Source of the DNA: a phage
Length of the DNA stretch: 64,000 nt
Assembly: GCA_023732985.1 (NCBI GenBank)
Contig: GCA_023732985.1_3946.1
Direction: 5' to 3' (one strand)
Shown here: in pieces, positions 1-64,000 of the stretch
Layout: each line of letters opens with the position of its first letter
Numbering within the stretch: position 1 is the first letter of the stretch
The notes under the pieces: model-generated
Database searches by the model: none
Told to the model about the DNA's origin: nothing
The model's input: the letters and a program-made list of their open reading frames with translations, nothing else
Position numbers and translations under genes: made by a program

Positions 1-294
1 GTGAGGATGCAGATGACTGTCCATTCGAAACTGAGTGATAGTTACAAAAGAGAGGGGTTCACACCCTTCTTTGAAGAAAAAAGTTTAAATGAATTTCAGG
101 AAGAGTGTTTGACAAAGGTTGATAGGTTCTATAGAATGCTCTACATGAAATGTGATGGAGGTGTTGAGGTAGAAGAAAAGTTCCATCACAGCATAATCAC
201 AGTCACTATTACTATACCTAAACATAATATTGGTTGGCTGTTTATAATGAAAGAAAATGTGTTTGAATATCAAGTATATCGGAGAATATCATGA
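1..294 (+). CDS. hypothetical protein, probably 5'-truncated by window edge
   Basis: ORF open from position 1; its stop overlaps the next ATG (ATGA coupling). Confidence 0.35.
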   Translation: MRMQMTVHSKLSDSYKREGFTPFFEEKSLNEFQEECLTKVDRFYRMLYMKCDGGVEVEEKFHHSIITVTITIPKHNIGWLFIMKENVFEYQVYRRIS

Positions 295-440
295 AACACT
301 CTAAAGCATTTGAAAAAGTTTTTGGGGATTCCTTAAAAGCCACTGCTGGAAAACCAGCAAAATACTATGAAGAAAAACGTGTAAGAACTGGAAAAACTGC
401 ACGTAAAGCAGCTTCTAAAGATAAGCACAACTTCCAGTAA
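291..440 (+). CDS. small basic hypothetical protein (49 aa)
   Basis: ATG at 291 preceded by GGAGA; ATGA overlap with upstream stop; Lys-rich translation read by hand. Confidence 0.4.
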   Translation: MKHSKAFEKVFGDSLKATAGKPAKYYEEKRVRTGKTARKAASKDKHNFQ

Positions 441-512
441 TTAGTGTTTGACAATAGAGTATCAACAAGCTAGAATTGGTACTCTTCATAAATTGAGATA
501 GAGGTTTAAATA

Positions 513-1370
513 ATGTCTAAAGTTGTTAAAATGAAAGCTCCGGTAGAGAAGTACAACGGTACTGAACGTCAAACTCTGCGTTACCTGCTGAAAGATGTCT
601 GGTTTTATTACCTGAATACTTCACCACGTCCGGGAAAAGGTAAGTCTATTGATAAGAAATTCCCAGGCAAAGACTGTAACTACAGCGTTTCAATTCTGGC
701 AGAAGATGGTAACAAGCTGTTTAAAGAGTTTACTAAGTCTAAGAAAAACCCAGAAGGTTGGGATAAAGTTACTACTGAAGCGGTTGATGCAGATGACTTT
801 GAAGAGAAGTTTGGTTGCAAACCACCATTTGAAGCAGACACTTACTACATCTTGAAAGTAAGTCGTGCAGCAGCTTATAAAGATGGTGCTGTGTGGACAG
901 CTAAACAGTCATTCCCTGTAATGCTGATTGAAGAAGTAAATGGTAAGCGTGTAGCTGTTAAACAGCCGATGAAGAAAATCAAAGCTCAAGCATCTGACAA
1001 ACATGAAGATGACAAGAACTATGATGTAATTCATCCAGATATTGCAGTCGGTAATGGTTCTTTTGGTAGTGTGATTCTTTCTACTCACTTCTACACTTTT
1101 GAGAACAATGTCCTGACAAAACCTATTCAGGAACAGTTTATCATTGACACCCTTGTACCTTACACTGGTGGTAACGGTGCTAACGGTGAACCTGAACTGG
1201 ATGAAGACGAACTGGCTATGCTTGGTCTTGACGGCGTTGAAGATAACGGCGAAATCACTGAAGAAGATGCAAAAGACCACAAACCTTCGAATGATTCTGA
1301 TGATGGTGACGATGAAGACTTGCCAGACCCAGACGACGAAGGAGATGAAGACTTCGATACAGAAGACTAA
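513..1370 (+). CDS. hypothetical protein with strongly acidic C-terminal tail; possible ssDNA-binding protein
   Basis: 285 aa ORF ending in an Asp/Glu-rich tail, as in phage SSBs; sits next to a FEN-like nuclease; function is inference. Confidence 0.5.
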   Translation: MSKVVKMKAPVEKYNGTERQTLRYLLKDVWFYYLNTSPRPGKGKSIDKKFPGKDCNYSVSILAEDGNKLFKEFTKSKKNPEGWDKVTTEAVDADDFEEKFGCKPPFEADTYYILKVSRAAAYKDGAVWTAKQSFPVMLIEEVNGKRVAVKQPMKKIKAQASDKHEDDKNYDVIHPDIAVGNGSFGSVILSTHFYTFENNVLTKPIQEQFIIDTLVPYTGGNGANGEPELDEDELAMLGLDGVEDNGEITEEDAKDHKPSNDSDDGDDEDLPDPDDEGDEDFDTED

Positions 1371-1389
1371 TCTTTAAAAGTTACTTTAA

Positions 1390-1417
1390 AGCCCTGTACT
1401 TAGTATGGGGCTTTTTC
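1390..1417 (+). terminator. intrinsic terminator
   Basis: AGCCC ... GGGCT then TTTTT. Confidence 0.5.
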
Positions 1418-1432
1418 ATATGGAGAGTCACA

Positions 1433-2473
1433 ATGGAGAAGTACACGCTAACAAAACTTCCCGATTCAGTTACACATGTCTTTATTGACTCTGATAGTAT
1501 TGCCTATAAAGGTGCTTGTGTAGTTGAGAAAGCAAAATATAAGTATGTCAATAAACTCACAGCAGAAGAATCTGAACCATTTGATAATGCAAAAGATGCG
1601 GCAAGATGGTTAGCAGACCAGAGAATCCTTGTGGAAGAACTTGGCCTGACATTTGATGAAGATGAATGGGAAAGACAGACTTGGAAAGAAGCTAAGAGTG
1701 AAAAAGAAGCTATCATGGCTACTCAGCAGGTTCTTCAGGAATGGCTTAAGATTGTTGGTAAAGAGAGAACTTGGGTAGGTTATTTAACAGAGAAAGGTGT
1801 GCATAAACATAAAGACATTAAAGGTCTTGAGCACCAATATCAAGGTAACCGTAAAGATGCTGTCACACCAACACACTTAGTTGCTTGTCGTGAGTATCTT
1901 CTGTCAAGACCAGAGTTCAAACTCTTAAAGGGTGGCTTCGAAGCCGATTCAATCGTAATTGCTAAAGCTGAAAAGATGGGTAAGAAAGCTGCTCTTATGA
2001 GCATTGACAAAGACCTTCGACAAGCTGAAGGGACTTACTGCATTGATATGACCTATGAAAAATCACCACTAATCTTTATTGCTGACAATAATGTTGGTGA
2101 TATCTGGGATTGCCCTATCAAATCAAAACCAAAAGCTGCAAAAACAGTTGGCGTAGGTTTTAAATTCTTGTGTTATCAGGCTGTTGCTGGAGATAATGCA
2201 GACAACTACTTCGGCCTAAAAGGTGCTGGTAAAGTAGCTGTGATGAATGCTTTAGAGGGTAAAGAGACCTACAAAGAGTGTCTTGACGCTATCTATGAAC
2301 TTTATGCTAAAAAAGATTCTTATACCTATGTGTCATGGGATGGACAGACTGTTACCAAAACACCATTAGAGTTAATGGAACAGCATTTCTGGATAGCATA
2401 TCAAGAGAGAAATCCAAAAGACAATTTCTCTTTCAAGAAATATAATTGGGAGCCGTGTATGAATGAAGATTAA
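1433..2473 (+). CDS. 5'-3' exonuclease / flap endonuclease (RNase H-like)
   Basis: GGFEADSIVIAKA and SIDKDLRQ resemble the G-EADD-I and DKD motifs of the Pol I 5' nuclease / T4 RNase H family. Confidence 0.6.
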   Translation: MEKYTLTKLPDSVTHVFIDSDSIAYKGACVVEKAKYKYVNKLTAEESEPFDNAKDAARWLADQRILVEELGLTFDEDEWERQTWKEAKSEKEAIMATQQVLQEWLKIVGKERTWVGYLTEKGVHKHKDIKGLEHQYQGNRKDAVTPTHLVACREYLLSRPEFKLLKGGFEADSIVIAKAEKMGKKAALMSIDKDLRQAEGTYCIDMTYEKSPLIFIADNNVGDIWDCPIKSKPKAAKTVGVGFKFLCYQAVAGDNADNYFGLKGAGKVAVMNALEGKETYKECLDAIYELYAKKDSYTYVSWDGQTVTKTPLELMEQHFWIAYQERNPKDNFSFKKYNWEPCMNED

Positions 2474-2960
2474 AGGATTTGGCAATTGCCCTACCTACGG
2501 TCATTGGGTATCTTTATGTGGGGAAGTTGACCCCACTAAACATTTTGGCTTTGTCTATTTAGTGCACTGTAAGAAGACTGGACAATATTATATCGGAAAG
2601 AAACAGCTTAACAGTGTGACAAAAAGAAAAGTTGCTGGGAAGACTCGGAAGAAGGTAGTCACTAAGGAGAGTGATTGGATGACTTACGAGACTTCTTCTG
2701 AGTATATTAAAAAAGATATTGAGAGCTTTGGAAAAGAATTTTTTGACTTTTACATCATTCAGACCTACTACACAAAAGGTGGCCTAGTCTATGGTGAAGC
2801 AAACCTTCAACATAAATTCGATGTAATGACAAAAAGGATTGACTCGAAGCTCAGACTCTTCTACAATGCCAATATTGCAGCAATTAAGTTTATTACTAAA
2901 GAAACTTATGAAGATGCTGAAAAAAGAATCCATAAGGTAATGAAAGCAAATTGTGCTTGA
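2463..2960 (+). CDS. putative GIY-YIG-like nuclease
   Basis: FVYLVHCKKTGQYYIGKK resembles the GIY-(9-11 aa)-YIG motif; overlaps upstream stop. Confidence 0.45.
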   Translation: MKIKGFGNCPTYGHWVSLCGEVDPTKHFGFVYLVHCKKTGQYYIGKKQLNSVTKRKVAGKTRKKVVTKESDWMTYETSSEYIKKDIESFGKEFFDFYIIQTYYTKGGLVYGEANLQHKFDVMTKRIDSKLRLFYNANIAAIKFITKETYEDAEKRIHKVMKANCA

Positions 2961-2966
2961 TAACTA

Positions 2967-3230
2967 TTGAGAGAGAATAAAATGTTTAACAAAAGCAAAG
3001 CTGTGAATCATGTAGCAAAAGTTGACAGTAAGATTGAAGAACTTGAGCGCATTCTTGCAAATGCTAGAGAATCAATAATTAAAGAAGTTGAAGCTGTTGA
3101 ATCACAAATGCAGCACCTAATGCTTAAACGCCAAGAGCTACGTGAGCATCTAGAATATATTGAAACACGAGAGCTAAAAGTTAACAGATATTTTAAGGAG
3201 TCCGAATGTTTAACTCAAGAGAATCAGTAA
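2967..3230 (+). CDS. hypothetical protein (predicted coiled coil)
   Basis: ORF in operon context; charged helical sequence. Confidence 0.5.
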   Translation: MRENKMFNKSKAVNHVAKVDSKIEELERILANARESIIKEVEAVESQMQHLMLKRQELREHLEYIETRELKVNRYFKESECLTQENQ

Positions 3231-3961
3231 AAAACTGGAACCTTCGTTGTGGAAACACTCAAAAGCAACCTTACAGTAATGAGTATTGGGAATCTTTGAA
3301 ATCTCAATCTCTGTGTATGCTTGAGGAAGCAAAAGAGCTTGTAAAAGCAATTGAAGAGAAAGACCCCATTGAGACACTGGATGCTCAGGCAGATTTGCAA
3401 TATGTTCTTGATGGTTTGATTTACCTGTCACAACATGACCATAATGGTGCTATGGAAGCTGTTTGCCATAATAATGACCTGAAGTACACAGACGACTATG
3501 AAGAAGCTTTAAAACGTCTTGCAGATATTGAGAAGCGTACTGGTCAAGAGTGTATCATCAGAATGTCAGTAGTTGATGGTAAAGAATGGTATGCAATTGT
3601 TCGTGCAGCCGATGGGAAGATTATGAAGCAATCTAATCTCCCTAAAGTTCAGCTTGGTGAATACATTGTAGAACTTGAAAGCCAAGAACTTTTTGTGGTA
3701 GTATCTGACACATGCGTTATCTGCAAAGGTATTGTATGTAGCTTAAAGGATTTGGGTGTAGATGGTTTTGTAGAAGTTAATCCAATTACCTCTAAAGCAG
3801 ATAAAGATTTCTGTAAAGAGAATGGACTATGGATTGCAGATATTGTCTACTATGATGGTGAGCAGTTCCATGTAACCTCATACCCGAAACTGAATTATGA
3901 TGCTAATAACCTGAAGTGCTGGTTAAAAGGGGTTGGTTATAATGGATTCACAGAACATTAA
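3206..3961 (+). CDS. hypothetical protein (N-terminal helical region loosely MazG-like)
   Basis: AAGGAG RBS upstream of ATG; LEEAKELVKAIEE...DLQYVLDGL is a weak resemblance only. Confidence 0.5.
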   Translation: MFNSRESVKNWNLRCGNTQKQPYSNEYWESLKSQSLCMLEEAKELVKAIEEKDPIETLDAQADLQYVLDGLIYLSQHDHNGAMEAVCHNNDLKYTDDYEEALKRLADIEKRTGQECIIRMSVVDGKEWYAIVRAADGKIMKQSNLPKVQLGEYIVELESQELFVVVSDTCVICKGIVCSLKDLGVDGFVEVNPITSKADKDFCKENGLWIADIVYYDGEQFHVTSYPKLNYDANNLKCWLKGVGYNGFTEH

Positions 3962-4265
3962 TAAAGAGGGTGTGGCTCAGAAGAGCCACTTCTCAAACTA
4001 CAATATTTCTATGACGGTGTTTATGAATGACCCGTTACTAGAAAAATATGGTGAGACTCCAGATACACTTCTGGACAATGAACAAGTTTTAAAAGCAATC
4101 CTGTACAAATATGGGATTGATATTGAGAAAGAGTATTCTTTTGAAATCTGTCAACACAGGAATACTTTCGGTAAAGTTGTAATGGCTCCACTTTTTATGG
4201 GTGTAGAAAGGACTGACTACGGTTGGTTATATCTAAAAAGAAACTTGGAGAAATACCGTGTTTAA
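3933..4265 (+). CDS. hypothetical protein
   Basis: ORF overlapping upstream gene end; same strand operon. Confidence 0.45.
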   Translation: MVIMDSQNINKEGVAQKSHFSNYNISMTVFMNDPLLEKYGETPDTLLDNEQVLKAILYKYGIDIEKEYSFEICQHRNTFGKVVMAPLFMGVERTDYGWLYLKRNLEKYRV

Positions 4266-4593
4266 AGCAAAGAAGTTAGATTACGATGCCATTATCTCTG
4301 GTGCTAAATTAGGTGTTGACAGTCTCGGACGGGACGTTAAACACGGAGACACAGTTATGTACTGTGATGACCGAAGAGGAAGAAGTGCAATCTTGTTTGG
4401 AAAAGTTGTATGTAAAATACGCGGTAATTATGTTGTTTCAGATATGGATGGCAACGTCGCACAAAAGCTCAAAATAATCATGGATAGCAAGACTCCATCA
4501 TGGCTCTTAAATTGTATGCACGCTTCGTCTATCACAAAAGTAAGTGATAAGTTTTACGATATGTGGCAGAATGAGCAAATTTTCAAGATTTAA
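4258..4593 (+). CDS. hypothetical protein
   Basis: ORF followed by intrinsic terminator. Confidence 0.5.
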   Translation: MFKAKKLDYDAIISGAKLGVDSLGRDVKHGDTVMYCDDRRGRSAILFGKVVCKIRGNYVVSDMDGNVAQKLKIIMDSKTPSWLLNCMHASSITKVSDKFYDMWQNEQIFKI

Positions 4594-4597
4594 ACTA

Positions 4598-4622
4598 GGG
4601 AGCCTCTTCGGAGGCTCTTTTC
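4598..4622 (+). terminator. intrinsic terminator
   Basis: GAGCCTC-TTCG-GAGGCTC then TTTT. Confidence 0.65.
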
Positions 4623-4639
4623 ATCTGTAGGATTCGAAA

Positions 4640-6874
4640 ATGATTAAGACAATTAAAAAATCAAATGGTACAGTAGTAAGCTTTGACCCAGAAAGACTGA
4701 ATAAGTGGGCATCATGGGCAGATAAACGTGGAATTATCTGGTCAGAAGTCACTATGGAAGCTATGAAACGTGTCTATGAAGGTTGCACTACAAAAGAGAT
4801 GCACCAAGCCATGATTGATGTTTGTGTTGATAAACAAACGCAAGAGTACTCAGATATGGCTGGACGGCTACTTCTGGGGATTATCTACAAAGAAGCCTTT
4901 GGAGGCTTTACTAAGGTTCCTACACTGATTACCTTCGTTAAAAATATGGAGAGGGCAGGACTTTGGGAGAAGATGGATTATTCACAGGAAGAACTTGAAT
5001 ACCTGCAAGGTTACATCGTACACTCAAAAGATATCTCTTACGGCTATGCGGTCTTGAAACAGTTCAGAGACAAGTATGGTATCCGTGATATTAAAACGGG
5101 AAGACTTTTTGAGTCACCACAATTTATGTTTATGGGTATGGCTATGAAAGCCTTTGAGAAGCAACCAAAGCACCGTAGACTGCAAGATGTTATCAAGCTG
5201 TACACTTACCTATCTGACCTGAAGATTAACGCTCCTACACCTTATTTAAACGGTTTAAGAGCAACTAAATCAGGCTATGCGTCATGCTGTTTGATTAAGG
5301 CAAATGACACTGCCGAATCTCTCGGTATTGCTGCAAAGGTTGCTTATGACATGACTACAAAGCAAGCTGGTATCGGGATGCTGATGGAGACTCGCACTAT
5401 TGGTGATGGTATCCGTCAAAATACTATTGAGCACATGGGTAAGCTACCTTATTACAAGCTTGTACGTTCATCTGTAGAGGCAAACAAACAGAAGAGTCGT
5501 GGCGGTTCAGCTAATAACTTCTACACTGCTCTAGACCCGCAGATTGAAGATTTACTGCGTTTGAAGCACCCTACAACGGTTCCTTCTAAACGTATTAATG
5601 AGATGGACTACTCATTCGGCACAAACGATTATTTCTGGCAGTGTGTTCAGTATGATACAGATTGGTTGCTATTCTCTTACAAAGATGCACCAAAACTCTA
5701 TGACATGTTCTACACAGCATCTGCTGATGAGTTTGCTATGGCAGTTGGTCATGCAGTACATTCAGGTGTTAAACACAGACGAGTCAAGGCTCGTGAAATT
5801 GCTAAGCTGTTTATTCAACAGCGTTATGCTACAGGTCGTGTGTATCCATTCTTCACTAACAATGCAAACACACATACACCATTTAAAGAACCATTGAAGA
5901 TGTCAAATCTTTGTATGGAAATTGTATTGCCAGTGTATGGTTTTGAGAAAGAGACAGACCTTTACAGAGACGATGCTGTGAAAGAGGATGGTGAGGTGGC
6001 TCTTTGCTTCCTAGCTAGTTTGGTTGCAGGGAGAATTTCAGAAGATGAATACGCTGACGTTGCTTATTATGCTCTTGCAATGGTTGACTCCGTTATTGAC
6101 CTTATGGATTATCCGTATCCGTCGATGCGTAACCATGTTCAGAAGCGTCGTTCTGTTGGGATTGGCCTTACAAATGTGGCTCATTACCTTGCGAAGAACT
6201 ACGTGAACTACTCTTCACGAGCAGGTAAGACAAAGCTTCATGAACTTGCAGAGATGCACTCTTACTACTTACACGAAGCCTCTCTGAGACTTGCTAAAGA
6301 ACGTGGTGTACCTGAGTATATGCAGTTCACTAAGTATCCTGAAGGCTGGGTTCCTCCAAAGACAGCCAATAAGAAGATTGATGAAAAGCATGATGCAAAA
6401 CTACGATATGATTGGGATGACTTAGCACAACGTATCAAAGAAAATGGTGGAATCCGAAACTCTGTATTAGAAGCTTACATGCCTAATGAGAGTTCTTCAC
6501 TAGCAACTAATACGACAAATGGCTTGTACCCAATTCGTGACTTTATTTTAACTAAAAAGTCTGCAACTGGTAACGTGTTGTTTATTGTTCCAGATTATGA
6601 AGAGTTGAAGTATGTATATGAAATTGCTTGGGGTATTGACACCTTTGACCTAATTGATTGTTATGCAATTGTTCAAAAGTTCACTGGTCAAGCTATCTCT
6701 TCAGATTTCTATGTTGACTACGCAAAAGCGAAGAAGGTATCATTGGCTCAAGCTTTGAAGTATATGATTTATGCCAACTCAGTAGGTATGAAAACCATGT
6801 ACTACCTTAACAGCCGCATTGGTGTAGGTAAATCTGCACTGCAAGATGCTTATTGCGAGGGTTGTGGTGTTTAG
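4640..6874 (+). CDS. nrdA: ribonucleoside-diphosphate reductase large subunit (class I)
   Basis: N-terminal ATP-cone-like region, SNLCMEI active-site motif, C-terminal CEGCGV redox-shuttle cysteines. Confidence 0.9.
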   Translation: MIKTIKKSNGTVVSFDPERLNKWASWADKRGIIWSEVTMEAMKRVYEGCTTKEMHQAMIDVCVDKQTQEYSDMAGRLLLGIIYKEAFGGFTKVPTLITFVKNMERAGLWEKMDYSQEELEYLQGYIVHSKDISYGYAVLKQFRDKYGIRDIKTGRLFESPQFMFMGMAMKAFEKQPKHRRLQDVIKLYTYLSDLKINAPTPYLNGLRATKSGYASCCLIKANDTAESLGIAAKVAYDMTTKQAGIGMLMETRTIGDGIRQNTIEHMGKLPYYKLVRSSVEANKQKSRGGSANNFYTALDPQIEDLLRLKHPTTVPSKRINEMDYSFGTNDYFWQCVQYDTDWLLFSYKDAPKLYDMFYTASADEFAMAVGHAVHSGVKHRRVKAREIAKLFIQQRYATGRVYPFFTNNANTHTPFKEPLKMSNLCMEIVLPVYGFEKETDLYRDDAVKEDGEVALCFLASLVAGRISEDEYADVAYYALAMVDSVIDLMDYPYPSMRNHVQKRRSVGIGLTNVAHYLAKNYVNYSSRAGKTKLHELAEMHSYYLHEASLRLAKERGVPEYMQFTKYPEGWVPPKTANKKIDEKHDAKLRYDWDDLAQRIKENGGIRNSVLEAYMPNESSSLATNTTNGLYPIRDFILTKKSATGNVLFIVPDYEELKYVYEIAWGIDTFDLIDCYAIVQKFTGQAISSDFYVDYAKAKKVSLAQALKYMIYANSVGMKTMYYLNSRIGVGKSALQDAYCEGCGV

Positions 6875-6929
6875 TTTTAATAACTATGAGGGTCGTAAAA
6901 GACCCTCTAAAAATAACTTTGGAGAGACC

Positions 6930-7187
6930 ATGAAAGATTTAATAGAAAAACATGAGCGACCAATATACTTGCTCTACAAACCCCGCAAAACATTGTACTA
7001 TGTGAGTAGCACAGGTATCATGATAAAGCAGAATGATGACTTATGGGTCACTGGAGCCTCTTACATCTCTACAGCAGATGGTAAAATCTACGCAAGACCT
7101 TATGAGATGTTTAACAAAGAAAATTGGGAAGTTTTAGACAGAAAACAAGCCTTAGAAATGATAAAGAAAGGAGAAATCACACTATGA
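6930..7187 (+). CDS. hypothetical protein
   Basis: ATG at 6930 with GGAGAG RBS; the longer track ORF start lies inside nrdA. Confidence 0.5.
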   Translation: MKDLIEKHERPIYLLYKPRKTLYYVSSTGIMIKQNDDLWVTGASYISTADGKIYARPYEMFNKENWEVLDRKQALEMIKKGEITL

Positions 7188-8257
7188 TTAACCAGCACCC
7201 AATCTTTTTAGGTGGTGAGAGAAAAACTTTTGACTCACTTAATAAGCACTACCCAAAAATCTTTGAACTTTATAAACAACAAAAAGCACAAGACTGGTCA
7301 GAAGATGAGTTCCCTTTTGAACAATCACGTCTTGATTTTGAGAGTGTCCCAGCATCAATGTCAGGTGTAATGCTTGAGATTCTTAAGTGGCAATGGGAAG
7401 CAGATACTCAAGTTGCTAAGAGCTTGGCATTTGCCTTTGCACCCTTTATCTCTGATGACATCTATGCAACTGCAATTATGAAGCAGTCTGAGATTGAAAA
7501 CCTACATGCTCTTACTTACTCAGAGATTGTAAGGCAATGTATTAAAAACCCTGAAACAATCTTAGATGAGATTAACCAGAATGTTGCTGTACAAGACCGA
7601 TTAAAAACTGTGAATCGTGTTCTTGAAGAATTACTGGATGAAGGTATAAACTATCGTCTGAGTTATGTGCGTGATTCACTTCTGGACAAAGACCCTTTGC
7701 ACTTCCATAAAGTGATTCTGAAAGGACTGTTTGCAGTGACTGCACTTGAAGGTATATCTTTTATGGCATCCTTTGCATGTACTTTTGCACTTGATGCTCA
7801 AGATAAATTTCAGGGTATTGCTCAAGCTGTCCAGAAAATTATGCTTGACGAAATCCTTCACACTAAAATTGATATTGAAGTTTTAAAAGAAACTTTAAGA
7901 GATGACGAGTGGCAGAAAGCTTTTCAACAAATTCTTCCAGAGATTAAAGTAATCTTAGATGAAGTAGTTGAAAGTGAAGAGAAATGGTCGTATTATATCT
8001 TCTCTGAAGGACGTGCTGTAGTTGGGTTAAATACAAAACTTCTTCATGAGTGGGTTTACTATAATGCTGCCCCACTGTATGATATGTTTGGCATTCCCAG
8101 AGATTTTGTAGCTCCTAAAGAACCACCTTTGAAGTACATGATTAAGAAGATGGAAATTGATAAAGAGCAGAATGCTAATCAGGAGCAACAGAACGGTGCG
8201 TACCTATTGAATACTGTTGTAGATGATTTGAATAGTGGATTTTTAGAGGTTCCTTAA
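7184..8257 (+). CDS. nrdB: ribonucleoside-diphosphate reductase small subunit
   Basis: ATG at 7184 after AAGGAG; ferritin-like iron-ligand motifs (EGISFMASFA, DEILHT); directly downstream of nrdA. Confidence 0.85.
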   Translation: MINQHPIFLGGERKTFDSLNKHYPKIFELYKQQKAQDWSEDEFPFEQSRLDFESVPASMSGVMLEILKWQWEADTQVAKSLAFAFAPFISDDIYATAIMKQSEIENLHALTYSEIVRQCIKNPETILDEINQNVAVQDRLKTVNRVLEELLDEGINYRLSYVRDSLLDKDPLHFHKVILKGLFAVTALEGISFMASFACTFALDAQDKFQGIAQAVQKIMLDEILHTKIDIEVLKETLRDDEWQKAFQQILPEIKVILDEVVESEEKWSYYIFSEGRAVVGLNTKLLHEWVYYNAAPLYDMFGIPRDFVAPKEPPLKYMIKKMEIDKEQNANQEQQNGAYLLNTVVDDLNSGFLEVP

Positions 8258-8499
8258 TGACTTATGTAATTTACTCCAAAACTGGATGCCCTCAGTGTGA
8301 GACCGCAAAGAATTTTGCAAAAGCTCGTGGTATTGACCATGTTGTGAGAATGTTAGGGCATGACTATGAGCTATCAGACCTGATGGATATTGCACAGATG
8401 CCAGTTCGTCAGATGCCATTCATCATGAAAACTGATGGACAAAACCTAAAACCTGTTGGAACGCTACAGAATTTTATGGCAGAGGTGAATAATGCTTAA
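8257..8499 (+). CDS. glutaredoxin / NrdH-like redoxin
   Basis: YSKTGCPQCETAK carries a CxxC thioredoxin-fold motif; 80 aa; adjacent to nrdAB. Confidence 0.7.
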   Translation: MTYVIYSKTGCPQCETAKNFAKARGIDHVVRMLGHDYELSDLMDIAQMPVRQMPFIMKTDGQNLKPVGTLQNFMAEVNNA

Positions 8500-8698
8500 A
8501 CGCCTTTGGGAAGGTTTGGTTGTTGATGCACCAGCCATTGTGATTGGTATGCTTGTTGTTAACCTATTTACTGATTTTGAACAAGGTTCATTGTTTGGGG
8601 CCATGCTATTATGGGTTATCTTTGAAATATTAGAGATACAGCTAGGCATCACTGAAAAACTAAGAAAACTCGTTTCAAAGTTTTCTAAAAAGATTTAA
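8492..8698 (+). CDS. small hydrophobic protein
   Basis: 68 aa ORF with hydrophobic segments; followed by terminator. Confidence 0.45.
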   Translation: MLKRLWEGLVVDAPAIVIGMLVVNLFTDFEQGSLFGAMLLWVIFEILEIQLGITEKLRKLVSKFSKKI

Positions 8699-8704
8699 AA
8701 TGAA

Positions 8705-8728
8705 AGGGTCTCTTCGGAGACCTTTTTA
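8705..8728 (+). terminator. intrinsic terminator
   Basis: GGTCTC-TTCG-GAGACC then TTTTT. Confidence 0.65.
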
Positions 8729-8746
8729 GCATGTAAAGGGGCAATA

Positions 8747-10891
8747 ATGAACAAAGTACAGATTATTAAAAAGAATGGCTCACTTGAAGAACCGGATATC
8801 AAAAAAGTTTTAGCAGCAGTAACTAAGTCAGCTAACAGGGTTGGGTATAAAGAACTCCCACCAGATGTTACCCAAGCTCTTGAGTCAGCATTTATGAGAC
8901 TTCTGGTGAAGTCCACTAAGCAGAATAATTTACTAATCTCGGTAAATGATATTCACAGTATTGTTGAGGGTGCTTTGGCAGAAGTTAATCACGAGATTTA
9001 CGAGTCTTACTCAACATACAGAAATTACCGTAAAGAGGTTGCTCAAAATTGGGATGAACTTTACCAAAAGACTAGAGACACACTCTTCTTAGGTGACCGT
9101 GAAAATGCTAACTTTGACAGCAGTTTAATTTCTACGAAAGGTTCAATTATCCGTGGTTACCTGACTAAAGAAATCTTTAAACAGTATCATCTAACACCAG
9201 AGGAACTTGAAGCCATTGAGAAAGGCTTTATCTATATCCACGATTTGAGAGACCTGATTTTTGGTGGTATTAACTGTTGCCTGTTTGACATTGGTAAAGT
9301 ACTAAAAGGTGGCTTTGAAATGTCCGGCATTGAGTACTGTGAACCTAAATCTGTACTGTCAGCGTTGCAGGTTATTGGTGACGTAGTACTTTCAGCAACT
9401 GCACAGCAATTTGGTGGTTTTACTTTAGCAGAGATTGATAAGGTACTTGTACCGTATGCTAAGAAGTCTCTACGCTATCATGCTGAGAAAGCATCATCTT
9501 ATGGTATTCCTAAAGAGCATTACCACAATTATGTAATGGAGCAGTTACAAATTGAACTGACTCAAGGTTTTCAGTCACTTGAGATGAAACTAAATACCGT
9601 ACCTTGTAGCCGTGGTGATTTTGCATTCACAACTTTAACATTTGGTTTACTTGACTCAGATATGTCTAATGAGGATAATCGACTCCAATACATGATTGCA
9701 AGTACTCTCCTAGATGTTCGTATGAATGGACAAGGCAAGAGCAAAAAACCTGTTGTATTCCCTAAACTGGTTTATATTTATGACCAGAAGAGACATGATG
9801 AAAATATCTGTCAAGGTCACCTGTACAGTAAAGCTATTGAGTGTTGCTCTAAAGCAATGTACCCAGATTTCTTAAGTGTGTCTGGTCATGGTGCTGTAGC
9901 AGAGGCTTTTGAGCGTTCTGGTAAGGTAATTTCACCGATGGGTTGCAGAGCCTTTTTATCTCCATATTTTAATGAGGATGGGGAAGAGTTTTACGTTGGT
10001 CGTGCTAACATTGGTGCTGTATCTTTGAACTTGCCAATGATTTACCAGTACTCTAAAGAGAATGGTTTAGATTTCTGGAAAGAGCTTGATAAGTACCTAG
10101 AGATGATTCGCAACTTCCACAAGAAACGCTACGAAATGATTGCTAATATGCCAGCAAGTTCTAACCCTCTTGCGTTCACACAAGGTGGTCTGTACAAAGG
10201 AACTAAGAAACCTACTGACAAGGTTGGTTGGGATATTGTGAAGTCCTTCACAGCTTCTTTTGGTGTTACTGCGCTTGATGAGTTGTCTGTTCTTGCTGAA
10301 GGTAAACGACTTCATGAAGTTGGTAGCTATAGTTTTGCATATGATGTTCTGGCATACATCAACATGAAAACCGAAGAGTTTAAAAATGAAGATGGCTTCT
10401 TATATGCCGTCTATGGTACTCCAGCAGAATCACTATGTGGGACTCAGCTAAAACAGTTCAGAGATATGTTTGGGGTTATCAAAGGTGTTTCCGATAAGGA
10501 ATACTTTACAAACAGTTTCCATATGAATGTTGCAGCAGACATCTCACCATTTGAGAAGCAGGACTTAGAAGAGCCATTCTTCCATATCTGTAGAGGCGGT
10601 AGAATCCAGTATGTAAGAGTAGCTAACCCAGAAAACTTATCAGCACTTAAGAGTTGTATTACAAGAGGGATGTTGAAAGGTTTCTATCAGGGACTTAACT
10701 TTGACTTAGCAATCTGTGAACATTGTGGTAACAGACCAAAATCAGATGTTGAAGAGTGTGAAGTTTGTCACTCACATGATATCTCTGTGATTAACAGGGT
10801 GTGTGGTTATCTTGGATGGACTAAGATTAAAGGTGAATCACGAATGAATGATGCAAAAATCGCTGAGATTCGTGACAGAGTTTCTATGTAA
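8747..10891 (+). CDS. nrdD: anaerobic ribonucleoside-triphosphate reductase
   Basis: C-terminal Cys cluster (CEHCG...CEVC) and glycyl-radical motif RVCGYLG. Confidence 0.9.
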   Translation: MNKVQIIKKNGSLEEPDIKKVLAAVTKSANRVGYKELPPDVTQALESAFMRLLVKSTKQNNLLISVNDIHSIVEGALAEVNHEIYESYSTYRNYRKEVAQNWDELYQKTRDTLFLGDRENANFDSSLISTKGSIIRGYLTKEIFKQYHLTPEELEAIEKGFIYIHDLRDLIFGGINCCLFDIGKVLKGGFEMSGIEYCEPKSVLSALQVIGDVVLSATAQQFGGFTLAEIDKVLVPYAKKSLRYHAEKASSYGIPKEHYHNYVMEQLQIELTQGFQSLEMKLNTVPCSRGDFAFTTLTFGLLDSDMSNEDNRLQYMIASTLLDVRMNGQGKSKKPVVFPKLVYIYDQKRHDENICQGHLYSKAIECCSKAMYPDFLSVSGHGAVAEAFERSGKVISPMGCRAFLSPYFNEDGEEFYVGRANIGAVSLNLPMIYQYSKENGLDFWKELDKYLEMIRNFHKKRYEMIANMPASSNPLAFTQGGLYKGTKKPTDKVGWDIVKSFTASFGVTALDELSVLAEGKRLHEVGSYSFAYDVLAYINMKTEEFKNEDGFLYAVYGTPAESLCGTQLKQFRDMFGVIKGVSDKEYFTNSFHMNVAADISPFEKQDLEEPFFHICRGGRIQYVRVANPENLSALKSCITRGMLKGFYQGLNFDLAICEHCGNRPKSDVEECEVCHSHDISVINRVCGYLGWTKIKGESRMNDAKIAEIRDRVSM

Positions 10892-10953
10892 AACTTGACA
10901 TGGTGGTGTGAGTCTTGATAGGCTTACATCACCTTTTTTATTGGATGTTAGAT

Positions 10954-11070
10954 ATGGCAGAGAGTATTATTGGGTTGTTCATAGGTTCTGTCTTACTAGG
11001 GTTCTTTTTAGGACTCTCTTATTGTGAATTAAGAGGCAAGTTAAAATGTTTAAAATATCAAAAGCGTTGA
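10954..11070 (+). CDS. possible small membrane peptide (38 aa)
   Basis: hand-translated ORF MAESIIGLFIGSVLLGFFLGLSYC...; overlaps the start of the next ORF, so uncertain. Confidence 0.3.
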   Translation: MAESIIGLFIGSVLLGFFLGLSYCELRGKLKCLKYQKR

Positions 11071-11246
11071 TATACATTCTCCACATTCTAACCTTCTTCT
11101 TTGGGGTTAGTGTTATGGTATGGGGTTTTTCAGACCCACAATGGAGTTTCGCATATCAGGGTCAGATGGATTTATGGTCATGCTTCAAACCATTTTTAGG
11201 GTTAGTCATAGCATTCAGTGCATTGCCAACTAAGGTGAAATTATGA
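11046..11246 (+). CDS. small membrane protein
   Basis: AAGAGG RBS; hydrophobic 66 aa. Confidence 0.5.
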   Translation: MFKISKALIYILHILTFFFGVSVMVWGFSDPQWSFAYQGQMDLWSCFKPFLGLVIAFSALPTKVKL

Positions 11247-11638
11247 TTAAGTTGAACAAAAAACAGTTAGAGTGGATTAAAGATTATGCCTCAGAGTGTG
11301 GCTCTTGCGAAAAGAATCACGTAAGATATTCAACATTCCATACGACCTTCACATTGTACATCAGTGACAACGTTCTAAGTGATTCTGTAGAAGATGGTGT
11401 ACCGTTACCTAATGAATTACTTGACAAATTAGCTGTAGTTACTGGAACGTGGAGTGAAGAAGATGGTCACGAACTATCTGACGATGTTGTCTTCTACAGT
11501 CTTGAAAATATTATGAATCCAGAGTACATTATGCTAATGACTTGTGCACAAGACTGTGTACCATTACAAAACTTCATTAAAGAGCACTGCGAAGAGTTTA
11601 TTACTAAACAGGTTCCTTGTCAGGTGGTGTTTGAATGA
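11243..11638 (+). CDS. hypothetical protein
   Basis: ORF with start/stop overlap coupling. Confidence 0.55.
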   Translation: MIKLNKKQLEWIKDYASECGSCEKNHVRYSTFHTTFTLYISDNVLSDSVEDGVPLPNELLDKLAVVTGTWSEEDGHELSDDVVFYSLENIMNPEYIMLMTCAQDCVPLQNFIKEHCEEFITKQVPCQVVFE

Positions 11639-11934
11639 GTAAAACAATTCGAAGAAAAGGTTTAAAGAACGTTCACGGACTCTATGAGTGGAGGAATGAG
11701 GTACGTAACAGAGAGAACGCTTCAGATATCTACTTCCATTCTGATATGATGTCCAGAAAAGGTGGCTCTTATGACTTTACAAGTCAACCTTGTAGAGAGA
11801 TTAAGAAGGCTACTAAACGTATTACAAGAACACAAATAAGACAGCTTTCTAAGACATCCTTCTTAGATGAAGACTTTGACATTGATAGCAAGTCTCCAAA
11901 GAAAGCTGCAAAGAACGTCTATATGTATTGGTGA
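11635..11934 (+). CDS. hypothetical protein
   Basis: ORF with start/stop overlap coupling. Confidence 0.5.
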   Translation: MSKTIRRKGLKNVHGLYEWRNEVRNRENASDIYFHSDMMSRKGGSYDFTSQPCREIKKATKRITRTQIRQLSKTSFLDEDFDIDSKSPKKAAKNVYMYW

Positions 11935-12056
11935 GGTAATTTGTGAATGTATAGGGTTATAGGTGCGTTTGTCATTTTCTTAATGGTGGCATTTGTATAT
12001 ACATTAGCAGCGTCAGTAATTGGATTACCAAACCCTTTGATTTGGAGGTTAAACTA

Positions 12057-12542
12057 ATGAATTACATGGAGATTAGACCATTTGACACAGCTAATGGTGA
12101 AGGGGTCCGTGTAAGTCTCTTCGTAGCTGGTTGTAAGCATCACTGTGAAGGTTGCTTTAATAAGGAATCTTGGAAGTTTAATGCTGGTAAAGAGTTCACT
12201 TATGCAAACCTTTATGGCATCATTAAGTTAATGGATGATAATGCCATCAGTGGGCTGTCAATACTTGGTGGAGAACCTCTAGATGATAGAAATATTCAAG
12301 AGGTTACCAACATATGCAAACGTATTAAAACCGTTTACCCAGAAAAATCTATCTGGCTCTGGACAGGTTTTCAGTTACATGAAAAAATTCACCTTGATGT
12401 GATGAAATATGTTGACGTGGTGATTGATGGTAAGTATGATTCATCTAAACCAACAGTTAAACCGTATCGTGGTTCAGATAACCAAAACCTCTGGAGAAAA
12501 GAGTACGGATGGCAAGGTGATTGTCAGTGGAGAGCAGAGTAA
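12057..12542 (+). CDS. nrdG: anaerobic RNR activating protein (radical SAM)
   Basis: CKHHCEGC is a CxxxCxxC radical-SAM cluster near the N-terminus; ATG at 12057 follows GGAGG; downstream of nrdD. Confidence 0.75.
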   Translation: MNYMEIRPFDTANGEGVRVSLFVAGCKHHCEGCFNKESWKFNAGKEFTYANLYGIIKLMDDNAISGLSILGGEPLDDRNIQEVTNICKRIKTVYPEKSIWLWTGFQLHEKIHLDVMKYVDVVIDGKYDSSKPTVKPYRGSDNQNLWRKEYGWQGDCQWRAE

Positions 12543-12666
12543 ATCTCGTTATAAAGTAGGTTATCGGTAAAAGCCACTTTACAATGTTCTACAGAACAAA
12601 CTTAACCGTTGGTATCACTGAAGAAGAACTTAAAACATTTTGTGAAAAGATTGAGAGAGATATGAA

Positions 12667-12924
12667 ATGGGACTCTGGAATAGTTTTAAATCAAAAGTGA
12701 AAGCAGCACTAGCTTCATTAGGTATGCTCACTGGTGTTGATGTGACTCATCTTATGCAGAACTTCAAGATGGATGAGAAACTGGCTAATGAGATTATGAA
12801 AAGCATCTATGTAGGCCGTGGCAAAGGTGGTAAGAAGCAAGCCCATCGTCCGACTGGTGCAGCAGCAATTAAACGCGCAGCTAAGAAAGCTCGTAACCGT
12901 AAACGTAATAAGAAGGCTAAATAA
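12667..12924 (+). CDS. small basic hypothetical protein
   Basis: 85 aa with Lys/Arg-rich C-terminus. Confidence 0.45.
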   Translation: MGLWNSFKSKVKAALASLGMLTGVDVTHLMQNFKMDEKLANEIMKSIYVGRGKGGKKQAHRPTGAAAIKRAAKKARNRKRNKKAK

Positions 12925-12926
12925 TC

Positions 12927-13247
12927 ATGAGCAAAGTTTATAACACTCGTAAATTACAGATTTTCTTACTGTGCCAGTTTATGGCTAGAGAACATAACTC
13001 CTACTATTGTGGTACAGGATTCATTAGTGATAATGATGGCTCATATCTCCCATTCAAAGAGGCTGTAAAACTCTTCAATGAAGAGAAAAGCTCTGAGAAA
13101 GGTATTGAAAAGGTTAAATTAACCTATAGTAAGAAAGATAAGAAGATTATCTGCCTAGATAACTTTGTGAAAGTTACCAAAGAAACTAAAGAGTTAATGG
13201 AAGAAAGTGAAATTCCATTCACAAGAATCTTGAAAGTAGCTCAGTAA
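12927..13247 (+). CDS. hypothetical protein
   Basis: ORF followed by intrinsic terminator. Confidence 0.5.
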   Translation: MSKVYNTRKLQIFLLCQFMAREHNSYYCGTGFISDNDGSYLPFKEAVKLFNEEKSSEKGIEKVKLTYSKKDKKIICLDNFVKVTKETKELMEESEIPFTRILKVAQ

Positions 13248-13258
13248 GCAGATACTAT

Positions 13259-13286
13259 AAGGGAACTGTAAAGGTTCCCTTTTTAT
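13259..13286 (+). terminator. intrinsic terminator
   Basis: GGGAAC ... GTTCCC then TTTTT. Confidence 0.6.
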
Positions 13287-13298
13287 TTTGGAGATAGT

Positions 13299-13814
13299 AT
13301 GTACCTGTCAAATCTGAAACGTTCTGCTGCAATGTCAGTGTTAAGACTCAGTTTTGAGGAACGTCAAGAGTTCATTGACTCCCACCAATACGACCCTTCC
13401 AACTCCAATCACATGATTCTCTGGAATCGTGAGAGTACTCGTGAAAGAGCATTATTTCGATATTACCCACACTACACCATAGATAATCTGTATGAATGTT
13501 TTGTTGTGAAGAACACCATTACAGTACTCAATAAACTTTGCAGATACACAGGCAGTCAATCCTTCACATTAGGTCATCACAAACCTATTACAAAAGGTGG
13601 TGAACATCACTGTGCAAACTGGTTTATCCAAACTAAAGCTGATAACCAGAAGCAAGGAGATAGCCTCCTAAGTATCCCTAAGATGACCTATGAAGAGCAA
13701 GAGAAATATATCAAAAATAATATGCCAGATGTGCTTGACAACAACTATACAGATTTGGCAATATCTCTCCTGTTGAAGTTCGAGACAGTTTATAGGGCAA
13801 CTTATAATGGCTAA
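13299..13814 (+). CDS. HNH endonuclease
   Basis: GHHKPITKGGEHHCANWFIQTKADNQKQGD resembles the HNH motif. Confidence 0.6.
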   Translation: MYLSNLKRSAAMSVLRLSFEERQEFIDSHQYDPSNSNHMILWNRESTRERALFRYYPHYTIDNLYECFVVKNTITVLNKLCRYTGSQSFTLGHHKPITKGGEHHCANWFIQTKADNQKQGDSLLSIPKMTYEEQEKYIKNNMPDVLDNNYTDLAISLLLKFETVYRATYNG

Positions 13815-14085
13815 AGAAAAGTGGGAGATTTTACCATTAGTCAGTGAAGGAGGTAATGGTTGTGAAATGTACATGATACGTGGTCATGTTCCAGAGCCAA
13901 TTGCACTTGAGATGGTAAACAACTTTACAGATGGTTCTTACAAAGACTTAGGCGAACCAACTGTCAAGCAACAATGGGTTAAACCTGTACCAGACAGCAC
14001 AGGTAACTGTAGTGTACTTTATCACGTTGTAGACCCTGCAAAATGCAAATCTGCAATGGCAGTAACAAACGTAACTTTTGATTGA
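13807..14085 (+). CDS. hypothetical protein
   Basis: ORF overlapping upstream stop. Confidence 0.5.
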   Translation: MAKEKWEILPLVSEGGNGCEMYMIRGHVPEPIALEMVNNFTDGSYKDLGEPTVKQQWVKPVPDSTGNCSVLYHVVDPAKCKSAMAVTNVTFD

Positions 14086-14096
14086 GAGAGAAAACT

Positions 14097-14978
14097 ATGA
14101 AAACATCTATCCGTGTTACAGTTCATTCACCAACTAAAGGAACTCATGAAGAAGAGTTTAACATCATCCAATTTCCTTCTGGTGAGATTGGTGGACACTT
14201 TTCGCCAGAGTTTGTTGATTTCACTGCTTATGCAGCATCATCCATCAACAATGTGATTATGGTTGTAAAAGGCTATGATAAGGATACATTGTTTGCTGTG
14301 GCACTTGCTAAAGAAGCAATTGATGATTTAATTCCTCATGATTATGCTTTAAAAACTGTCATCTTTTACTACTTACCAAATGCACGTTATGACCGTCACA
14401 TGTTTAAAGGCGACGCAGCAGCTTTAAAGGTTTTTGCTAAACAGGTAAATGCAATGGGATTTGGTGCAGTCTGTGCAGTTGACCCTCACAGCTATGTACC
14501 AGATAACCTGTTTAACTGCTTCCAGAGTATTCCTCAAAAGGAAATTGCAGTCCACTATGCAAATGACCCACTGATTGATTACTTAGTAGCCCCAGATGCA
14601 GGTGCTGCTAAGAAGATTGCAGAGACTGCTAAAGATGTGGATAAACCATATATCACAATGTCTAAAGTACGCAACCTTAAGACTGGTGAAATTACTGGTA
14701 TGCGAATCCTTGATGATGTTGATTTGACAGATAAAACCGTCATGATTCTGGATGATATCTGTGATGGTGGTCGAACCTTCATAGAAGCAGCTAAACATCT
14801 TCGTGAAGCAGGTGCAAAACGTGTGGAACTCTATGTAACACACGGTATCTTCTCTAAAGATGTTGAAAACCTTCTTGACAATGGCATTGACCACATCTAC
14901 ACTACAAACTCTTTAGGGGAAGCTAAAGACCGTGGCTTAACACATTATGGTCAAGTTACTGTAGCAAACCTTGATTGA
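14097..14978 (+). CDS. ribose-phosphate pyrophosphokinase-like protein (Prs-like; possible ADPR pyrophosphorylating enzyme)
   Basis: VMILDDICDGGRTF is a PRPP-binding P-loop motif; about 294 aa; directly upstream of the NAMPT-like gene. Confidence 0.7.
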   Translation: MKTSIRVTVHSPTKGTHEEEFNIIQFPSGEIGGHFSPEFVDFTAYAASSINNVIMVVKGYDKDTLFAVALAKEAIDDLIPHDYALKTVIFYYLPNARYDRHMFKGDAAALKVFAKQVNAMGFGAVCAVDPHSYVPDNLFNCFQSIPQKEIAVHYANDPLIDYLVAPDAGAAKKIAETAKDVDKPYITMSKVRNLKTGEITGMRILDDVDLTDKTVMILDDICDGGRTFIEAAKHLREAGAKRVELYVTHGIFSKDVENLLDNGIDHIYTTNSLGEAKDRGLTHYGQVTVANLD

Positions 14979-14998
14979 AACTTTATAGGGGCTTAAAA
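14977..14998 (+). terminator. intrinsic terminator
   Basis: GGGGCTT-AAA-AGCCCC then ATTTT. Confidence 0.55.
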
Positions 14999-15023
14999 GC
15001 CCCATTTTGAGAGAGATTAAAAG

Positions 15024-16805
15024 ATGACTAAATCACTTTATGCAGTACCAGCAGGTTTAAACGCAGATGCTTACAAATCTGGTCATGTTTACCAGTACCC
15101 TAGTGCAACAGAGTACTTGATGTTCAACCTGACACCACGTAGTGACAAATGGTTTAACAGCCCCTTAGCAATTGATGGTGTAGTAGCTTTTGGTATTCAA
15201 CGTTTCGTTAAAGATTACTTGATAGACCACTGGAACGCCACTTTCTTTGAACGTGATAAAAAAGAAGCCATTGATGAAATCTTAGAAGTCATGAATGGTG
15301 TTCTGGGTAAAGATGCTATCGGTCGAGAGCATTGGGAAGCACTTCACGACTTAGGTTATCTACCAGTTGAAGTATACGCTGTAGAAGAAGGTACAGTTGT
15401 TCCTATGCGTGTACCAATGATTGTCTTCCAGAACACTGTTTCAGGTTTCCATTGGGTAGCGGGATATCTGGAAGATGCTTTCTCTGCTGAGATTTGGAAG
15501 GCTTGTACCATTGCAACTATTGCATTGCATTATAAACGCATCTGTAAGAAGTGGGCTGACCTTACTTGCGACAATGACTTACATTTACCTTATCAGTGCC
15601 ATGACTTTGCTATGCGTGGTATGTCCGGCTTTACTGATGACGCATTTAACGCTGTAGGCCACTTAACCAGCTTTAAAGGGACTGATAGCTTCCCTGCTGT
15701 ATATACAGCTAAACGCATCTACGGACAGTCTTACCCAGTCTCTGATATTGGTGGTTCTGTACCAGCCACTGAACACTCTGTAATGTGTGCAAACATTGCT
15801 TGGGAAGGTGGTAATGAGTTGGTTGAAGAAGAAAGACGCTTTAAAGGTGAGTTGCAAACCTTCCGTCGCTTCTTAACAGAAACTTATCCAACTGGTATTG
15901 CAAGTGTTGTTTCAGACACTTATAACTTCTGGAGAACTGTGTCAGAAATCTTACCAGCACTCCGTAAAGAAATTATGGAACGTGATGGCAAACTGGTAAT
16001 TCGTCCTGACTCTGGAGACCCTGTACACATTGTCACAGGTTATAAAGCAATCCACTTAGAGTGTGCTAAAAAGGCTTATTATGAGCACCTAAGCAAGCTG
16101 GAAGCCAGTGACACAATGTTGAATGCTGTTCTGAACATGAAGCTTGAAAACATCAACTATGGTATTGCTGGATGGCTACTGTCAGAAGGCTACGAAATGG
16201 TTGTTGACAGAGAAGACTTTGAAGCTGCTGATACGGTGATGTTGAAGAATGCTTATATGGTTGGCTCTGCAAATGTTGTAACACGTCCTGTAGCTGAGAT
16301 TGATGGAGCTATTAAGACACTGTACAACATCTTTGGGGGAACTATCAACTCTAAAGGCTTTAAGGTACTGGATGAGCACATTGGACTTATCTATGGTGAC
16401 TCTATCACGTTGGAACGTGCAAACGAAATCCTGAAGCGCCTGTACGAAATGGGTTTTGCAAGCTCTAACGTAGTGTTTGGTGTAGGTTCTTACACTTACC
16501 AGTACATGACTCGTGACACATTTGCATTTGCTGTCAAAGCAACTCTTGCAAGCATTGGTGGTAAAGAGATTATGCTTGCAAAAGACCCTAAAACAGATAG
16601 TGGTATTAAGAAGTCTGCTTTTGGTGGTGTAGCCCCTATGTGGGATGGTGAGAATTTGAAAGCTGTAGATGGCTATGGATTCCAGAGCTTTGCAGATGCA
16701 CTTGAACATCCAGCTTGTGCTTTACGTTTAGTCTTTAGCGACTCTGAGCAGTACGGTTACACAACTCTTGGTGATATTCGAAATAATATTGACAAGCAGC
16801 TTTAA
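15024..16805 (+). CDS. nicotinamide phosphoribosyltransferase-like protein (NadV/NAMPT family)
   Basis: VVFGVGSYTYQYMTRDTFAFAVKAT resembles the conserved NAMPT motif; large type II PRTase-like protein. Confidence 0.75.
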   Translation: MTKSLYAVPAGLNADAYKSGHVYQYPSATEYLMFNLTPRSDKWFNSPLAIDGVVAFGIQRFVKDYLIDHWNATFFERDKKEAIDEILEVMNGVLGKDAIGREHWEALHDLGYLPVEVYAVEEGTVVPMRVPMIVFQNTVSGFHWVAGYLEDAFSAEIWKACTIATIALHYKRICKKWADLTCDNDLHLPYQCHDFAMRGMSGFTDDAFNAVGHLTSFKGTDSFPAVYTAKRIYGQSYPVSDIGGSVPATEHSVMCANIAWEGGNELVEEERRFKGELQTFRRFLTETYPTGIASVVSDTYNFWRTVSEILPALRKEIMERDGKLVIRPDSGDPVHIVTGYKAIHLECAKKAYYEHLSKLEASDTMLNAVLNMKLENINYGIAGWLLSEGYEMVVDREDFEAADTVMLKNAYMVGSANVVTRPVAEIDGAIKTLYNIFGGTINSKGFKVLDEHIGLIYGDSITLERANEILKRLYEMGFASSNVVFGVGSYTYQYMTRDTFAFAVKATLASIGGKEIMLAKDPKTDSGIKKSAFGGVAPMWDGENLKAVDGYGFQSFADALEHPACALRLVFSDSEQYGYTTLGDIRNNIDKQL

Positions 16806-16818
16806 AAGTATATGATAA

Positions 16819-16842
16819 GAGGCTCCTACGGGAGCCTTTTTA
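16819..16842 (+). terminator. intrinsic terminator
   Basis: GGCTCC-TACG-GGAGCC then TTTTT. Confidence 0.65.
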
Positions 16843-16858
16843 ATTTCTGGAGAATGCT

Positions 16859-17203
16859 ATGGACAACCTTTCCATATGGTTTAACAATAAACCTGTACAA
16901 CCGAAATACTTACAAGTTGCCTATACAGACATCCTTAAAGTTCTCGGTAAAGAAAAGTTTGAAAAGTTTTGTGAAGGTATCTACAATCACCACTGCCAAT
17001 TTGCTACAAAAGAAGGTATGTTTGTCATAGAACAGTTCTTTGGCAGAGACCCAGATGACTACGAAGAGATTAGCTTTGTAATGAAATACATGATAGAGTA
17101 TATTGAAAATCGTGGATTCGAAGTTAATCCTGAATTTTATGAACATGAGGGTGTACCTTTAGCAAAAGGTTTCGATGGCATACTCATTAACTGGACTTGG
17201 TGA
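16859..17203 (+). CDS. hypothetical protein
   Basis: GGAGA RBS; ORF after terminator. Confidence 0.5.
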   Translation: MDNLSIWFNNKPVQPKYLQVAYTDILKVLGKEKFEKFCEGIYNHHCQFATKEGMFVIEQFFGRDPDDYEEISFVMKYMIEYIENRGFEVNPEFYEHEGVPLAKGFDGILINWTW

Positions 17204-17544
17204 AAACTATGAAAATCAAAGAGATGAACATCAACATTATCTTAGAAGAACGTTGGGAGAACATTAAGAAACCTGAAGATGGTAAAAAGTTCCTTAACAA
17301 AATTTTAGTAGCAGCTAAAGAAGAACTGACTGGCAAGATTGCAGCAGCAATCACAATAAAAGTTTGTGTAAAAGGTCTTCCAGACCATCACCAATTTGCA
17401 CTTGACGAGTTTAAAAAAAGCTTCTACAATCCAAACAAACAGATGCTTGAAAGTAACTTTGCAGTATCTACAAGTATCGTCCATGACAGAAGCTTTATCC
17501 TTTACAAAAACATGAGGGGTGAGTCATGCAAGCATATTGGGTAG
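17197..17544 (+). CDS. hypothetical protein
   Basis: ORF overlapping upstream stop. Confidence 0.5.
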   Translation: MVKTMKIKEMNINIILEERWENIKKPEDGKKFLNKILVAAKEELTGKIAAAITIKVCVKGLPDHHQFALDEFKKSFYNPNKQMLESNFAVSTSIVHDRSFILYKNMRGESCKHIG

Positions 17545-17702
17545 AAACTTTACTGTCACTTGGTAGTGTAGCAGTCCTTGTTTATCTTCTTTGTAAGTAC
17601 TTTGCAGAACACAAGAAGTGTGACTACTGTAACGGAGAAGGGTATACAAGAGCAGGTTGTTGCCCTATGTGTGGTGGTTCTGGTAAAATGTTTAATAAGT
17701 AA
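17526..17702 (+). CDS. small membrane-anchored zinc-ribbon protein (58 aa)
   Basis: hand-translated ORF: N-terminal hydrophobic helix then CDYCNGEG and CPMCGGSG (two CxxCxGxG motifs). Confidence 0.4.
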   Translation: MQAYWVETLLSLGSVAVLVYLLCKYFAEHKKCDYCNGEGYTRAGCCPMCGGSGKMFNK

Positions 17703-17730
17703 TTTAACAGTAAACTAAGAGGAAAGTATT

Positions 17731-20097
17731 ATGCGCATGGTAAATGACCACGCAGAAGTGATTAAGAGTTCAACTTCTTTAGAGACGTCTCAAGCACAGA
17801 TTACAATGACACCTGAGATGTTCAGCCTTTTGAGTTCTGGTGTATATACCTTTAAAGAAAGGGCAGTGATTCGTGAACTGTCATGTAACGCAGTAGATGC
17901 TCAGAAAGAAGCTGGAAAAGAGAACATCCCGTTCCATGTGCATTTACCTACTCGTTTTGAGCCTTACTTTGAAGTTCGTGATTTTGGAACTGGATTGACT
18001 CATGATAAAGTTATGAGTTTGTACCTAAACTACGGGGCTTCTACGAAGAATGACTCTAATGACTACATTGGTGCAATGGGTATCGGCTCAAAATCACCAT
18101 TTGCAATTGCTCAGTCATTCACAGTGTCTAGCTATGTTGATGGTGTTGTTAATAAGTACTCTGTTTATCTTGAGAATGGTATCCCTCAAGTAACTAAGCT
18201 GACCACTAACCCAACAAAAGAACCTAATGGTTTAGCTGTACGTGTGGCAGTTGCTGACCACCGTATCTCAAAGTTCTTTGAAGAAGCTGGAAATGTGTAC
18301 TCATACTTCACTGTAAAACCAGAAAGTAATATTGAGTACGACGATGTATTAGCAGACATGAACGTCATTGCCCGTGAAGAAGGTGTTTACGATGCCATGA
18401 TTCATAAGCAAAGCTGGCGTTCTAGTGGTAACAGGACAGAGTTTAATGTGGTGATGGGTAATATTGCCTATCCAGTGAACATGGAAGCATTACTTGGTGA
18501 TGATTTCTTCAAAGTCTTGCCAGAGTTTTTCCGTAGGAGCGTAGACCTTGTAAACATCTACATGCCTATTGGTTCAGTTGCTATAGCAGCTTCTCGTGAA
18601 GCATTGCAGATGAATGATACGACAAAAAATGTTATCATTGAGGCTACCAAAAAGATAACTGAAGCAATTACAAAGGATGTTATCAAGAAAGTTAATAGCC
18701 AACCTACACTCATGGATGCTGCACAGGCTTATGCAGAGCTACGTTTGAACTCACGAGAGATGTTTAATGCTGTGTGTCCAAAGCTAGAGTGGGGAGGCAT
18801 TAAGCTTGATTCTCTGGAAGAAGAATTGTTAAACATTCGTCGTGGAATTATCTACGCAGAAGACGGCTCAGTCATTTATGAACGTGACGGTAAAGGCAAT
18901 ATTAAGGTTGATAGGAACGGGAACAATATCCCTAAAGTAGATTATCTTTATGACCCAGTTGCTTATGTCAAGTTCAACTCTTTAGAGAGTAAGATTCGTG
19001 CAACAGCACTTTCCTACACTCAAGAGGCAAGCATGTTCAATATCTTTGGTGCAATGCGTAAAAGCCAAATTGAACAGTTTTTGTTCGTGATTAATGACCG
19101 TCGCAATAAAAATGGTACTGAGAAGACTGTAGGACGCAATCAAATTTTGCGTGGTGCATGTCGAGACTACGCCAGTGAGTCAAATCTGTTTCACAGATAC
19201 AATGGTATTGTCTTTGTATTCTCGACTGAAAAAGAGTTAGATGATTTAATCAATCTACACAAACTTGATAAAAGCTTGTTAAAGATTGTGAAGATGTCTG
19301 ATAAGGAACATCACTATCAGCGTAAAGAAGCTGTAAGAGGTGTTGTAAAACTCTGGAAAGCTGTTCCAGCAGAAGGTGTAGCTTCCTATAAAGAGGTTTC
19401 AGAGGACTTAGATACGATTGAAGAGCCTCAGCTTTATATTAAGGCAGTAGGCGACACAGTTGATGGCGAATGTTTTTGCTCATCTCCAGAAGATGTAGCT
19501 AAGTCAGTTGCCAATGTCATTGGAAAGAAAGTATATGTTTTCCGAAAAGCAAATTGGAAAAAGATACCAGAAGACTGGATTGAAGTAGATGAGAAGCTCT
19601 TGAACGACAGCTTAACTGATGTTCATTGGATTAACCATAACAGGTATATGACACGCATCTACATGGATGGTGTCCTCGACCTTACAAGCAGTTGGATTAT
19701 TGCCAGAAACTTTACGTTCAATAACAGGAAGATTTCTCGCGGGTATTGTTATTCAAGGGATACTATTAAGACAATCTTCTTAGAAGGGAATGAAGATGCT
19801 GTTGAGGCAATGTTCGGTAAGATTCAGTATGTGGCTGCACCGTTTGCATACACTTACACTATCAGTGTTCTTCAGGATTTGAAGTCATGCCTTGATAATG
19901 ACACAAAACTGTACAAAAAGATTAAAAAAGCAGGTGACCGCATGGTCATTAAGCTGACAAACTATCTTTCAAAAAGAAAACAAGAAAACTTCTTGCTTTC
20001 ACACTTAGATTGGAATAAAGTGTCACCCATCGAAGTGAGTAAGTTCTTAGGCTTTGATGTGAAGTGTGTTCCAGAAGGGACTACAATTTACGATTAA
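17731..20097 (+). CDS. rIIA-like protein with GHKL ATPase domain
   Basis: ELSCNAVDA (N-box), DFGTGL (G1) and GAMGIGSKS (G2) motifs; about 790 aa; followed by an rIIB-sized gene. Confidence 0.6.
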   Translation: MRMVNDHAEVIKSSTSLETSQAQITMTPEMFSLLSSGVYTFKERAVIRELSCNAVDAQKEAGKENIPFHVHLPTRFEPYFEVRDFGTGLTHDKVMSLYLNYGASTKNDSNDYIGAMGIGSKSPFAIAQSFTVSSYVDGVVNKYSVYLENGIPQVTKLTTNPTKEPNGLAVRVAVADHRISKFFEEAGNVYSYFTVKPESNIEYDDVLADMNVIAREEGVYDAMIHKQSWRSSGNRTEFNVVMGNIAYPVNMEALLGDDFFKVLPEFFRRSVDLVNIYMPIGSVAIAASREALQMNDTTKNVIIEATKKITEAITKDVIKKVNSQPTLMDAAQAYAELRLNSREMFNAVCPKLEWGGIKLDSLEEELLNIRRGIIYAEDGSVIYERDGKGNIKVDRNGNNIPKVDYLYDPVAYVKFNSLESKIRATALSYTQEASMFNIFGAMRKSQIEQFLFVINDRRNKNGTEKTVGRNQILRGACRDYASESNLFHRYNGIVFVFSTEKELDDLINLHKLDKSLLKIVKMSDKEHHYQRKEAVRGVVKLWKAVPAEGVASYKEVSEDLDTIEEPQLYIKAVGDTVDGECFCSSPEDVAKSVANVIGKKVYVFRKANWKKIPEDWIEVDEKLLNDSLTDVHWINHNRYMTRIYMDGVLDLTSSWIIARNFTFNNRKISRGYCYSRDTIKTIFLEGNEDAVEAMFGKIQYVAAPFAYTYTISVLQDLKSCLDNDTKLYKKIKKAGDRMVIKLTNYLSKRKQENFLLSHLDWNKVSPIEVSKFLGFDVKCVPEGTTIYD

Positions 20098-20102
20098 AGT
20101 GT

Positions 20103-20132
20103 TTGACAAGGGGCTTCAAAGCCCCTTAGAAT
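20103..20132 (+). promoter_or_regulatory. promoter with a hairpin in the spacer
   Basis: TTGACA, 18 bp spacer AGGGGCTTCAAAGCCCCT, TAGAAT. Confidence 0.45.
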
Positions 20133-20176
20133 AGCCTTACAAAATGATTTATTAACTAACAAGAGAGAGTAATAAG

Positions 20177-21286
20177 ATGACTACTAAAACTAAAGCACAG
20201 ATTGACGCAGAAATTTACAAACTGGTTAAAGAAGGTAAGCTGACTAAAACAGCTATTGCACAGAAATTTAATACTTCAACCCGTTCAGTTGGTCGTGCTG
20301 TAGAGCGTCATGAAGCAACCTTAAAAGGGAATAAGAAGGCGACTTCTACACCAGCTACGAAAACTTTGAAGCAAGTTGCTAAGACCTTTAAGAAGAAAGC
20401 TGGCAAACCAGTTGAAAAGGCTGTTAAAGAGTCTGTACAGAAAGTTCCGGTAAATAAACTGCACGAAGCTATGCAGAAAGATGACAAGATTGAGTACATG
20501 ATTACTGGTGATTCTGTAATTATGACTTATGGTTCAGAATCTGAAATTGTTGAGTCTACTCATCCGAACTATCAAGAGATTGTAGTTCATGTTGTGAAAG
20601 GTGAGTTCAAGAAAGCATTTGAACTGATGAACATTCGTAAGTCTATCGAAAACTTCACTCAGGGTGCTATCACAATCAAAGGCGACAAGCTATTCTACGG
20701 TGCTGTTGAGATGCGTTCTACTCTGGTTGACCGTATTCTTCACATGATGAAAACTGGCGATAAAGGTTTTGAACGACTTGTAATGTTCTTCGAAAAACTG
20801 ATGGAAAACCCATCTAAAGATTCTGTAGAACAACTTTGGGGATTTGTATCTCACCTTGATGTTGAAATTGATGAAGAAGGCTACATCATTGGTTGGAAGA
20901 AAGTCTCTACTCGTGAAGGCAAGCTGGTTGACTCTCACACCTACAAAGTGCCTAATGATTTGGGTAACATTGTAGAAATGCCACGTTGGATGGTTGATAA
21001 TAACCGTAACGTAACTTGCTCTCAAGGTCTTCATGTTGGTGCTTGGGATTATGTTCGTTGCTTCTCAGGTGATACAATCCTGAAGGTTCGCGTACATCCA
21101 CGAGATGTTGTATCTGTTCCAACTGATTACAATGATATGAAGATGCGTTCCTCTCGTTATGAAGTTGCAGCAATCGTTGATAATCAACGTAAAGTGCTGG
21201 AAGCATGGGACGGTAAGACTGAAGCTTTGCATGTCATCGTTGGCACTGCTGGTGAACTCATCTCTCAACGTAAACGTGAAATCTAA
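20177..21286 (+). CDS. rIIB-like protein (tentative)
   Basis: called only from position downstream of the rIIA-like gene and its size. Confidence 0.4.
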   Translation: MTTKTKAQIDAEIYKLVKEGKLTKTAIAQKFNTSTRSVGRAVERHEATLKGNKKATSTPATKTLKQVAKTFKKKAGKPVEKAVKESVQKVPVNKLHEAMQKDDKIEYMITGDSVIMTYGSESEIVESTHPNYQEIVVHVVKGEFKKAFELMNIRKSIENFTQGAITIKGDKLFYGAVEMRSTLVDRILHMMKTGDKGFERLVMFFEKLMENPSKDSVEQLWGFVSHLDVEIDEEGYIIGWKKVSTREGKLVDSHTYKVPNDLGNIVEMPRWMVDNNRNVTCSQGLHVGAWDYVRCFSGDTILKVRVHPRDVVSVPTDYNDMKMRSSRYEVAAIVDNQRKVLEAWDGKTEALHVIVGTAGELISQRKREI

Positions 21287-21301
21287 TAAGTAATTTCTTA
21301 A

Positions 21302-21327
21302 AAGGCTGCTTCGGCGGCCTTTTTTAT
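21302..21327 (+). terminator. intrinsic terminator
   Basis: AGGCTGC-TTCG-GCGGCCT then TTTTTT. Confidence 0.6.
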
Positions 21328-21346
21328 TTGTATTTTGTGCAGAGTG
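21324..21346 (+). promoter_or_regulatory. TTGTGCAG ... CTGTATAAT promoter-like element
   Basis: same word pair as at 25828-25845; TG directly before TATAAT. Confidence 0.35.
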
Positions 21347-21386
21347 CTGTATAATTGATGTCACGATAAACTAAACAGGAGAACCA

Positions 21387-21935
21387 ATGAAGAAATTGAT
21401 TCTAGGTTTGTGCTTAATGTTTACAGCACACTTATCTTATGCAGTTGACTGCCCAGAGCTATCAATTAGCCAAAAAGTAAACATGTTAAAAGCTTACCAG
21501 TATGGTGAGAATAACATGGGTAAAGGTTGGGGTATCACTCTAGCAGCTATAGCCTTACAAGAGTCAGAGTTAGGTCTGAAGGTAGAAAATAAAAAGACCC
21601 ATGACTACGGTATCTTCCAGAATCACTTGAAGACTGTTGTAAAGCGTAACAAAATTAGTCCTAATGTTGCTAAAAAGAAACTCTTAAAAGATTTTGACTA
21701 TGCCGCAAAAGAAACACATAAAGAGCTTGAGTTTTGGACGAAGGTGCATGGTCACCCAAAGTCGAAGAAGACTTTACAAAAAGTTTTAGCATCATATAAT
21801 GCTGGGTATTCGTACAGAATCCCTAAAGCTAAGAAATATTCTCAAGATGTCTATAACAACATGAAAGTTATTGCTCAATGTGAATTTGCAACAAACATTT
21901 CTAAGGTAAACCATGAAAAAATTAAAAAAGTCTGA
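21387..21935 (+). CDS. secreted lytic transglycosylase (SLT domain)
   Basis: signal peptide MKKLILGLCLMFTAHLSYA; ALQESELG, GIFQ and YNAG motifs. Confidence 0.6.
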   Translation: MKKLILGLCLMFTAHLSYAVDCPELSISQKVNMLKAYQYGENNMGKGWGITLAAIALQESELGLKVENKKTHDYGIFQNHLKTVVKRNKISPNVAKKKLLKDFDYAAKETHKELEFWTKVHGHPKSKKTLQKVLASYNAGYSYRIPKAKKYSQDVYNNMKVIAQCEFATNISKVNHEKIKKV

Positions 21936-22608
21936 TGAAGTCCTGTGCCACGCTTATGACTTACATCCTCATGAGTTAGGTCTTGATTCCTGTGTATGGA
22001 CTCCAGAACAGTGTAGGGATTTTGAAGACACTGCAAGAGAAGTTGTATGTTCACTGGAAGAGTTCCACACATCAGAACCAATTGTGAACGTTGTGGACAA
22101 AGAGACTGGACAAACTATAGGTGTAAGGCGCGATAGTTTAGTCATAGTCAATAAAGACCTTGTAGAAAAAGGTAACCTCATCTTAGCAGATATTGATGGT
22201 GTTCTTACAAATTTTAATCACGAAGATTGCTCAACGGAATTGACTGATGGGTCATTCTCACAGTACACTAATCTTCTTGATTCTGTAAGAGCAAAGCCAA
22301 CATATGTTTTCAACATTATTGATGCAATTGCAAATCATGCAGCAGTTGGACTCTTGACAGCAAGAGGTGAATCTCAGAGAATACCTACTGAGATGTTTTT
22401 AAGGCACAATATAGAGCATGATTACTTGCTTTTTATGCGTGGTTTTGGAACTAACTCTATAAGTGCAGAAAGTTTGAAAGTAAGGATGATTCAGTCTTGC
22501 ATTCTTCCTTATTTTAATATAGTATGCTTTATAGAAGATACAGAGAAGAATGTTCAGAAGGTAAACAGAATCCTTCCACACATTAAAACCATGTTAGTTA
22601 AACATTGA
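21913..22608 (+). CDS. putative HAD-superfamily phosphatase (5'-nucleotidase-like)
   Basis: ADIDGVL resembles HAD motif I (DxDGxL); it lies about 90 aa into the ORF, so the real start may be downstream. Confidence 0.4.
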   Translation: MKKLKKSDEVLCHAYDLHPHELGLDSCVWTPEQCRDFEDTAREVVCSLEEFHTSEPIVNVVDKETGQTIGVRRDSLVIVNKDLVEKGNLILADIDGVLTNFNHEDCSTELTDGSFSQYTNLLDSVRAKPTYVFNIIDAIANHAAVGLLTARGESQRIPTEMFLRHNIEHDYLLFMRGFGTNSISAESLKVRMIQSCILPYFNIVCFIEDTEKNVQKVNRILPHIKTMLVKH

Positions 22609-22619
22609 GAGAAAAACTT

Positions 22620-23084
22620 ATGAACAATATCATTACGGTAGCACTGGACGATACGGCAAACAAATCTGAAGTAGTTCGTAAAATGATTCAAGGTAACTTT
22701 GAAGGTAAAATTTTCCGTGCTGTTAATGTAAAAGCTGATGGCAGTATTCGTGAATATCGTGCATTGTTGAATGTTAAGAAGCACGTAAAAGGTGCTGGTT
22801 CAACGACTGCACACAAAGAAAACCTGATGACTATCTATGATATGGGTAAGGCTTCAGAGTTAGGTGCTGAAGGTATCGTTAAAGAAGGTGCTCCATATCG
22901 CTCTTTCAATCTGGAAACTACCCTTATGCTTTCCTTTACGAGTGGTTCTAAAACAATCACTTATCTCTTTACTGATGCTGCAACGGTATCTGCTATTAAG
23001 GATAGCACTGTCAAAGCTGGCGTAGTTGCTGCTGCAAAAGCTTCTTCGATGGCTGCAAATATCCTTGCTAAAGTCCTCGGTTAA
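22620..23084 (+). CDS. hypothetical protein
   Basis: ATG at 22620 after GAGAGA; followed by terminator. Confidence 0.5.
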   Translation: MNNIITVALDDTANKSEVVRKMIQGNFEGKIFRAVNVKADGSIREYRALLNVKKHVKGAGSTTAHKENLMTIYDMGKASELGAEGIVKEGAPYRSFNLETTLMLSFTSGSKTITYLFTDAATVSAIKDSTVKAGVVAAAKASSMAANILAKVLG

Positions 23085-23095
23085 GGTTAAGATAC

Positions 23096-23120
23096 AGGCT
23101 CCTTCGGGAGCCTTTTTCAT
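23096..23120 (+). terminator. intrinsic terminator
   Basis: AGGCTCC-TTCG-GGAGCCT then TTTTT. Confidence 0.65.
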
Positions 23121-23136
23121 TTCAGGAGATTGTTAA

Positions 23137-23484
23137 ATGACATTTAAAGAGTTCTGTCAAGCTACTTTCATAATTGTTTTCTTAGTTGGGGCAGGTGTCT
23201 GGGGAGGATACTCTTACAGAGACTACCAAGTTGCTGAAACTGAGCTAAACAACCAGAAGCTAATAAGTGTTGCTAAAGATGCTTATCAGGAAGGATTAGC
23301 TACACTGAGCACCAATTACAAAAATGATTTGAAAGACGTGCTTGCTAAGAATAAGCACACAAAAGAGGTACTGACATATGAAAAGACTAAGCCAGAGTTT
23401 TATAATGTTTGTGTTACTGATAACTATGTCAGGGTGTTCAACGAACAAAGTGAGCAATACATTCAAAAACTCCCAAGTAAGTGA
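23137..23484 (+). CDS. putative inner-membrane spanin (Rz-like)
   Basis: N-terminal TM segment FIIVFLVGAGVWGG then charged helical region; an overlapping lipoprotein ORF is embedded in its 3' end. Confidence 0.5.
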   Translation: MTFKEFCQATFIIVFLVGAGVWGGYSYRDYQVAETELNNQKLISVAKDAYQEGLATLSTNYKNDLKDVLAKNKHTKEVLTYEKTKPEFYNVCVTDNYVRVFNEQSEQYIQKLPSK

Positions 23485-23644
23485 AAGTGATAAGTACACT
23501 CAGGAAGATGTAAGATATGCTGTCAAAGGTAACACTGGTGCAGACTTATCAGAAGCCCTTGAGTTTTATCGTGACGGGTACTATCAGTGTACTATGAAAG
23601 CTAACAACTTGATTGATATGATTTTATTAGGGAATAAGCAGTAA
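23378..23644 (+). CDS. putative outer-membrane spanin lipoprotein (Rz1-like)
   Basis: starts inside the i-spanin gene in another frame; signal peptide with lipobox-like MSGC. Confidence 0.45.
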   Translation: MKRLSQSFIMFVLLITMSGCSTNKVSNTFKNSQVSESDKYTQEDVRYAVKGNTGADLSEALEFYRDGYYQCTMKANNLIDMILLGNKQ

Positions 23645-23916
23645 TGACACAAAGTAATGATGAAACTTTCTACACAGAAGGTTACTTACTTCTACCGAGA
23701 CCGAAAGATACTTACATGAGGATTGATTTCTTACCTACGATTATGGATAATGTAATGTGTCACATCTTTATGCAAGGTATCACAGCACAGCTTAAGCATG
23801 TTGGTAAAGAGTGCAAAATAAAGGTTGACACTCATCCAGAAATCAAAGAGAATCACTACACATGGTTCCTACCAGACTCTAAAGAAATCTTAGCAGTTCT
23901 TAAAACGAGGAAATGA
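23644..23916 (+). CDS. hypothetical protein
   Basis: ORF in operon context. Confidence 0.45.
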   Translation: MTQSNDETFYTEGYLLLPRPKDTYMRIDFLPTIMDNVMCHIFMQGITAQLKHVGKECKIKVDTHPEIKENHYTWFLPDSKEILAVLKTRK

Positions 23917-24227
23917 TTATGCAATTCCAGCCAACAAATCGTGGATTTTCTTATGCAGAATTTAAAGATGCTAAAGGGGAAATTTGTACTTTACAAGAGA
24001 GTTCATCATACGAACCATGTATCTGGTTAGGTGCTAAAGAGGTCTCTGTTCAGTACCTAGATAATGGCTGGAAAACACTTGATATCCCAGCATTAGTTGG
24101 TAAAGATTTTGTAGGTAATCAAAGGATGAAGCTCAATCAAGAACAGGTAAAAGAGTTGTTGCCGTACCTTCAATACTTTGCTGAAAATGGTGAATTACCA
24201 ACAGAGGAACTTACAAATGCAGATTAA
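23913..24227 (+). CDS. hypothetical protein
   Basis: ORF overlapping upstream stop. Confidence 0.5.
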   Translation: MIMQFQPTNRGFSYAEFKDAKGEICTLQESSSYEPCIWLGAKEVSVQYLDNGWKTLDIPALVGKDFVGNQRMKLNQEQVKELLPYLQYFAENGELPTEELTNAD

Positions 24228-24540
24228 TGGAAGAGACTTTGTAGCCGTTTACTACGAGAAAGGTAAAGAAGTTGGCGTAGCGCAAGTATCTTATGGCAAT
24301 GGTGGGTGGCTATATGGAACAATCGCAGTAGTTGGAACGAGAAGTGATACAAAAACTTTTAAAGATTGTGTTGACCTTCTTGAAGAATCCATTCAGAATC
24401 ATTGGTGTCTGATATGGATGACTGACAACGAAGTGATAGAACGCTTCAAAAAGATTGATATCAACATTGATAGTATTGAGCATGTTGATTTATATGAGCT
24501 AACTGAGAAGGTAAATTATGAAGGCTCTAGAGGTAATTGA
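24217..24540 (+). CDS. hypothetical protein
   Basis: ATG at 24217 after GAGGAA; the track's earlier start overlaps the upstream gene by 50 nt. Confidence 0.45.
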   Translation: MQINGRDFVAVYYEKGKEVGVAQVSYGNGGWLYGTIAVVGTRSDTKTFKDCVDLLEESIQNHWCLIWMTDNEVIERFKKIDINIDSIEHVDLYELTEKVNYEGSRGN

Positions 24541-24745
24541 TAAAGACACTGGAGAAGTTACATCAGCATGTGTTTTCGTTAGTAACGACACAGTGATACC
24601 GTTTTACAATCTCGATAGTTTTAGTTTTACAGGGATAACTCCAGAAGAATACTTTGAAGACCTTACCTTTGCCAGAATTTCTATAGATACATTCTATAAA
24701 TGCTTCTGTGATGAAGGTAAAGAATTACGAGAAACTGAACTATAA
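24518..24745 (+). CDS. hypothetical protein
   Basis: ORF in operon context. Confidence 0.45.
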   Translation: MKALEVIDKDTGEVTSACVFVSNDTVIPFYNLDSFSFTGITPEEYFEDLTFARISIDTFYKCFCDEGKELRETEL

Positions 24746-24757
24746 GGTGTATATTGT

Positions 24758-24958
24758 ATGGCTGACTTCTGCAAAGACTGTTCTATAGAAATGTTTGGAC
24801 GTGATACAGGTGACTTAAAAGGTCTTATCACTGAAGATGACTTTAAAGCTGGCTATGCAATGCCAGTAATCTGTGAAGGTTGTGGATGTATCTGGGTAGA
24901 CCACGAAGGACAACGTGTAAAACCTTCAGAAGACAAAGAATCTTGGGAGAGATGTTAA
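24758..24958 (+). CDS. hypothetical protein (Cys-containing)
   Basis: ORF with CKDC...CEGCGC cysteines. Confidence 0.45.
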   Translation: MADFCKDCSIEMFGRDTGDLKGLITEDDFKAGYAMPVICEGCGCIWVDHEGQRVKPSEDKESWERC

Positions 24959-25738
24959 ATGGGTATTGTAAAAGTTGTGAAAGGTAACTTACTAGCTGCC
25001 TTCAAAAACACAGACATTGAGTTAATTGCTCATGGTTGCAACTGCCGTAACCTCATGGGTGCTGGAATCGCTCAAAAAATTGCTAAGATTTTCCCAAAAG
25101 CTGAAGAAGCTGACCGGAAATTCCATAAAAAGTTTGGCTACAGCGCTCATGATATCGGATACCAGATGGTTGGTGAGGTGTCACATGCTCGAACGGAGTA
25201 TGGTTACATTTTTAACCTATATACACAGTTGGATGTTGGGAAGTGTGCATCATACCGATACTTAGTGGAGTCACTAGAAAAACTCCGTAAATTTTGCTGG
25301 ATGCACAACATTCGTAAGATTGGTTTACCCATGATTGGTGCAGGTATCGGTGGCTTAGACGCACAAGCTGTGAAAAGCCTCATTAATAGCGTTATGTACA
25401 ACGTTGATGTGTACCTATACGTCTATGATGAAGCAATGGCAACTGTAGTTACCCCTAAGTATGCCACCTCAGCACCACAATTCTATGATGGTGTCGTGCT
25501 AAGTGACGGTAAATCTAACCATGTTACCCTCTATCAGCTTGTTGATGGTAAGGTCGAGGCTAGTTACCCTCTGGTTAGTGAGATGGGTATGTGTAATAGT
25601 GAAATGTTCTCAATTGACCCATTTGGTAGATACGAAGGGGTGTTCTTTGATAACTACCCAGCAGCATACATCTACACAACAAATCAGGATGAAGTTCACT
25701 ACTTGCTGTATTCTAAAAAGTTCAAATTCATAAACTGA
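24959..25738 (+). CDS. macro-domain-like protein (possible ADP-ribose binding/processing)
   Basis: IAHGCNCRNLMGAGIAQKI and GLPMIGAGIGG resemble the two Gly-rich macro-domain motifs; weak. Confidence 0.45.
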   Translation: MGIVKVVKGNLLAAFKNTDIELIAHGCNCRNLMGAGIAQKIAKIFPKAEEADRKFHKKFGYSAHDIGYQMVGEVSHARTEYGYIFNLYTQLDVGKCASYRYLVESLEKLRKFCWMHNIRKIGLPMIGAGIGGLDAQAVKSLINSVMYNVDVYLYVYDEAMATVVTPKYATSAPQFYDGVVLSDGKSNHVTLYQLVDGKVEASYPLVSEMGMCNSEMFSIDPFGRYEGVFFDNYPAAYIYTTNQDEVHYLLYSKKFKFIN

Positions 25739-25814
25739 TTAGTGCTTCACAGCACCTATAATTAATCTAAAAAGGCCGCCTAACCCATTGAAAAATTTAA
25801 GGTAAGGTGGTCTT

Positions 25815-25856
25815 TTTCATTTTCAATTTGTGCAGGTAGCTGTATAGGTCTGCACA
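25815..25856 (+). promoter_or_regulatory. palindromic element TGTGCAG-N14-CTGCACA with CTGTATAG box
   Basis: inverted repeat read directly; the GTGCAG word recurs at 25905 and 25951 and upstream of 21387. Confidence 0.35.
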
Positions 25857-25982
25857 GGTGTCTCAAAAAATCTCATCGCCGGATAGAAAAATCATTTTCA
25901 AAACGTGCAGACCCCGCTCAGGTCGGGCAAGAAAAATCATTTTAGAATCGTGCAGGTAGGTTTTTATAGAGAGTCAGACCAA

Positions 25983-26014
25983 CCCCTCTCCCCCTCTTAC
26001 TCCCCCTCTCCCCA
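25983..26014 (+). repeat. polypyrimidine CT-rich tract
   Basis: CCCCTCTCCCCCTCTTACTCCCCCTCTCCCC, a low-complexity run in an AT-rich genome. Confidence 0.6.
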
Positions 26015-26134
26015 AAAGTCAAGAGAAAAATTTGTAGTGGATTGAAAAATAATTCTTGATTTGTGTTTTGTTTTGTGGTAGTCGTGCGCGCCCGTTCATT
26101 TCCCAACCTTACAAAAAATATTTAATAAAAACCG

Positions 26135-26163
26135 TTGACACGCCAAACAAGTTTACGTACTAT
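26135..26163 (+). promoter_or_regulatory. sigma70-like promoter for the small-ORF array
   Basis: TTGACA, 17 bp spacer, TACTAT. Confidence 0.5.
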
Positions 26164-26212
26164 TTGCATCAGACGGGCAAGCTAGCCACTTCCTAAACTG
26201 GAGAATCTAAAA

Positions 26213-26404
26213 ATGGCATCAAGAAAAATCAAAGTCGGTGATGAGGTTAACGTTAAGTATGAGCACTCTCATAAAATGTTAACTATTCGCTCTTACAAGG
26301 TTTATCAGGTGGAAGCTATCCACGAAGACGGTACATTTTCCCTAAAAGGACATAGCGAACGTTTCCCTGCTGAATTGTTCGAAAAATGGAGTACTAAAAA
26401 ATGA
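26213..26404 (+). CDS. small hypothetical protein (array ORF 1)
   Basis: preceded by conserved CCTAAACTGGAGAATCTAAAAATG initiation region. Confidence 0.5.
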   Translation: MASRKIKVGDEVNVKYEHSHKMLTIRSYKVYQVEAIHEDGTFSLKGHSERFPAELFEKWSTKK

Positions 26405-26607
26405 TTTACAGCCGTGAATTGATGGTTACAACTAACGTTAACACAAAGGTAAAACGTTTTTACATGCAAATCTGTGGCGTATGGTCCAGAATATCAGAAG
26501 CCGACTATTGCAACTATGTAGAAACGGCAATCAACTCGAATTGCTACCTTACAAGAAACACTAAGAATTTTACAAGGCAGACAGCGATTTACTACTACGA
26601 TAAATAA
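26401..26607 (+). CDS. small hypothetical protein (array ORF 2)
   Basis: ATGA-coupled to the upstream ORF. Confidence 0.45.
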   Translation: MIYSRELMVTTNVNTKVKRFYMQICGVWSRISEADYCNYVETAINSNCYLTRNTKNFTRQTAIYYYDK

Positions 26608-26612
26608 AGTAC

Positions 26613-26693
26613 TTTACAAGGGGCTTATAGTTCGATAGAGTAAGCCCCAGATAAAGAGCTTTACTAACTAACCTTAAACTAGGAGATTCTAAA
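26613..26693 (+). promoter_or_regulatory. leader module type A (hairpin GGGGCTTA...TAAGCCCC plus conserved initiation region)
   Basis: TTTACA overlapping hairpin 26620-26648; about 80 bp near-identical copies upstream of six ORFs. Confidence 0.55.
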
Positions 26694-34918: not shown

Positions 34919-35351
34919 ACTTGTTGTCTTTGTTTTTAATGAGGTCTTCTTTTGTTACAAAGAATGTAAGCCCACATAAGTGTGTATGGTGGCTATCATA
35001 CTCAAATACTTTAAGTAAGTATTCACCGTCATCATAAACATGCTCTACTACACCTTTTGCAACAACCTTTCCAGTCTTGAAATCTTTAAGTGGGTATACA
35101 TTTCCAACTTTAGGGACTGTTTTCATCTCAGGTTCTTTTAGTTTCTCACCAGCTTCTACATCACCTAGAAGATGAGAACTTTCAAAAGCTACATATTGCA
35201 TATAAGCCTCTGAGCATTCCCAGATAAAACAATGTACAAGAGCCTTAGCAGCATGTCTTGAACAATTCAACTTATCGCAAATCTCTTTGTACATTTCATC
35301 TTTAGTTGAGTTGTCAAGCATTGCTTTTCGAACTGTTTCTTTAACTTTCAT
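34887..35351 (-). CDS. hypothetical protein
   Basis: minus-strand ORF in operon context. Confidence 0.5.
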   Translation of the reverse strand: MKVKETVRKAMLDNSTKDEMYKEICDKLNCSRHAAKALVHCFIWECSEAYMQYVAFESSHLLGDVEAGEKLKEPEMKTVPKVGNVYPLKDFKTGKVVAKGVVEHVYDDGEYLLKVFEYDSHHTHLCGLTFFVTKEDLIKNKDNKFAVPDYQVLR

Positions 35352-35769
35352 AAGCTCTCCGAATAACCCTATTAAGCATCTCTAAAGTCAGCTTTCCAGA
35401 TTCTAAATGTGGCATAACAAGCTTTAAAGCTTTTTCAACATCATGCACAACATCTATTATACCTTCTGCATAGGCTTCCACAAGGATATCTTTTACGTTT
35501 TGTGGATTACCTTTTTGTGGTATCACTAGACGCATATCAAACTCATTTGCTTGAGGATGGTTCTTACCACGCCAGAAACCGTCCTTATCAAAGCTTATAA
35601 AGTTATCCTCATTAAAATTAATACCACAAACCTCAAATTTGTCTAGCACTATGCAGTTGAGAGGATAAAAATCACTCATATCACTAATTCCAAGAAACTT
35701 AACAGTAGCTATATAACTCTGTGTCTTTGCATCTACAATGTCAAGCTCTTTACCTACATGCTCTTTCAT
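35341..35769 (-). CDS. hypothetical protein
   Basis: minus-strand ORF in operon context. Confidence 0.5.
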   Translation of the reverse strand: MKEHVGKELDIVDAKTQSYIATVKFLGISDMSDFYPLNCIVLDKFEVCGINFNEDNFISFDKDGFWRGKNHPQANEFDMRLVIPQKGNPQNVKDILVEAYAEGIIDVVHDVEKALKLVMPHLESGKLTLEMLNRVIRRAYES

Positions 35770-35822
35770 TTCGCTACCTTCTAAGTTCCTACAAAGGGGC
35801 TATCAAGTAACCCCTCAAGTTA

Positions 35823-36047
35823 TTACTCAGACTTTTCAGTCTTCTTGTCGGATTTCTTACTAGTCTTCTTCTCAGCTTTCTGCTCAGGTTCCTTCTCAGA
35901 AGTTGACTTGATAACCATATCAAGAAGTTCTGATAAGTCACTCTTCAGCAAAGTAACAGGCTGCTCATTATAGAAGTTTTTGTCAAGATAAACTTTAAAC
36001 TCTTCTATAGAAGGAAATCCAAAAATTGGTACAGGTGTCTTAATCAT
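35823..36047 (-). CDS. small hypothetical protein with Lys/Glu-rich C-terminus
   Basis: minus-strand ORF. Confidence 0.45.
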   Translation of the reverse strand: MIKTPVPIFGFPSIEEFKVYLDKNFYNEQPVTLLKSDLSELLDMVIKSTSEKEPEQKAEKKTSKKSDKKTEKSE

Positions 36048-36123
36048 TACTTAGTTTCTCCATAGGCATCTCTTAAGATTGCCTTGTTAATCATTTCAGC
36101 GATTGCAAAACGAACACATACAG

Positions 36124-36657
36124 CTATAATTGTAGGTTGCATTCTTTACTTACCTCTTCAAGTTTAACCTCAGAGTCCTTAAGTCGTTTCTTATGAACTC
36201 TGAACCTCATTAGTGAGATGATGATACCAGCTAAAGGAACAGTATACAAGTACCAAACATCATATACCTTTGCAGTAATCTGTGTAATGGTCAAGTCTTG
36301 AGCTATGGAACTGATTGCTGATACTGCCAGTAATGTTGCTAAGAAAAATGCCAGTACCATTACCGTACTTAAACAACCTCTGGCATGGTGTTCATGCTTA
36401 ATGCACTTATTCTTTTCGTCAACAACCCTGTTGTAGTCGTTTGTAAAGTCTCTGTAGAAAGCTTTCAAGTATTCTTTATTGTAGCCTTCAAAGCAACCTG
36501 TACCATACCAATAATCACCACCGAAATGTGCTATGATACCAGTTTCTCCGTTTGGTTTAGTTACTCTCAAAGATGTGTGATGACGAGTATCTTGATAGTC
36601 TATTTTGTATCTTTCTTCGTAAATCATTTTCCAACCCCTCTCAATCGTTTGTTCCAC
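36124..36657 (-). CDS. hypothetical membrane protein
   Basis: C-terminal hydrophobic helices (VMVLAFFLATLLAVSAISSIA...). Confidence 0.5.
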   Translation of the reverse strand: MEQTIERGWKMIYEERYKIDYQDTRHHTSLRVTKPNGETGIIAHFGGDYWYGTGCFEGYNKEYLKAFYRDFTNDYNRVVDEKNKCIKHEHHARGCLSTVMVLAFFLATLLAVSAISSIAQDLTITQITAKVYDVWYLYTVPLAGIIISLMRFRVHKKRLKDSEVKLEEVSKECNLQL

Positions 36658-36842
36658 TCAAGGTCAACAAGTCTTTGTAGGACTTTCCCTCTAGGTGTTA
36701 CACCTTTTAAATCCGCATCGTAACAATGGTAAAAGTCACCTTCAGCGTGTTTACCATAGCATTTCCTGATATTCTGACTTCTACGATACTGCTCTAGTAG
36801 GGATAGTCTGTAGTAATCTTCAACTGTAGTTAGTTTTTTCAT
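36624..36842 (-). CDS. hypothetical protein
   Basis: minus-strand ORF. Confidence 0.45.
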   Translation of the reverse strand: MKKLTTVEDYYRLSLLEQYRRSQNIRKCYGKHAEGDFYHCYDADLKGVTPRGKVLQRLVDLEWNKRLRGVGK

Positions 36843-36926
36843 TCTTTCACCACGAATCCTTTTAAGAAACTAAAAAAGGGAACTACCTCTCGATAGCTCC
36901 CATCATAGTTAACATTGTATACTCGG

Positions 36927-37508
36927 TCAAGAGTATTTTTTAGGCAGTAATGCACTACGCTTGTTGCTCTCTTCGCTCAATAGTGCGATAAACTCATCAC
37001 CTTTCCCTTTCCACGGGCTGAATGTAGGGATGTGCTCTCTGATAGCCTCAATCACTGTTTTCAGGGCGTTGTTCTTTAACCACCAATCAGACACTGCCGA
37101 AGCTACAATATAGTAAGCACCGTCATCTGTGAAGATTGGCTCAGAGATACATGGTGAAATCATAGTGGTAATGATAGAGCCATTATTCATGTAGTATGTT
37201 CTTTTTTCAACCTTGTCAAGAAGTTTATGAAGGTCTGCAAAGAGACTTACCACCTCTTTATGGTCAATATCCTTTTCAAGACTTGCCCTGTATTTCAATA
37301 GTGCAGCATCAACCTCTTTATCATTGAATTTGAAGTATTGGACTTCTTCATTCACACATACACTGATATTGTTGGTGTTTATCGTCAATTTGCACAGTTT
37401 GACTGGAGAGTTGATGTTGGTCTGGAAAAGTGCTACACAGCCTTCTACATTTCCGAAATGTTTTACTAATGTAACTTCTGGTTGGATATGCTCATGTTCT
37501 TCTGACAT
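36927..37508 (-). CDS. hypothetical protein
   Basis: minus-strand ORF. Confidence 0.5.
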   Translation of the reverse strand: MSEEHEHIQPEVTLVKHFGNVEGCVALFQTNINSPVKLCKLTINTNNISVCVNEEVQYFKFNDKEVDAALLKYRASLEKDIDHKEVVSLFADLHKLLDKVEKRTYYMNNGSIITTMISPCISEPIFTDDGAYYIVASAVSDWWLKNNALKTVIEAIREHIPTFSPWKGKGDEFIALLSEESNKRSALLPKKYS

Positions 37509-37852
37509 TACAGTTTCCTCATTAAATACTTTTTAAGTTGTGTGTTAGGTTTCTCAAAAACTTCTATAGAAGATATCTTAACAGACTCACCACGCATACC
37601 AGTATGTTTGAATATGTAGTACTCTAACATACCTATGTACTTTGCTGGTAAGTCATGCTTGACATATACCGTCACAGAATCTTCAAATTCAACAACCTTT
37701 GTACCATCTTTGTAGTTAAACTCTTTAGGATGGTTGTAGTTGTCTATATCGTACATTAAAAAGAGTCTTTTACGTTGTAAGTCAAGCTTATTTGTTAAAG
37801 ACTCTTTAATATCTGAGAAGTTTTTGTACACTGTGACATGGAGCTTACTCAT
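37508..37852 (-). CDS. hypothetical protein
   Basis: minus-strand ORF with start/stop overlap. Confidence 0.5.
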   Translation of the reverse strand: MSKLHVTVYKNFSDIKESLTNKLDLQRKRLFLMYDIDNYNHPKEFNYKDGTKVVEFEDSVTVYVKHDLPAKYIGMLEYYIFKHTGMRGESVKISSIEVFEKPNTQLKKYLMRKL

Positions 37853-38138
37853 CGTTAAACTCTCTGACGAAGAAATAGTTGACTTTGTTATTACCTACCA
37901 TAAGGTCAAAGCAGGTATTTTCAAAAGGTTTGTTGTAGGCATCGTATGAAATATATGGGTCAGCTACTTGCTTAGTGCTTAACTTCTTACTTGATGGATT
38001 TAAGAGGCCACCATACAGCTTCTTGATAGCCTCTTCTACAACAGACCAGATAATTTCGTCAGTAATTTCTTCGTACAGGTCAAGTTCACGCTCTAGTGAG
38101 AAGTCACAAATAGGGAAAACAACCTGTACTTTACTCAT
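37845..38138 (-). CDS. hypothetical protein
   Basis: minus-strand ORF. Confidence 0.5.
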   Translation of the reverse strand: MSKVQVVFPICDFSLERELDLYEEITDEIIWSVVEEAIKKLYGGLLNPSSKKLSTKQVADPYISYDAYNKPFENTCFDLMVGNNKVNYFFVREFNDE

Positions 38139-38536
38139 TAACGAATAACCTGTGAAACTTGAATTGCTTCAGTTACAGACAAATCACCAACTTTCTCTTC
38201 TTTGATGAAAGTAAAGGTGAGTTCAACAGGTTCTTGCTCTTCTTGCTCAACTGGAACACCATTAAGCTCATCAAAGATTGATTGGGTTGTCCAATCTTCA
38301 CCACCATCTGGGTAGTGGATTGCGTAAAGAGGGAACTCCCTGTCAAACCAACCAAATACAGGACAACCATCTTCATCATCTCGTACTCGATGAAGTGTGC
38401 TTCCAGACCCTGTAAACTGAAGGAATAAATCTCCGTTGCACTTGTATATTACTGCATCGGCAAAACCTATATCTTCTCGACCATCATGGCCAAACGTGTC
38501 AACTTTTACTTGGATATCTCTAACATCTTTATTCAT
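38138..38536 (-). CDS. hypothetical protein
   Basis: minus-strand ORF. Confidence 0.5.
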   Translation of the reverse strand: MNKDVRDIQVKVDTFGHDGREDIGFADAVIYKCNGDLFLQFTGSGSTLHRVRDDEDGCPVFGWFDREFPLYAIHYPDGGEDWTTQSIFDELNGVPVEQEEQEPVELTFTFIKEEKVGDLSVTEAIQVSQVIR

Positions 38537-38927
38537 AAAAACCTCTCTCTGCTTGTTCGATTTTTGCTCTTAAAGTTTCGCAATGATGTAGATGGTAGTT
38601 AGCTTCTTGTTCATGTGTTGCTAACTGCCTTTCCAGAACAGTTTTATAGTAACCTGCAAGTTGCTCTTTTGTCAATGGGTGCTCTGAAATAATATCAAGT
38701 CCACTTTCACCAAGAGGGTTGAATTGTCCATGTTCATTGACATTGTAAGTCTCAAACTTGAACAGGCCATTGTTCACAGACTCAATAGGTGACAGTTCAA
38801 CAAGTTCTACAGTAAACCGTGTATACACCTTGTCACCTCTTGAAACCACATTGCTTCCAATGATGCGTACAAGTGAACCATTACGAGTGTATTTAAAAGT
38901 CCCAAAATCACTAGCCCAAAGCTTCAT
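38529..38927 (-). CDS. hypothetical protein
   Basis: minus-strand ORF. Confidence 0.5.
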   Translation of the reverse strand: MKLWASDFGTFKYTRNGSLVRIIGSNVVSRGDKVYTRFTVELVELSPIESVNNGLFKFETYNVNEHGQFNPLGESGLDIISEHPLTKEQLAGYYKTVLERQLATHEQEANYHLHHCETLRAKIEQAERGFYE

Positions 38928-38978
38928 AGTTTTCTCCTTAGAAAATAAAAAAGGCTCCCGAAGGAGCCTATGAAGATA

Positions 38979-39443
38979 TTACTTTGGATATACACTGTCA
39001 AGATAAATGTCAGCTTCCATTCTACGTCTGTTTTTCAGGCCGTTTGAAGTGACCTTCTTACCTTTTACTGTAACCTTGTTCCACCACTGCATAGCTTCTG
39101 CACAACCGACCTTATTACCAGCATTGTGGCGCTTGATAAATGTGGAATCCTGCATAGCTGTGATACCGATGTTGTATGTTTCACTTACAAGTGCATCGAA
39201 CTCATTCTGAGAAGTTGGAACCTTGATGGCTTTGTTCACTGCTGCAACGAACTTTTCAACATCTGCAAGAAGATACTGTTCAGCTTGTTCAGCGGTAATC
39301 TTCATACCCATCTTAACAGGCTTCCCACCAATACGAATTGTCCCATACCCAATTGTGGGGATTCCAGCAGAATCTTCGTAAGCCTCAAGCTTAAGACCTT
39401 CAAAGAACTTAATAGCTTCTAAACCTTTTCTTGAGAGTTGCAT
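38979..39443 (-). CDS. phage lysozyme (T4 lysozyme-like endolysin)
   Basis: N-terminal LEAIKFFEGLKLEAYEDSAGIPTIGYGT, the catalytic Glu and TIGYG motif of phage lysozymes. Confidence 0.8.
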   Translation of the reverse strand: MQLSRKGLEAIKFFEGLKLEAYEDSAGIPTIGYGTIRIGGKPVKMGMKITAEQAEQYLLADVEKFVAAVNKAIKVPTSQNEFDALVSETYNIGITAMQDSTFIKRHNAGNKVGCAEAMQWWNKVTVKGKKVTSNGLKNRRRMEADIYLDSVYPK

Positions 39444-40327
39444 TATGCCTCCCCTGCTGGGTTAACAGTAACTGTTGCAGCATTAGACGTTACAGAACCA
39501 CCTGCACCAGTCACTACACAGGTGTAGCTTCCTGAATCAGCAGCGGTTGCACCTTCTTTGGTGTAAGTTGCAGTAGTTGCATCGAGGATGTCTTCCTCAC
39601 CTTTCTTCCACTGGTAACCTGTCGCACCTGTTGCCACAACATTCAGCGTTAAGGTTTCACCTTCAGTGATTTCTTGATTGGTTGGCTGTTGAGTGATTAC
39701 TGGAAGTGCATTCACAGTCACTGTTGCTGCATCTGAGGTAACACTTGTTCCACCCTCTCCAGATACAACACAAGTGTATGAACCAGCATCAGAAGGTGCT
39801 ACTGACTGTTTTGTGTAAGTTGCAGAATTGGCACTAGGGATATCCTCACCATCCTTCTTCCACTGATACCCAGTGGCGTTAGTTGCTAGAATGCTTAGGG
39901 TAAGTGTGCCACCCTCATTGACTGTTTGACCTGTTGGTTGCTGAGTAATTGCTGGTGGCTTGATAGCATCCTTCAGCTTAGCATTCAACATTGAGAACGG
40001 CTTAACTCTTGCCAACCATTCACAGTAAATAGTGTCAACATCTTTACCATTGATGATTGCATACTGCAAATCCATGAAGAAATCAGCAGTTCTCATCTGT
40101 GCACCAACACTGTAAAGGAGTTCATCACTAAAAGGAACTTTATAGTCTGGTTTATAGTCAAACTTCTCAACTTCTGCAATATCAGCTTCAGGCCAATACG
40201 AGCTATAGGTAAGTGGTAAAATAGCCTCTTGATATGTTCTAAAATCATATCTCTTACCAGCCTTTACGTTTGCAATGAAGCCCTTCACAAACTCTTTGAA
40301 GTCTGGGTAAGTCTTTGCTTTAATCAT
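39443..40327 (-). CDS. protein with two tandem Ig-like repeats
   Basis: two ~85 aa repeats (ITQQPT...ATGYQWKK...SYTCVV...ATVTVN); N-terminal domain is paralogous to the next ORF. Confidence 0.6.
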   Translation of the reverse strand: MIKAKTYPDFKEFVKGFIANVKAGKRYDFRTYQEAILPLTYSSYWPEADIAEVEKFDYKPDYKVPFSDELLYSVGAQMRTADFFMDLQYAIINGKDVDTIYCEWLARVKPFSMLNAKLKDAIKPPAITQQPTGQTVNEGGTLTLSILATNATGYQWKKDGEDIPSANSATYTKQSVAPSDAGSYTCVVSGEGGTSVTSDAATVTVNALPVITQQPTNQEITEGETLTLNVVATGATGYQWKKGEEDILDATTATYTKEGATAADSGSYTCVVTGAGGSVTSNAATVTVNPAGEA

Positions 40328-40695
40328 TTCTTTTCAGCCTCTAAATGTGCGTTTAGTCTAAAATAACCTTTGTGGTGTGGAGATACATCACCAACAACAA
40401 TGCCTTTAACCTTATAACCTTTACCAATTACATACTGAATATCCATAAGGAATCTCCCAAGACCAACAATATGGAACATTGGATATAATAGGTTCTCAGA
40501 GTCTGGAATATTGATTTCAGGTTTGTAGGTGTGTTGTTTGCTTGTTGGTGTAATATCTTCTTCAGGCCATTTACTGAGTCTCCATGTCAAAGGTGTTGGG
40601 ATAACATCATTAAGGTTGTACCTTTCACCATTTTGCACGGAATTGATATAGGATTGTAGGAAGCAATAAAAGTCTTTTGCACTCTTAGCTTTCAT
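40324..40695 (-). CDS. hypothetical protein, paralog of the N-terminal domain of the Ig-repeat protein
   Basis: shared MIKAK/MKAKS start, YKP, FLMDIQYVI / FFMDLQYAI segments. Confidence 0.5.
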   Translation of the reverse strand: MKAKSAKDFYCFLQSYINSVQNGERYNLNDVIPTPLTWRLSKWPEEDITPTSKQHTYKPEINIPDSENLLYPMFHIVGLGRFLMDIQYVIGKGYKVKGIVVGDVSPHHKGYFRLNAHLEAEKK

Positions 40696-40742
40696 TAAAT
40701 ATCCTTATAAATAGTTAAAGGGGCTGATGCCCCTATTCACAC

Positions 40743-41333
40743 TTAAGCTTTGGTCTTAAGTAGGTTTTTAAGTTTTTTAAGATTCATACTCTCATCAAAC
40801 TTAAAACCAAATCCATTGACATAATCAATGAACTCGGATTTCTTACTGAGTGACAATGCGTAACTCATATCGAAGTTCTTACTTGTTTCTGCGTCTGGAC
40901 TAGAGTTCACATCAAATGAAATTTCTGTAGGTTCTTGCTTACTTTTTCTCATATTATCAACCAACAAACATGTATAGTTTGCTGGATAGAAGTTTACACT
41001 ACCATCAACGTATCTGTACTTATTATTATGGATAAGGTTTGAAAATACCTTAAGAAATGTTTCTGAGTCGTGGCAAACAAGTTTGAATTGGCTGCTCTCT
41101 CCAAGCGCAACTAATGAGTACGGACTTTCACTATCAAAGTCATAATTTGGATTCGATGGCGTCACTGTTACACGCATCAAGTTATTAGCGATAGTCTTCT
41201 GTTTAAAAGAATTTTGAACATAGTGAAGACCTCTATCACACTGATTGACTAGCTCTTTAAGTAGGTCATTTGCATATGGTGAATTAATTGATACAGAGCC
41301 ATCACTATTGTAATTAAAACTTACTGTTAACAT
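40743..41333 (-). CDS. hypothetical protein
   Basis: minus-strand ORF. Confidence 0.5.
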   Translation of the reverse strand: MLTVSFNYNSDGSVSINSPYANDLLKELVNQCDRGLHYVQNSFKQKTIANNLMRVTVTPSNPNYDFDSESPYSLVALGESSQFKLVCHDSETFLKVFSNLIHNNKYRYVDGSVNFYPANYTCLLVDNMRKSKQEPTEISFDVNSSPDAETSKNFDMSYALSLSKKSEFIDYVNGFGFKFDESMNLKKLKNLLKTKA

Positions 41334-41560
41334 TTTTCAGTTCTCCTGCGATTTATAATTTTGCTGCAATAGAGAAACGAAGTAAACTCACTGGAAGAAA
41401 CCATTAAGTGTTGTTCACTAGATTGAGCCATTGCCCTGAAATACATTCCAGTCAAAGCATCATAGTGACTATTCTTTCCAATTGAGGTTATATAGCCATG
41501 ACTCTTTGCAGTTTGATATAAATCTATAATATCTGCGATTTCTAATTGGGAACTACACAT
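41327..41560 (-). CDS. hypothetical protein
   Basis: minus-strand ORF. Confidence 0.45.
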   Translation of the reverse strand: MCSSQLEIADIIDLYQTAKSHGYITSIGKNSHYDALTGMYFRAMAQSSEQHLMVSSSEFTSFLYCSKIINRRRTEKC

Positions 41561-41724
41561 AGATAATCCTCTTGTCTTCTGTAATTTTGAAAGAACAGGT
41601 ACAGACCAATTTCAGAGGATGAATAGTAGATTAACTCTACCCTTTTTGATTCCTTACAGTGATTGGTATTCTTACCTTTCTTCGGTTTATTTGATTTTCT
41701 CATTAAGTCTCCTTTGTAGAACAA
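41542..41724 (-). CDS. small basic hypothetical protein
   Basis: minus-strand ORF at the divergent junction. Confidence 0.4.
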   Translation of the reverse strand: MFYKGDLMRKSNKPKKGKNTNHCKESKRVELIYYSSSEIGLYLFFQNYRRQEDYLCVVPN

Positions 41725-41952
41725 GGCAGACCTACAGCTTTAAGTAAGATGGTACAGTAATCCATACAACAAGTCAAGAACTATTGCAAGTTAAAAAAGT
41801 TGTTGACAAAGTACTTGACAAGGTGTAGGCTTATAAATACTTAGAAGATAACTTAAAAGGTTCCTCTAAAAAGGCTATTTAAACAGATATCTTTCTGGAT
41901 ATCTATCTTTTATCTTAAAAGCCTTTTAAGAGGTCTTATAAGAGGCATACCA

Positions 41953-42324
41953 ATGAAAAACAGAACAAACAAAGGCCAGTTTAAAAAAGGCCAGTCTGGA
42001 AACCCATCTGGAAGACCAAAAGGCTCTCGTAACAAAAGCTCACTTGTAAAAGCTCAACTGACCATTGATAATTCTGCTGAGTTTGCTGCAAAGTTGTTTG
42101 AAGCAATTGTTACAAGGGATGCTGCTAAGCTTGCAGAGTTCGGGTTAAACACAGACGACGTAACCATCAAGAGCATGATTGAGGTCGGTAAAACTATCAT
42201 GACTCACTCAGCAGGTGAGATGAAAGCCATTGCAGCAGACACTAAGAAGACTCCTGATAACGGTGGTCAGTCTCAGACAGATAACAAACCAACGTTCTCT
42301 GCTGTAGCAACTCTTAAAAAATAA
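41953..42324 (+). CDS. hypothetical protein with N-terminal GQFKKGQSGNPSGRPKG motif
   Basis: Gly/Pro-rich basic N-terminal motif; function unknown. Confidence 0.55.
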   Translation: MKNRTNKGQFKKGQSGNPSGRPKGSRNKSSLVKAQLTIDNSAEFAAKLFEAIVTRDAAKLAEFGLNTDDVTIKSMIEVGKTIMTHSAGEMKAIAADTKKTPDNGGQSQTDNKPTFSAVATLKK

Positions 42325-42405
42325 TTTTAAAAGATGTTGACAGACTCTACAAAGTTGCTCTAAAGTCTGTCACATCAAACAACAAATGAGAGAAGAGAGT
42401 AAAAT

Positions 42406-43821
42406 ATGAGCGAATTATTTAAACATGCGCACCTTCATGCAGGTCGAACTGAAAATGGTGCTGTAAACCATACTTCATCAATGTCTGCTCTTGTAGACTT
42501 TTACAAAGCTGCTGGTTCAAGCCGTAGCAACGTAGAAATCTTACCAGACCTGTTCTACAAAGCTTTGCGTGAGGATGTTGATGTTGCAGTTCGTATTTTA
42601 CTGCATATGCGAGATGTACGAGAAGGCATGGGTGAGCGTAAAGCCTTCAGAACTGTTTTGCTTCAAGCGATTGAAGACAAAGTTTTAGAGTCTACGCAGG
42701 TTCTTCGCATTATGGATAAGATTGCAGAACTTGGTCGTTTTGATGACTTCAAAATCTTCGTGGGTACTCGTTTCGAGACAGATGCCTTCAAGCATTTAGA
42801 AGCAGCATTACTAGACCCTGCAACAGCAGGTTTGGCAGCTAAGTGGTTACCACGAGTCAAACCACGTCATAAGCAGTTTGTAAAACGTTTCTGCAAGTTT
42901 GCCAACTTGAGTGAGAAAGAGTACCGCACACTATTGTCTGCACTATCTGATACAGTTGAGCAAAAAATCTCTGCTAATGAGTTTGGTAAGATTGACTACA
43001 GTAAGATTCCTTCACTTGCTGCTGCACGTTACCAAAAACTGTTTAACCGTAAAGATGGAGAGCGTTACAAAGCTTACATCGAGTCCTTATCAAAAGGTGA
43101 GACTAAGATTAACGCTGGTGCTGTTTACCCATACGATGTGATTAAATCTGTCAAGTGTGGTAATGCAGATGTTGCTAATGAGCAGTGGAAAGCACTACCA
43201 AACTGGATGGCAGAAGGTGAAAACATCTTGTGTATGTCTGATGTATCAAGTTCAATGTCTTGGGTGAATTTTGGCTCCATTACTGCTCTGGATATTGGCG
43301 TATCACTTGCCTTGTATGTAGCAGAACGCAATACAGGTTGCTTTAAGAATGAGTTGATGGTTTATTCGACAAACCCTCACTTCATCGAACTGAGTGGTGA
43401 TTTACGAAACCGTCATCGTCAGGTGATGCGACACGTTGAATATGGCTCAACTAACTTACAAGCAGCTTTTGACCGCATTCTTGAAACAGGTAAAAGAAAC
43501 AACTTGACTCATAAAGATATGCCAAGTAAGCTTATCATCTTCTCCGATATGGAGTTCAATCAGGTTGATGGAGCTAACGGTCGTACAAACTTTGAAGCAA
43601 TTCAGAGTAAGTACAAAAAAGCTGGATATGAGATGCCACAACTGGTATTCTGGTACTTAGCAAACCGTAATGGTACTTGCGAAGTATCTGTTAAGGATAA
43701 CGGTGTAGCAATGGTATCAGGGTTCTCTCCAGCCACTTTAAAAGCTCTGCTTGGTGGTGAGAAGTTTGACCCAATCAGTGTAATGCTCAAAGCAGTAATG
43801 ATTGACCGTTATATCTGGTAA
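42406..43821 (+). CDS. vWA-domain protein with MIDAS motif (possible Ro60-like RNA-binding protein)
   Basis: helical N-terminal ~280 aa then vWA region with DVSSSMS (DxSxS); Ro60-like assignment is inference. Confidence 0.6.
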   Translation: MSELFKHAHLHAGRTENGAVNHTSSMSALVDFYKAAGSSRSNVEILPDLFYKALREDVDVAVRILLHMRDVREGMGERKAFRTVLLQAIEDKVLESTQVLRIMDKIAELGRFDDFKIFVGTRFETDAFKHLEAALLDPATAGLAAKWLPRVKPRHKQFVKRFCKFANLSEKEYRTLLSALSDTVEQKISANEFGKIDYSKIPSLAAARYQKLFNRKDGERYKAYIESLSKGETKINAGAVYPYDVIKSVKCGNADVANEQWKALPNWMAEGENILCMSDVSSSMSWVNFGSITALDIGVSLALYVAERNTGCFKNELMVYSTNPHFIELSGDLRNRHRQVMRHVEYGSTNLQAAFDRILETGKRNNLTHKDMPSKLIIFSDMEFNQVDGANGRTNFEAIQSKYKKAGYEMPQLVFWYLANRNGTCEVSVKDNGVAMVSGFSPATLKALLGGEKFDPISVMLKAVMIDRYIW

Positions 43822-43839
43822 AAAGTTTTAAAAAGGGTA

Positions 43840-43868
43840 TTGACAATGTGTTTAATACCCTTTAATAT
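43840..43868 (+). promoter_or_regulatory. sigma70-like promoter upstream of the tRNA cluster
   Basis: TTGACA, 17 bp spacer, TAATAT. Confidence 0.5.
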
Positions 43869-43986
43869 GTTCTACATAGAAACGAAATGAGAGCTTTTCT
43901 AAGATACTGAAAAATATTTTAAAAAAGTTCTTGACAACCACTAAAAAATAATGTTAAAGTGGTTACATAGAGTTTGAAAAGTTTAT

Positions 43987-44060
43987 CTCTGTTTAGCTCA
44001 GCTTGGTAGAGCGTTCCGTTTGGGGCGGTAAGGCCGGAGGTTCAAGTCCTCCAACAGAGA
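43987..44060 (+). tRNA. tRNA-Pro (anticodon TGG)
   Basis: hand-folded cloverleaf; acceptor CTCTGTT/AACAGAG; anticodon loop TTTGGGG; CCA encoded. Confidence 0.6.
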
Positions 44061-44070
44061 CCAAATTAAT

Positions 44071-44145
44071 GTTCCAGTGGACAAAATGGTAAAGTCACCA
44101 CTCTTTCAAAGTGGATATTTGAGGGTTCAAATCCCTTCTGGAACG
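44071..44145 (+). tRNA. tRNA-Glu (anticodon TTC)
   Basis: acceptor GTTCCAG/CTGGAAC; anticodon stem CCACT/AGTGG, loop CTTTCAA. Confidence 0.7.
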
Positions 44146-44155
44146 CCAGTTTTGA

Positions 44156-44226
44156 CAGAAGACCAATTACAGCAAACTTAATCTTATTCATCTGAAGGTA
44201 AATCGGACAAAGAAGAGATTTGGTCT
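44156..44226 (+). ncRNA. tRNA-spacer hairpin element, copy 1
   Basis: CAGAAGACCAATTACAGCAAACTT ... TTGGTCTGG; closing stem AGACCAA/TTGGTCT. Confidence 0.4.
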
Positions 44227-44239
44227 GGTCATTAAGAAT

Positions 44240-44313
44240 TGCGGGTATAGAGAAAGGGCGTCTCACATGTCTCATTAGCATGGTATCGGCAGGTTCGACT
44301 CCTGCACCCGCCT
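44240..44313 (+). tRNA. tRNA-Met (anticodon CAT)
   Basis: T-arm GCAGG-TTCGACT-CCTGC; anticodon stem CATGT/GCATG, loop CTCATTA. Confidence 0.6.
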
Positions 44314-44329
44314 CCAAATTTACAGAAGA

Positions 44330-44384
44330 CCGTTTACAGCAATACTTATTAAATTTTTAGCGGAAAAATTGAAAGATACGGTCT
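44330..44384 (+). ncRNA. tRNA-spacer hairpin element, copy 2
   Basis: closing stem AGACCGT/ACGGTCT with conserved TTACAGCAA. Confidence 0.4.
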
Positions 44385-44399
44385 GGTAATACTAAACAT

Positions 44400-44472
44400 G
44401 GTTAGGAAGCACATAAGGTATGTGCGGTCGCCTGTTAAGCGAATGGCACAGGGTTCGAATCCCTGACTAACC
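44400..44472 (+). tRNA. tRNA-Asn (anticodon GTT)
   Basis: T-arm CAGGG-TTCGAAT-CCCTG; anticodon loop CTGTTAA. Confidence 0.6.
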
Positions 44473-44485
44473 GCCAAATTAAATG

Positions 44486-44569
44486 TGTCGTTATCCCGTA
44501 GATGGTAGCGGTGGGGACTGTAAATCCCTTGTCATTGAGACTCGGTAGGTTCGACTCCTACACGGCACA
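44486..44569 (+). tRNA. tRNA-Tyr (anticodon GTA), long variable arm
   Basis: 84 nt; acceptor GTGTCGT/ACGGCAC; anticodon loop CTGTAAA. Confidence 0.6.
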
Positions 44570-44577
44570 CCAATAAA

Positions 44578-44651
44578 GGCTATGTAGTTTAACTGGAGAA
44601 AATACTCCCCTGTCACGGGAGATGATGTGAGTTCAAGTCTCATCGTAGCCG
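44578..44651 (+). tRNA. tRNA-Asp (anticodon GTC)
   Basis: acceptor GGCTATG/CGTAGCC; anticodon stem CTCCC/GGGAG, loop CTGTCAC. Confidence 0.7.
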
Positions 44652-44719
44652 CCAATTTTGAGAGGGCTATTTAGCTCCTCCCTTAAAGAGTTCTTACGAG
44701 TATTCTTTAAAGGAGCAGA

Positions 44720-44787
44720 AGACCAAATACAGCAAGAATGTATGAAATTTCAAGCCAATTTAATTTTGAAAATTTAAAACTTGGTCT
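44720..44787 (+). ncRNA. tRNA-spacer hairpin element, copy 3
   Basis: closing stem AGACCAA/TTGGTCT with conserved ATACAGCAAG. Confidence 0.4.
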
Positions 44788-44806
44788 GGCTCAACAAATT
44801 TACAGA

Positions 44807-44932
44807 AGACCGTTTACAGCAAAACTTAAACAATCTATTTCTCCGGTAAAGAAAAGGCGAAGGTTCGATTCCTTCACTCGGCAGATGTCGAGTTGGTGTA
44901 ATGGTAGCACTTAAGATGATAAACAACGGTCT
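44807..44932 (+). ncRNA. tRNA-spacer hairpin element, copy 4, carrying a permuted tRNA-like module (candidate Y RNA-like tRNA mimic)
   Basis: closing stem AGACCGTT/AACGGTCT; inside, T-arm GAAGG-TTCGATT-CCTTC, then ACTCGGC, AGAT loop, GTCGAGT (7 bp acceptor-like helix), then D-arm-like GTGTAATGGTAGCAC. Confidence 0.4.
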
Positions 44933-44940
44933 GGTAATTA

Positions 44941-45072
44941 TCTTTGTAGATAAGTTATTAAGCTTACCTGTGAGTATGCGACCACAAAGGGTGAAGGGTA
45001 AATTCTAGATTTAAACCTAAAAGGCACATCGCTACAGACCTTAAGCAAGTCTGGGTAGCTTATCTACAAAGA
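44941..45072 (+). ncRNA. structured element closed by a 14 bp perfect inverted repeat
   Basis: TCTTTGTAGATAAG ... CTTATCTACAAAGA enclosing about 105 nt. Confidence 0.35.
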
Positions 45073-45080
45073 TAATTTAA

Positions 45081-45154
45081 TGGAAGTGTAGCAGAATGGT
45101 GATGCGGCAGACTTTTAATCTGACAGGCGATGGGTTCGAATCCCTCCACTTCTA
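45081..45154 (+). tRNA. tRNA-Lys (anticodon TTT)
   Basis: acceptor GGAAGTG/CACTTCT; anticodon loop CTTTTAA; paralog of the tRNA at 46672. Confidence 0.6.
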
Positions 45155-45161
45155 CCAATAT

Positions 45162-45234
45162 GGTTCAGTCGCAGATAAGGTAATGCAAGGGTCTCATAAG
45201 CCCTATGAATGTGGGTTCGATTCCCATCTGAACC
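45162..45234 (+). tRNA. tRNA with CAT anticodon (Met, fMet or Ile2)
   Basis: acceptor GGTTCAG/CTGAACC; anticodon stem AGGGT/GCCCT, loop CTCATAA. Confidence 0.65.
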
Positions 45235-45240
45235 TCCAAT

Positions 45241-45312
45241 TGTGGGTTAGCATAAATGGTAATGCAAACGGCTGATAACCGTTAGAAGAGGGTTCGATAC
45301 CCTCACCTACAA
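45241..45312 (+). tRNA. tRNA-Ile (anticodon GAT)
   Basis: acceptor TGTGGGT/ACCTACA; anticodon stem AACGG/CCGTT, loop CTGATAA. Confidence 0.65.
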
Positions 45313-45330
45313 CCAATTTCAATAAAGTTG

Positions 45331-45359
45331 TTGACATTGAGATGTGACTACTTTATAGT
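45331..45359 (+). promoter_or_regulatory. sigma70-like promoter
   Basis: TTGACA, 17 bp spacer, TATAGT. Confidence 0.5.
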
Positions 45360-45368
45360 AACCTTAGT

Positions 45369-45427
45369 TTTCGTTGCGTAGCGTCTATTTTGCAAATTTA
45401 AAATAAATGCAAACGACAATGTTTTTC
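45369..45427 (+). ncRNA. candidate small RNA (promoter to T-tract)
   Basis: about 60 nt between the promoter and an imperfect hairpin ending TGTTTTT; no ORF. Confidence 0.3.
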
Positions 45428-45563
45428 TGGCAGTAGCTTGATAGGCTAAACACCAGTGAGGTCTTCCAATCCCTCATCAAAGAATTTGGCGTACTCGCCC
45501 ACGGTATGATTAATAAGGTGGGCATCTTTAAGGGCTTTCTAAGAGAGTCTTTAAAGATAATTA

Positions 45564-45642
45564 CGGGGCGTATCTCAGCGGTCTTCTAAACCGCCGTTAA
45601 CCGAGTAAGTGGAGTATGCGGGTTCGAGTCCTGCCGCCTCGA
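45564..45642 (+). tRNA. tRNA-like gene, non-canonical fold, isotype unresolved
   Basis: 7 bp acceptor CGGGGCG/CGCCTCG and T-arm GCGGG-TTCGAGT-CCTGC, but D and anticodon arms could not be placed by hand. Confidence 0.35.
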
Positions 45643-45659
45643 CCAATTTTGGAGAAATC

Positions 45660-46007
45660 ATGAAAACTTGTATTAGGTGCAAACTTAGCAAGGATGAAAA
45701 TGATTTCTACATGAAAGATGGTAGGAGAACTCATTCATACTGTAAAAAGTGTGTTAATGAGCAAACCATAGAAAGACAAAGAGCACTTAAACTCTTAGCT
45801 ATTGAGTACAAAGGTGGGGTTTGTCATGATTGTGGTAAGAAGTATCATCCAGCAGTGTATGACTTCCATCATTTGAATCCTTCAGATAAAGATTTTAACA
45901 TTGGTCATAGGAAAAGCCTTAAGTTCTCTCAAGAACTAAAAGATGAACTTGACAAATGTGTTTTGCTATGTTCAAATTGCCATAGGGTAAGACATGCAAA
46001 ATATTAG
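45660..46007 (+). CDS. HNH homing endonuclease
   Basis: ATG at 45660 (track start overlaps the tRNA-like gene); CxxC pairs plus DFHHLNP...LLCSNCHRVRH. Confidence 0.65.
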   Translation: MKTCIRCKLSKDENDFYMKDGRRTHSYCKKCVNEQTIERQRALKLLAIEYKGGVCHDCGKKYHPAVYDFHHLNPSDKDFNIGHRKSLKFSQELKDELDKCVLLCSNCHRVRHAKY

Positions 46008-46144
46008 TTAGCAGATTACTTAGACGGCCTTAGCGGGTCTTCCTGTAGGGAGGTGGTCTGTATCTCATGTTTTCCAGAACATGTAAATAATCTGAGAAGG
46101 AGCTTGACAGTGTTGAGATAATACGGTAAGCTTCGAATTATAGT

Positions 46145-46224
46145 ATGGGACGATGTTAAGACTCTAAGGCATGAGCAACGGCTTCCAACACCGTTTCAAA
46201 GGGGTTCAACTCCTCCGTCCCATG
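46145..46224 (+). tRNA. tRNA-like gene, non-canonical fold (possible CCA anticodon, Trp)
   Basis: 7 bp acceptor ATGGGAC/GTCCCAT and T-loop TTCAACT; D region about 6 nt too long; candidate anticodon loop TTCCAAC. Confidence 0.35.
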
Positions 46225-46240
46225 CCAAAGTCTTATTAGG

Positions 46241-46328
46241 GGTAGGTAGCGGCTAATGGTAGCCAAACTGTCTTGAAAACAGTTGCCACTGTAGAGATAC
46301 GGTGAGGGTTCGACTCCTTTACTTACCG
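46241..46328 (+). tRNA. tRNA-Ser (anticodon TGA), long variable arm
   Basis: 88 nt; acceptor GGTAGGT/ACTTACC; anticodon stem ACTGT/ACAGT, loop CTTGAAA. Confidence 0.6.
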
Positions 46329-46586
46329 CCTAATAAGATTTTAAAGCCAAGCTTCATTCGGATGTTGCTTTGGTATCCCTCGTGTATTGTCGTACACACT
46401 GATAAAACACCTAGTAGGTGTCACGGAGAAGAGATAATATCAAGCTCTCCAAAGGTTCTAGTCACCGGATTAAACAAGACTATGCAAAGACCTTTTTAGG
46501 TCTTTTTAGAGGGCTTCTAAGGTTATTACGGCTTGTTGTGGAACCTTGTTGCTTAGGTTCTTAGAAGTTCTCTAAAAAGATTTAAT

Positions 46587-46661
46587 GGGAGATTGACGGT
46601 AATTGGTAAACCTATCTCGCTTAGAACGAGATGTTTGAGGGTTCGAATCCCTTGTCTCCTA
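46587..46661 (+). tRNA. tRNA with TAG anticodon (Leu-type) but short variable arm
   Basis: anticodon stem ATCTCG/CGAGAT (6 bp), loop CTTAGAA; T-arm GAGGG-TTCGAAT-CCCTT; variable region 5 nt. Confidence 0.5.
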
Positions 46662-46671
46662 CCAAATTAAT

Positions 46672-46745
46672 GCAGGTGTAGCAAAATGGTTATGCGGCTG
46701 ACTCTTAATCAGTAAGACGATGGGTTCAATTCCCTCCACCTGTAC
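46672..46745 (+). tRNA. tRNA-Lys (anticodon CTT)
   Basis: paralog of the 45081 tRNA with a compensatory anticodon-stem change; loop CTCTTAA. Confidence 0.55.
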
Positions 46746-46752
46746 CAAAAAT

Positions 46753-46825
46753 GGGGTCATAGTTTATATGGTTAAAATTCGAGTTTTGCAAACTTGGGAA
46801 CTGAGTTCAATTCTCAGTGACTCCA
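46753..46825 (+). tRNA. tRNA-Ala (anticodon TGC)
   Basis: G3:U70 pair in acceptor GGGGTCA/TGACTCC; anticodon loop TTTGCAA. Confidence 0.6.
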
Positions 46826-46834
46826 CCAATTAGT

Positions 46835-46906
46835 GCATCCATAGTTTAAACGGGAAAATTACAGTCTTCCAAACTGAGGTTGAGGGTTCGATTCCCTCTG
46901 GATGCT
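46835..46906 (+). tRNA. tRNA-Gly (anticodon TCC)
   Basis: acceptor GCATCCA/TGGATGC; anticodon loop CTTCCAA. Confidence 0.65.
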
Positions 46907-46916
46907 CCAAATTAAT

Positions 46917-46989
46917 GCTCCTATCGTATAATTGGCTATTACGGTTGCCTTGTAAGCAACTTATCAGGGTTCGAATCCTTGTGGGAGCA
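46917..46989 (+). tRNA. tRNA-Thr (anticodon TGT)
   Basis: anticodon stem GTTGC/GCAAC, loop CTTGTAA; T-arm CAGGG-TTCGAAT-CCTTG. Confidence 0.65.
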
Positions 46990-47087
46990 CCAATTCAGAG
47001 GTCAAGTGAAAGACCGCTGGTGTCAACTGAAGACCGTAACAAATTCCACGGAGTTGAGTTAGCGGCACAACTTCAGACCTCTTTCAC

Positions 47088-47159
47088 ACTCGCTTAGTTT
47101 ATATGGTAAAACATCACCCTTACAAGATGAAGAAAAAGGTTCAAGTCCTTTAGTGAGTA
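47088..47159 (+). tRNA. tRNA-Val (anticodon TAC)
   Basis: D-stem GTTT/AAAC; anticodon loop CTTACAA; T-arm AAAGG-TTCAAGT-CCTTT. Confidence 0.55.
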
Positions 47160-47163
47160 CCAT

Positions 47164-47239
47164 GTTCCAGTATCCCAATTGGCAGAGGATGCAAGCTCAA
47201 ACCTTGTATTAGTGACGGTTCGAATCCGTCTTGGAACAC
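47164..47239 (+). tRNA. tRNA with CAA anticodon (Leu-type) but short variable arm
   Basis: anticodon stem TGCAAG/CTTGTA, loop CTCAAAC; T-arm GACGG-TTCGAAT-CCGTC. Confidence 0.5.
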
Positions 47240-47355
47240 CAATTTTAGGAGAACACTATGAGCAATAAGTCAATTGCAAAAAAGTTTAGAGCGTCATACC
47301 TAAACAGACGTAAAAACAAAGTTTGTGAAAAACTGTATGGTGTTCTCGTAGGTAA

Positions 47356-47428
47356 GCAGGATTAGTTCAAATGGATAGAGCAACAGTCTACGAAGCTGTT
47401 AATAGGGGTTCGAATCCCTTATCCTGCA
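47356..47428 (+). tRNA. tRNA-Arg (anticodon ACG)
   Basis: perfect acceptor GCAGGAT/ATCCTGC; anticodon loop CTACGAA. Confidence 0.65.
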
Positions 47429-47450
47429 CCAATTTAAAGAGGCTATTTAG

Positions 47451-48008
47451 ATGAGATATTTGAAGTATGCTTCATGGATTTTCTTAGCTTTGTTAGAGCC
47501 ATTTGCAGCAATCTTAGCAGTTATCTTAGCACCTTTTGTAGTTCCATTCTACAGTGAGAAGAAAGGACACTTACCTTTCGGGTTCAGATGGATGGAGACA
47601 TATGACAACCCAATTGATGGTGATGAAGGTCACGTTAAAAGATGGGCTAATATTAGATGGATTGGTAAACTAGGTGTCTACATGCAAAGAGTCGGATGGC
47701 TCTGGAGAAACAAAGCTTATAACTTCTCTTACCATGTATTAGGAAGAGATGTAAGAGATGTTACTAAGTGGAAAGGTAATATCAACGTAAGTTCTAACCC
47801 TGAAGATAATCAGACTGGTTATCTCCTAATGTGGAACAGTAATGCTTGGGGATTATTCGCTTTTATCCCATCAATTAAAGTCTTCGGTAAACAGTTTTAC
47901 TGGAGAATTTATGTTGGATGGAAACTTAAAAGTGTTGTCCCAGAAGAAAGAGCATTCTCAAGGGAAAGAGTTATGTTGGCATTCTTTATTCATCCACTGA
48001 GAAAGTAA
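47451..48008 (+). CDS. hypothetical membrane protein inside the tRNA cluster
   Basis: AAGAGG RBS; N-terminal hydrophobic segment. Confidence 0.45.
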   Translation: MRYLKYASWIFLALLEPFAAILAVILAPFVVPFYSEKKGHLPFGFRWMETYDNPIDGDEGHVKRWANIRWIGKLGVYMQRVGWLWRNKAYNFSYHVLGRDVRDVTKWKGNINVSSNPEDNQTGYLLMWNSNAWGLFAFIPSIKVFGKQFYWRIYVGWKLKSVVPEERAFSRERVMLAFFIHPLRK

Positions 48009-48016
48009 AGATTTAA

Positions 48017-48090
48017 AGGGGATTAGTTTACAAGGTTAAAACCTAGGTCTTTGAAATCGAAGAAGTTGGTTCAATTCCAACATCCCCCGC
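48017..48090 (+). tRNA. tRNA-Gln (anticodon TTG)
   Basis: T-arm GTTGG-TTCAATT-CCAAC; anticodon loop CTTTGAA; stem has one mismatch. Confidence 0.5.
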
Positions 48091-48094
48091 CAAT

Positions 48095-48169
48095 GCTCCA
48101 TTACTCCAATTGGCAGAGAGGCCAGACTTAAAATCTGTGTTATGTATCGGTTCGAATCCGATATGGAGT
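48095..48169 (+). tRNA. tRNA with TAA anticodon (Leu-type) but short variable arm
   Basis: acceptor GCTCCAT/ATGGAGT; T-arm ATCGG-TTCGAAT-CCGAT; anticodon loop CTTAAAA. Confidence 0.45.
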
Positions 48170-48177
48170 ACCAAATT

Positions 48178-48252
48178 TAGCGGTATAGCATAACTGGCAA
48201 TGCAGCAGTCTCTGAAGCTGTCCTATTAAGGTTCAAATCCTTATGCCGCTGC
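48178..48252 (+). tRNA. tRNA-Gln (anticodon CTG)
   Basis: acceptor AGCGGTA/TGCCGCT; anticodon loop CTCTGAA. Confidence 0.55.
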
Positions 48253-48285
48253 CACTTCTAAGGATTCTTACGAGAGTCCTTAAAT

Positions 48286-48358
48286 GTGGCCTTATCATAA
48301 ATGGTAATGACCCATGCTGTGAACATGGTCTATACGGGTTCAAATCCCGTAGGTCACC
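48286..48358 (+). tRNA. tRNA-His (anticodon GTG)
   Basis: anticodon stem CCATG/CATGG, loop CTGTGAA; acceptor GTGGCCT/AGGTCAC. Confidence 0.65.
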
Positions 48359-48367
48359 CCAATTTAT

Positions 48368-48440
48368 AGTCCAAGTAGCTTATATGGTTAAAGCGCGTGT
48401 CTGAAAAACATGAGAAGAGGGTTCAAATCCCACTGGACTA
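48368..48440 (+). tRNA. tRNA-Phe (anticodon GAA)
   Basis: anticodon loop CTGAAAA; T-arm GAGGG-TTCAAAT-CCCAC. Confidence 0.6.
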
Positions 48441-48459
48441 CCAATTTCAAAGGTGCTTA

Positions 48460-49194
48460 ATGAAAGAGATGACAGAACAAGGTAAGGAGATTTTCAATCT
48501 CTTAAAAACCGGTAAAGGGTTTTCTAACCCCCTTATTACTGGTGCAGCAGTTCTCGGTGGAACCGTAGCTGCCTCTACATCACTTGTAAGCTCTATTAGC
48601 TCTGTATCAGACCCTACAGTAAAGGATAAGCTTGTTGCTGCTGGACTTACAACAGTTCTGCTTAACAGCTTTACCACGAGTCTGACAAGCACTACATCAA
48701 CTACCAAAACACTAACAGATTACGGTCAAAAGTCCATTGATGAGTTTTCATCACGTATGCAGGTAGCAAAAGGTTACTCTAATGTTATGGGTGCAGCAGG
48801 TGAACAAGTTGGCTGTACACCATTTAGTGGTATTATGGGTGTTGCTACAGAGTATGGTCAAAAAACTATTGATACGATTAACAGTGTACTAGATAGTGTT
48901 AATGGTGTGTTAAGTGACTTACAAGATGCTATTGACAAAGGTCTTGATACTATTTCTGATTTAGCTGAGCAAGCTGTTAGTAAGATTAATGAAGGTATTT
49001 CAAAAATTACAGCTTATGCAGATGAAGTTGTGCAGATGATTGAAGAAGAAGCTGCTCTTATTGCAGAGTACCTTAAAACGAATATCAATGGGTTCTTAGC
49101 AGGTATCTTACCAGACTGGTTTGATGATGCTTGTAAAACTGGTGTAATTGACACTATTGCAACACCAGAAATGAAGAACGCATTACAGAAATAA
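48460..49194 (+). CDS. hypothetical protein (Ser/Thr-rich)
   Basis: ATG at 48460, in frame with the track ORF whose upstream part overlaps tRNA-Phe. Confidence 0.55.
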   Translation: MKEMTEQGKEIFNLLKTGKGFSNPLITGAAVLGGTVAASTSLVSSISSVSDPTVKDKLVAAGLTTVLLNSFTTSLTSTTSTTKTLTDYGQKSIDEFSSRMQVAKGYSNVMGAAGEQVGCTPFSGIMGVATEYGQKTIDTINSVLDSVNGVLSDLQDAIDKGLDTISDLAEQAVSKINEGISKITAYADEVVQMIEEEAALIAEYLKTNINGFLAGILPDWFDDACKTGVIDTIATPEMKNALQK

Positions 49195-49196
49195 AT

Positions 49197-49286
49197 GGAA
49201 GATTAACCCTAAAAGGTAAGGGAGCAGTTTGCTAAACTGCCAGTAGCTGAGAAATCGGTGTACCAGTTCAAGTCTGGTATCTTCCT
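49197..49286 (+). tRNA. tRNA-Ser (anticodon GCT), long variable arm
   Basis: 90 nt; perfect acceptor GGAAGAT/ATCTTCC; anticodon stem GCAGT/ACTGC, loop TTGCTAA. Confidence 0.6.
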
Positions 49287-49295
49287 CCAATTTGA

Positions 49296-49368
49296 ATCCG
49301 TGACAGAAACGGCTATGTGCCTGTCTGCAAAACAGGTTTATAAGGGTTCGAGTCCCTTCGGATTCTCC
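49296..49368 (+). tRNA. tRNA-Cys (anticodon GCA)
   Basis: perfect acceptor GAATCCG/CGGATTC; anticodon stem CCTGT/ACAGG, loop CTGCAAA. Confidence 0.7.
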
Positions 49369-49406
49369 AAGTTATTTTACTCTCTCTCAATTAAAATAAT
49401 AATAAT

Positions 49407-49467
49407 GCCCTGCTATAAGTATTCTTCCTTTCGCTACCGAAGAGTATTTTTAGACAGGGCTTTTTTA
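49407..49467 (+). terminator. terminator-like structure after the tRNA cluster
   Basis: GCCCTG ... CAGGGC closing a structured loop, followed by TTTTTT. Confidence 0.4.
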
Positions 49468-49591
49468 CAGAGTTATACTTTATAGGAAGACTTATACAGT
49501 ATGTCTCTGACGTACATTGTGGTTTCTCCTTGACGGTCTCTGTGCCGTCTTTTTTAAGGGGAAACATGATTAACTATTTGGAGAAAACATA

Positions 49592-49792
49592 ATGAGCGAG
49601 ACCGTTTATAAAGAACTTTATGAAGCTAATAAAAAGCTAGAATTTATGCAGAATACTATCATGGCAATTGCAGACAGATTGTCTGTAGCAACAGGTATTG
49701 ATATTAAAGAAGCATCTATGGATGCACTTCTTGATGCTGTTGATGCAAAGTTCGAAGTTAAGAAAGAAGAGACTGCTACAGACTCTGAATAA
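49592..49792 (+). CDS. small hypothetical protein upstream of terminase
   Basis: GGAGAAAACATAATG context; 66 aa helical acidic. Confidence 0.45.
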   Translation: MSETVYKELYEANKKLEFMQNTIMAIADRLSVATGIDIKEASMDALLDAVDAKFEVKKEETATDSE

Positions 49793-49813
49793 TTCTATTT
49801 GCGGAGGTGCTTA

Positions 49814-51415
49814 ATGGACTTAAATGCTGTTAAGCAGAAGCGAGTGGAAGATGTTAGGAAAGTCCTAGCTGGAGAGTTGGGGCTTTCTGATGAAGTAAAA
49901 GAAATTATCAAATCATTCGGTAAAGACCCCTCTAAATTCCTTCCAACTCAAATTCTGACTTTATTAAGATATACACCAGACCAAGTTAGACTTATCTTCA
50001 AATTGATGACTGATAAGAACTATGTAGCCCCTCAGCCGGGTTCTCAAGAGGTCTTTTTAAATACTAATGCTGACTTGGTTCTCTATGGTGGTGCTGCTGG
50101 TGCTGGTAAAACTGCTGCATTGTTAATGGACTCTTTAAGGTTTATTGAAGACCCTAACTATAATGCTGTATATTTCCGTCGAAATACAACACAGCTACAA
50201 GGTGGTTTATGGCCTGCTGCAAAGAAACTATTTGGTAAGTTTGGTGGGGTTCCTCACGAGCAGAAGATGACTATCACATTCCCTTCTGGGGCAACTATCA
50301 AGTTTACTTATTTAGAACTTGAAAAACACGCTGAAGGTCATCAGGGTATTGAATACTCAGCTATTTACTTTGATGAAGGTACACACTTCTCTGCTTCACA
50401 GATTTCATACCTACAAACACGTCTGCGTTCTGGTGCTGAAGGTGATTCATACATGAAGATTTCCATGAACCCAGACAGAGACCACTTTATTTATGATTGG
50501 GTAGAACCATTCTTAGATGAAGAAGGTTATCCAGACCCTGAAAAGTGTGGTCGTATTCGTTGGTACGTAATGAATGACGGTGTGATGGTTTCTGATTGGG
50601 AGAGAGACAAGATTCTTGAAATGTTCCCTCTTGAGATTCCTCAAACATACACCTTTATCTCTGGTACGATTGATGATAACCCAATCCTTGACTTCTTAGA
50701 ACCTAAGTACCGTGGTAAGTTGGAAAACAACACCCCTGTAAACGTTGCAAGACTTCGTTTCGGTAACTGGAAGGCTCGTGCAGAAGGTTCAAACTACTGG
50801 CAAAGACAATGGTGTGAAATTGTTGATTCACTCCCAGAAGATGTATTTGATGTTAGAGCATGGGACTTAGCAGCAACTTTACCATCTGAGATTAACCCTA
50901 ATCCAGACTGGACAGCAGGTGTTAAGATGGGTAAATCTAAAAAAGACGGTTGCTATTATATCATTGATGTAGTAAGATTTAGAGATAGACCCTCTGGAGT
51001 CGAAACACAAATTAATTTGACTGCTGAAAGTGACGGTAAGCGAACTGGTATTTTTATCCCTCAAGACCCAGGCGCTGCTGGTAAATCCTACGCAACATCC
51101 CTCATCAGGAAACTTGCCGAGAAAGGTTATCGTGCAAGAGCTAAACCAACAAATAAAGATAAAGTTACCCGCTTTGCGGGATTTTCTGCTGCTTCTGAGG
51201 CTGGACTTGTAAAAGTCTTGAGAGGTAGTTGGAACGAAGCTTATTTTCAAGAGCTTGAAGGCTTTTGTGGTGATGGCAAAACTAAAGATGACCAAGTGGA
51301 TGCTACCAGTGATGCTTTCAACAGTCTTAACGAAGTTAAATTATTCAAGCCACCATCAATGGGTGCTCACACAGACTTAGTGAGAGGAAACCCATATGAG
51401 GGGCTTAGACGTTGA
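49814..51415 (+). CDS. terminase large subunit
   Basis: ATG at 49814 after GGAGG; Walker A-like LYGGAAGAGKTAA; position directly before the portal gene. Confidence 0.85.
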   Translation: MDLNAVKQKRVEDVRKVLAGELGLSDEVKEIIKSFGKDPSKFLPTQILTLLRYTPDQVRLIFKLMTDKNYVAPQPGSQEVFLNTNADLVLYGGAAGAGKTAALLMDSLRFIEDPNYNAVYFRRNTTQLQGGLWPAAKKLFGKFGGVPHEQKMTITFPSGATIKFTYLELEKHAEGHQGIEYSAIYFDEGTHFSASQISYLQTRLRSGAEGDSYMKISMNPDRDHFIYDWVEPFLDEEGYPDPEKCGRIRWYVMNDGVMVSDWERDKILEMFPLEIPQTYTFISGTIDDNPILDFLEPKYRGKLENNTPVNVARLRFGNWKARAEGSNYWQRQWCEIVDSLPEDVFDVRAWDLAATLPSEINPNPDWTAGVKMGKSKKDGCYYIIDVVRFRDRPSGVETQINLTAESDGKRTGIFIPQDPGAAGKSYATSLIRKLAEKGYRARAKPTNKDKVTRFAGFSAASEAGLVKVLRGSWNEAYFQELEGFCGDGKTKDDQVDATSDAFNSLNEVKLFKPPSMGAHTDLVRGNPYEGLRR

Positions 51416-51431
51416 TAGCTAGGTGAGAAGA

Positions 51432-64000: not shown

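What the first reader, a model, noticed from the sequence alone, without database searches (positions are those of the whole stretch)
44807..44932. Circularly permuted tRNA-like module inside a spacer hairpin (candidate Y RNA-like tRNA mimic)
Between tRNA-Asp and tRNA-Lys, a stem AGACCGTT/AACGGTCT (44807-44814 with 44925-44932) encloses a perfect T-arm GAAGG-TTCGATT-CCTTC (44859-44875), then ACTCGGC, a four-nt AGAT loop, GTCGAGT, then a D-arm-like GTGTAATGGTAGCAC. ACTCGGC and GTCGAGT form a 7 bp acceptor-like helix, but in 3'-strand then 5'-strand order, so the element is a tRNA opened at the anticodon and closed at the acceptor end. That is the architecture described for bacterial and phage Y RNA-like tRNA mimics, which occur next to Ro60 orthologs. 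A vWA/MIDAS protein of compatible architecture lies about 1 kb upstream at 42406-43821.
Basis: partly seen in the sequence, partly recalled or inferred. Interest (0 to 1): 0.8.

Follow-up and report, generated by a model that had tools for sequence, protein, structure and literature searches.

The report
Phage Y-RNA-like tRNA mimic beside Ro60-like gene
A stretch between two tRNA genes of a Felix O1-type phage encodes a back-to-front tRNA look-alike, one of four related small RNAs placed just after a gene for a very divergent Ro60-like RNA-binding protein; it matters because this pairing recurs in many unrelated phages and names the likely RNA partners of a protein recently reported to counter a bacterial defence.

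The parts
42406..43821 (+). Gene for a divergent Ro60-like protein (471 aa): helical-repeat ring plus a vWA domain with an intact MIDAS. It is Felix O1 ORF42, annotated 'RNA-binding protein'.
43840..43960 (+). Two sigma-70-like promoter matches (TTGACA at 43840 and 43931) upstream of the tRNA/Y-RNA array. They are the presumed start of a polycistronic transcript.
   Evidence: Consensus scan, 10 of 12 matches each. There is no + strand terminator-like site between 43987 and 45315. The evidence is weak: the number of promoter-like sites equals the shuffle expectation.
44153..44231 (+). Y1, a short box-stem module in the tRNA-Glu/tRNA-Met spacer: outer helix UGAC/GUCA, internal loop AGA/G, stem AGACCAA/UUGGUCU, box UACAGCAA at 44168-44175.
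   Evidence: Sequence. The exact 16-base signature occurs 4 times in the window against 0.06 expected.
44320..44389 (+). Y2, a short box-stem module in the tRNA-Met/tRNA-Asn spacer: outer helix UUAC/GUAA, box at 44335-44342.
   Evidence: In L014 the outer helix is UUGC/GCAA, a compensatory change.
44713..44792 (+). Y3, a box-stem module without a tRNA-like domain: outer helix GAGC/GCUC, box at 44728-44735.
44800..44937 (+). Y4, the finding: the whole Y-RNA-like module carrying the permuted tRNA-like domain.
   Evidence: (own model R1 73.8 bits, a training member).
44807..44814 (+). 5' strand of the enclosing stem (AGACCGUU). It pairs with 44925-44932 (AACGGUCU), which is followed by the conserved unpaired G at 44933. 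The outer helix is 44800-44803 with 44934-44937.
   Evidence: The family consensus is A-G-R-W-U-N-N-N / N-N-N-A-W-Y-C-U + G over 96 distinct modules.
44815..44822 (+). Conserved box UACAGCAA immediately 3' of the stem. It is the candidate recognition site for the Ro60-like protein and sits where the GNCGAA motif sits in canonical Y RNAs.
   Evidence: Compare Bxz1 YrlA, where the stem is followed by GCCGAG.
44838..44854 (+). V hairpin, an anticodon-arm mimic: UUUCU-CCGGUAA-AGAAA.
   Evidence: The tRNA model aligns it as an anticodon arm. ARAGORN on the un-permuted sequence reads anticodon GGU. The loop varies among close relatives.
44859..44875 (+). T arm, GAAGG-UUCGAUU-CCUUC.
44876..44893 (+). 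Acceptor-like hairpin: ACUCGGC, loop AGAU, GUCGAGU, with the 3' strand first.
   Evidence: 7 of 7 pairs covary and 100% of cells pair. The sequence is ACACGU/GCGUGU in Sf18 and ACCCUUC/GAAGGGU in Mordin.
44896..44910 (+). D arm, GUGU-AAUGGUA-GCAC, preceded by U8-G9 at 44894-44895.

Best explanation
Y4 is a non-coding RNA of the Y RNA / YrlA type.

What is shown:
- Its 5' and 3' ends pair into a stem that carries a conserved internal-loop box, UACAGCAA.
- Its interior folds as a tRNA mimic. It is a full cloverleaf permuted at position 26/27, with T arm, D arm, an anticodon-arm-like hairpin, and an acceptor helix closed by a tetraloop.
- It is one of four box-stem RNAs (Y1-Y4) interleaved with tRNA genes directly downstream of a gene for a highly divergent Ro60-like protein.
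- The RNA structure covaries, the protein has the Ro60 fold, and RNA and protein genes are linked on the same strand across distant phages.

What is inferred, by analogy with Ro60/Rsr-Y RNA particles:
- The RNAs are transcribed with the tRNA array. Ordinary tRNA processing of their neighbours (RNase P and 3' trimming) cuts them free.
- The Ro60-like ring binds the stem plus box.
- The variable interior acts as the effector module. In Y4 the tRNA-like domain would dock tRNA-recognising factors such as RNase P, modification enzymes, the CCA-adding enzyme, PNPase or a tRNA-directed nuclease. This would tether or gate the protein's activity on structured RNA during infection.
For: Structure:
- The fold and all arms are present.
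- Covariation: 98.6% of cells pair, 12 of 16 pairs are compensatory, the acceptor-like helix covaries at 7 of 7 pairs, and 0 of 500 shuffles reach this.
- G.U pairs fit only the + strand RNA.
- The un-permuted sequence is a 71-nt cloverleaf by ARAGORN.

Protein:
- The MIDAS residues are invariant.

Coupling of RNA and protein:
- Four exact copies of the signature lie in the window's tRNA array, against 0.06 expected.
- In 65 distant loci of the protein family, the strict stem+box signature hits 25 times on the gene's strand and 0 times on the other, with shuffles giving 0-2.
- The box lies within 600 nt of the gene in 46 of 65 loci, including loci with no tRNA genes.
- An RNA-first scan of IMG/VR returns the protein in 31 of 80 stored loci. 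All 31 are on the same strand and most are within 2 kb.

Link to YrlA:
- RF02553 hits the tRNA-like modules of L021 (38.2 bits, E 8e-7, full length) and L028 (35.8 bits). A genuine TROVE-linked Bxz1 YrlA scores 32.5.
- My own model built from this class finds Bxz1 YrlA at 33.2 bits.
- The layout is the same as in canonical YrlA: stem, then motif, then tRNA-like domain.

Literature:
Against: - There are no expression, end-mapping or binding data.
- Rfam YrlA does not hit the window copy at E<=10, and the canonical GNCGAAN0-1G motif is absent.
- The protein fails Pfam TROVE. Its sequence similarity to Ro60 is marginal (E about 0.6; hhalign covers only 40 MIDAS columns at 62%).
- The MFE z-score is only -1.5.
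- The helix that should replace the anticodon stem is weak and ambiguous (CUUA/UAAG or AUCU/AGAU).
- Bas63 gp130 alone, expressed from a plasmid or from T7, counters Ppl. That phenotype therefore does not need the phage's own RNAs.
- About 49 of the 80 RNA-first loci show no protein in the stored stretch. This may be truncation, but that is not shown.
Confidence: 0.72

Rival explanations
1. Evolutionary debris or processing punctuation. Under this reading the module is a decayed remnant of tandem tRNA genes: the 3' part of one copy joined to the 5' part of the next. It would serve at most as a structured spacer that helps cut the tRNA precursor, with no dedicated protein partner.
For: - It lies inside a tRNA array.
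- A tandem duplicate of one tRNA gene gives exactly this order.
- In Mordin and Moogle the acceptor-like loop reads GCCA-AACA, like a tRNA 3' end plus a short spacer.
- 8 of 24 long loops across the class begin NCCA, consistent with such an origin.
- Tandem tRNA junctions score up to about 37 bits with my model.
Against: - Compensatory changes at every acceptor-like pair, and retention across genera, imply selection on the fold.
- The conserved box and stem have no role in a remnant.
- The same modules flank the protein gene in loci with no tRNA genes at all.
- There is no close similarity to any tRNA of the array.
Confidence: 0.1
2. A genuine circularly permuted or split tRNA. Processing at the acceptor loop would yield a two-piece, chargeable tRNA-like molecule that acts in translation, or as an amino-acid donor, independently of the protein.
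For: - The un-permuted sequence is called tRNA-Thr(GGU).
- Sf18 has a canonical CUGGUAA anticodon loop.
- NCCA is encoded at the acceptor end in a third of long-loop relatives.
- M. smegmatis YrlA is cut by RNase P and receives CCA (PMC4201824).
Against: - In the window the acceptor end is a closed AGAU tetraloop without CCA.
- Position 33 is C, not U.
- The 'anticodon' loop differs among near-identical phages (CCGGUAA, a 6-nt CGGUAA, CUGGUAA) and is unrelated in Mordin.
- The break at 26/27 leaves the anticodon arm attached by one strand only.
- No bacterial pathway for permuted tRNAs is known (my own knowledge).
- The box and stem are unexplained.
Confidence: 0.06
3. A free-standing tRNA decoy. 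The tRNA-like fold would soak up a host tRNA-targeting defence nuclease by itself. The Ro60-like gene would be only a neighbour in the same counter-defence island.
For: - Large phage tRNA arrays are commonly read as a response to tRNA depletion (my own knowledge).
- A complete cloverleaf including an anticodon-arm mimic is kept.
- gp130 works without the RNAs against Ppl.
Against: - It does not explain Y1-Y3 or the many short box hairpins that lack any tRNA-like part yet share the stem and box.
- It does not explain the tight same-strand linkage to the protein gene in tRNA-less loci.
Confidence: 0.07
4. A DNA-level repeat. The 8-bp inverted repeats AGACC.../...GGTCT would mark recombination sites, mobile-element ends or homing-endonuclease targets rather than an RNA.
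For: - Four similar inverted-repeat-bounded units lie in 800 bp.
- HNH endonuclease genes are scattered in this array.
Against: - Strand bias is absolute: 25 hits to 0 and 31 of 31 same-strand loci.
- G.U pairs would be A-C mismatches on the other strand.
- The interior helices covary.
Confidence: 0.03

Closest known systems
YrlA, the bacterial and phage Y RNA-like tRNA mimics (Rfam RF02553; Chen et al. 2014, PMC4201824)
   Same: - A 5'/3' stem is followed at once by a short conserved motif.
- The interior has V, T, acceptor-like and D stem-loops in that order, with the acceptor end closed by a loop.
- It is encoded beside, and on the same strand as, a Ro60-fold protein, often together with a second shorter Y RNA.
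- Relatives in this protein family's loci are hit by RF02553 at scores like a genuine phage YrlA.
   Different: - The motif is UACAGCAA, not GNCGAAN0-1G.
- The window copy is not detected by RF02553 at E<=10.
- The D arm is GUGU-AAUGGUA-GCAC rather than GCUCA..GGUAGAGC.
- The partner protein is Pfam DUF2828/DUF7788, not TROVE.
- Four copies are interleaved with tRNA genes.
- The V hairpin is a full anticodon-arm mimic.
Thermus phage phiLo phiRo60 with Yrl1/Yrl2 (PMC12135203; PDB 9KOP, 9L5Y)
   Different: - phiRo60 is a recognisable TROVE protein.
- Its RNAs carry the CGAA motif.
- No tRNA-like domain is mentioned in the searched text (0 occurrences of 'tRNA-like').
Bas63 gp130 (PhageMaP preprint, 10.1101/2024.10.10.617714)
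   Different: That work identifies the protein and its anti-Ppl phenotype. It only speculates that some annotated tRNA genes might be Y RNAs. The RNAs found here lie in the un-annotated spacers, not in the tRNA genes.
Circularly permuted tRNA genes (Cyanidioschyzon merolae type; my own knowledge)
   Same: The 3' part of the tRNA is encoded upstream of the 5' part, and the un-permuted sequence is a cloverleaf.
   Different: - There is no bulge-helix-bulge junction and no evidence of a circular intermediate.
- The acceptor end is a closed tetraloop without CCA in the window.
- The anticodon loop is not conserved.
- The module is embedded in a Y-RNA-type stem.

Membership tests
YrlA / Rfam RF02553 | A tRNA-like domain with V, T, acceptor-like (closed) and D stem-loops in that order, inside a 5'/3' stem | tested here: met
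   Sequence and MFE fold. Covariation of the T, AS and D helices. The order is as described in PMC4201824.
YrlA / Rfam RF02553 | Score at or above the family's gathering threshold (69 bits) with the Rfam covariance model | tested here: not met
   No RF02553 hit in the window at gathering or at E<=10 on 44640-45100. Relatives L021b (38.2 bits) and L028b (35.8 bits) are also below threshold. So is the positive control, Bxz1 YrlA, at 32.5 bits.
YrlA / Rfam RF02553 | Conserved GNCGAAN0-1G (CGAA) motif near the 5' end | tested here: not met
   The position after the stem holds UACAGCAA in Y1-Y4 and in 96 distinct related modules. The canonical motif is seen in the Bxz1 control.
YrlA / Rfam RF02553 | Encoded near, and on the same strand as, a Ro60 ortholog | tested here: met
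   Y4 starts 979 nt downstream of the stop of 42406-43821, on the same strand. The linkage is conserved in distant phages. The protein has the Ro60 fold but is not a Pfam TROVE protein.
YrlA / Rfam RF02553 | Bound by Ro60/Rsr; carries tRNA modifications; substrate of RNase P or the CCA-adding enzyme | not testable with these tools
   Needs RIP/EMSA, modification mapping and cleavage assays.
Ro60 / TROVE proteins (for the neighbour gene) | Helical-repeat ring followed by a vWA domain with MIDAS, matching solved Ro60 structures over the full length | tested here: met
Ro60 / TROVE proteins (for the neighbour gene) | Match to Pfam TROVE (PF05731) / vWA_Ro60 (PF25045) | tested here: not met
   Only DUF2828 and DUF7788 are reported. 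The control Bxz1 gp220 matches both Ro60 families. Profile against PDB sequences gives E about 0.6.
Canonical tRNA gene | Detected by ARAGORN or by Rfam tRNA at gathering, with contiguous 5'-to-3' arm order | tested here: not met
   ARAGORN makes no call at 44655-45081. Rfam tRNA gives only a partial 22-bit match covering the anticodon-like and T arms.
Circularly permuted tRNA gene | The un-permuted sequence folds as a cloverleaf | tested here: met
   ARAGORN calls a 71-nt tRNA-Thr(ggt) for the window and Sf18 constructs.
Circularly permuted tRNA gene | Conserved functional anticodon loop (U33) and a free or processable acceptor end with CCA | tested here: not met
   The window has C33 and a closed AGAU loop without CCA. 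The loop varies among close relatives and is unrelated in Mordin. NCCA is present in only some relatives.

The most novel reading that the evidence does not exclude
The Ro60-like protein and its box-stem RNAs form a phage counter-defence particle. The permuted, full-cloverleaf tRNA mimic would be the working end. In some lineages it has an encoded CCA end, released by RNase P. It would dock or trap a host tRNA-recognising or nucleic-acid-degrading defence factor (for example the ATPase-PHP protein Ppl, or a tRNA nuclease), or it would recruit PNPase to destroy that factor's RNA. This would be a widespread, previously unrecognised RNA-protein anti-defence class, with its own recognition code (UACAGCAA) distinct from canonical Y RNAs.
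Probability: 0.2. Interest if true: 0.85.

Novelty: new variant of a known kind. Interest (0 to 1): 0.72.

Why it matters
Ro60-Y RNA particles are known from animals, about 5% of bacteria and a handful of phages, all found through the TROVE annotation. Here both partners have drifted out of reach of the standard models: the protein out of Pfam TROVE, and this RNA copy out of Rfam YrlA. Even so, the pair is present in Felix O1, wV8 and about 250 sequenced relatives, and in many unrelated phage contigs.

- This enlarges the family and gives it a second recognition motif.
- It shows Y-type RNAs riding inside tRNA operons.
- It points to the missing RNA partners of a protein (Bas63 gp130) recently reported in a preprint to defeat a bacterial defence system.
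- Simple experiments become possible: pull-downs, box mutants and spacer deletions.
- It flags about 800 bp of 'empty' spacer, sometimes annotated as hypothetical ORFs, as RNA genes.

Tried and rejected
- **Rfam on the window.** Searches at gathering and at E<=10 gave no Y_RNA or YrlA hit on Y4. I kept this as a failed membership test, not as a refutation, because a control YrlA also falls below gathering.
- **Sequence-level link of the protein to Ro60.** The profile against PDB gave E about 0.6. hhalign against Bxz1 gp220 covered only 40 MIDAS columns at 62%. The case therefore rests on fold comparison.
- **G.U versus A.C mismatch count in relaxed stem scans.** 18 against 15, inconclusive because stem registers differ. 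Strand bias was used instead.
- **Origin from a tRNA of the same array.** No close match.
- **DUF5681 gene (41953-42324) as a third conserved partner.** It is found only in Ounavirinae.
- **ORF 44738-44914 (58 aa), annotated 'hypothetical protein' in some records.** Rejected as coding. Indels of 4 and 1 nt and paired substitutions in Mordin and Moogle follow the RNA helices, not a reading frame.
- **Chen et al. supplementary alignments.** Not held.
- **The helix standing in for the anticodon stem.** CUUA 44825-44828 with UAAG 44912-44915, or AUCU 44833-44836 with AGAU 44914-44917. This could not be settled from the available variation.
- **MAFFT alignment of whole modules (A3).** It misaligned divergent members, so the core alignment A4 was used.

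Full report
**Where the window comes from.** The region belongs to a Felix O1-type myovirus.
- The tRNA-Asp/tRNA-Lys spacer matches 252 phage records, and 181 of them cover at least 80% of it.
- The upstream protein gene is 99.2% identical to that of E. coli phage wV8.
- ARAGORN finds 25 tRNA genes on the + strand. In every record examined, the spacer 44655-45081 carries no annotated RNA gene.

**The observation.**
- Enclosing stem: 44807-44814 with 44925-44932.
- T arm: 44859-44875.
- Acceptor-like hairpin: ACUCGGC, loop AGAU, GUCGAGU, at 44876-44893. It is 7 bp with one G.U, and the 3' strand comes first.
- U8-G9, then the D arm at 44896-44910.

RNAfold returns exactly this multi-branch fold, although the energy is not unusual (z = -1.54). 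A strict pattern for T arm, then hairpin, then D arm has a single site in the window on both strands.

- A 5-bp/7-nt hairpin at 44838-44854 sits just before the T arm. Rfam's tRNA model aligns it as an anticodon arm (22 bits, partial).
- I moved the 5' half (acceptor strand plus D arm) in front of this hairpin, the T arm and the 3' acceptor strand. ARAGORN then calls a complete 71-nt cloverleaf, tRNA-Thr(GGU).
- The element is therefore a whole tRNA permuted at position 26/27, not one opened at the anticodon loop. In YrlA nomenclature this hairpin is the V arm (PMC4201824).
- Its loop is not conserved as an anticodon loop. It reads CCGGUAA here, a 6-nt CGGUAA in Felix O1, CUGGUAA in Sf18, and something unrelated in Mordin.

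**Selection on the fold.**
- Across Felixounavirus and Mooglevirus the T and D arms are nearly invariant. The acceptor-like helix changes sequence but keeps pairing: ACUCGGC/GUCGAGU, ACACGU/GCGUGU, ACCCUUC/GAAGGGU.
- I added similar modules from distant phages, for 9 sequences in all. 98.6% of cells pair and 12 of 16 pairs change on both sides. All 7 acceptor-like pairs covary. None of 500 shuffles reaches this, and slid controls pair at 42-52%.

**Siblings in the same array.**
- The pattern AGAAGACC-NNN-TACAGCAA occurs four times in the window, against 0.06 expected. All four are on the + strand in tRNA spacers.
- Each copy has a downstream GGUCU-G partner and a 4-bp outer helix that differs between copies while staying complementary: UGAC/GUCA, UUAC/GUAA, GAGC/GCUC.
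- These are Y1 (44153-44231), Y2 (44320-44389), Y3 (44713-44792) and Y4 (44800-44937). Only Y4 holds the tRNA-like domain.
- They almost fill their spacers, so tRNA processing of the neighbours would release them. That step is inferred.
- Promoter-like TTGACA sites lie at 43840 and 43931, and no + strand terminator-like site falls inside the array.

**The protein.**
- ORF 42406-43821 matches Pfam DUF2828 and DUF7788, not TROVE. PHROGs calls it an RNA-binding protein.
- An AlphaFold model built on 30 homologs has pLDDT 87.5.
- Foldseek's top 11 PDB hits are all full-length Ro60/Rsr.
- The MIDAS residues are invariant.
- Sequence methods barely see the relationship.

**Coupling of protein and RNA, starting from the protein.**
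- I fetched 80 IMG/VR loci encoding relatives of the protein; 65 of them are only 38-47% identical to it.
- A strict signature (8-bp stem, box, paired partner, then G) gave 25 hits in 21 of those 65 loci, all on the gene's strand. The other strand gave none, and shuffles gave 0-2.
- The 8-mer U[A/U]CAGCAA lies within 600 nt of the gene, outside the coding sequence, in 46 of 65 loci. It often occurs twice about 60 nt apart.
- Many of these loci have no tRNA genes.
- Ninety-six distinct modules give the consensus A-G-R-W-U-N-N-N + UWCAGCAA ... N-N-N-A-W-Y-C-U + G, with free covariation at the N positions.
- The interiors vary. Some are short hairpins, some are a 240-270-nt domain, and some are tRNA-like.

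**Coupling, starting from the RNA.**
- I scanned IMG/VR for TACAGCAA, a gap of 10-40 nt, then GGTTCGANTCC. This gave at least 120 stretches.
- Of the 80 loci listed, 31 contain a relative of the protein in the stored stretch. All 31 are on the same strand and most lie within 2 kb.
- None contains a canonical TROVE protein.
- Parsing gave 53 distinct modules with the box plus T arm, hairpin and D arm.

**Relation to YrlA.**
- Rfam 15 holds RF02553 (YrlA; 114 positions; gathering score 69 bits).
- As a control I used mycobacteriophage Bxz1, whose gp220 is a genuine TROVE + vWA_Ro60 protein. Its upstream YrlA scores 32.5 bits.
- The tRNA-like modules next to the DUF2828 genes of L021 and L028 score 38.2 bits (full length, E 8e-7) and 35.8 bits.
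- The window's Y4 gives no RF02553 hit at E<=10.
- My own model built from this class finds Bxz1 YrlA at 33.2 bits. Tandem tRNA junctions score up to about 37 bits, so only higher scores, or hits away from tRNA genes, count.
- In Bxz1 the stem is followed by GCCGAG/GGCCGAAGG. That is the canonical motif, in the position that UACAGCAA occupies here.
- The class therefore has the YrlA design and is detectably related to it. It fails two defining tests, the motif and the Rfam threshold. I call it a variant, not a member.

**An extra regularity.** Among modules whose acceptor-like loop is 7 nt or longer, 8 of 24 begin NCCA. Chance is 1 in 64 for each. The Mooglevirus version of this very element, GCCAAACA, is one of them. 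This fits an origin from tandem copies of one tRNA gene. It also fits RNase P cutting with a real CCA end, as reported for M. smegmatis YrlA. The window copy has a closed AGAU loop and no CCA.

**Literature.**
- Chen et al. 2014 searched only TROVE-annotated genomes.
- The phiLo study describes CGAA-type Yrl RNAs.
- The Felix O1 genome paper does not mention the element.
- Full-text searches for DUF2828, Ro60-like and related terms found no description of this RNA.
- The PhageMaP preprint reports that Bas63 gp130, directly upstream of the tRNA array, is Ro60-like and counters the Ppl defence. It guesses that some annotated tRNA genes might be Y RNAs. It also shows that gp130 alone works in T7.

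**Verdict.**
- The most likely mechanism is a Ro60-like/Y-RNA particle with a tRNA-mimic effector module. I put this at 0.72. The structure, the protein fold and the genomic coupling are shown. Transcription, processing, binding and function are inferred.

Noticed in passing
window 44933-45078: A third structured element lies between Y4 and tRNA-Lys. It has a stem of about 28 bp enclosing small hairpins, kept between Felixounavirus and Mooglevirus with several compensatory pairs. It has no UACAGCAA box. Its 5' end overlaps Y4's outer helix (GUAA 44934-44937). It may be an RNase III-type processing site or a separate RNA. Some relatives lack or replace it (hits covering only query positions 1-295 of the spacer).
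   Followed up: partly
window 44655-44712: The 58 nt between tRNA-Asp and Y3 are almost invariant across genera, more so than the Y RNAs' interiors. They fold into two hairpins, including UUAAAGAGU/AUUCUUUAA. No function is assigned.
   Followed up: no
window 45564-45642: Rfam calls a tRNA here (31.7 bits, just above gathering) that ARAGORN does not. The position corresponds to tRNA-Arg(TCT) of Sf18 and Mordin. It is overlapped by an HNH-endonuclease-like ORF at 45609-46007. It may be a degraded or interrupted tRNA gene.
   Followed up: no
window 44738-44914: A 58-aa ATG ORF runs across Y3 and Y4, and several GenBank relatives annotate 'hypothetical protein' under this spacer. The indel and substitution pattern follows RNA helices, so these annotations are probably spurious.
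   Followed up: partly
L027 7468-7724; L035 4790-5065; L048 7521-7762; L068 3739-3995; L084 7715-7970: Many distant phages pair a short box hairpin (about 55 nt) with a long box-stem RNA (240-275 nt). The long interior is neither tRNA-like nor matched here to anything. L027 and L035 share a stretch (CAACUUCUCAUUGU). This may be a second effector-domain type of the same RNA class.
   Followed up: no
L003 3650-3657 (Mordin), L021, L043, L072, L099, L149 and others: Acceptor-like loops of 7 nt or longer start with NCCA in 8 of 24 distinct modules. This looks like an encoded tRNA 3' end followed by a short leader. It suggests RNase P processing into a two-piece RNA, or an origin from tandem tRNA genes.
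   Followed up: partly
L088, L097, L109, L116, L128 (contigs of 357-378 kb): Jumbo-phage contigs carry two or three box plus T-arm matches each, but no DUF2828-like or TROVE ORF in the stored stretch. The partner protein may lie further away or be more divergent still.
   Followed up: no
L051 11822-12176; L057 12119-12479: Phage-encoded tmRNA genes lie about 4.5 kb downstream of the DUF2828 gene in two loci.
   Followed up: no
window 41953-42324: A DUF5681 gene sits directly upstream of the Ro60-like gene in all Ounavirinae examined, but it is not found beside the distant relatives. It is therefore not a conserved third component.
   Followed up: yes

What the first reader, a model, noticed from the sequence alone, without database searches (positions are those of the whole stretch)
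45564..46224. HNH endonuclease gene inside the tRNA cluster, flanked by two non-canonical tRNA-like genes
The HNH gene (45660-46007) lies between two tRNA-like sequences (45564-45642 and 46145-46224). Both have perfect 7 bp acceptor helices and good T-arms but are 79-80 nt, and their D and anticodon arms could not be fitted to a standard cloverleaf. This suggests tRNAs damaged or remodelled by insertion of the homing endonuclease, or unusual tRNAs such as a suppressor or a longer D-loop variant.
Basis: partly seen in the sequence, partly recalled or inferred. Interest (0 to 1): 0.45.

Follow-up and report, generated by a model that had tools for sequence, protein, structure and literature searches.

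The report
Rewired phage tRNAs beside mobile HNH gene
The two odd tRNA-like genes are real, conserved transfer RNAs for arginine and tryptophan that the neighbouring mobile nuclease gene did not damage, and the arginine one belongs to a large phage-only family whose core is wired differently from the standard cloverleaf.

Summary
The window is a Felix O1-like phage (Felixounavirus). In detail: an HNH gene (45660-46007) lies between two tRNA-like genes that ARAGORN misses. The damage reading does not hold. About 90% of relatives lack the HNH gene yet carry identical T1 and T2, so the HNH is a clean, sporadic homing-endonuclease insertion in the spacer.

T1 (45564-45645) has an ordinary acceptor stem, T arm and Arg(UCU) anticodon arm. 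Its D hairpin is missing. Instead, three bases just before the anticodon arm pair with three bases after it, followed by a D-loop-like UAAGUGGAGUAU. This helix is fully paired in 129 of 130 distinct relatives, with 13 pair combinations. A Levitt-type 15-48 pair covaries, and A follows GG in 127 of 130. Two scans that left the anticodon free returned only Arg anticodons. The family is large, in practice found only in phages, and sits in tRNA arrays. A sister genus has a canonical tRNA-Arg(UCU) in exactly the same slot. The phage uses AGA for 38% of its Arg codons.

T2 (46145-46227) is a tRNA-Trp(CCA)-like gene found only in Ounavirinae. It has a 10-nt acceptor-to-D connector and a 9-nt anticodon loop, and its four helices show compensatory changes.

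I found no prior description. Function in translation is inferred, not shown.

The parts
45331..45359 (+). Sigma-70-type promoter (TTGACA-17-TATAGT) about 200 nt upstream of T1. No other good promoter lies before the HNH ATG, so it probably drives the leader, T1 and the HNH gene together.
   Evidence: Promoter scan, 11 of 12 consensus matches. Invariant in five related phages.
45360..45563 (+). Conserved leader between the promoter and T1. It contains a hairpin at about 45456-45475 (UGAGG-UCUUCCAAUC-CCUCA).
   Evidence: Conserved as far as Mooglevirus Sf18, with three compensatory double changes in the hairpin stem (alignment A4). Its role is unknown.
45564..45645 (+). T1, a non-cloverleaf tRNA-Arg(UCU). 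Layout: acceptor 5' strand 45564-45570; UAU 45571-45573; CUC 45574-45576 (equivalent to positions 23-25); A 45577; anticodon stem 45578-45582 with 45590-45594; loop 45583-45589 (anticodon TCT 45585-45587); bulge CGUUAACC 45595-45602; GAG 45603-45605 (equivalent to 10-12, pairs with CUC); D-loop-like UAAGUGGAGUAU 45606-45617; T arm 45618-45634; acceptor 3' strand 45635-45641; A73 45642; CCA 45643-45645.
   Evidence: Rfam tRNA 31.7 bits. Covariation on 51 sequences: 94.7% of cells paired, score 0.795 against 0.19 when shuffled. On 130 sequences the CUC/GAG-type helix is fully paired in 129. The 15-48-like pair covaries and A follows GG in 127 of 130. Only Arg anticodons were found.
45660..46007 (+). 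Free-standing HNH homing endonuclease gene (115 aa), with Shine-Dalgarno GGAG at 45651-45654. The inserted segment spans roughly 45648-46003. The stop codon TAG comes from the pre-existing spacer.
   Evidence: PHROG 2255 E 6e-39. Pfam HNH 17.6 bits, below cutoff. CxxC...HH...N...CxxCH motif visible in the translation. Present or absent at the same site among relatives.
46008..46144 (+). Conserved spacer. It contains a hairpin at 46066-46083 (CATGTT-TTCCAG-AACATG) and a promoter-like TTGACA (46104-46109)-17-TAAGCT (46127-46132) just upstream of T2.
   Evidence: Read directly from the sequence. Nearly invariant in five Felix-like phages and in Sf18. The scan tool did not list this hexamer pair; it listed a weaker TTGAGA-17-AATTAT at 46113-46141.
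46145..46227 (+). T2, a non-canonical tRNA-Trp(CCA)-like gene. Layout: acceptor 46145-46151 with 46217-46223; 10-nt connector GAUGUUAAGA 46152-46161; D stem CUC 46162-46164 with GAG 46173-46175; D loop UAAGGCAU 46165-46172; anticodon stem 46177-46181 with 46191-46195; 9-nt loop 46182-46190 (CCA 46185-46187); UCAAA 46196-46200; T stem 46201-46204 with 46212-46215; T loop 46205-46211; G73 46224; CCA 46225-46227.
   Evidence: On 11 distinct Ounavirinae sequences, 99.5% of cells are paired and 8 pairs show double changes; slid controls show none. ARAGORN in mitochondrial mode calls it Trp(cca). A canonical tRNA-Trp occupies the same slot in VpaE1_ev78.

Best explanation
T1 and T2 are functional phage tRNAs of non-standard architecture. 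The HNH gene between them is an unrelated, recently mobile homing-endonuclease insertion.

T1 most likely works as tRNA-Arg(UCU). That would supply the AGA codons, which the phage uses heavily and which are rare in E. coli (the host rarity is from general knowledge, not tested here). Its upper half is ordinary: acceptor stem, T arm, A73 and CCA. It should therefore be processed by RNase P and bound by EF-Tu like any tRNA (inferred). Its anticodon arm is also ordinary.

The core is rewired. The segment that normally forms positions 10-21 (the 5' strand of the D stem plus the D loop) lies after the anticodon arm instead of before it. The order is: acceptor, U8 A9, 22-25, 26, anticodon arm, a 3-8 nt bulge, 10-13, A14 R15 Y16 U17 G18 G19 A20 ... 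Y48, then the T arm. The D stem still forms and can still stack on the anticodon stem. The bases that build the tertiary core are all kept: U8, A14, R15-Y48 and G18 G19. So is A20, the main ArgRS identity base. The molecule can therefore plausibly fold into the usual L shape through a three-way rather than four-way junction (inferred from sequence; no 3D test was possible).

T2 most likely works as tRNA-Trp. It has the CCA anticodon flanked by U33 and A37, G73, and A1-U72. It keeps the normal order of arms but carries an 8-nt insertion before the D stem and an extra non-Watson-Crick layer (C.A) on the anticodon stem.

The HNH gene is co-transcribed behind T1 and spreads by homing into the T1-T2 spacer. 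Why these tRNAs are built abnormally is not known. Escape from tRNA-targeting host nucleases, or from endonucleases that cut canonical tRNA genes, are the leading guesses.
For: Shown:
(1) T1 and T2 are identical with and without the HNH.
(2) T1 helices. On 51 sequences, 19 of 21 pairs show double changes. Pair 12-41 is UA 34, GC 9, AU 8 and pair 13-40 is CG 42, GC 5, UA 4, with no unpaired cell. A search that put no constraint on the 3' strand gave 130 distinct members. The helix is fully paired in 129, with 13 combinations; shuffles averaged 41 and never exceeded 56.
(3) The positions equivalent to 15 and 48 are A/U in 125, G/C in 4 and G/G in 1. The base after GG is A in 127 of 130.
(4) Two scans with the anticodon left free returned only Arg anticodons: UCU, CCU and UCG in one; UCU 62, CCU 5 and CCG 2 in the other.
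(5) 55 of 70 loci lie in tRNA arrays. With one exception (L047), a canonical Arg(tct) gene accompanies T1 only where T1 carries a different Arg anticodon.
(6) Mooglevirus Sf18 has a canonical tRNA-Arg(UCU) in exactly the T1 slot, with flanks conserved to the base. Pectobacterium Ounavirinae likewise have a canonical Arg(tct) gene upstream of their T2.
(7) With T1 and T2 counted, the cluster covers all 20 amino acids; without T2 it has no Trp tRNA.
(8) AGA makes up 210 of 558 Arg codons in the window. The Felix O1 genome paper expected an AGA tRNA and found none (PMC3185647).
(9) T2 helices covary, and a canonical tRNA-Trp replaces T2 in VpaE1_ev78.
(10) The HNH family assignment and its sporadic presence.
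Against: There are no expression, aminoacylation or decoding data for either RNA.

The single-sequence fold of T1 is no more stable than shuffled sequence (z = -0.23).

The L-shape model for T1 is an inference from sequence equivalences, not a structural test.

Some family members lack an encoded CCA (47 of 130), and some have flanks that extend the acceptor helix. That is unusual for E. coli-type tRNA genes.

One locus (L047) has both a T1(UCU) and a canonical Arg(tct).

T2's diversity is small: 11 distinct sequences in one subfamily. Its base before the T stem is A, so it has no standard 15-48 pair.

The searches were seeded with conserved motifs, so family consensus statements partly reflect the patterns used.
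Confidence: 0.7

Rival explanations
1. T1 and T2 are tRNA genes damaged or remodelled by the insertion of the homing endonuclease. That would make them decaying pseudogenes.
For: Both flank an HNH gene. ARAGORN does not call them. Tracts that look like tRNA fragments exist nearby at 44826-44915.
Against: The sequences are identical in the roughly 90% of relatives that lack the HNH. The HNH indel lies wholly in the spacer. T1's architecture is shared by at least 130 distinct sequences from unrelated phage families, with compensatory changes in every helix. T2 shows compensatory changes across four Ounavirinae lineages.
Confidence: 0.02
2. T1 is not used for decoding. It is a tRNA-Arg mimic, for example a decoy or inhibitor for a host nuclease or toxin that attacks tRNA-Arg, or for a phage factor. 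Its altered body would make it resistant or a better trap.
For: The anticodon loop and the ArgRS-type features are conserved while the body is abnormal. Phage tRNAs are known to counter tRNA-cleaving defences (PMC10264068, PMC11464382). Defences that cut the tRNA body exist; Septu cuts the variable loop of tRNA-Tyr (PMC13096335). One member sits next to an RNA ligase gene.
Against: The anticodon switches among UCU, CCU, UCG and CCG in a way that complements the canonical Arg tRNAs of the same array. That pattern is what decoding predicts. T1 occupies the slot of a canonical tRNA-Arg(UCU) in a phage with very high AGA use and no other AGA-reading tRNA. A decoder that also resists nucleases would satisfy both ideas.
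Confidence: 0.15
3. T1 and T2 are cis elements rather than tRNAs. They could be RNase P 'punctuation' that releases the downstream HNH mRNA, or DNA-level recognition or immunity sites for homing endonucleases.
For: HNH genes of at least four or five different lineages start 2-70 nt downstream of T1-type genes in unrelated phages. A paralogous HNH sits just 3' of the tRNA-Trp in VpaE1_ev78.
Against: Most T1 loci have no downstream HNH. Conservation is at the RNA-structure level, through compensatory changes, not at the DNA-sequence level in the stems. A processing signal or a DNA site would not need Arg-only anticodons or an A20-like base.
Confidence: 0.05
4. T2 is a specialised Trp tRNA with altered decoding, for example near-cognate reading of UGA, by analogy with tRNA-Trp(CCA) variants that have altered anticodon stems.
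For: By standard numbering the 31-39 position of T2 is C.A (C.C in Pectobacterium phages). [quoted passage not shown]
Against: TGA is an ordinary stop codon in the window: 12 of 52 long ORFs end in TGA. The published 4-bp-stem cases were not compared structurally with T2. No in-frame TGA was looked for or seen.
Confidence: 0.08

Closest known systems
Canonical phage tRNA-Arg(UCU), for example the gene in Shigella phage Sf18 (Mooglevirus) at the same locus
   Same: Same genomic slot with identical flanks. Nearly the same anticodon arm (ACGGU-CUUCUAA-ACCGU is also found in many T1-type members). Same T loop, a D-loop sequence with A14, A15, G18, G19 and A20, and an encoded CCA.
   Different: In T1 the block equivalent to positions 10-21 lies 3' of the anticodon arm. 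There is no D hairpin and no ordinary 44-48 variable loop, and the junction is three-way. ARAGORN does not recognise it.
D-armless and other truncated mitochondrial tRNAs, such as metazoan mt-tRNA-Ser (review PMC7609411)
   Same: No D hairpin between the acceptor stem and the anticodon stem. Missed by standard tRNA finders.
   Different: The mitochondrial tRNAs have lost the D stem and the G18 G19 elbow contacts, and they need adapted partner proteins. T1 keeps a covarying 3-bp D-type helix, the GG dinucleotide, and A14, R15-Y48 and A20 equivalents, at 79 nt full length. It presumably uses ordinary bacterial enzymes. A 2024 paper states that all known bacterial tRNAs are cloverleaf (PMC11551756, abstract seen).
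Circularly permuted tRNA genes (Cyanidioschyzon merolae type)
   Same: The order of tRNA segments in the gene differs from the standard order.
   Different: Those genes place the whole 3' half before the 5' half and are processed back to a normal cloverleaf. In T1 the 5' and 3' ends are normal and only an internal 12-nt block is transposed. No processing route that could restore the standard order is known in bacteria, so the mature RNA would itself be rewired.
Free-standing homing endonucleases in phage tRNA clusters, such as T4 SegB (PMC2330249). From my own recollection, the T5 F-Tfl HNH enzymes are a second example.
   Same: A small nuclease gene inserted between tRNA genes, sporadically present among close relatives, with no intron or intein. 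A paralogue travels with a different tRNA allele in VpaE1_ev78.
   Different: SegB belongs to the GIY-YIG family, whereas this protein is HNH (PHROG 2255). Cleavage activity and target site were not tested here.
tRNA-Trp(CCA) with a shortened anticodon stem (PMC13092985); tRNA-Sec and allo-tRNAs with 8/4 or 8/5 acceptor/T geometry
   Same: T2 has a non-standard anticodon stem-loop: 5 Watson-Crick pairs shifted up by one, with C.A at 31-39. Its acceptor and T stems could also be read as 8+4 pairs (G8-C65).
   Different: T2 has no long variable arm and no 6-bp D stem. Rfam tRNA-Sec scores only 16.9 bits against a cutoff of 47. I know of no counterpart in those families to the 10-nt acceptor-to-D connector.

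Membership tests
Standard elongator tRNA (cloverleaf, Rfam RF00005) | 7-bp acceptor stem, discriminator base and 3' CCA | tested here: met
   T1: 7 pairs (one G-U), A73, CCA encoded. T2: 7 Watson-Crick pairs, G73, CCA encoded. Both stems covary.
Standard elongator tRNA (cloverleaf, Rfam RF00005) | T arm: 5-bp stem and 7-nt GTTCRANYC-type loop | tested here: met
   T1: GCGGG-TTCGAGT-CCTGC. T2: (A)GGGG-TTCAACT-CCTC(C), that is 4 pairs plus A.C. There is a G-C to U-A compensatory change in Sf18.
Standard elongator tRNA (cloverleaf, Rfam RF00005) | Anticodon arm: 5-bp stem and 7-nt loop with U33 and a purine at 37 | tested here: inconclusive
   T1 meets it fully (CUUCUAA). T2 has a 5-bp covarying stem but a 9-nt loop; a 7-nt loop is obtained only by counting a C.A layer.
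Standard elongator tRNA (cloverleaf, Rfam RF00005) | D hairpin (10-25) lying 5' of the anticodon arm, joined to the acceptor stem by 2 nt | tested here: not met
   T1 has no D hairpin; the two D-type strands lie on either side of the anticodon arm. T2 has a D hairpin, but the connector is 10 nt. ARAGORN calls neither.
Standard elongator tRNA (cloverleaf, Rfam RF00005) | Score at or above the Rfam gathering threshold (29 bits) | tested here: inconclusive
   T1 scores 31.7 bits, with the D arm deleted and a 20-nt insert. T2 has no RF00005 match.
tRNA-Arg (E. coli ArgRS identity set: C35, U/G36, A20, A/G73; from established knowledge, reviewed in PMC9976931) | C35 with U36 or G36 in the anticodon | tested here: met
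   The window has UCU. Every member found in the two scans that left the anticodon free carries UCU, CCU, UCG or CCG.
tRNA-Arg (E. coli ArgRS identity set) | A20 directly after G18 G19, and a purine at 73 | tested here: met
   A follows GG in 127 of 130 members. The discriminator is G in 69, A in 46, U in 12 and C in 3. The window has UGGAG and A73.
tRNA-Arg (E. coli ArgRS identity set) | Charged with arginine by ArgRS | not testable with these tools
   Needs in vitro aminoacylation or acid-gel Northern analysis.
tRNA-Trp (E. coli TrpRS identity set: CCA anticodon, G73, A1-U72; from established knowledge) | Anticodon CCA, G73, and a first pair of A1-U72 | tested here: met
   UCCAA is invariant in all 11 distinct T2 sequences and G73 is invariant. 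Pair 1-72 is A-U in 7, G-U in 3 and G-C in 1. Charging was not testable.
D-armless mitochondrial-type tRNA | D stem and the G18 G19 elbow contact lost and replaced by a short unpaired loop | tested here: not met
   T1 keeps a covarying 3-bp helix, an invariant GG and a covarying 15-48-like pair.
tRNA-Sec / allo-tRNA | 13-bp (8/5 or 9/4) or 8/4 acceptor-T domain, long variable arm and extended D stem | tested here: not met
   Rfam tRNA-Sec gives 16.9 bits against a gathering score of 47 for T2. The variable region is 4-5 nt and the D stem 3 bp. An 8/4 reading is possible but rests on invariant bases.
Free-standing HNH homing endonuclease | HNH (beta-beta-alpha-metal) nuclease motif | tested here: met
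   PHROG 2255 at E 6e-39. CxxC...HH...N...CxxCH seen in the translation. Pfam HNH is below its cutoff at 17.6 against 21.4 bits.
Free-standing HNH homing endonuclease | Present or absent at one site among otherwise collinear relatives | tested here: met
   About 26 of 266 relatives cover at least 80% of the query; the rest lack roughly 355 bp at the same junction.
Free-standing HNH homing endonuclease | Site-specific cleavage of the gene-less allele, followed by gene conversion | not testable with these tools
   Needs a nuclease assay on the CCAAT|TTAGTTAGC junction and mixed-infection crosses.

The most novel reading that the evidence does not exclude
T1 represents a large, phage-specific class of arginine tRNAs that work with ordinary bacterial translation enzymes although their secondary structure is not a cloverleaf. 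The block 10-21 is transposed to the 3' side of the anticodon arm. This gives a three-way junction that rebuilds the normal tertiary core through different chain connectivity. It would be the first natural non-cloverleaf tRNA family acting in bacterial cells. It may have been selected because the rewired body escapes tRNA-targeting defence nucleases, or endonucleases that cut canonical tRNA genes.
Probability: 0.45. Interest if true: 0.9.

Novelty: new variant of a known kind. Interest (0 to 1): 0.8.

Why it matters
The cloverleaf is treated as universal outside mitochondria. A recent paper that set out to engineer E. coli to use a non-canonical tRNA states that all known bacterial tRNAs are cloverleaf (PMC11551756).

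A natural, abundant, phage-borne tRNA-Arg family with a rewired core would have several consequences:
- It would show that bacterial ArgRS, RNase P, EF-Tu and the ribosome tolerate a different chain topology.
- It would give ready-made scaffolds for engineering tRNAs that do not cross-react with host enzymes.
- It would explain the 'missing' AGA tRNA noted for Felix O1 (PMC3185647).
- It would expose a systematic annotation gap. Homologues are unannotated, or labelled tRNA-OTHER, tRNA-Leu(taa) or tRNA-Val(aac).
- It would offer a testable link between tRNA body structure and the current wave of tRNA-cleaving anti-phage defences.

The HNH result itself is ordinary.

Tried and rejected
- ARAGORN with default, intron and lowered-threshold settings. 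It never gives a sensible call for T1, and lowered thresholds give only spurious calls. In mitochondrial mode it calls T2 Trp(cca), but with a D-arm model that the covariation does not support. The two ARAGORN 'Arg(tct)' calls that overlap family members borrow flanking sequence as the acceptor stem and are artefacts.
- Pairing of T1's CUC with the second GAG (in UGGAG). Rejected because that GAG is invariant while CUC varies.
- Reading the CGUUAAY bulge as the anticodon loop, which is the basis of the GenBank labels Leu(taa) and Val(aac). Rejected because no stem closes it, and the bulge is only 3-5 nt with unrelated sequence in other subfamilies.
- An alternative T2 helix, AUGUU/GGCAU. It is incompatible with the covarying CUC/GAG helix and reduces to all-wobble pairs in Pectobacterium phages.
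- A structural module (GUUAANN) shared by T1 and T2. Weakened, because it is confined to one T1 subfamily.
- A search for T2 outside Ounavirinae. The IMG/VR pattern scan returned only Ounavirinae-type sequences plus random matches.
- T1 in cellular genomes. Only 4 true hits, all on metagenome-assembled contigs.
- Weak Rfam hits to tmRNA and permuted tmRNA upstream of T1 (16 and 32.5 bits, below the 47-bit threshold). Treated as noise.
- Nine literature searches found no description of this architecture. One further search call failed on a term that was too short. Subscription-only papers are not covered.
- Single-sequence thermodynamic folding was uninformative for T1 (z = -0.23).
Full report
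**What the window is.** A 1.2-kb query around the finding matches 266 phage records. The best are Escherichia phages warpig and Alf5 at about 98.6% identity, and Felix O1 at 95%. The window is therefore a Felixounavirus (Ounavirinae). ARAGORN finds 25 tRNA genes between 43987 and 49369, all on the + strand. None lies at 45564-45642 or 46145-46224. None of the 25 reads Trp, and none is Arg(UCU).

**Checking the observation.** The sequence is as described.
- The ORF 45660-46007 (115 aa) has a GGAG 6 nt before its ATG. It matches PHROG 2255 'HNH endonuclease' at E 6e-39. The Pfam HNH hit is sub-threshold.
- T1 (45564-45642, plus an encoded CCA) has a 7-pair acceptor stem with one G-U, and a standard T arm.
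- T2 (46145-46224, plus an encoded CCA) has a perfect acceptor stem and a 4-pair T stem.
- Rfam's tRNA model accepts T1 at 31.7 bits (threshold 29), but only by deleting the D arm and inserting 20 nt after the anticodon arm.
- T2 gets no tRNA hit, only tRNA-Sec at 16.9 bits against a threshold of 47.

T1's anticodon arm is entirely normal: GCGGU-CUUCUAA-ACCGC, anticodon UCU.

**The HNH gene did not remodel the tRNAs.**
- In an alignment with four relatives, DaR-2019a and VSe11 lack the HNH gene but have T1 and T2 identical to the window. The difference is a clean indel in the spacer: CCAAT | TTTGGAG…AAATA | TTAGTTAGC.
- Only about 26 of 266 relatives carry the gene at this site.
- Two T1 alleles in Felix-like phages differ by a compensated pair in the anticodon stem. 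Both occur with and without the HNH.
- In VpaE1_ev78 the T2 slot holds a canonical 71-nt tRNA-Trp followed by a 134-aa ORF. That ORF is a paralogue of the window's HNH: same PHROG, 33% identity.

The HNH genes therefore behave as free-standing homing endonucleases. They sit just 3' of tRNA genes and can carry a neighbouring tRNA allele with them. T4 SegB does this in its own tRNA cluster (PMC2330249). This part of the finding is ordinary.

**T1 is a member of a large family.**
- A sensitive BLAST with 96 nt around T1 found 81-90% identical sequences in unrelated cultured phages. They include jumbo phages PHA46 and 121Q, T5-like Roth39 and Kamaji, Mydovirus KB57, phi92-like Antha and VEcB, rV5-like W70, and Streptomyces phages Yaboi and Genie2.
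- A scan of one genome from each of 185,579 bacterial and archaeal species found four true copies. All are on metagenome-assembled contigs. In practice the family is confined to phages.
- 55 of 70 loci lie within 1.5 kb of other tRNA genes.

**The structure of T1.** On 51 distinct sequences the helices are as follows.
- The acceptor stem, anticodon stem and T stem covary strongly.
- A fourth helix joins the three bases that follow acceptor-UAU (CUC in the window, 45574-45576) to the three bases that precede UAAGUGGAGUAU (GAG, 45603-45605).
- In that helix one pair is an invariant C-G. The second is UA 34, GC 9, AU 8. The third is CG 42, GC 5, UA 4. No cell is unpaired.
- Overall, 94.7% of cells pair. 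The covariation score is 0.795, against 0.19 for shuffles and at most 0.16 for slid partners.

Those sequences came from patterns that fixed part of the 3' region. I therefore repeated the test with a scan that constrained only TATC, the anticodon loop and the T loop.
The helix is fully paired in 129, in 13 combinations. The commonest are CUC/GAG 46, CGG/CCG 45, CCC/GGG 9, CGC/GCG 8, CAC/GUG 7 and CAG/CUG 5.
- Shuffling the partners gives a mean of 41 fully paired and a maximum of 56.
- The loop between the anticodon stem and the 3' strand of this helix is 8 nt (CGUUAANN) in the window's subfamily. Elsewhere it is only 3-5 nt, with a different sequence.

**Mapping T1 onto the standard tRNA.** The helix's 5' strand runs straight into the 5' strand of the anticodon stem, so it corresponds to standard positions 23-25 (with 26 next). 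Its partner corresponds to 10-12. What follows that partner reads like a normal D loop: U13 A14 A15 Y16 U17 G18 G19 A20.

The last base before the T stem behaves like position 48. The '15' and '48' bases are A/U in 125 members, G/C in 4 and G/G in 1. That is the classic Levitt-pair pattern. The base after GG is A in 127 of 130, matching A20, the main ArgRS identity element.

The order of parts is therefore [1-7][U8 A9][22-25][26][27-43][bulge][10-21][48][49-65][66-72][73][CCA]. The 10-21 block has moved to the far side of the anticodon arm. All four helices and all the usual core bases are kept, but the junction is three-way. That this folds into an L shape is my inference. No 3D test was possible.

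**Evidence that T1 is used as tRNA-Arg.**
- Two scans left the anticodon unconstrained. The first (70 stretches, most of them family members) gave only UCU, CCU and UCG. The second gave UCU 62, CCU 5 and CCG 2. All are arginine anticodons.
- In arrays where the T1-type gene carries UCG or CCU, a canonical Arg(tct) gene is also present. Where T1 carries UCU, a canonical Arg(tct) is absent, with one exception.
- Mooglevirus Sf18 has a canonical tRNA-Arg(UCU) in exactly the T1 slot, with flanks conserved to the base on both sides. Pectobacterium Ounavirinae also have a canonical Arg(tct) gene upstream of their T2.
- The window's long ORFs use AGA for 210 of 558 arginine codons, or 14.9 per thousand. 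The Felix O1 genome paper remarked that an AGA tRNA was expected but not found (PMC3185647).
- CCA is encoded in 83 of 130 members, and the discriminator is a purine in 115 of 130.

None of this shows charging or decoding. I put the probability that T1 is a working decoder at about 0.7.

**T2.** Homologues occur only in Ounavirinae: Felixounavirus, Mooglevirus, Suspvirus and Pectobacterium phages. There are 11 distinct sequences. On them, 99.5% of cells pair and eight pairs show changes on both sides. Slid controls show none.
- The anticodon stem changes from AACGG/CCGUU to GUAAG/CUUAC and GUAGG/CCUAC.
- The D stem changes from CUC/GAG to CAC/GUG.
- A T-stem pair changes from G-C to U-A.

The order of arms is normal, but two features are not.
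- The acceptor stem is joined to the D stem by 10 invariant nucleotides (GAUGUUAAGA) instead of 2.
- The anticodon loop has 9 nt (CYUCCAAMM). Put another way, a C.A or C.C layer closes a normal 7-nt loop with U33, C34 C35 A36 and A37.

G73, A1-U72 and the CCA anticodon fit E. coli tRNA-Trp identity (established knowledge). With T2 counted, the cluster covers all 20 amino acids. A canonical tRNA-Trp replaces T2 in VpaE1_ev78. T2 is therefore most likely the phage's tRNA-Trp.

[quoted passage not shown] TGA remains an ordinary stop codon here, ending 12 of 52 long ORFs.

**Context.**
- A near-consensus promoter (45331-45359, 11 of 12 matches) lies 200 nt upstream of T1.
- The intervening leader is conserved as far as Sf18 and contains a hairpin with three compensatory double changes.
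- The HNH ATG is 14 nt after T1's CCA with no good promoter between, so the HNH gene is probably co-transcribed with T1.
- TTGACA-17-TAAGCT at 46104-46132 lies just upstream of T2 (read from the sequence).
- In other phages, HNH genes of several different lineages (HNH_3 type, T5-type and others) start 2-70 nt after the T1-type gene. Most T1 loci have no such gene.

I read this as homing endonucleases exploiting, and helping to spread, a very conserved tRNA gene. I do not read it as a functional dependence.

**Comparison with what is known.** Rfam 15 has no separate family for either RNA.
- The 2020 review of non-canonical tRNAs (PMC7609411) lists tRNA-Sec, tRNA-Pyl, allo-tRNAs and truncated mitochondrial tRNAs. 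It never mentions phages or viruses, or a three-way junction.
- T1 differs from D-armless mitochondrial tRNAs because it keeps the D helix and the elbow bases.
- T1 differs from permuted tRNA genes because its ends are normal and only an internal block has moved.
- Nine full-text searches found no description. The library omits most subscription journals, so prior description cannot be excluded.
- GenBank annotations of homologues are inconsistent: none at all, tRNA-OTHER, tRNA-Leu(taa) or tRNA-Val(aac).

**Verdict.** The HNH-damage idea is refuted, and the HNH gene is an ordinary mobile element. The two flanking genes are conserved, structured and almost certainly functional non-canonical tRNAs.

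T1 is the notable one. It belongs to a widespread, Arg-specific, phage-only family whose covariation-supported secondary structure is not a cloverleaf. Why this architecture exists is unknown. Evasion of tRNA-directed defences, or of endonucleases that cut canonical tRNA genes, are the hypotheses to test.

Noticed in passing
window 44826-44915: An orphan T arm (GAAGG-TTCGATT-CCTTC) is followed by ACTCGGC-AGAT-GTCGAGT, a 7-bp hairpin that looks like an acceptor stem closed by a loop. Then comes a D-arm-like TGGTGTAATGGTAGCAC. It reads as a 3' tRNA fragment directly followed by the 5' fragment of the same tRNA, in permuted order. Rfam tRNA gives only a partial 22-bit hit.
   Followed up: partly
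window 45360-45563: The roughly 200-nt leader between the strong promoter and T1 is conserved as far as Mooglevirus Sf18. Its hairpin (UGAGG-UCUUCCAAUC-CCUCA versus CAGGG-UAUUCCAACU-CCCUG) has three compensatory double changes. It may be an undescribed structured RNA. Weak sub-threshold Rfam tmRNA hits overlap it.
   Followed up: partly
window 45464, 46072, 46183: UUCCA sits in the loops of three hairpins within 750 nt: the leader hairpin, the spacer hairpin CATGTT-TTCCAG-AACATG, and the T2 anticodon loop. The background rate is 1.4 per kb, so this may be chance.
   Followed up: partly
L001 (VpaE1_ev78) 1351-1840: A canonical 71-nt tRNA-Trp plus a paralogous HNH gene (same PHROG 2255, 33% identity) replaces T2 at the same site. 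It looks like a tRNA-plus-endonuclease cassette swapped in by homing.
   Followed up: partly
L005, L006, L011, L029, L049, L059, L089 (just 3' of the T1-type gene): HNH endonuclease genes of several different lineages (HNH_3 type, T5-like, a short HNH) start 2-73 nt downstream of T1-type tRNAs in unrelated phages. This is a recurrent association. I did not test it against the background density of endonuclease genes in tRNA arrays.
   Followed up: partly
L038 955-1036 and downstream: An RNA ligase gene (Pfam RNA_ligase PF09414 plus a PHA02142 OB-fold domain) starts 38 nt after a T1-type tRNA. That tRNA lacks CCA, and its flanks extend the acceptor helix to about 14 bp.
   Followed up: no
L022, L020, L032, L047, L049, L010, L023, L051 (T1-type genes): A subset of family members lacks an encoded CCA and has 5' and 3' flanks complementary for a further 5-11 bp beyond the acceptor stem. 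This suggests a different processing route for these precursors.
   Followed up: no
L007 (121Q), L012 (Yaboi), L006 (Roth39), L009 (Antha): Public annotations of T1 homologues disagree: tRNA-Leu(taa), tRNA-Val(aac), tRNA-OTHER, or nothing. The Leu and Val labels appear to come from reading the CGUUAAY bulge as the anticodon loop.
   Followed up: yes
L208 (IMG/VR contig, 88.6 kb): Two different T1-type tRNA-Arg copies lie on one contig. Both have G at the position equivalent to 15 and C at the one equivalent to 48.
   Followed up: no

Follow-up and report, generated by a model that had tools for sequence, protein, structure and literature searches.

Type I tRNA-Leu genes in the tRNA cluster of a Felix O1-like phage and their probable charging by the host leucyl-tRNA synthetase

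Introduction

According to textbooks, every tRNA-Leu outside animal mitochondria has a long variable arm. The same rule is given in a 2023 review of tRNA identity, in which leucine and serine tRNAs are long-armed everywhere except in animal mitochondria (PMC9976931), and the three short-armed (type I) genes with leucine anticodons considered here are true exceptions to it. A sequence-only reading of the locus had noticed them by hand folding, had taken the arm to be part of leucine identity, and had suggested that these tRNAs may be charged unusually or act as decoding modifiers. The question is whether they are ordinary leucine tRNAs that have dispensed with the arm, or something else. The genes lie in the window (the whole analyzed stretch of 64,000 nucleotides), which derives from a Felix O1-like phage that infects E. 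coli/Salmonella.

Methods

The tRNA genes of the window were called using ARAGORN, and the three leucine genes were additionally scored using the Rfam tRNA model and folded by a cloverleaf parse. A position-wise alignment of the phage tRNAs to E. coli leuW, leuX, and leuZ was made. Further short-armed tRNAs were collected by scans using a search pattern that did not demand A73 or U48; the proportions given for these collection scans are samples in scan order, among the matches listed, not censuses.

The tRNA cluster and the structure of the leucine genes

The features referred to below are as follows:

43987..49369, plus strand, phage tRNA cluster with 25 tRNA genes (ARAGORN)
44485..44572, plus strand, tRNA-Tyr(GUA), 88 nt, long variable arm, internal control (ARAGORN)
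46241..46330, plus strand, tRNA-Ser(UGA), 90 nt, long variable arm, internal control (ARAGORN)
46587..46664, plus strand, tRNA-Leu(UAG), type I (ARAGORN, Rfam tRNA model, cloverleaf parse)
47164..47241, plus strand, tRNA-Leu(CAA), type I (ARAGORN, Rfam tRNA model, cloverleaf parse)
48095..48173, plus strand, tRNA-Leu(UAA), type I (ARAGORN, Rfam tRNA model, cloverleaf parse)
49197..49289, plus strand, tRNA-Ser(GCU), 93 nt, long variable arm, internal control (ARAGORN)

All 25 tRNA genes called by ARAGORN are on the plus strand of the window, with small ORFs and tRNA-like elements scattered between them. The cluster is collinear with that of Felix O1 and its relatives and sits downstream of promoter matches of near-consensus, sigma-70-like type (43840, 43931, and 45331). 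At least two tRNA-like remnants in the window received no ARAGORN call. No synthetase-like ORF was found among the five cluster ORFs scanned against Pfam. For the DUF2828 protein encoded upstream, the single-sequence AlphaFold model (pLDDT 44) was too poor for use, and a sequence search against solved structures gave no match.

The hand folds and the anticodons TAG, CAA, and TAA were reproduced by ARAGORN and by the cloverleaf parse, with end coordinates that had been right within 1 nt. The tRNAs with anticodons UAG, CAA, and UAA are 78, 78, and 79 nt long including CCA (75, 75, and 76 nt excluding it), and their variable loops consist of 5 nt (TGTTT), 6 nt (ATTAGT), and 7 nt (GTTATGT), respectively, in which no helix is possible; the corresponding regions of E. 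coli leuW, leuX, and leuZ have 13, 13, and 15 nt. The long arms that the sequence-only reading had seen in the two serine tRNAs and the one tyrosine tRNA of the cluster were likewise found by ARAGORN. The scores under the Rfam tRNA model were 44.5 (UAG), 44.0 (CAA), and 47.5 bits (UAA), compared with a gathering score of 29 (E-values of about 1e-7).

The three anticodon loops have 7 nt with U33 (CTTAGAA, CTCAAAC, and CTTAAAA for UAG, CAA, and UAA), and all three anticodons are leucine-specific sense triplets, with none complementary to a stop codon and no 8-nt loop, which speaks against the proposed decoding modifiers. The UAG gene is the least regular of the three: its acceptor and D stems are 3 nt apart, which puts an extra nucleotide before the D stem, its weak GGT/ACC D stem contains a C10-U25 mismatch, and its 6-bp anticodon stem (ATCTCG/CGAGAT) was drawn by ARAGORN exactly as it had been by hand. 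It has G1-U72, A73, an encoded CCA, and A37, where the host leuW has G37. The CAA gene has A9, C13, A73, an encoded CCA, and the D arm TCC-CAATTGGCAGA-GGA; the UAA gene has G1-U72, A9, C13, A73, an encoded CCA, the D arm CTC-CAATTGGCAGA-GAG, and a C-U mismatch at 27-43 in its anticodon stem. CAA and UAA form a paralogous pair with 74% identity.

The sequence-only reading would have been weakened by automated predictors assigning other isotypes or pseudogenes; ARAGORN, Rfam, and published tRNAscan-SE results agree on the tRNA and leucine calls: in the tRNAscan-SE table of the Felix O1 genome paper the same three genes are listed as Leu TAG, CAA, and TAA with Cove scores of 52.2, 46.2, and 57.9, none of them flagged there as pseudo, and the table carries no remark on the arm of the leucine tRNAs. 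The exception is the RefSeq annotation of the related phage Si3, where the TAG copy, together with four other tRNAs, is given as 'tRNA-OTHER' and pseudo, so that one automated pipeline balks at the UAG gene. In phage Si3 there is also a CAA/UAA hybrid gene whose D stem is damaged.

Leucine identity elements

The determinants of the E. coli leucyl-tRNA synthetase (LeuRS) are A73, A14, A15:U48, G18G19, and A20a (PMC9976931). At the level of sequence, every one of the readable identity elements is present in the three phage genes (A73, U8/A14, A15:U48, G18G19, A20a, and a Leu-type D arm), and in all three they agree with the anticodon. U8, U48 immediately 5' of the T stem, A73, and CCA are common to the three, as is the T loop TTCGAAT, and the tertiary pairs G18:U55, G19:C56, and U54:A58 can form by sequence. 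The CAA and UAA tRNAs have the core of leuW, leuX, and leuZ, namely a 3-bp D stem and an 11-nt loop (N-AATTGG-YARA, i.e., N13-A14-A15-U16-Y17-G18-G19-Y20-A20a-R-A21); the UAG tRNA has the host-like loop motif TAATTGGTAAA, but on its irregular D stem. The variable region is the sole difference from the host core in this alignment, and the host tRNAs lack the A9 and C13 of the phage CAA and UAA genes. The alanine determinant G3:U70 is absent from the three phage leucine tRNAs.

The claim that leucine identity includes the arm fails for LeuRS of the E. coli type: the review does not count the arm among the identity elements of this enzyme and describes E. coli tRNALeu variants lacking it (Larkin et al., 2002; Asahara et al., 1998; Tocchini-Valentini et al., 2000) to be active, being leucylated as long as A73 and the tertiary contacts of the D and T loops are preserved (PMC9976931). 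The phage tRNAs retain exactly the set of features described for these engineered constructs and differ from them in being natural, conserved, and furnished with matching core changes (A9, C13). Since host leuW, leuX, and leuZ are of type II, the short phage forms occur alongside tRNA-Leu of type II inside the cell, and the phage presumably depends on the single host LeuRS.

Codon usage

TTA makes up 24.8% of leucine codons in the ORFs of the window vs. 11.8% in an E. coli sample, and CTA 10.4% vs. 2.8%, with CTG at 16% vs. 52.5%. The AT-rich phage is enriched over its host in UUA/UUG/CUA codons. An argument from codon supply is generic, however, and leaves the missing arm unexplained.

Conservation and distribution

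The CAA gene has at least 99% identity in 160 of the 292 matching phage records and the UAA gene in 216 of 264; for the 2.3 kb around them, identity among Felix O1-like records is only 94-97%. Both genes are hence better conserved than their flanks, which points to selection within the phage family. In an Erwinia phage, the CAA orthologue differs in the acceptor, anticodon, and T stems by substitutions that compensate each other, and phage warpig carries a second TAG allele whose 8 differences are confined to the anticodon stem and are for the most part compensatory. Homologues of the UAG gene with about 76% identity occur in T5-like phages.

More widely, short-armed tRNA-Leu was found in Erwinia, T5-like, Acinetobacter, and Enterococcus phages, including phages whose hosts' own leucine tRNAs are of type II. 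About one fifth of the sampled viral contigs bearing such leucine tRNAs have the short form (among the matches listed, the long class being inflated because IMG/VR includes prophage contigs with flanking host tRNA-Leu genes). The variable-loop lengths on viral contigs are sharply bimodal, either 5-8 nt or 11-19 nt, and the contigs are mostly all-short or all-long in their leucine tRNAs (both among the matches listed). Loops of 5 nt predominate among the listed viral short copies (n = 123, followed by 6 nt with n = 23, 7 nt with n = 6, and 8 nt with n = 2). Many Actinomycetota chromosomes also contain type I tRNA-Leu, as single chromosomal genes (genome scan, among the matches listed); these relatives have a CCCAATTGGCAGAGG D arm and 72-78% identity to the CAA and UAA tRNAs of the window.

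In an alignment of 101 diverse short-armed leucine tRNAs, 97.5% of the stem cells pair and 804 cells are changed on both sides, values matched by none of 500 shuffles; slid controls gave 36-47% pairing. Covariation thus backs all four stems, and the short-armed tRNA-Leu is, by this measure, a real structural class. A73 and U48 are present in 154/154 viral and 122/122 bacterial short copies among the matches listed. The core tracks the arm, with A9 and C13 in short copies and G9 and G/A13 in long ones. Because the CAA/UAA pair of the window (A9, C13, and a D arm resembling CCCAATTGGCAGAGG) and the TAG gene belong to different sub-lineages, and some short copies retain type II-like D arms, several independent losses of the arm are likely.

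An anticodon-blind scan, run to see if the Leu-type D arm is invariably accompanied by leucine anticodons, was swamped, as ordinary 4-bp D stems (GCTC-AATTGGTA-GAGC) match the pattern out of register. With this reservation, leucine anticodons are found in 40 of 47 short tRNAs with Leu-type D-arm geometry, these 40 being 39 previously fetched contigs at one tRNA each and one new Leu(AAG). The seven non-pattern tRNAs left after a 3-bp-geometry filter of this swamped scan were four Glu(UUC), one Gln, one His, and one Leu(AAG).

Comparison with known systems

One of the closest characterized systems is the type I tRNALeu(CAA) of Streptomyces coelicolor, which has a 5-nt variable loop and shares one cytoplasm and a single LeuRS with type II tRNA-Leu (Fan et al., 2019, NAR, PMC6614811). 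U8-A14 is important in this tRNA, and its minimum loop of five nucleotides including position 48 (PMC6614811) is reached by the phage loops of 5, 6, and 7 nt. The Streptomyces tRNA has C48, its cognate LeuRS ignores A73, and it is not charged in vitro by E. coli LeuRS, which is said to charge type II only and whose leucine-specific domain favors a large variable loop; in the E. coli crystal complex, as summarized in the same paper, the arm touches the C-terminal domain of LeuRS (PMC6614811). The phage tRNAs, in contrast, keep A15:U48 and A73, comprise three isoacceptors, are phage-borne, have loops of 6 and 7 nt in two cases, and would have to work with LeuRS of the E. coli type. Of direct trials of the E. 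coli enzyme with natural bacterial type I tRNALeu, that on the Streptomyces tRNA is the only one, and the difference between C48 and U48 may be the cause of its failure. Because of this failure, charging of the phage tRNAs is given here as a prediction.

Animal mitochondrial tRNA-Leu is structurally floppy, with degenerate D and T loops, and is served by a dedicated mitochondrial LeuRS. The mitochondrial tRNAs for UUR and CUN resemble the phage tRNAs in their short variable loop and in A73 and A14, on which their identity rests (PMC9976931); the phage tRNAs, however, have canonical G18G19 and TTCGAAT elbows and would rely on a bacterial LeuRS whose usual substrates are of type II.

T5 is similarly a virulent coliphage with a large tRNA cluster and a UAG anticodon, and according to its annotation the anticodon-replaced tRNA-Leu(UAG) works as an amber suppressor. 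Its single tRNA-Leu(UAG) of 85 nt is long-armed (type II), whereas the genes of the window are short-armed. Other Tequintavirus members carry type I in place of the type II gene of T5; HildyBeyeler, which infects E. coli K-12, has two type I leucine tRNAs of 77 nt, of which the UAG gene adjoins a tRNA-Ala gene. Deletion of the arm in place was considered for these T5 relatives and rejected: the UAG genes of T5 and HildyBeyeler are unrelated in sequence, which indicates gene replacement.

Discussion

Given the structure of the genes, the identity elements kept in them, their conservation and covariation, the breadth of their distribution, and the codon-usage mismatch, all of which were observed, the reading we favor (probability of roughly 0.78) is that the three genes are functional type I tRNA-Leu genes whose products are charged by the host LeuRS and serve the phage-enriched UUA, UUG, and CUA codons. 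The evidence favors leucylation and sense decoding of the ordinary kind over unusual charging or a decoding-modifier role. During infection the three tRNAs would be transcribed with the rest of the cluster and then processed, with CCA already encoded, and the host LeuRS would load leucine on them, reading A73 together with core and elbow shape (U8-A14, A15:U48, G18G19/A20a) and neither the anticodon nor the arm. The UAA and CAA anticodons would then read UUA/UUG, and the UAG anticodon CUA/CUG and possibly more CUN codons. Loss of the arm may have been possible because the bacterial LeuRS has no need of it. Because tRNA-Ser is gauged by SerRS through its arm, and the tyrosine gene here likewise retains one, those tRNAs would be expected to stay long.

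A second explanation, which we consider unlikely, is that the short arm is itself an adaptation by which the tRNAs evade defenses or toxins targeting class II tRNAs, or by which the phage tRNA-Leu outlasts the destruction of host tRNA-Leu, while still being charged with leucine and decoding normally. In its broader and equally doubtful form, type I is a widespread, phage-favored design, chargeable by host LeuRS and hidden from arm-recognizing host toxins or nucleases, or from arm-directed destruction of host tRNAs set off by the phage; if this counter-defense were true, E. coli LeuRS would efficiently charge natural type I tRNAs with A15:U48 and A73, contradicting the type II-only statement. 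To our knowledge, no enzyme targets E. coli or Salmonella tRNA-Leu through the arm. Even so, tRNA-targeting immunity is widespread and phage tRNAs escape it by sequence changes; human Schlafen 11 is described as cleaving type II tRNAs, and a 2026 preprint infers that the AbiEii toxin (abortive infection) prefers long-armed class II tRNAs, like MenT3, although it does so only from band and product sizes. The restriction of the differences between the Felix O1-like TAG alleles to the anticodon stem would fit diversifying pressure there. The bimodal loops, the all-short or all-long contigs, and the co-variation of A9/C13 look like a settled alternative design and not like decay, but folding constraints alone predict the bimodality and core co-variation equally. 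Moreover, the serine and tyrosine tRNAs of the phage keep their arms, so that an arm-targeting defense would still hit them, and the single type I genes of Actinomycetota chromosomes need no story of phage defense.

That the three tRNAs have a role other than in leucine decoding, being charged by another synthetase, charged poorly, or used as decoys or decoding modifiers, is less probable again. The inability of E. coli LeuRS to charge the natural type I tRNALeu of Streptomyces, the contact between arm and C-terminal domain in the crystal complex as recounted with it (PMC6614811), and the 'tRNA-OTHER' label of the Si3 TAG orthologue would fit such a role. Opposed to it are the retention of all known E. 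coli leucine determinants, the absence of G3:U70, the 7-nt anticodon loops with sense anticodons, and, weakly informative given the swamped scan, the 40 of 47 leucine anticodons. The invariance of A73 and U48 across the short-armed relatives examined would be hard to explain were LeuRS not the partner, and together with the retained determinants it argues against the unusual charging suggested earlier.

Phage tRNA clusters do contain degenerate copies, and the remnants in the window and the Si3 hybrid gene are of this kind, but decay of the three genes into arm-deleted, functionless pseudogenes is very improbable, as their stems are intact apart from a single mismatch in the D stem of the TAG gene and another in the anticodon stem of the UAA gene, CCA is encoded, the sequences hardly vary among more than 200 phage genomes in contrast to the diverging flanks, distant relatives show compensatory substitutions, and the architecture recurs in unrelated phage families and bacterial chromosomes.

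Implications

The type I form of tRNA-Leu is itself already known, if little described, and is common in phages and actinobacteria. In the searchable literature one Streptomyces tRNA was the only bacterial type I tRNA-Leu found to have been studied, and no description of short-armed tRNA-Leu in phages was found there, including the Felix O1 genome and phage-tRNA evasion papers. For annotation it matters that some pipelines mark such genes as 'tRNA-OTHER' or pseudo. If the tRNAs are leucylated as predicted, they would provide a useful correction of a generalization and not a new mechanism. A classical, easily handled family of coliphages and Salmonella phages bears three exceptions to the long-arm rule, and it thereby offers a direct experimental handle on how a LeuRS adapted to type II copes with natural type I substrates, on which core changes (A9, C13) compensate for loss of the arm, and on any tie between this loss and tRNA-targeting immunity.

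Short-Armed tRNA-Leu Genes in the tRNA Cluster

A cluster of 25 tRNA genes, every one on the + strand, was predicted by ARAGORN at 43987-49369. Three of these were called as leucine tRNAs and drawn with a short variable loop:

46587-46664, +, tRNA-Leu(tag), 78 nt including the encoded CCA
47164-47241, +, tRNA-Leu(caa), 78 nt including the encoded CCA
48095-48173, +, tRNA-Leu(taa), 79 nt including the encoded CCA

An explicit cloverleaf parse gave variable regions of 5 (UAG), 6 (CAA), and 7 nt (UAA), and the general tRNA model of Rfam scored the three genes at 44-47.5 bits (threshold 29). The sequence-only reading had arrived by hand folding at these anticodons, a short variable region, and a 6-bp anticodon stem in the UAG tRNA; ARAGORN and the parse confirmed these folds, and ARAGORN also confirmed the long arms retained by three other tRNAs of the cluster, two for Ser (90 and 93 nt) and one for Tyr (88 nt). 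In the Felix O1 genome paper the same three Leu tRNAs are reported from tRNAscan-SE (Cove scores 46-58, none flagged as pseudo), in agreement with ARAGORN on isotype and anticodons, and their variable region is nowhere mentioned. The sole automated result that disagreed with the Leu call was the RefSeq annotation of Salmonella phage Si3, in which the TAG orthologue, like four other Si3 tRNAs, is labeled "tRNA-OTHER" and pseudo.

Over the 2.3 kb around the three genes, more than 200 Felix O1-like phages, Felix O1 among them, were 94-97% identical to the window (Felixounavirus, Ounavirinae; hosts Escherichia, Salmonella, Shigella, and Citrobacter). GenBank record GU169904, "Staphylococcus phage SA1" (hits H7 and H139), also contains the Felix O1-like tRNA region at 97% identity, which suggests a mixed or chimeric assembly.

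Other Elements in and Around the Cluster

Promoter-like near-consensus sites were present upstream of the cluster on the + strand, with matches not enriched over shuffles. Three small ORFs, all kept in relatives, lie within the cluster:

45660-46007, +, ORF weakly matching an HNH endonuclease (17.6 bits against a Pfam cutoff of 21.4)
47451-48008, +, DUF7338 protein
48460-49194, +, DUF7217 protein

Two tRNA-like sequences were left uncalled by ARAGORN; they may be tRNAs, degenerate or unconventional in form, one serving AGA and the other a different codon:

45564-45645, +, Rfam tRNA 31.7 bits, 7-bp acceptor stem, 3' ACCA, anticodon loop CTTCTAA (UCU, Arg), a 23-nt extra region, and no D arm
46143-46225, +, 10-bp acceptor-like stem and T arm, fold z-score -3.2

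Between tRNA genes there are also four paralogous structured elements:

44156-44232, +, paralogous element
44323-44395, +, paralogous element
44716-44790, +, paralogous element
44803-44938, +, paralogous element enclosing a circularly permuted tRNA-like module (T arm, acceptor-like hairpin with a 4-nt loop, D-arm-like hairpin)

Each element starts with CAGAAGACCNNNTACAGCAA and ends with NNNGGTCTGG, and their NNN positions covary, AGACCNNN pairing with NNNGGTCT (four exact copies against 0.01 expected). The motif was confined to Felix O1-sized contigs (36 in IMG/VR), with three copies in Si3 and none in the Erwinia relative, and Rfam returned no family match for the four elements. They may resemble bacterial Y-RNA/YrlA-type RNAs with a tRNA-like domain. 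Immediately upstream of the cluster and the repeated elements lies one larger ORF:

42406-43821, +, 471-aa protein with DUF2828 and DUF7788, PHROG 850 "RNA-binding protein," N-terminal half helical-repeat

Its product could be a Ro/TROVE-like partner of the four elements. An AlphaFold model built from the single sequence reached a pLDDT of 44, too low for use, and a sequence search against solved structures found no relatives.

Comparison With Host tRNA-Leu and Structural Analysis

The three phage genes were aligned position by position with E. coli K-12 leuW (UAG), leuX (CAA), and leuZ (UAA). Phage and host tRNAs have in common U8, U48 at the end of the variable region, a canonical T arm, A73, and CCA, and the G1-U72 wobble of leuZ recurs in two of the three phage tRNAs. 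The CAA and UAA tRNAs have the host-like 3-bp D stem and 11-nt D loop (N13-A14-A15-U16-Y17-G18-G19-Y20-A20a-R-A21), and the UAG tRNA carries the host D-loop motif on an irregular stem. At the sequence level all three keep the full set of E. coli Leu determinants. Phage and host differ chiefly in the variable region (5-7 nt vs. 13-15 nt in the host); in addition, the CAA and UAA tRNAs have A9 and C13 where the host has G9 and A/G13, C32 replaces host U32, and the UAG tRNA has A37 for G37 in leuW. The UAG tRNA is the least regular: 3 nt separate its acceptor stem from its D stem, and the latter either opens with a C-U mismatch or slips by one base.

For covariation analysis 101 sequences were aligned: the three from the window, four from the phages of Enterococcus and Erwinia, and a further 94 taken from viral contigs and mutually less than 85% identical. 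In the cloverleaf pairs 97.5% of cells were paired, with changes on both sides in 19 of 20 pairs and 804 doubly changed cells; none of 500 shuffles equaled these values, and slid registers were 36-47% paired. Invariant columns were A14, A15, G18, U33, A35, U48, G53-T54-T55-C56, A58, and A73. In each contig the search pattern had fixed part of the D loop of at least one tRNA, and it left U48 and A73 free; both were present in all viral short (154/154), bacterial short (122/122), and long viral copies (120/120). Among short copies, A9 was found in 51% of the viral and 84% of the bacterial ones, vs. G9 in 98% of long copies. C13 was found in 55% and 93% of the viral and bacterial short copies, respectively, vs. 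none of 120 parsed long copies. This signature, present in the CAA and UAA tRNAs of the window, points to a re-packed core and not to random deletion. The UAG tRNA belongs to another sub-lineage, its closest relatives (76%) being viral copies with G13-type D arms.

Distribution in Phages and Bacteria

BLAST searches with the three genes identified short Leu tRNAs elsewhere, among others in Enterococcus phage EFGrKN of the Herelleviridae (76 nt, same D arm TATCCCAATTGGCAGAGGA), T5-like phages, and Acinetobacter phage P1. The sole annotated tRNA-Leu of T5 is type II (long variable arm, 85 nt), and HildyBeyeler, a T5 congener whose isolation host was E. coli K-12, carries two type I (short variable loop) genes of 77 nt, one adjoining tRNA-Ala; both designs therefore serve phages of the same host.

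IMG/VR was searched with a pattern requiring a D loop of Leu type, a Leu anticodon, and a T loop after a short spacer, which matched at least 120 contigs. On 120 of them ARAGORN called 181 Leu tRNAs no longer than 80 nt and 33 above that length, where Tyr tRNAs were all long and Ser tRNAs all long but for one call (72 nt). When any spacer was allowed, the first 120 contigs held short forms in 23 cases and long forms only in 97, and loop lengths in this sample were bimodal (5-8 or 11-19 nt, almost none between). In four IMG/VR contigs (L357, L384, L407, and L414) tRNAs with A73 and a Leu-type D arm (3-bp stem, G-AATTGGTAGA loop) have the anticodon UUC (Glu); this may be no more than a form of tRNA-Glu that is normal in certain host lineages.

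The same short pattern matched at least 120 contigs when one genome per bacterial species was searched. The matches (L221-L340) were mostly a single chromosomal tRNA-Leu of 74-77 nt (UAA, CAA, or UAG, mostly the first two) in Actinomycetota, including, among the matches listed, Nocardia, Rhodococcus, Mycobacterium, Gordonia, Corynebacterium, Arthrobacter, Bifidobacterium, and Rothia; a few were multi-tRNA arrays. This spread is far wider than the single Streptomyces case in the searchable literature.

Conservation, Alleles, and Recombination

The CAA and UAA genes were at least 99% identical in 160 of 292 and 216 of 264 phage records, respectively, vs. 94-97% for their surroundings. In the Kolesnikvirus Hena2, an Erwinia phage, there are three short Leu tRNAs of 77-78 nt, with anticodons caa, aag, and taa. 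Its CAA orthologue departs from the window's in the acceptor, anticodon, and T stems, where all changes are compensatory. The TAG gene has two alleles among Felix O1-like phages: that of phage warpig (L427) differs within window 46614-46632 by eight substitutions, all in the anticodon stem, with three pairs swapped on both sides and one turned U-U, and is otherwise identical. The warpig stem resembles that of the T5-like homologue, which suggests either that sequence was exchanged between families of phages or that diversifying pressure acts on the anticodon arm. In Si3 (L003, 5124-5202) a hybrid gene joins a Leu(CAA) 5' part to a Leu(UAA) 3' part inside the shared CCAATTGGCAGAG, and about 930 bp of the window (tRNA-Arg, the DUF7338 ORF, and tRNA-Gln) are absent. 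The hybrid, which retains 6 of 7 acceptor and 2 of 3 D-stem pairs, is a natural recombinant of paralogous type I genes.

Leucine Identity and Putative Function

The sequence-only reading had taken the long arm as part of leucine identity; in E. coli A73 is crucial for this identity, and the anticodon and the long arm are not (2023 review, PMC9976931). The same review assigns the arm to Leu and Ser tRNAs of all organisms except animal mitochondria, a rule that the phage genes do not follow. According to Fan et al. (2019; PMC6614811) almost all bacterial tRNALeu are type II, and Streptomyces coelicolor has a type I tRNALeu(CAA) charged by its own leucyl-tRNA synthetase (LeuRS), with a minimum variable loop of five nt counting position 48 and a role for U8-A14. 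The E. coli LeuRS showed zero charging of this tRNA, on which ground the authors wrote that it "only charges type II" (PMC6614811). Position 48 is C in the Streptomyces tRNA but U in every phage copy, where it is the partner of A15 and an E. coli determinant, and we suggest that this is why the phage versions could suit the E. coli LeuRS. A literature search found no experiment on phage type I Leu tRNAs.

In the best-supported reading the three genes would be working Leu tRNAs of a type I design acceptable to bacterial LeuRS, which could accept it because it does not read the arm. Economy on the arm would be possible for Leu tRNAs and not for Ser or Tyr tRNAs. The codon usage of the window (G+C 38.8%) was compared with that of the host. 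Leu codons in 39 long window ORFs were TTA 24.8, TTG 14.1, CTT 27.7, CTA 10.4, and CTG 16.2%, vs. 11.8, 12.6, 9.6, 2.8, and 52.5%, respectively, in 44 ORFs of an E. coli K-12 segment. The codons covered by the three anticodons are exactly those where phage demand most exceeds host usage. The Felix O1 genome paper makes the same argument for TTA. TTA and CTA were slightly more common in the packaging/head block than in the upstream block.

It is possible that the arm was lost to evade toxins or nucleases that recognize it, and there is a hint that arm-recognizing enzymes exist. Unusual charging, as proposed by the sequence-only reading, is unlikely given that the E. coli Leu identity set is retained on sequence. 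Pseudogenes were effectively excluded.

Annotations of the three genes go back years. The new element is the recognition that they, along with many tRNA-Leu genes of phages and actinobacteria, depart from the "always class II" rule, and do so in hosts whose LeuRS is considered to need type II substrates.
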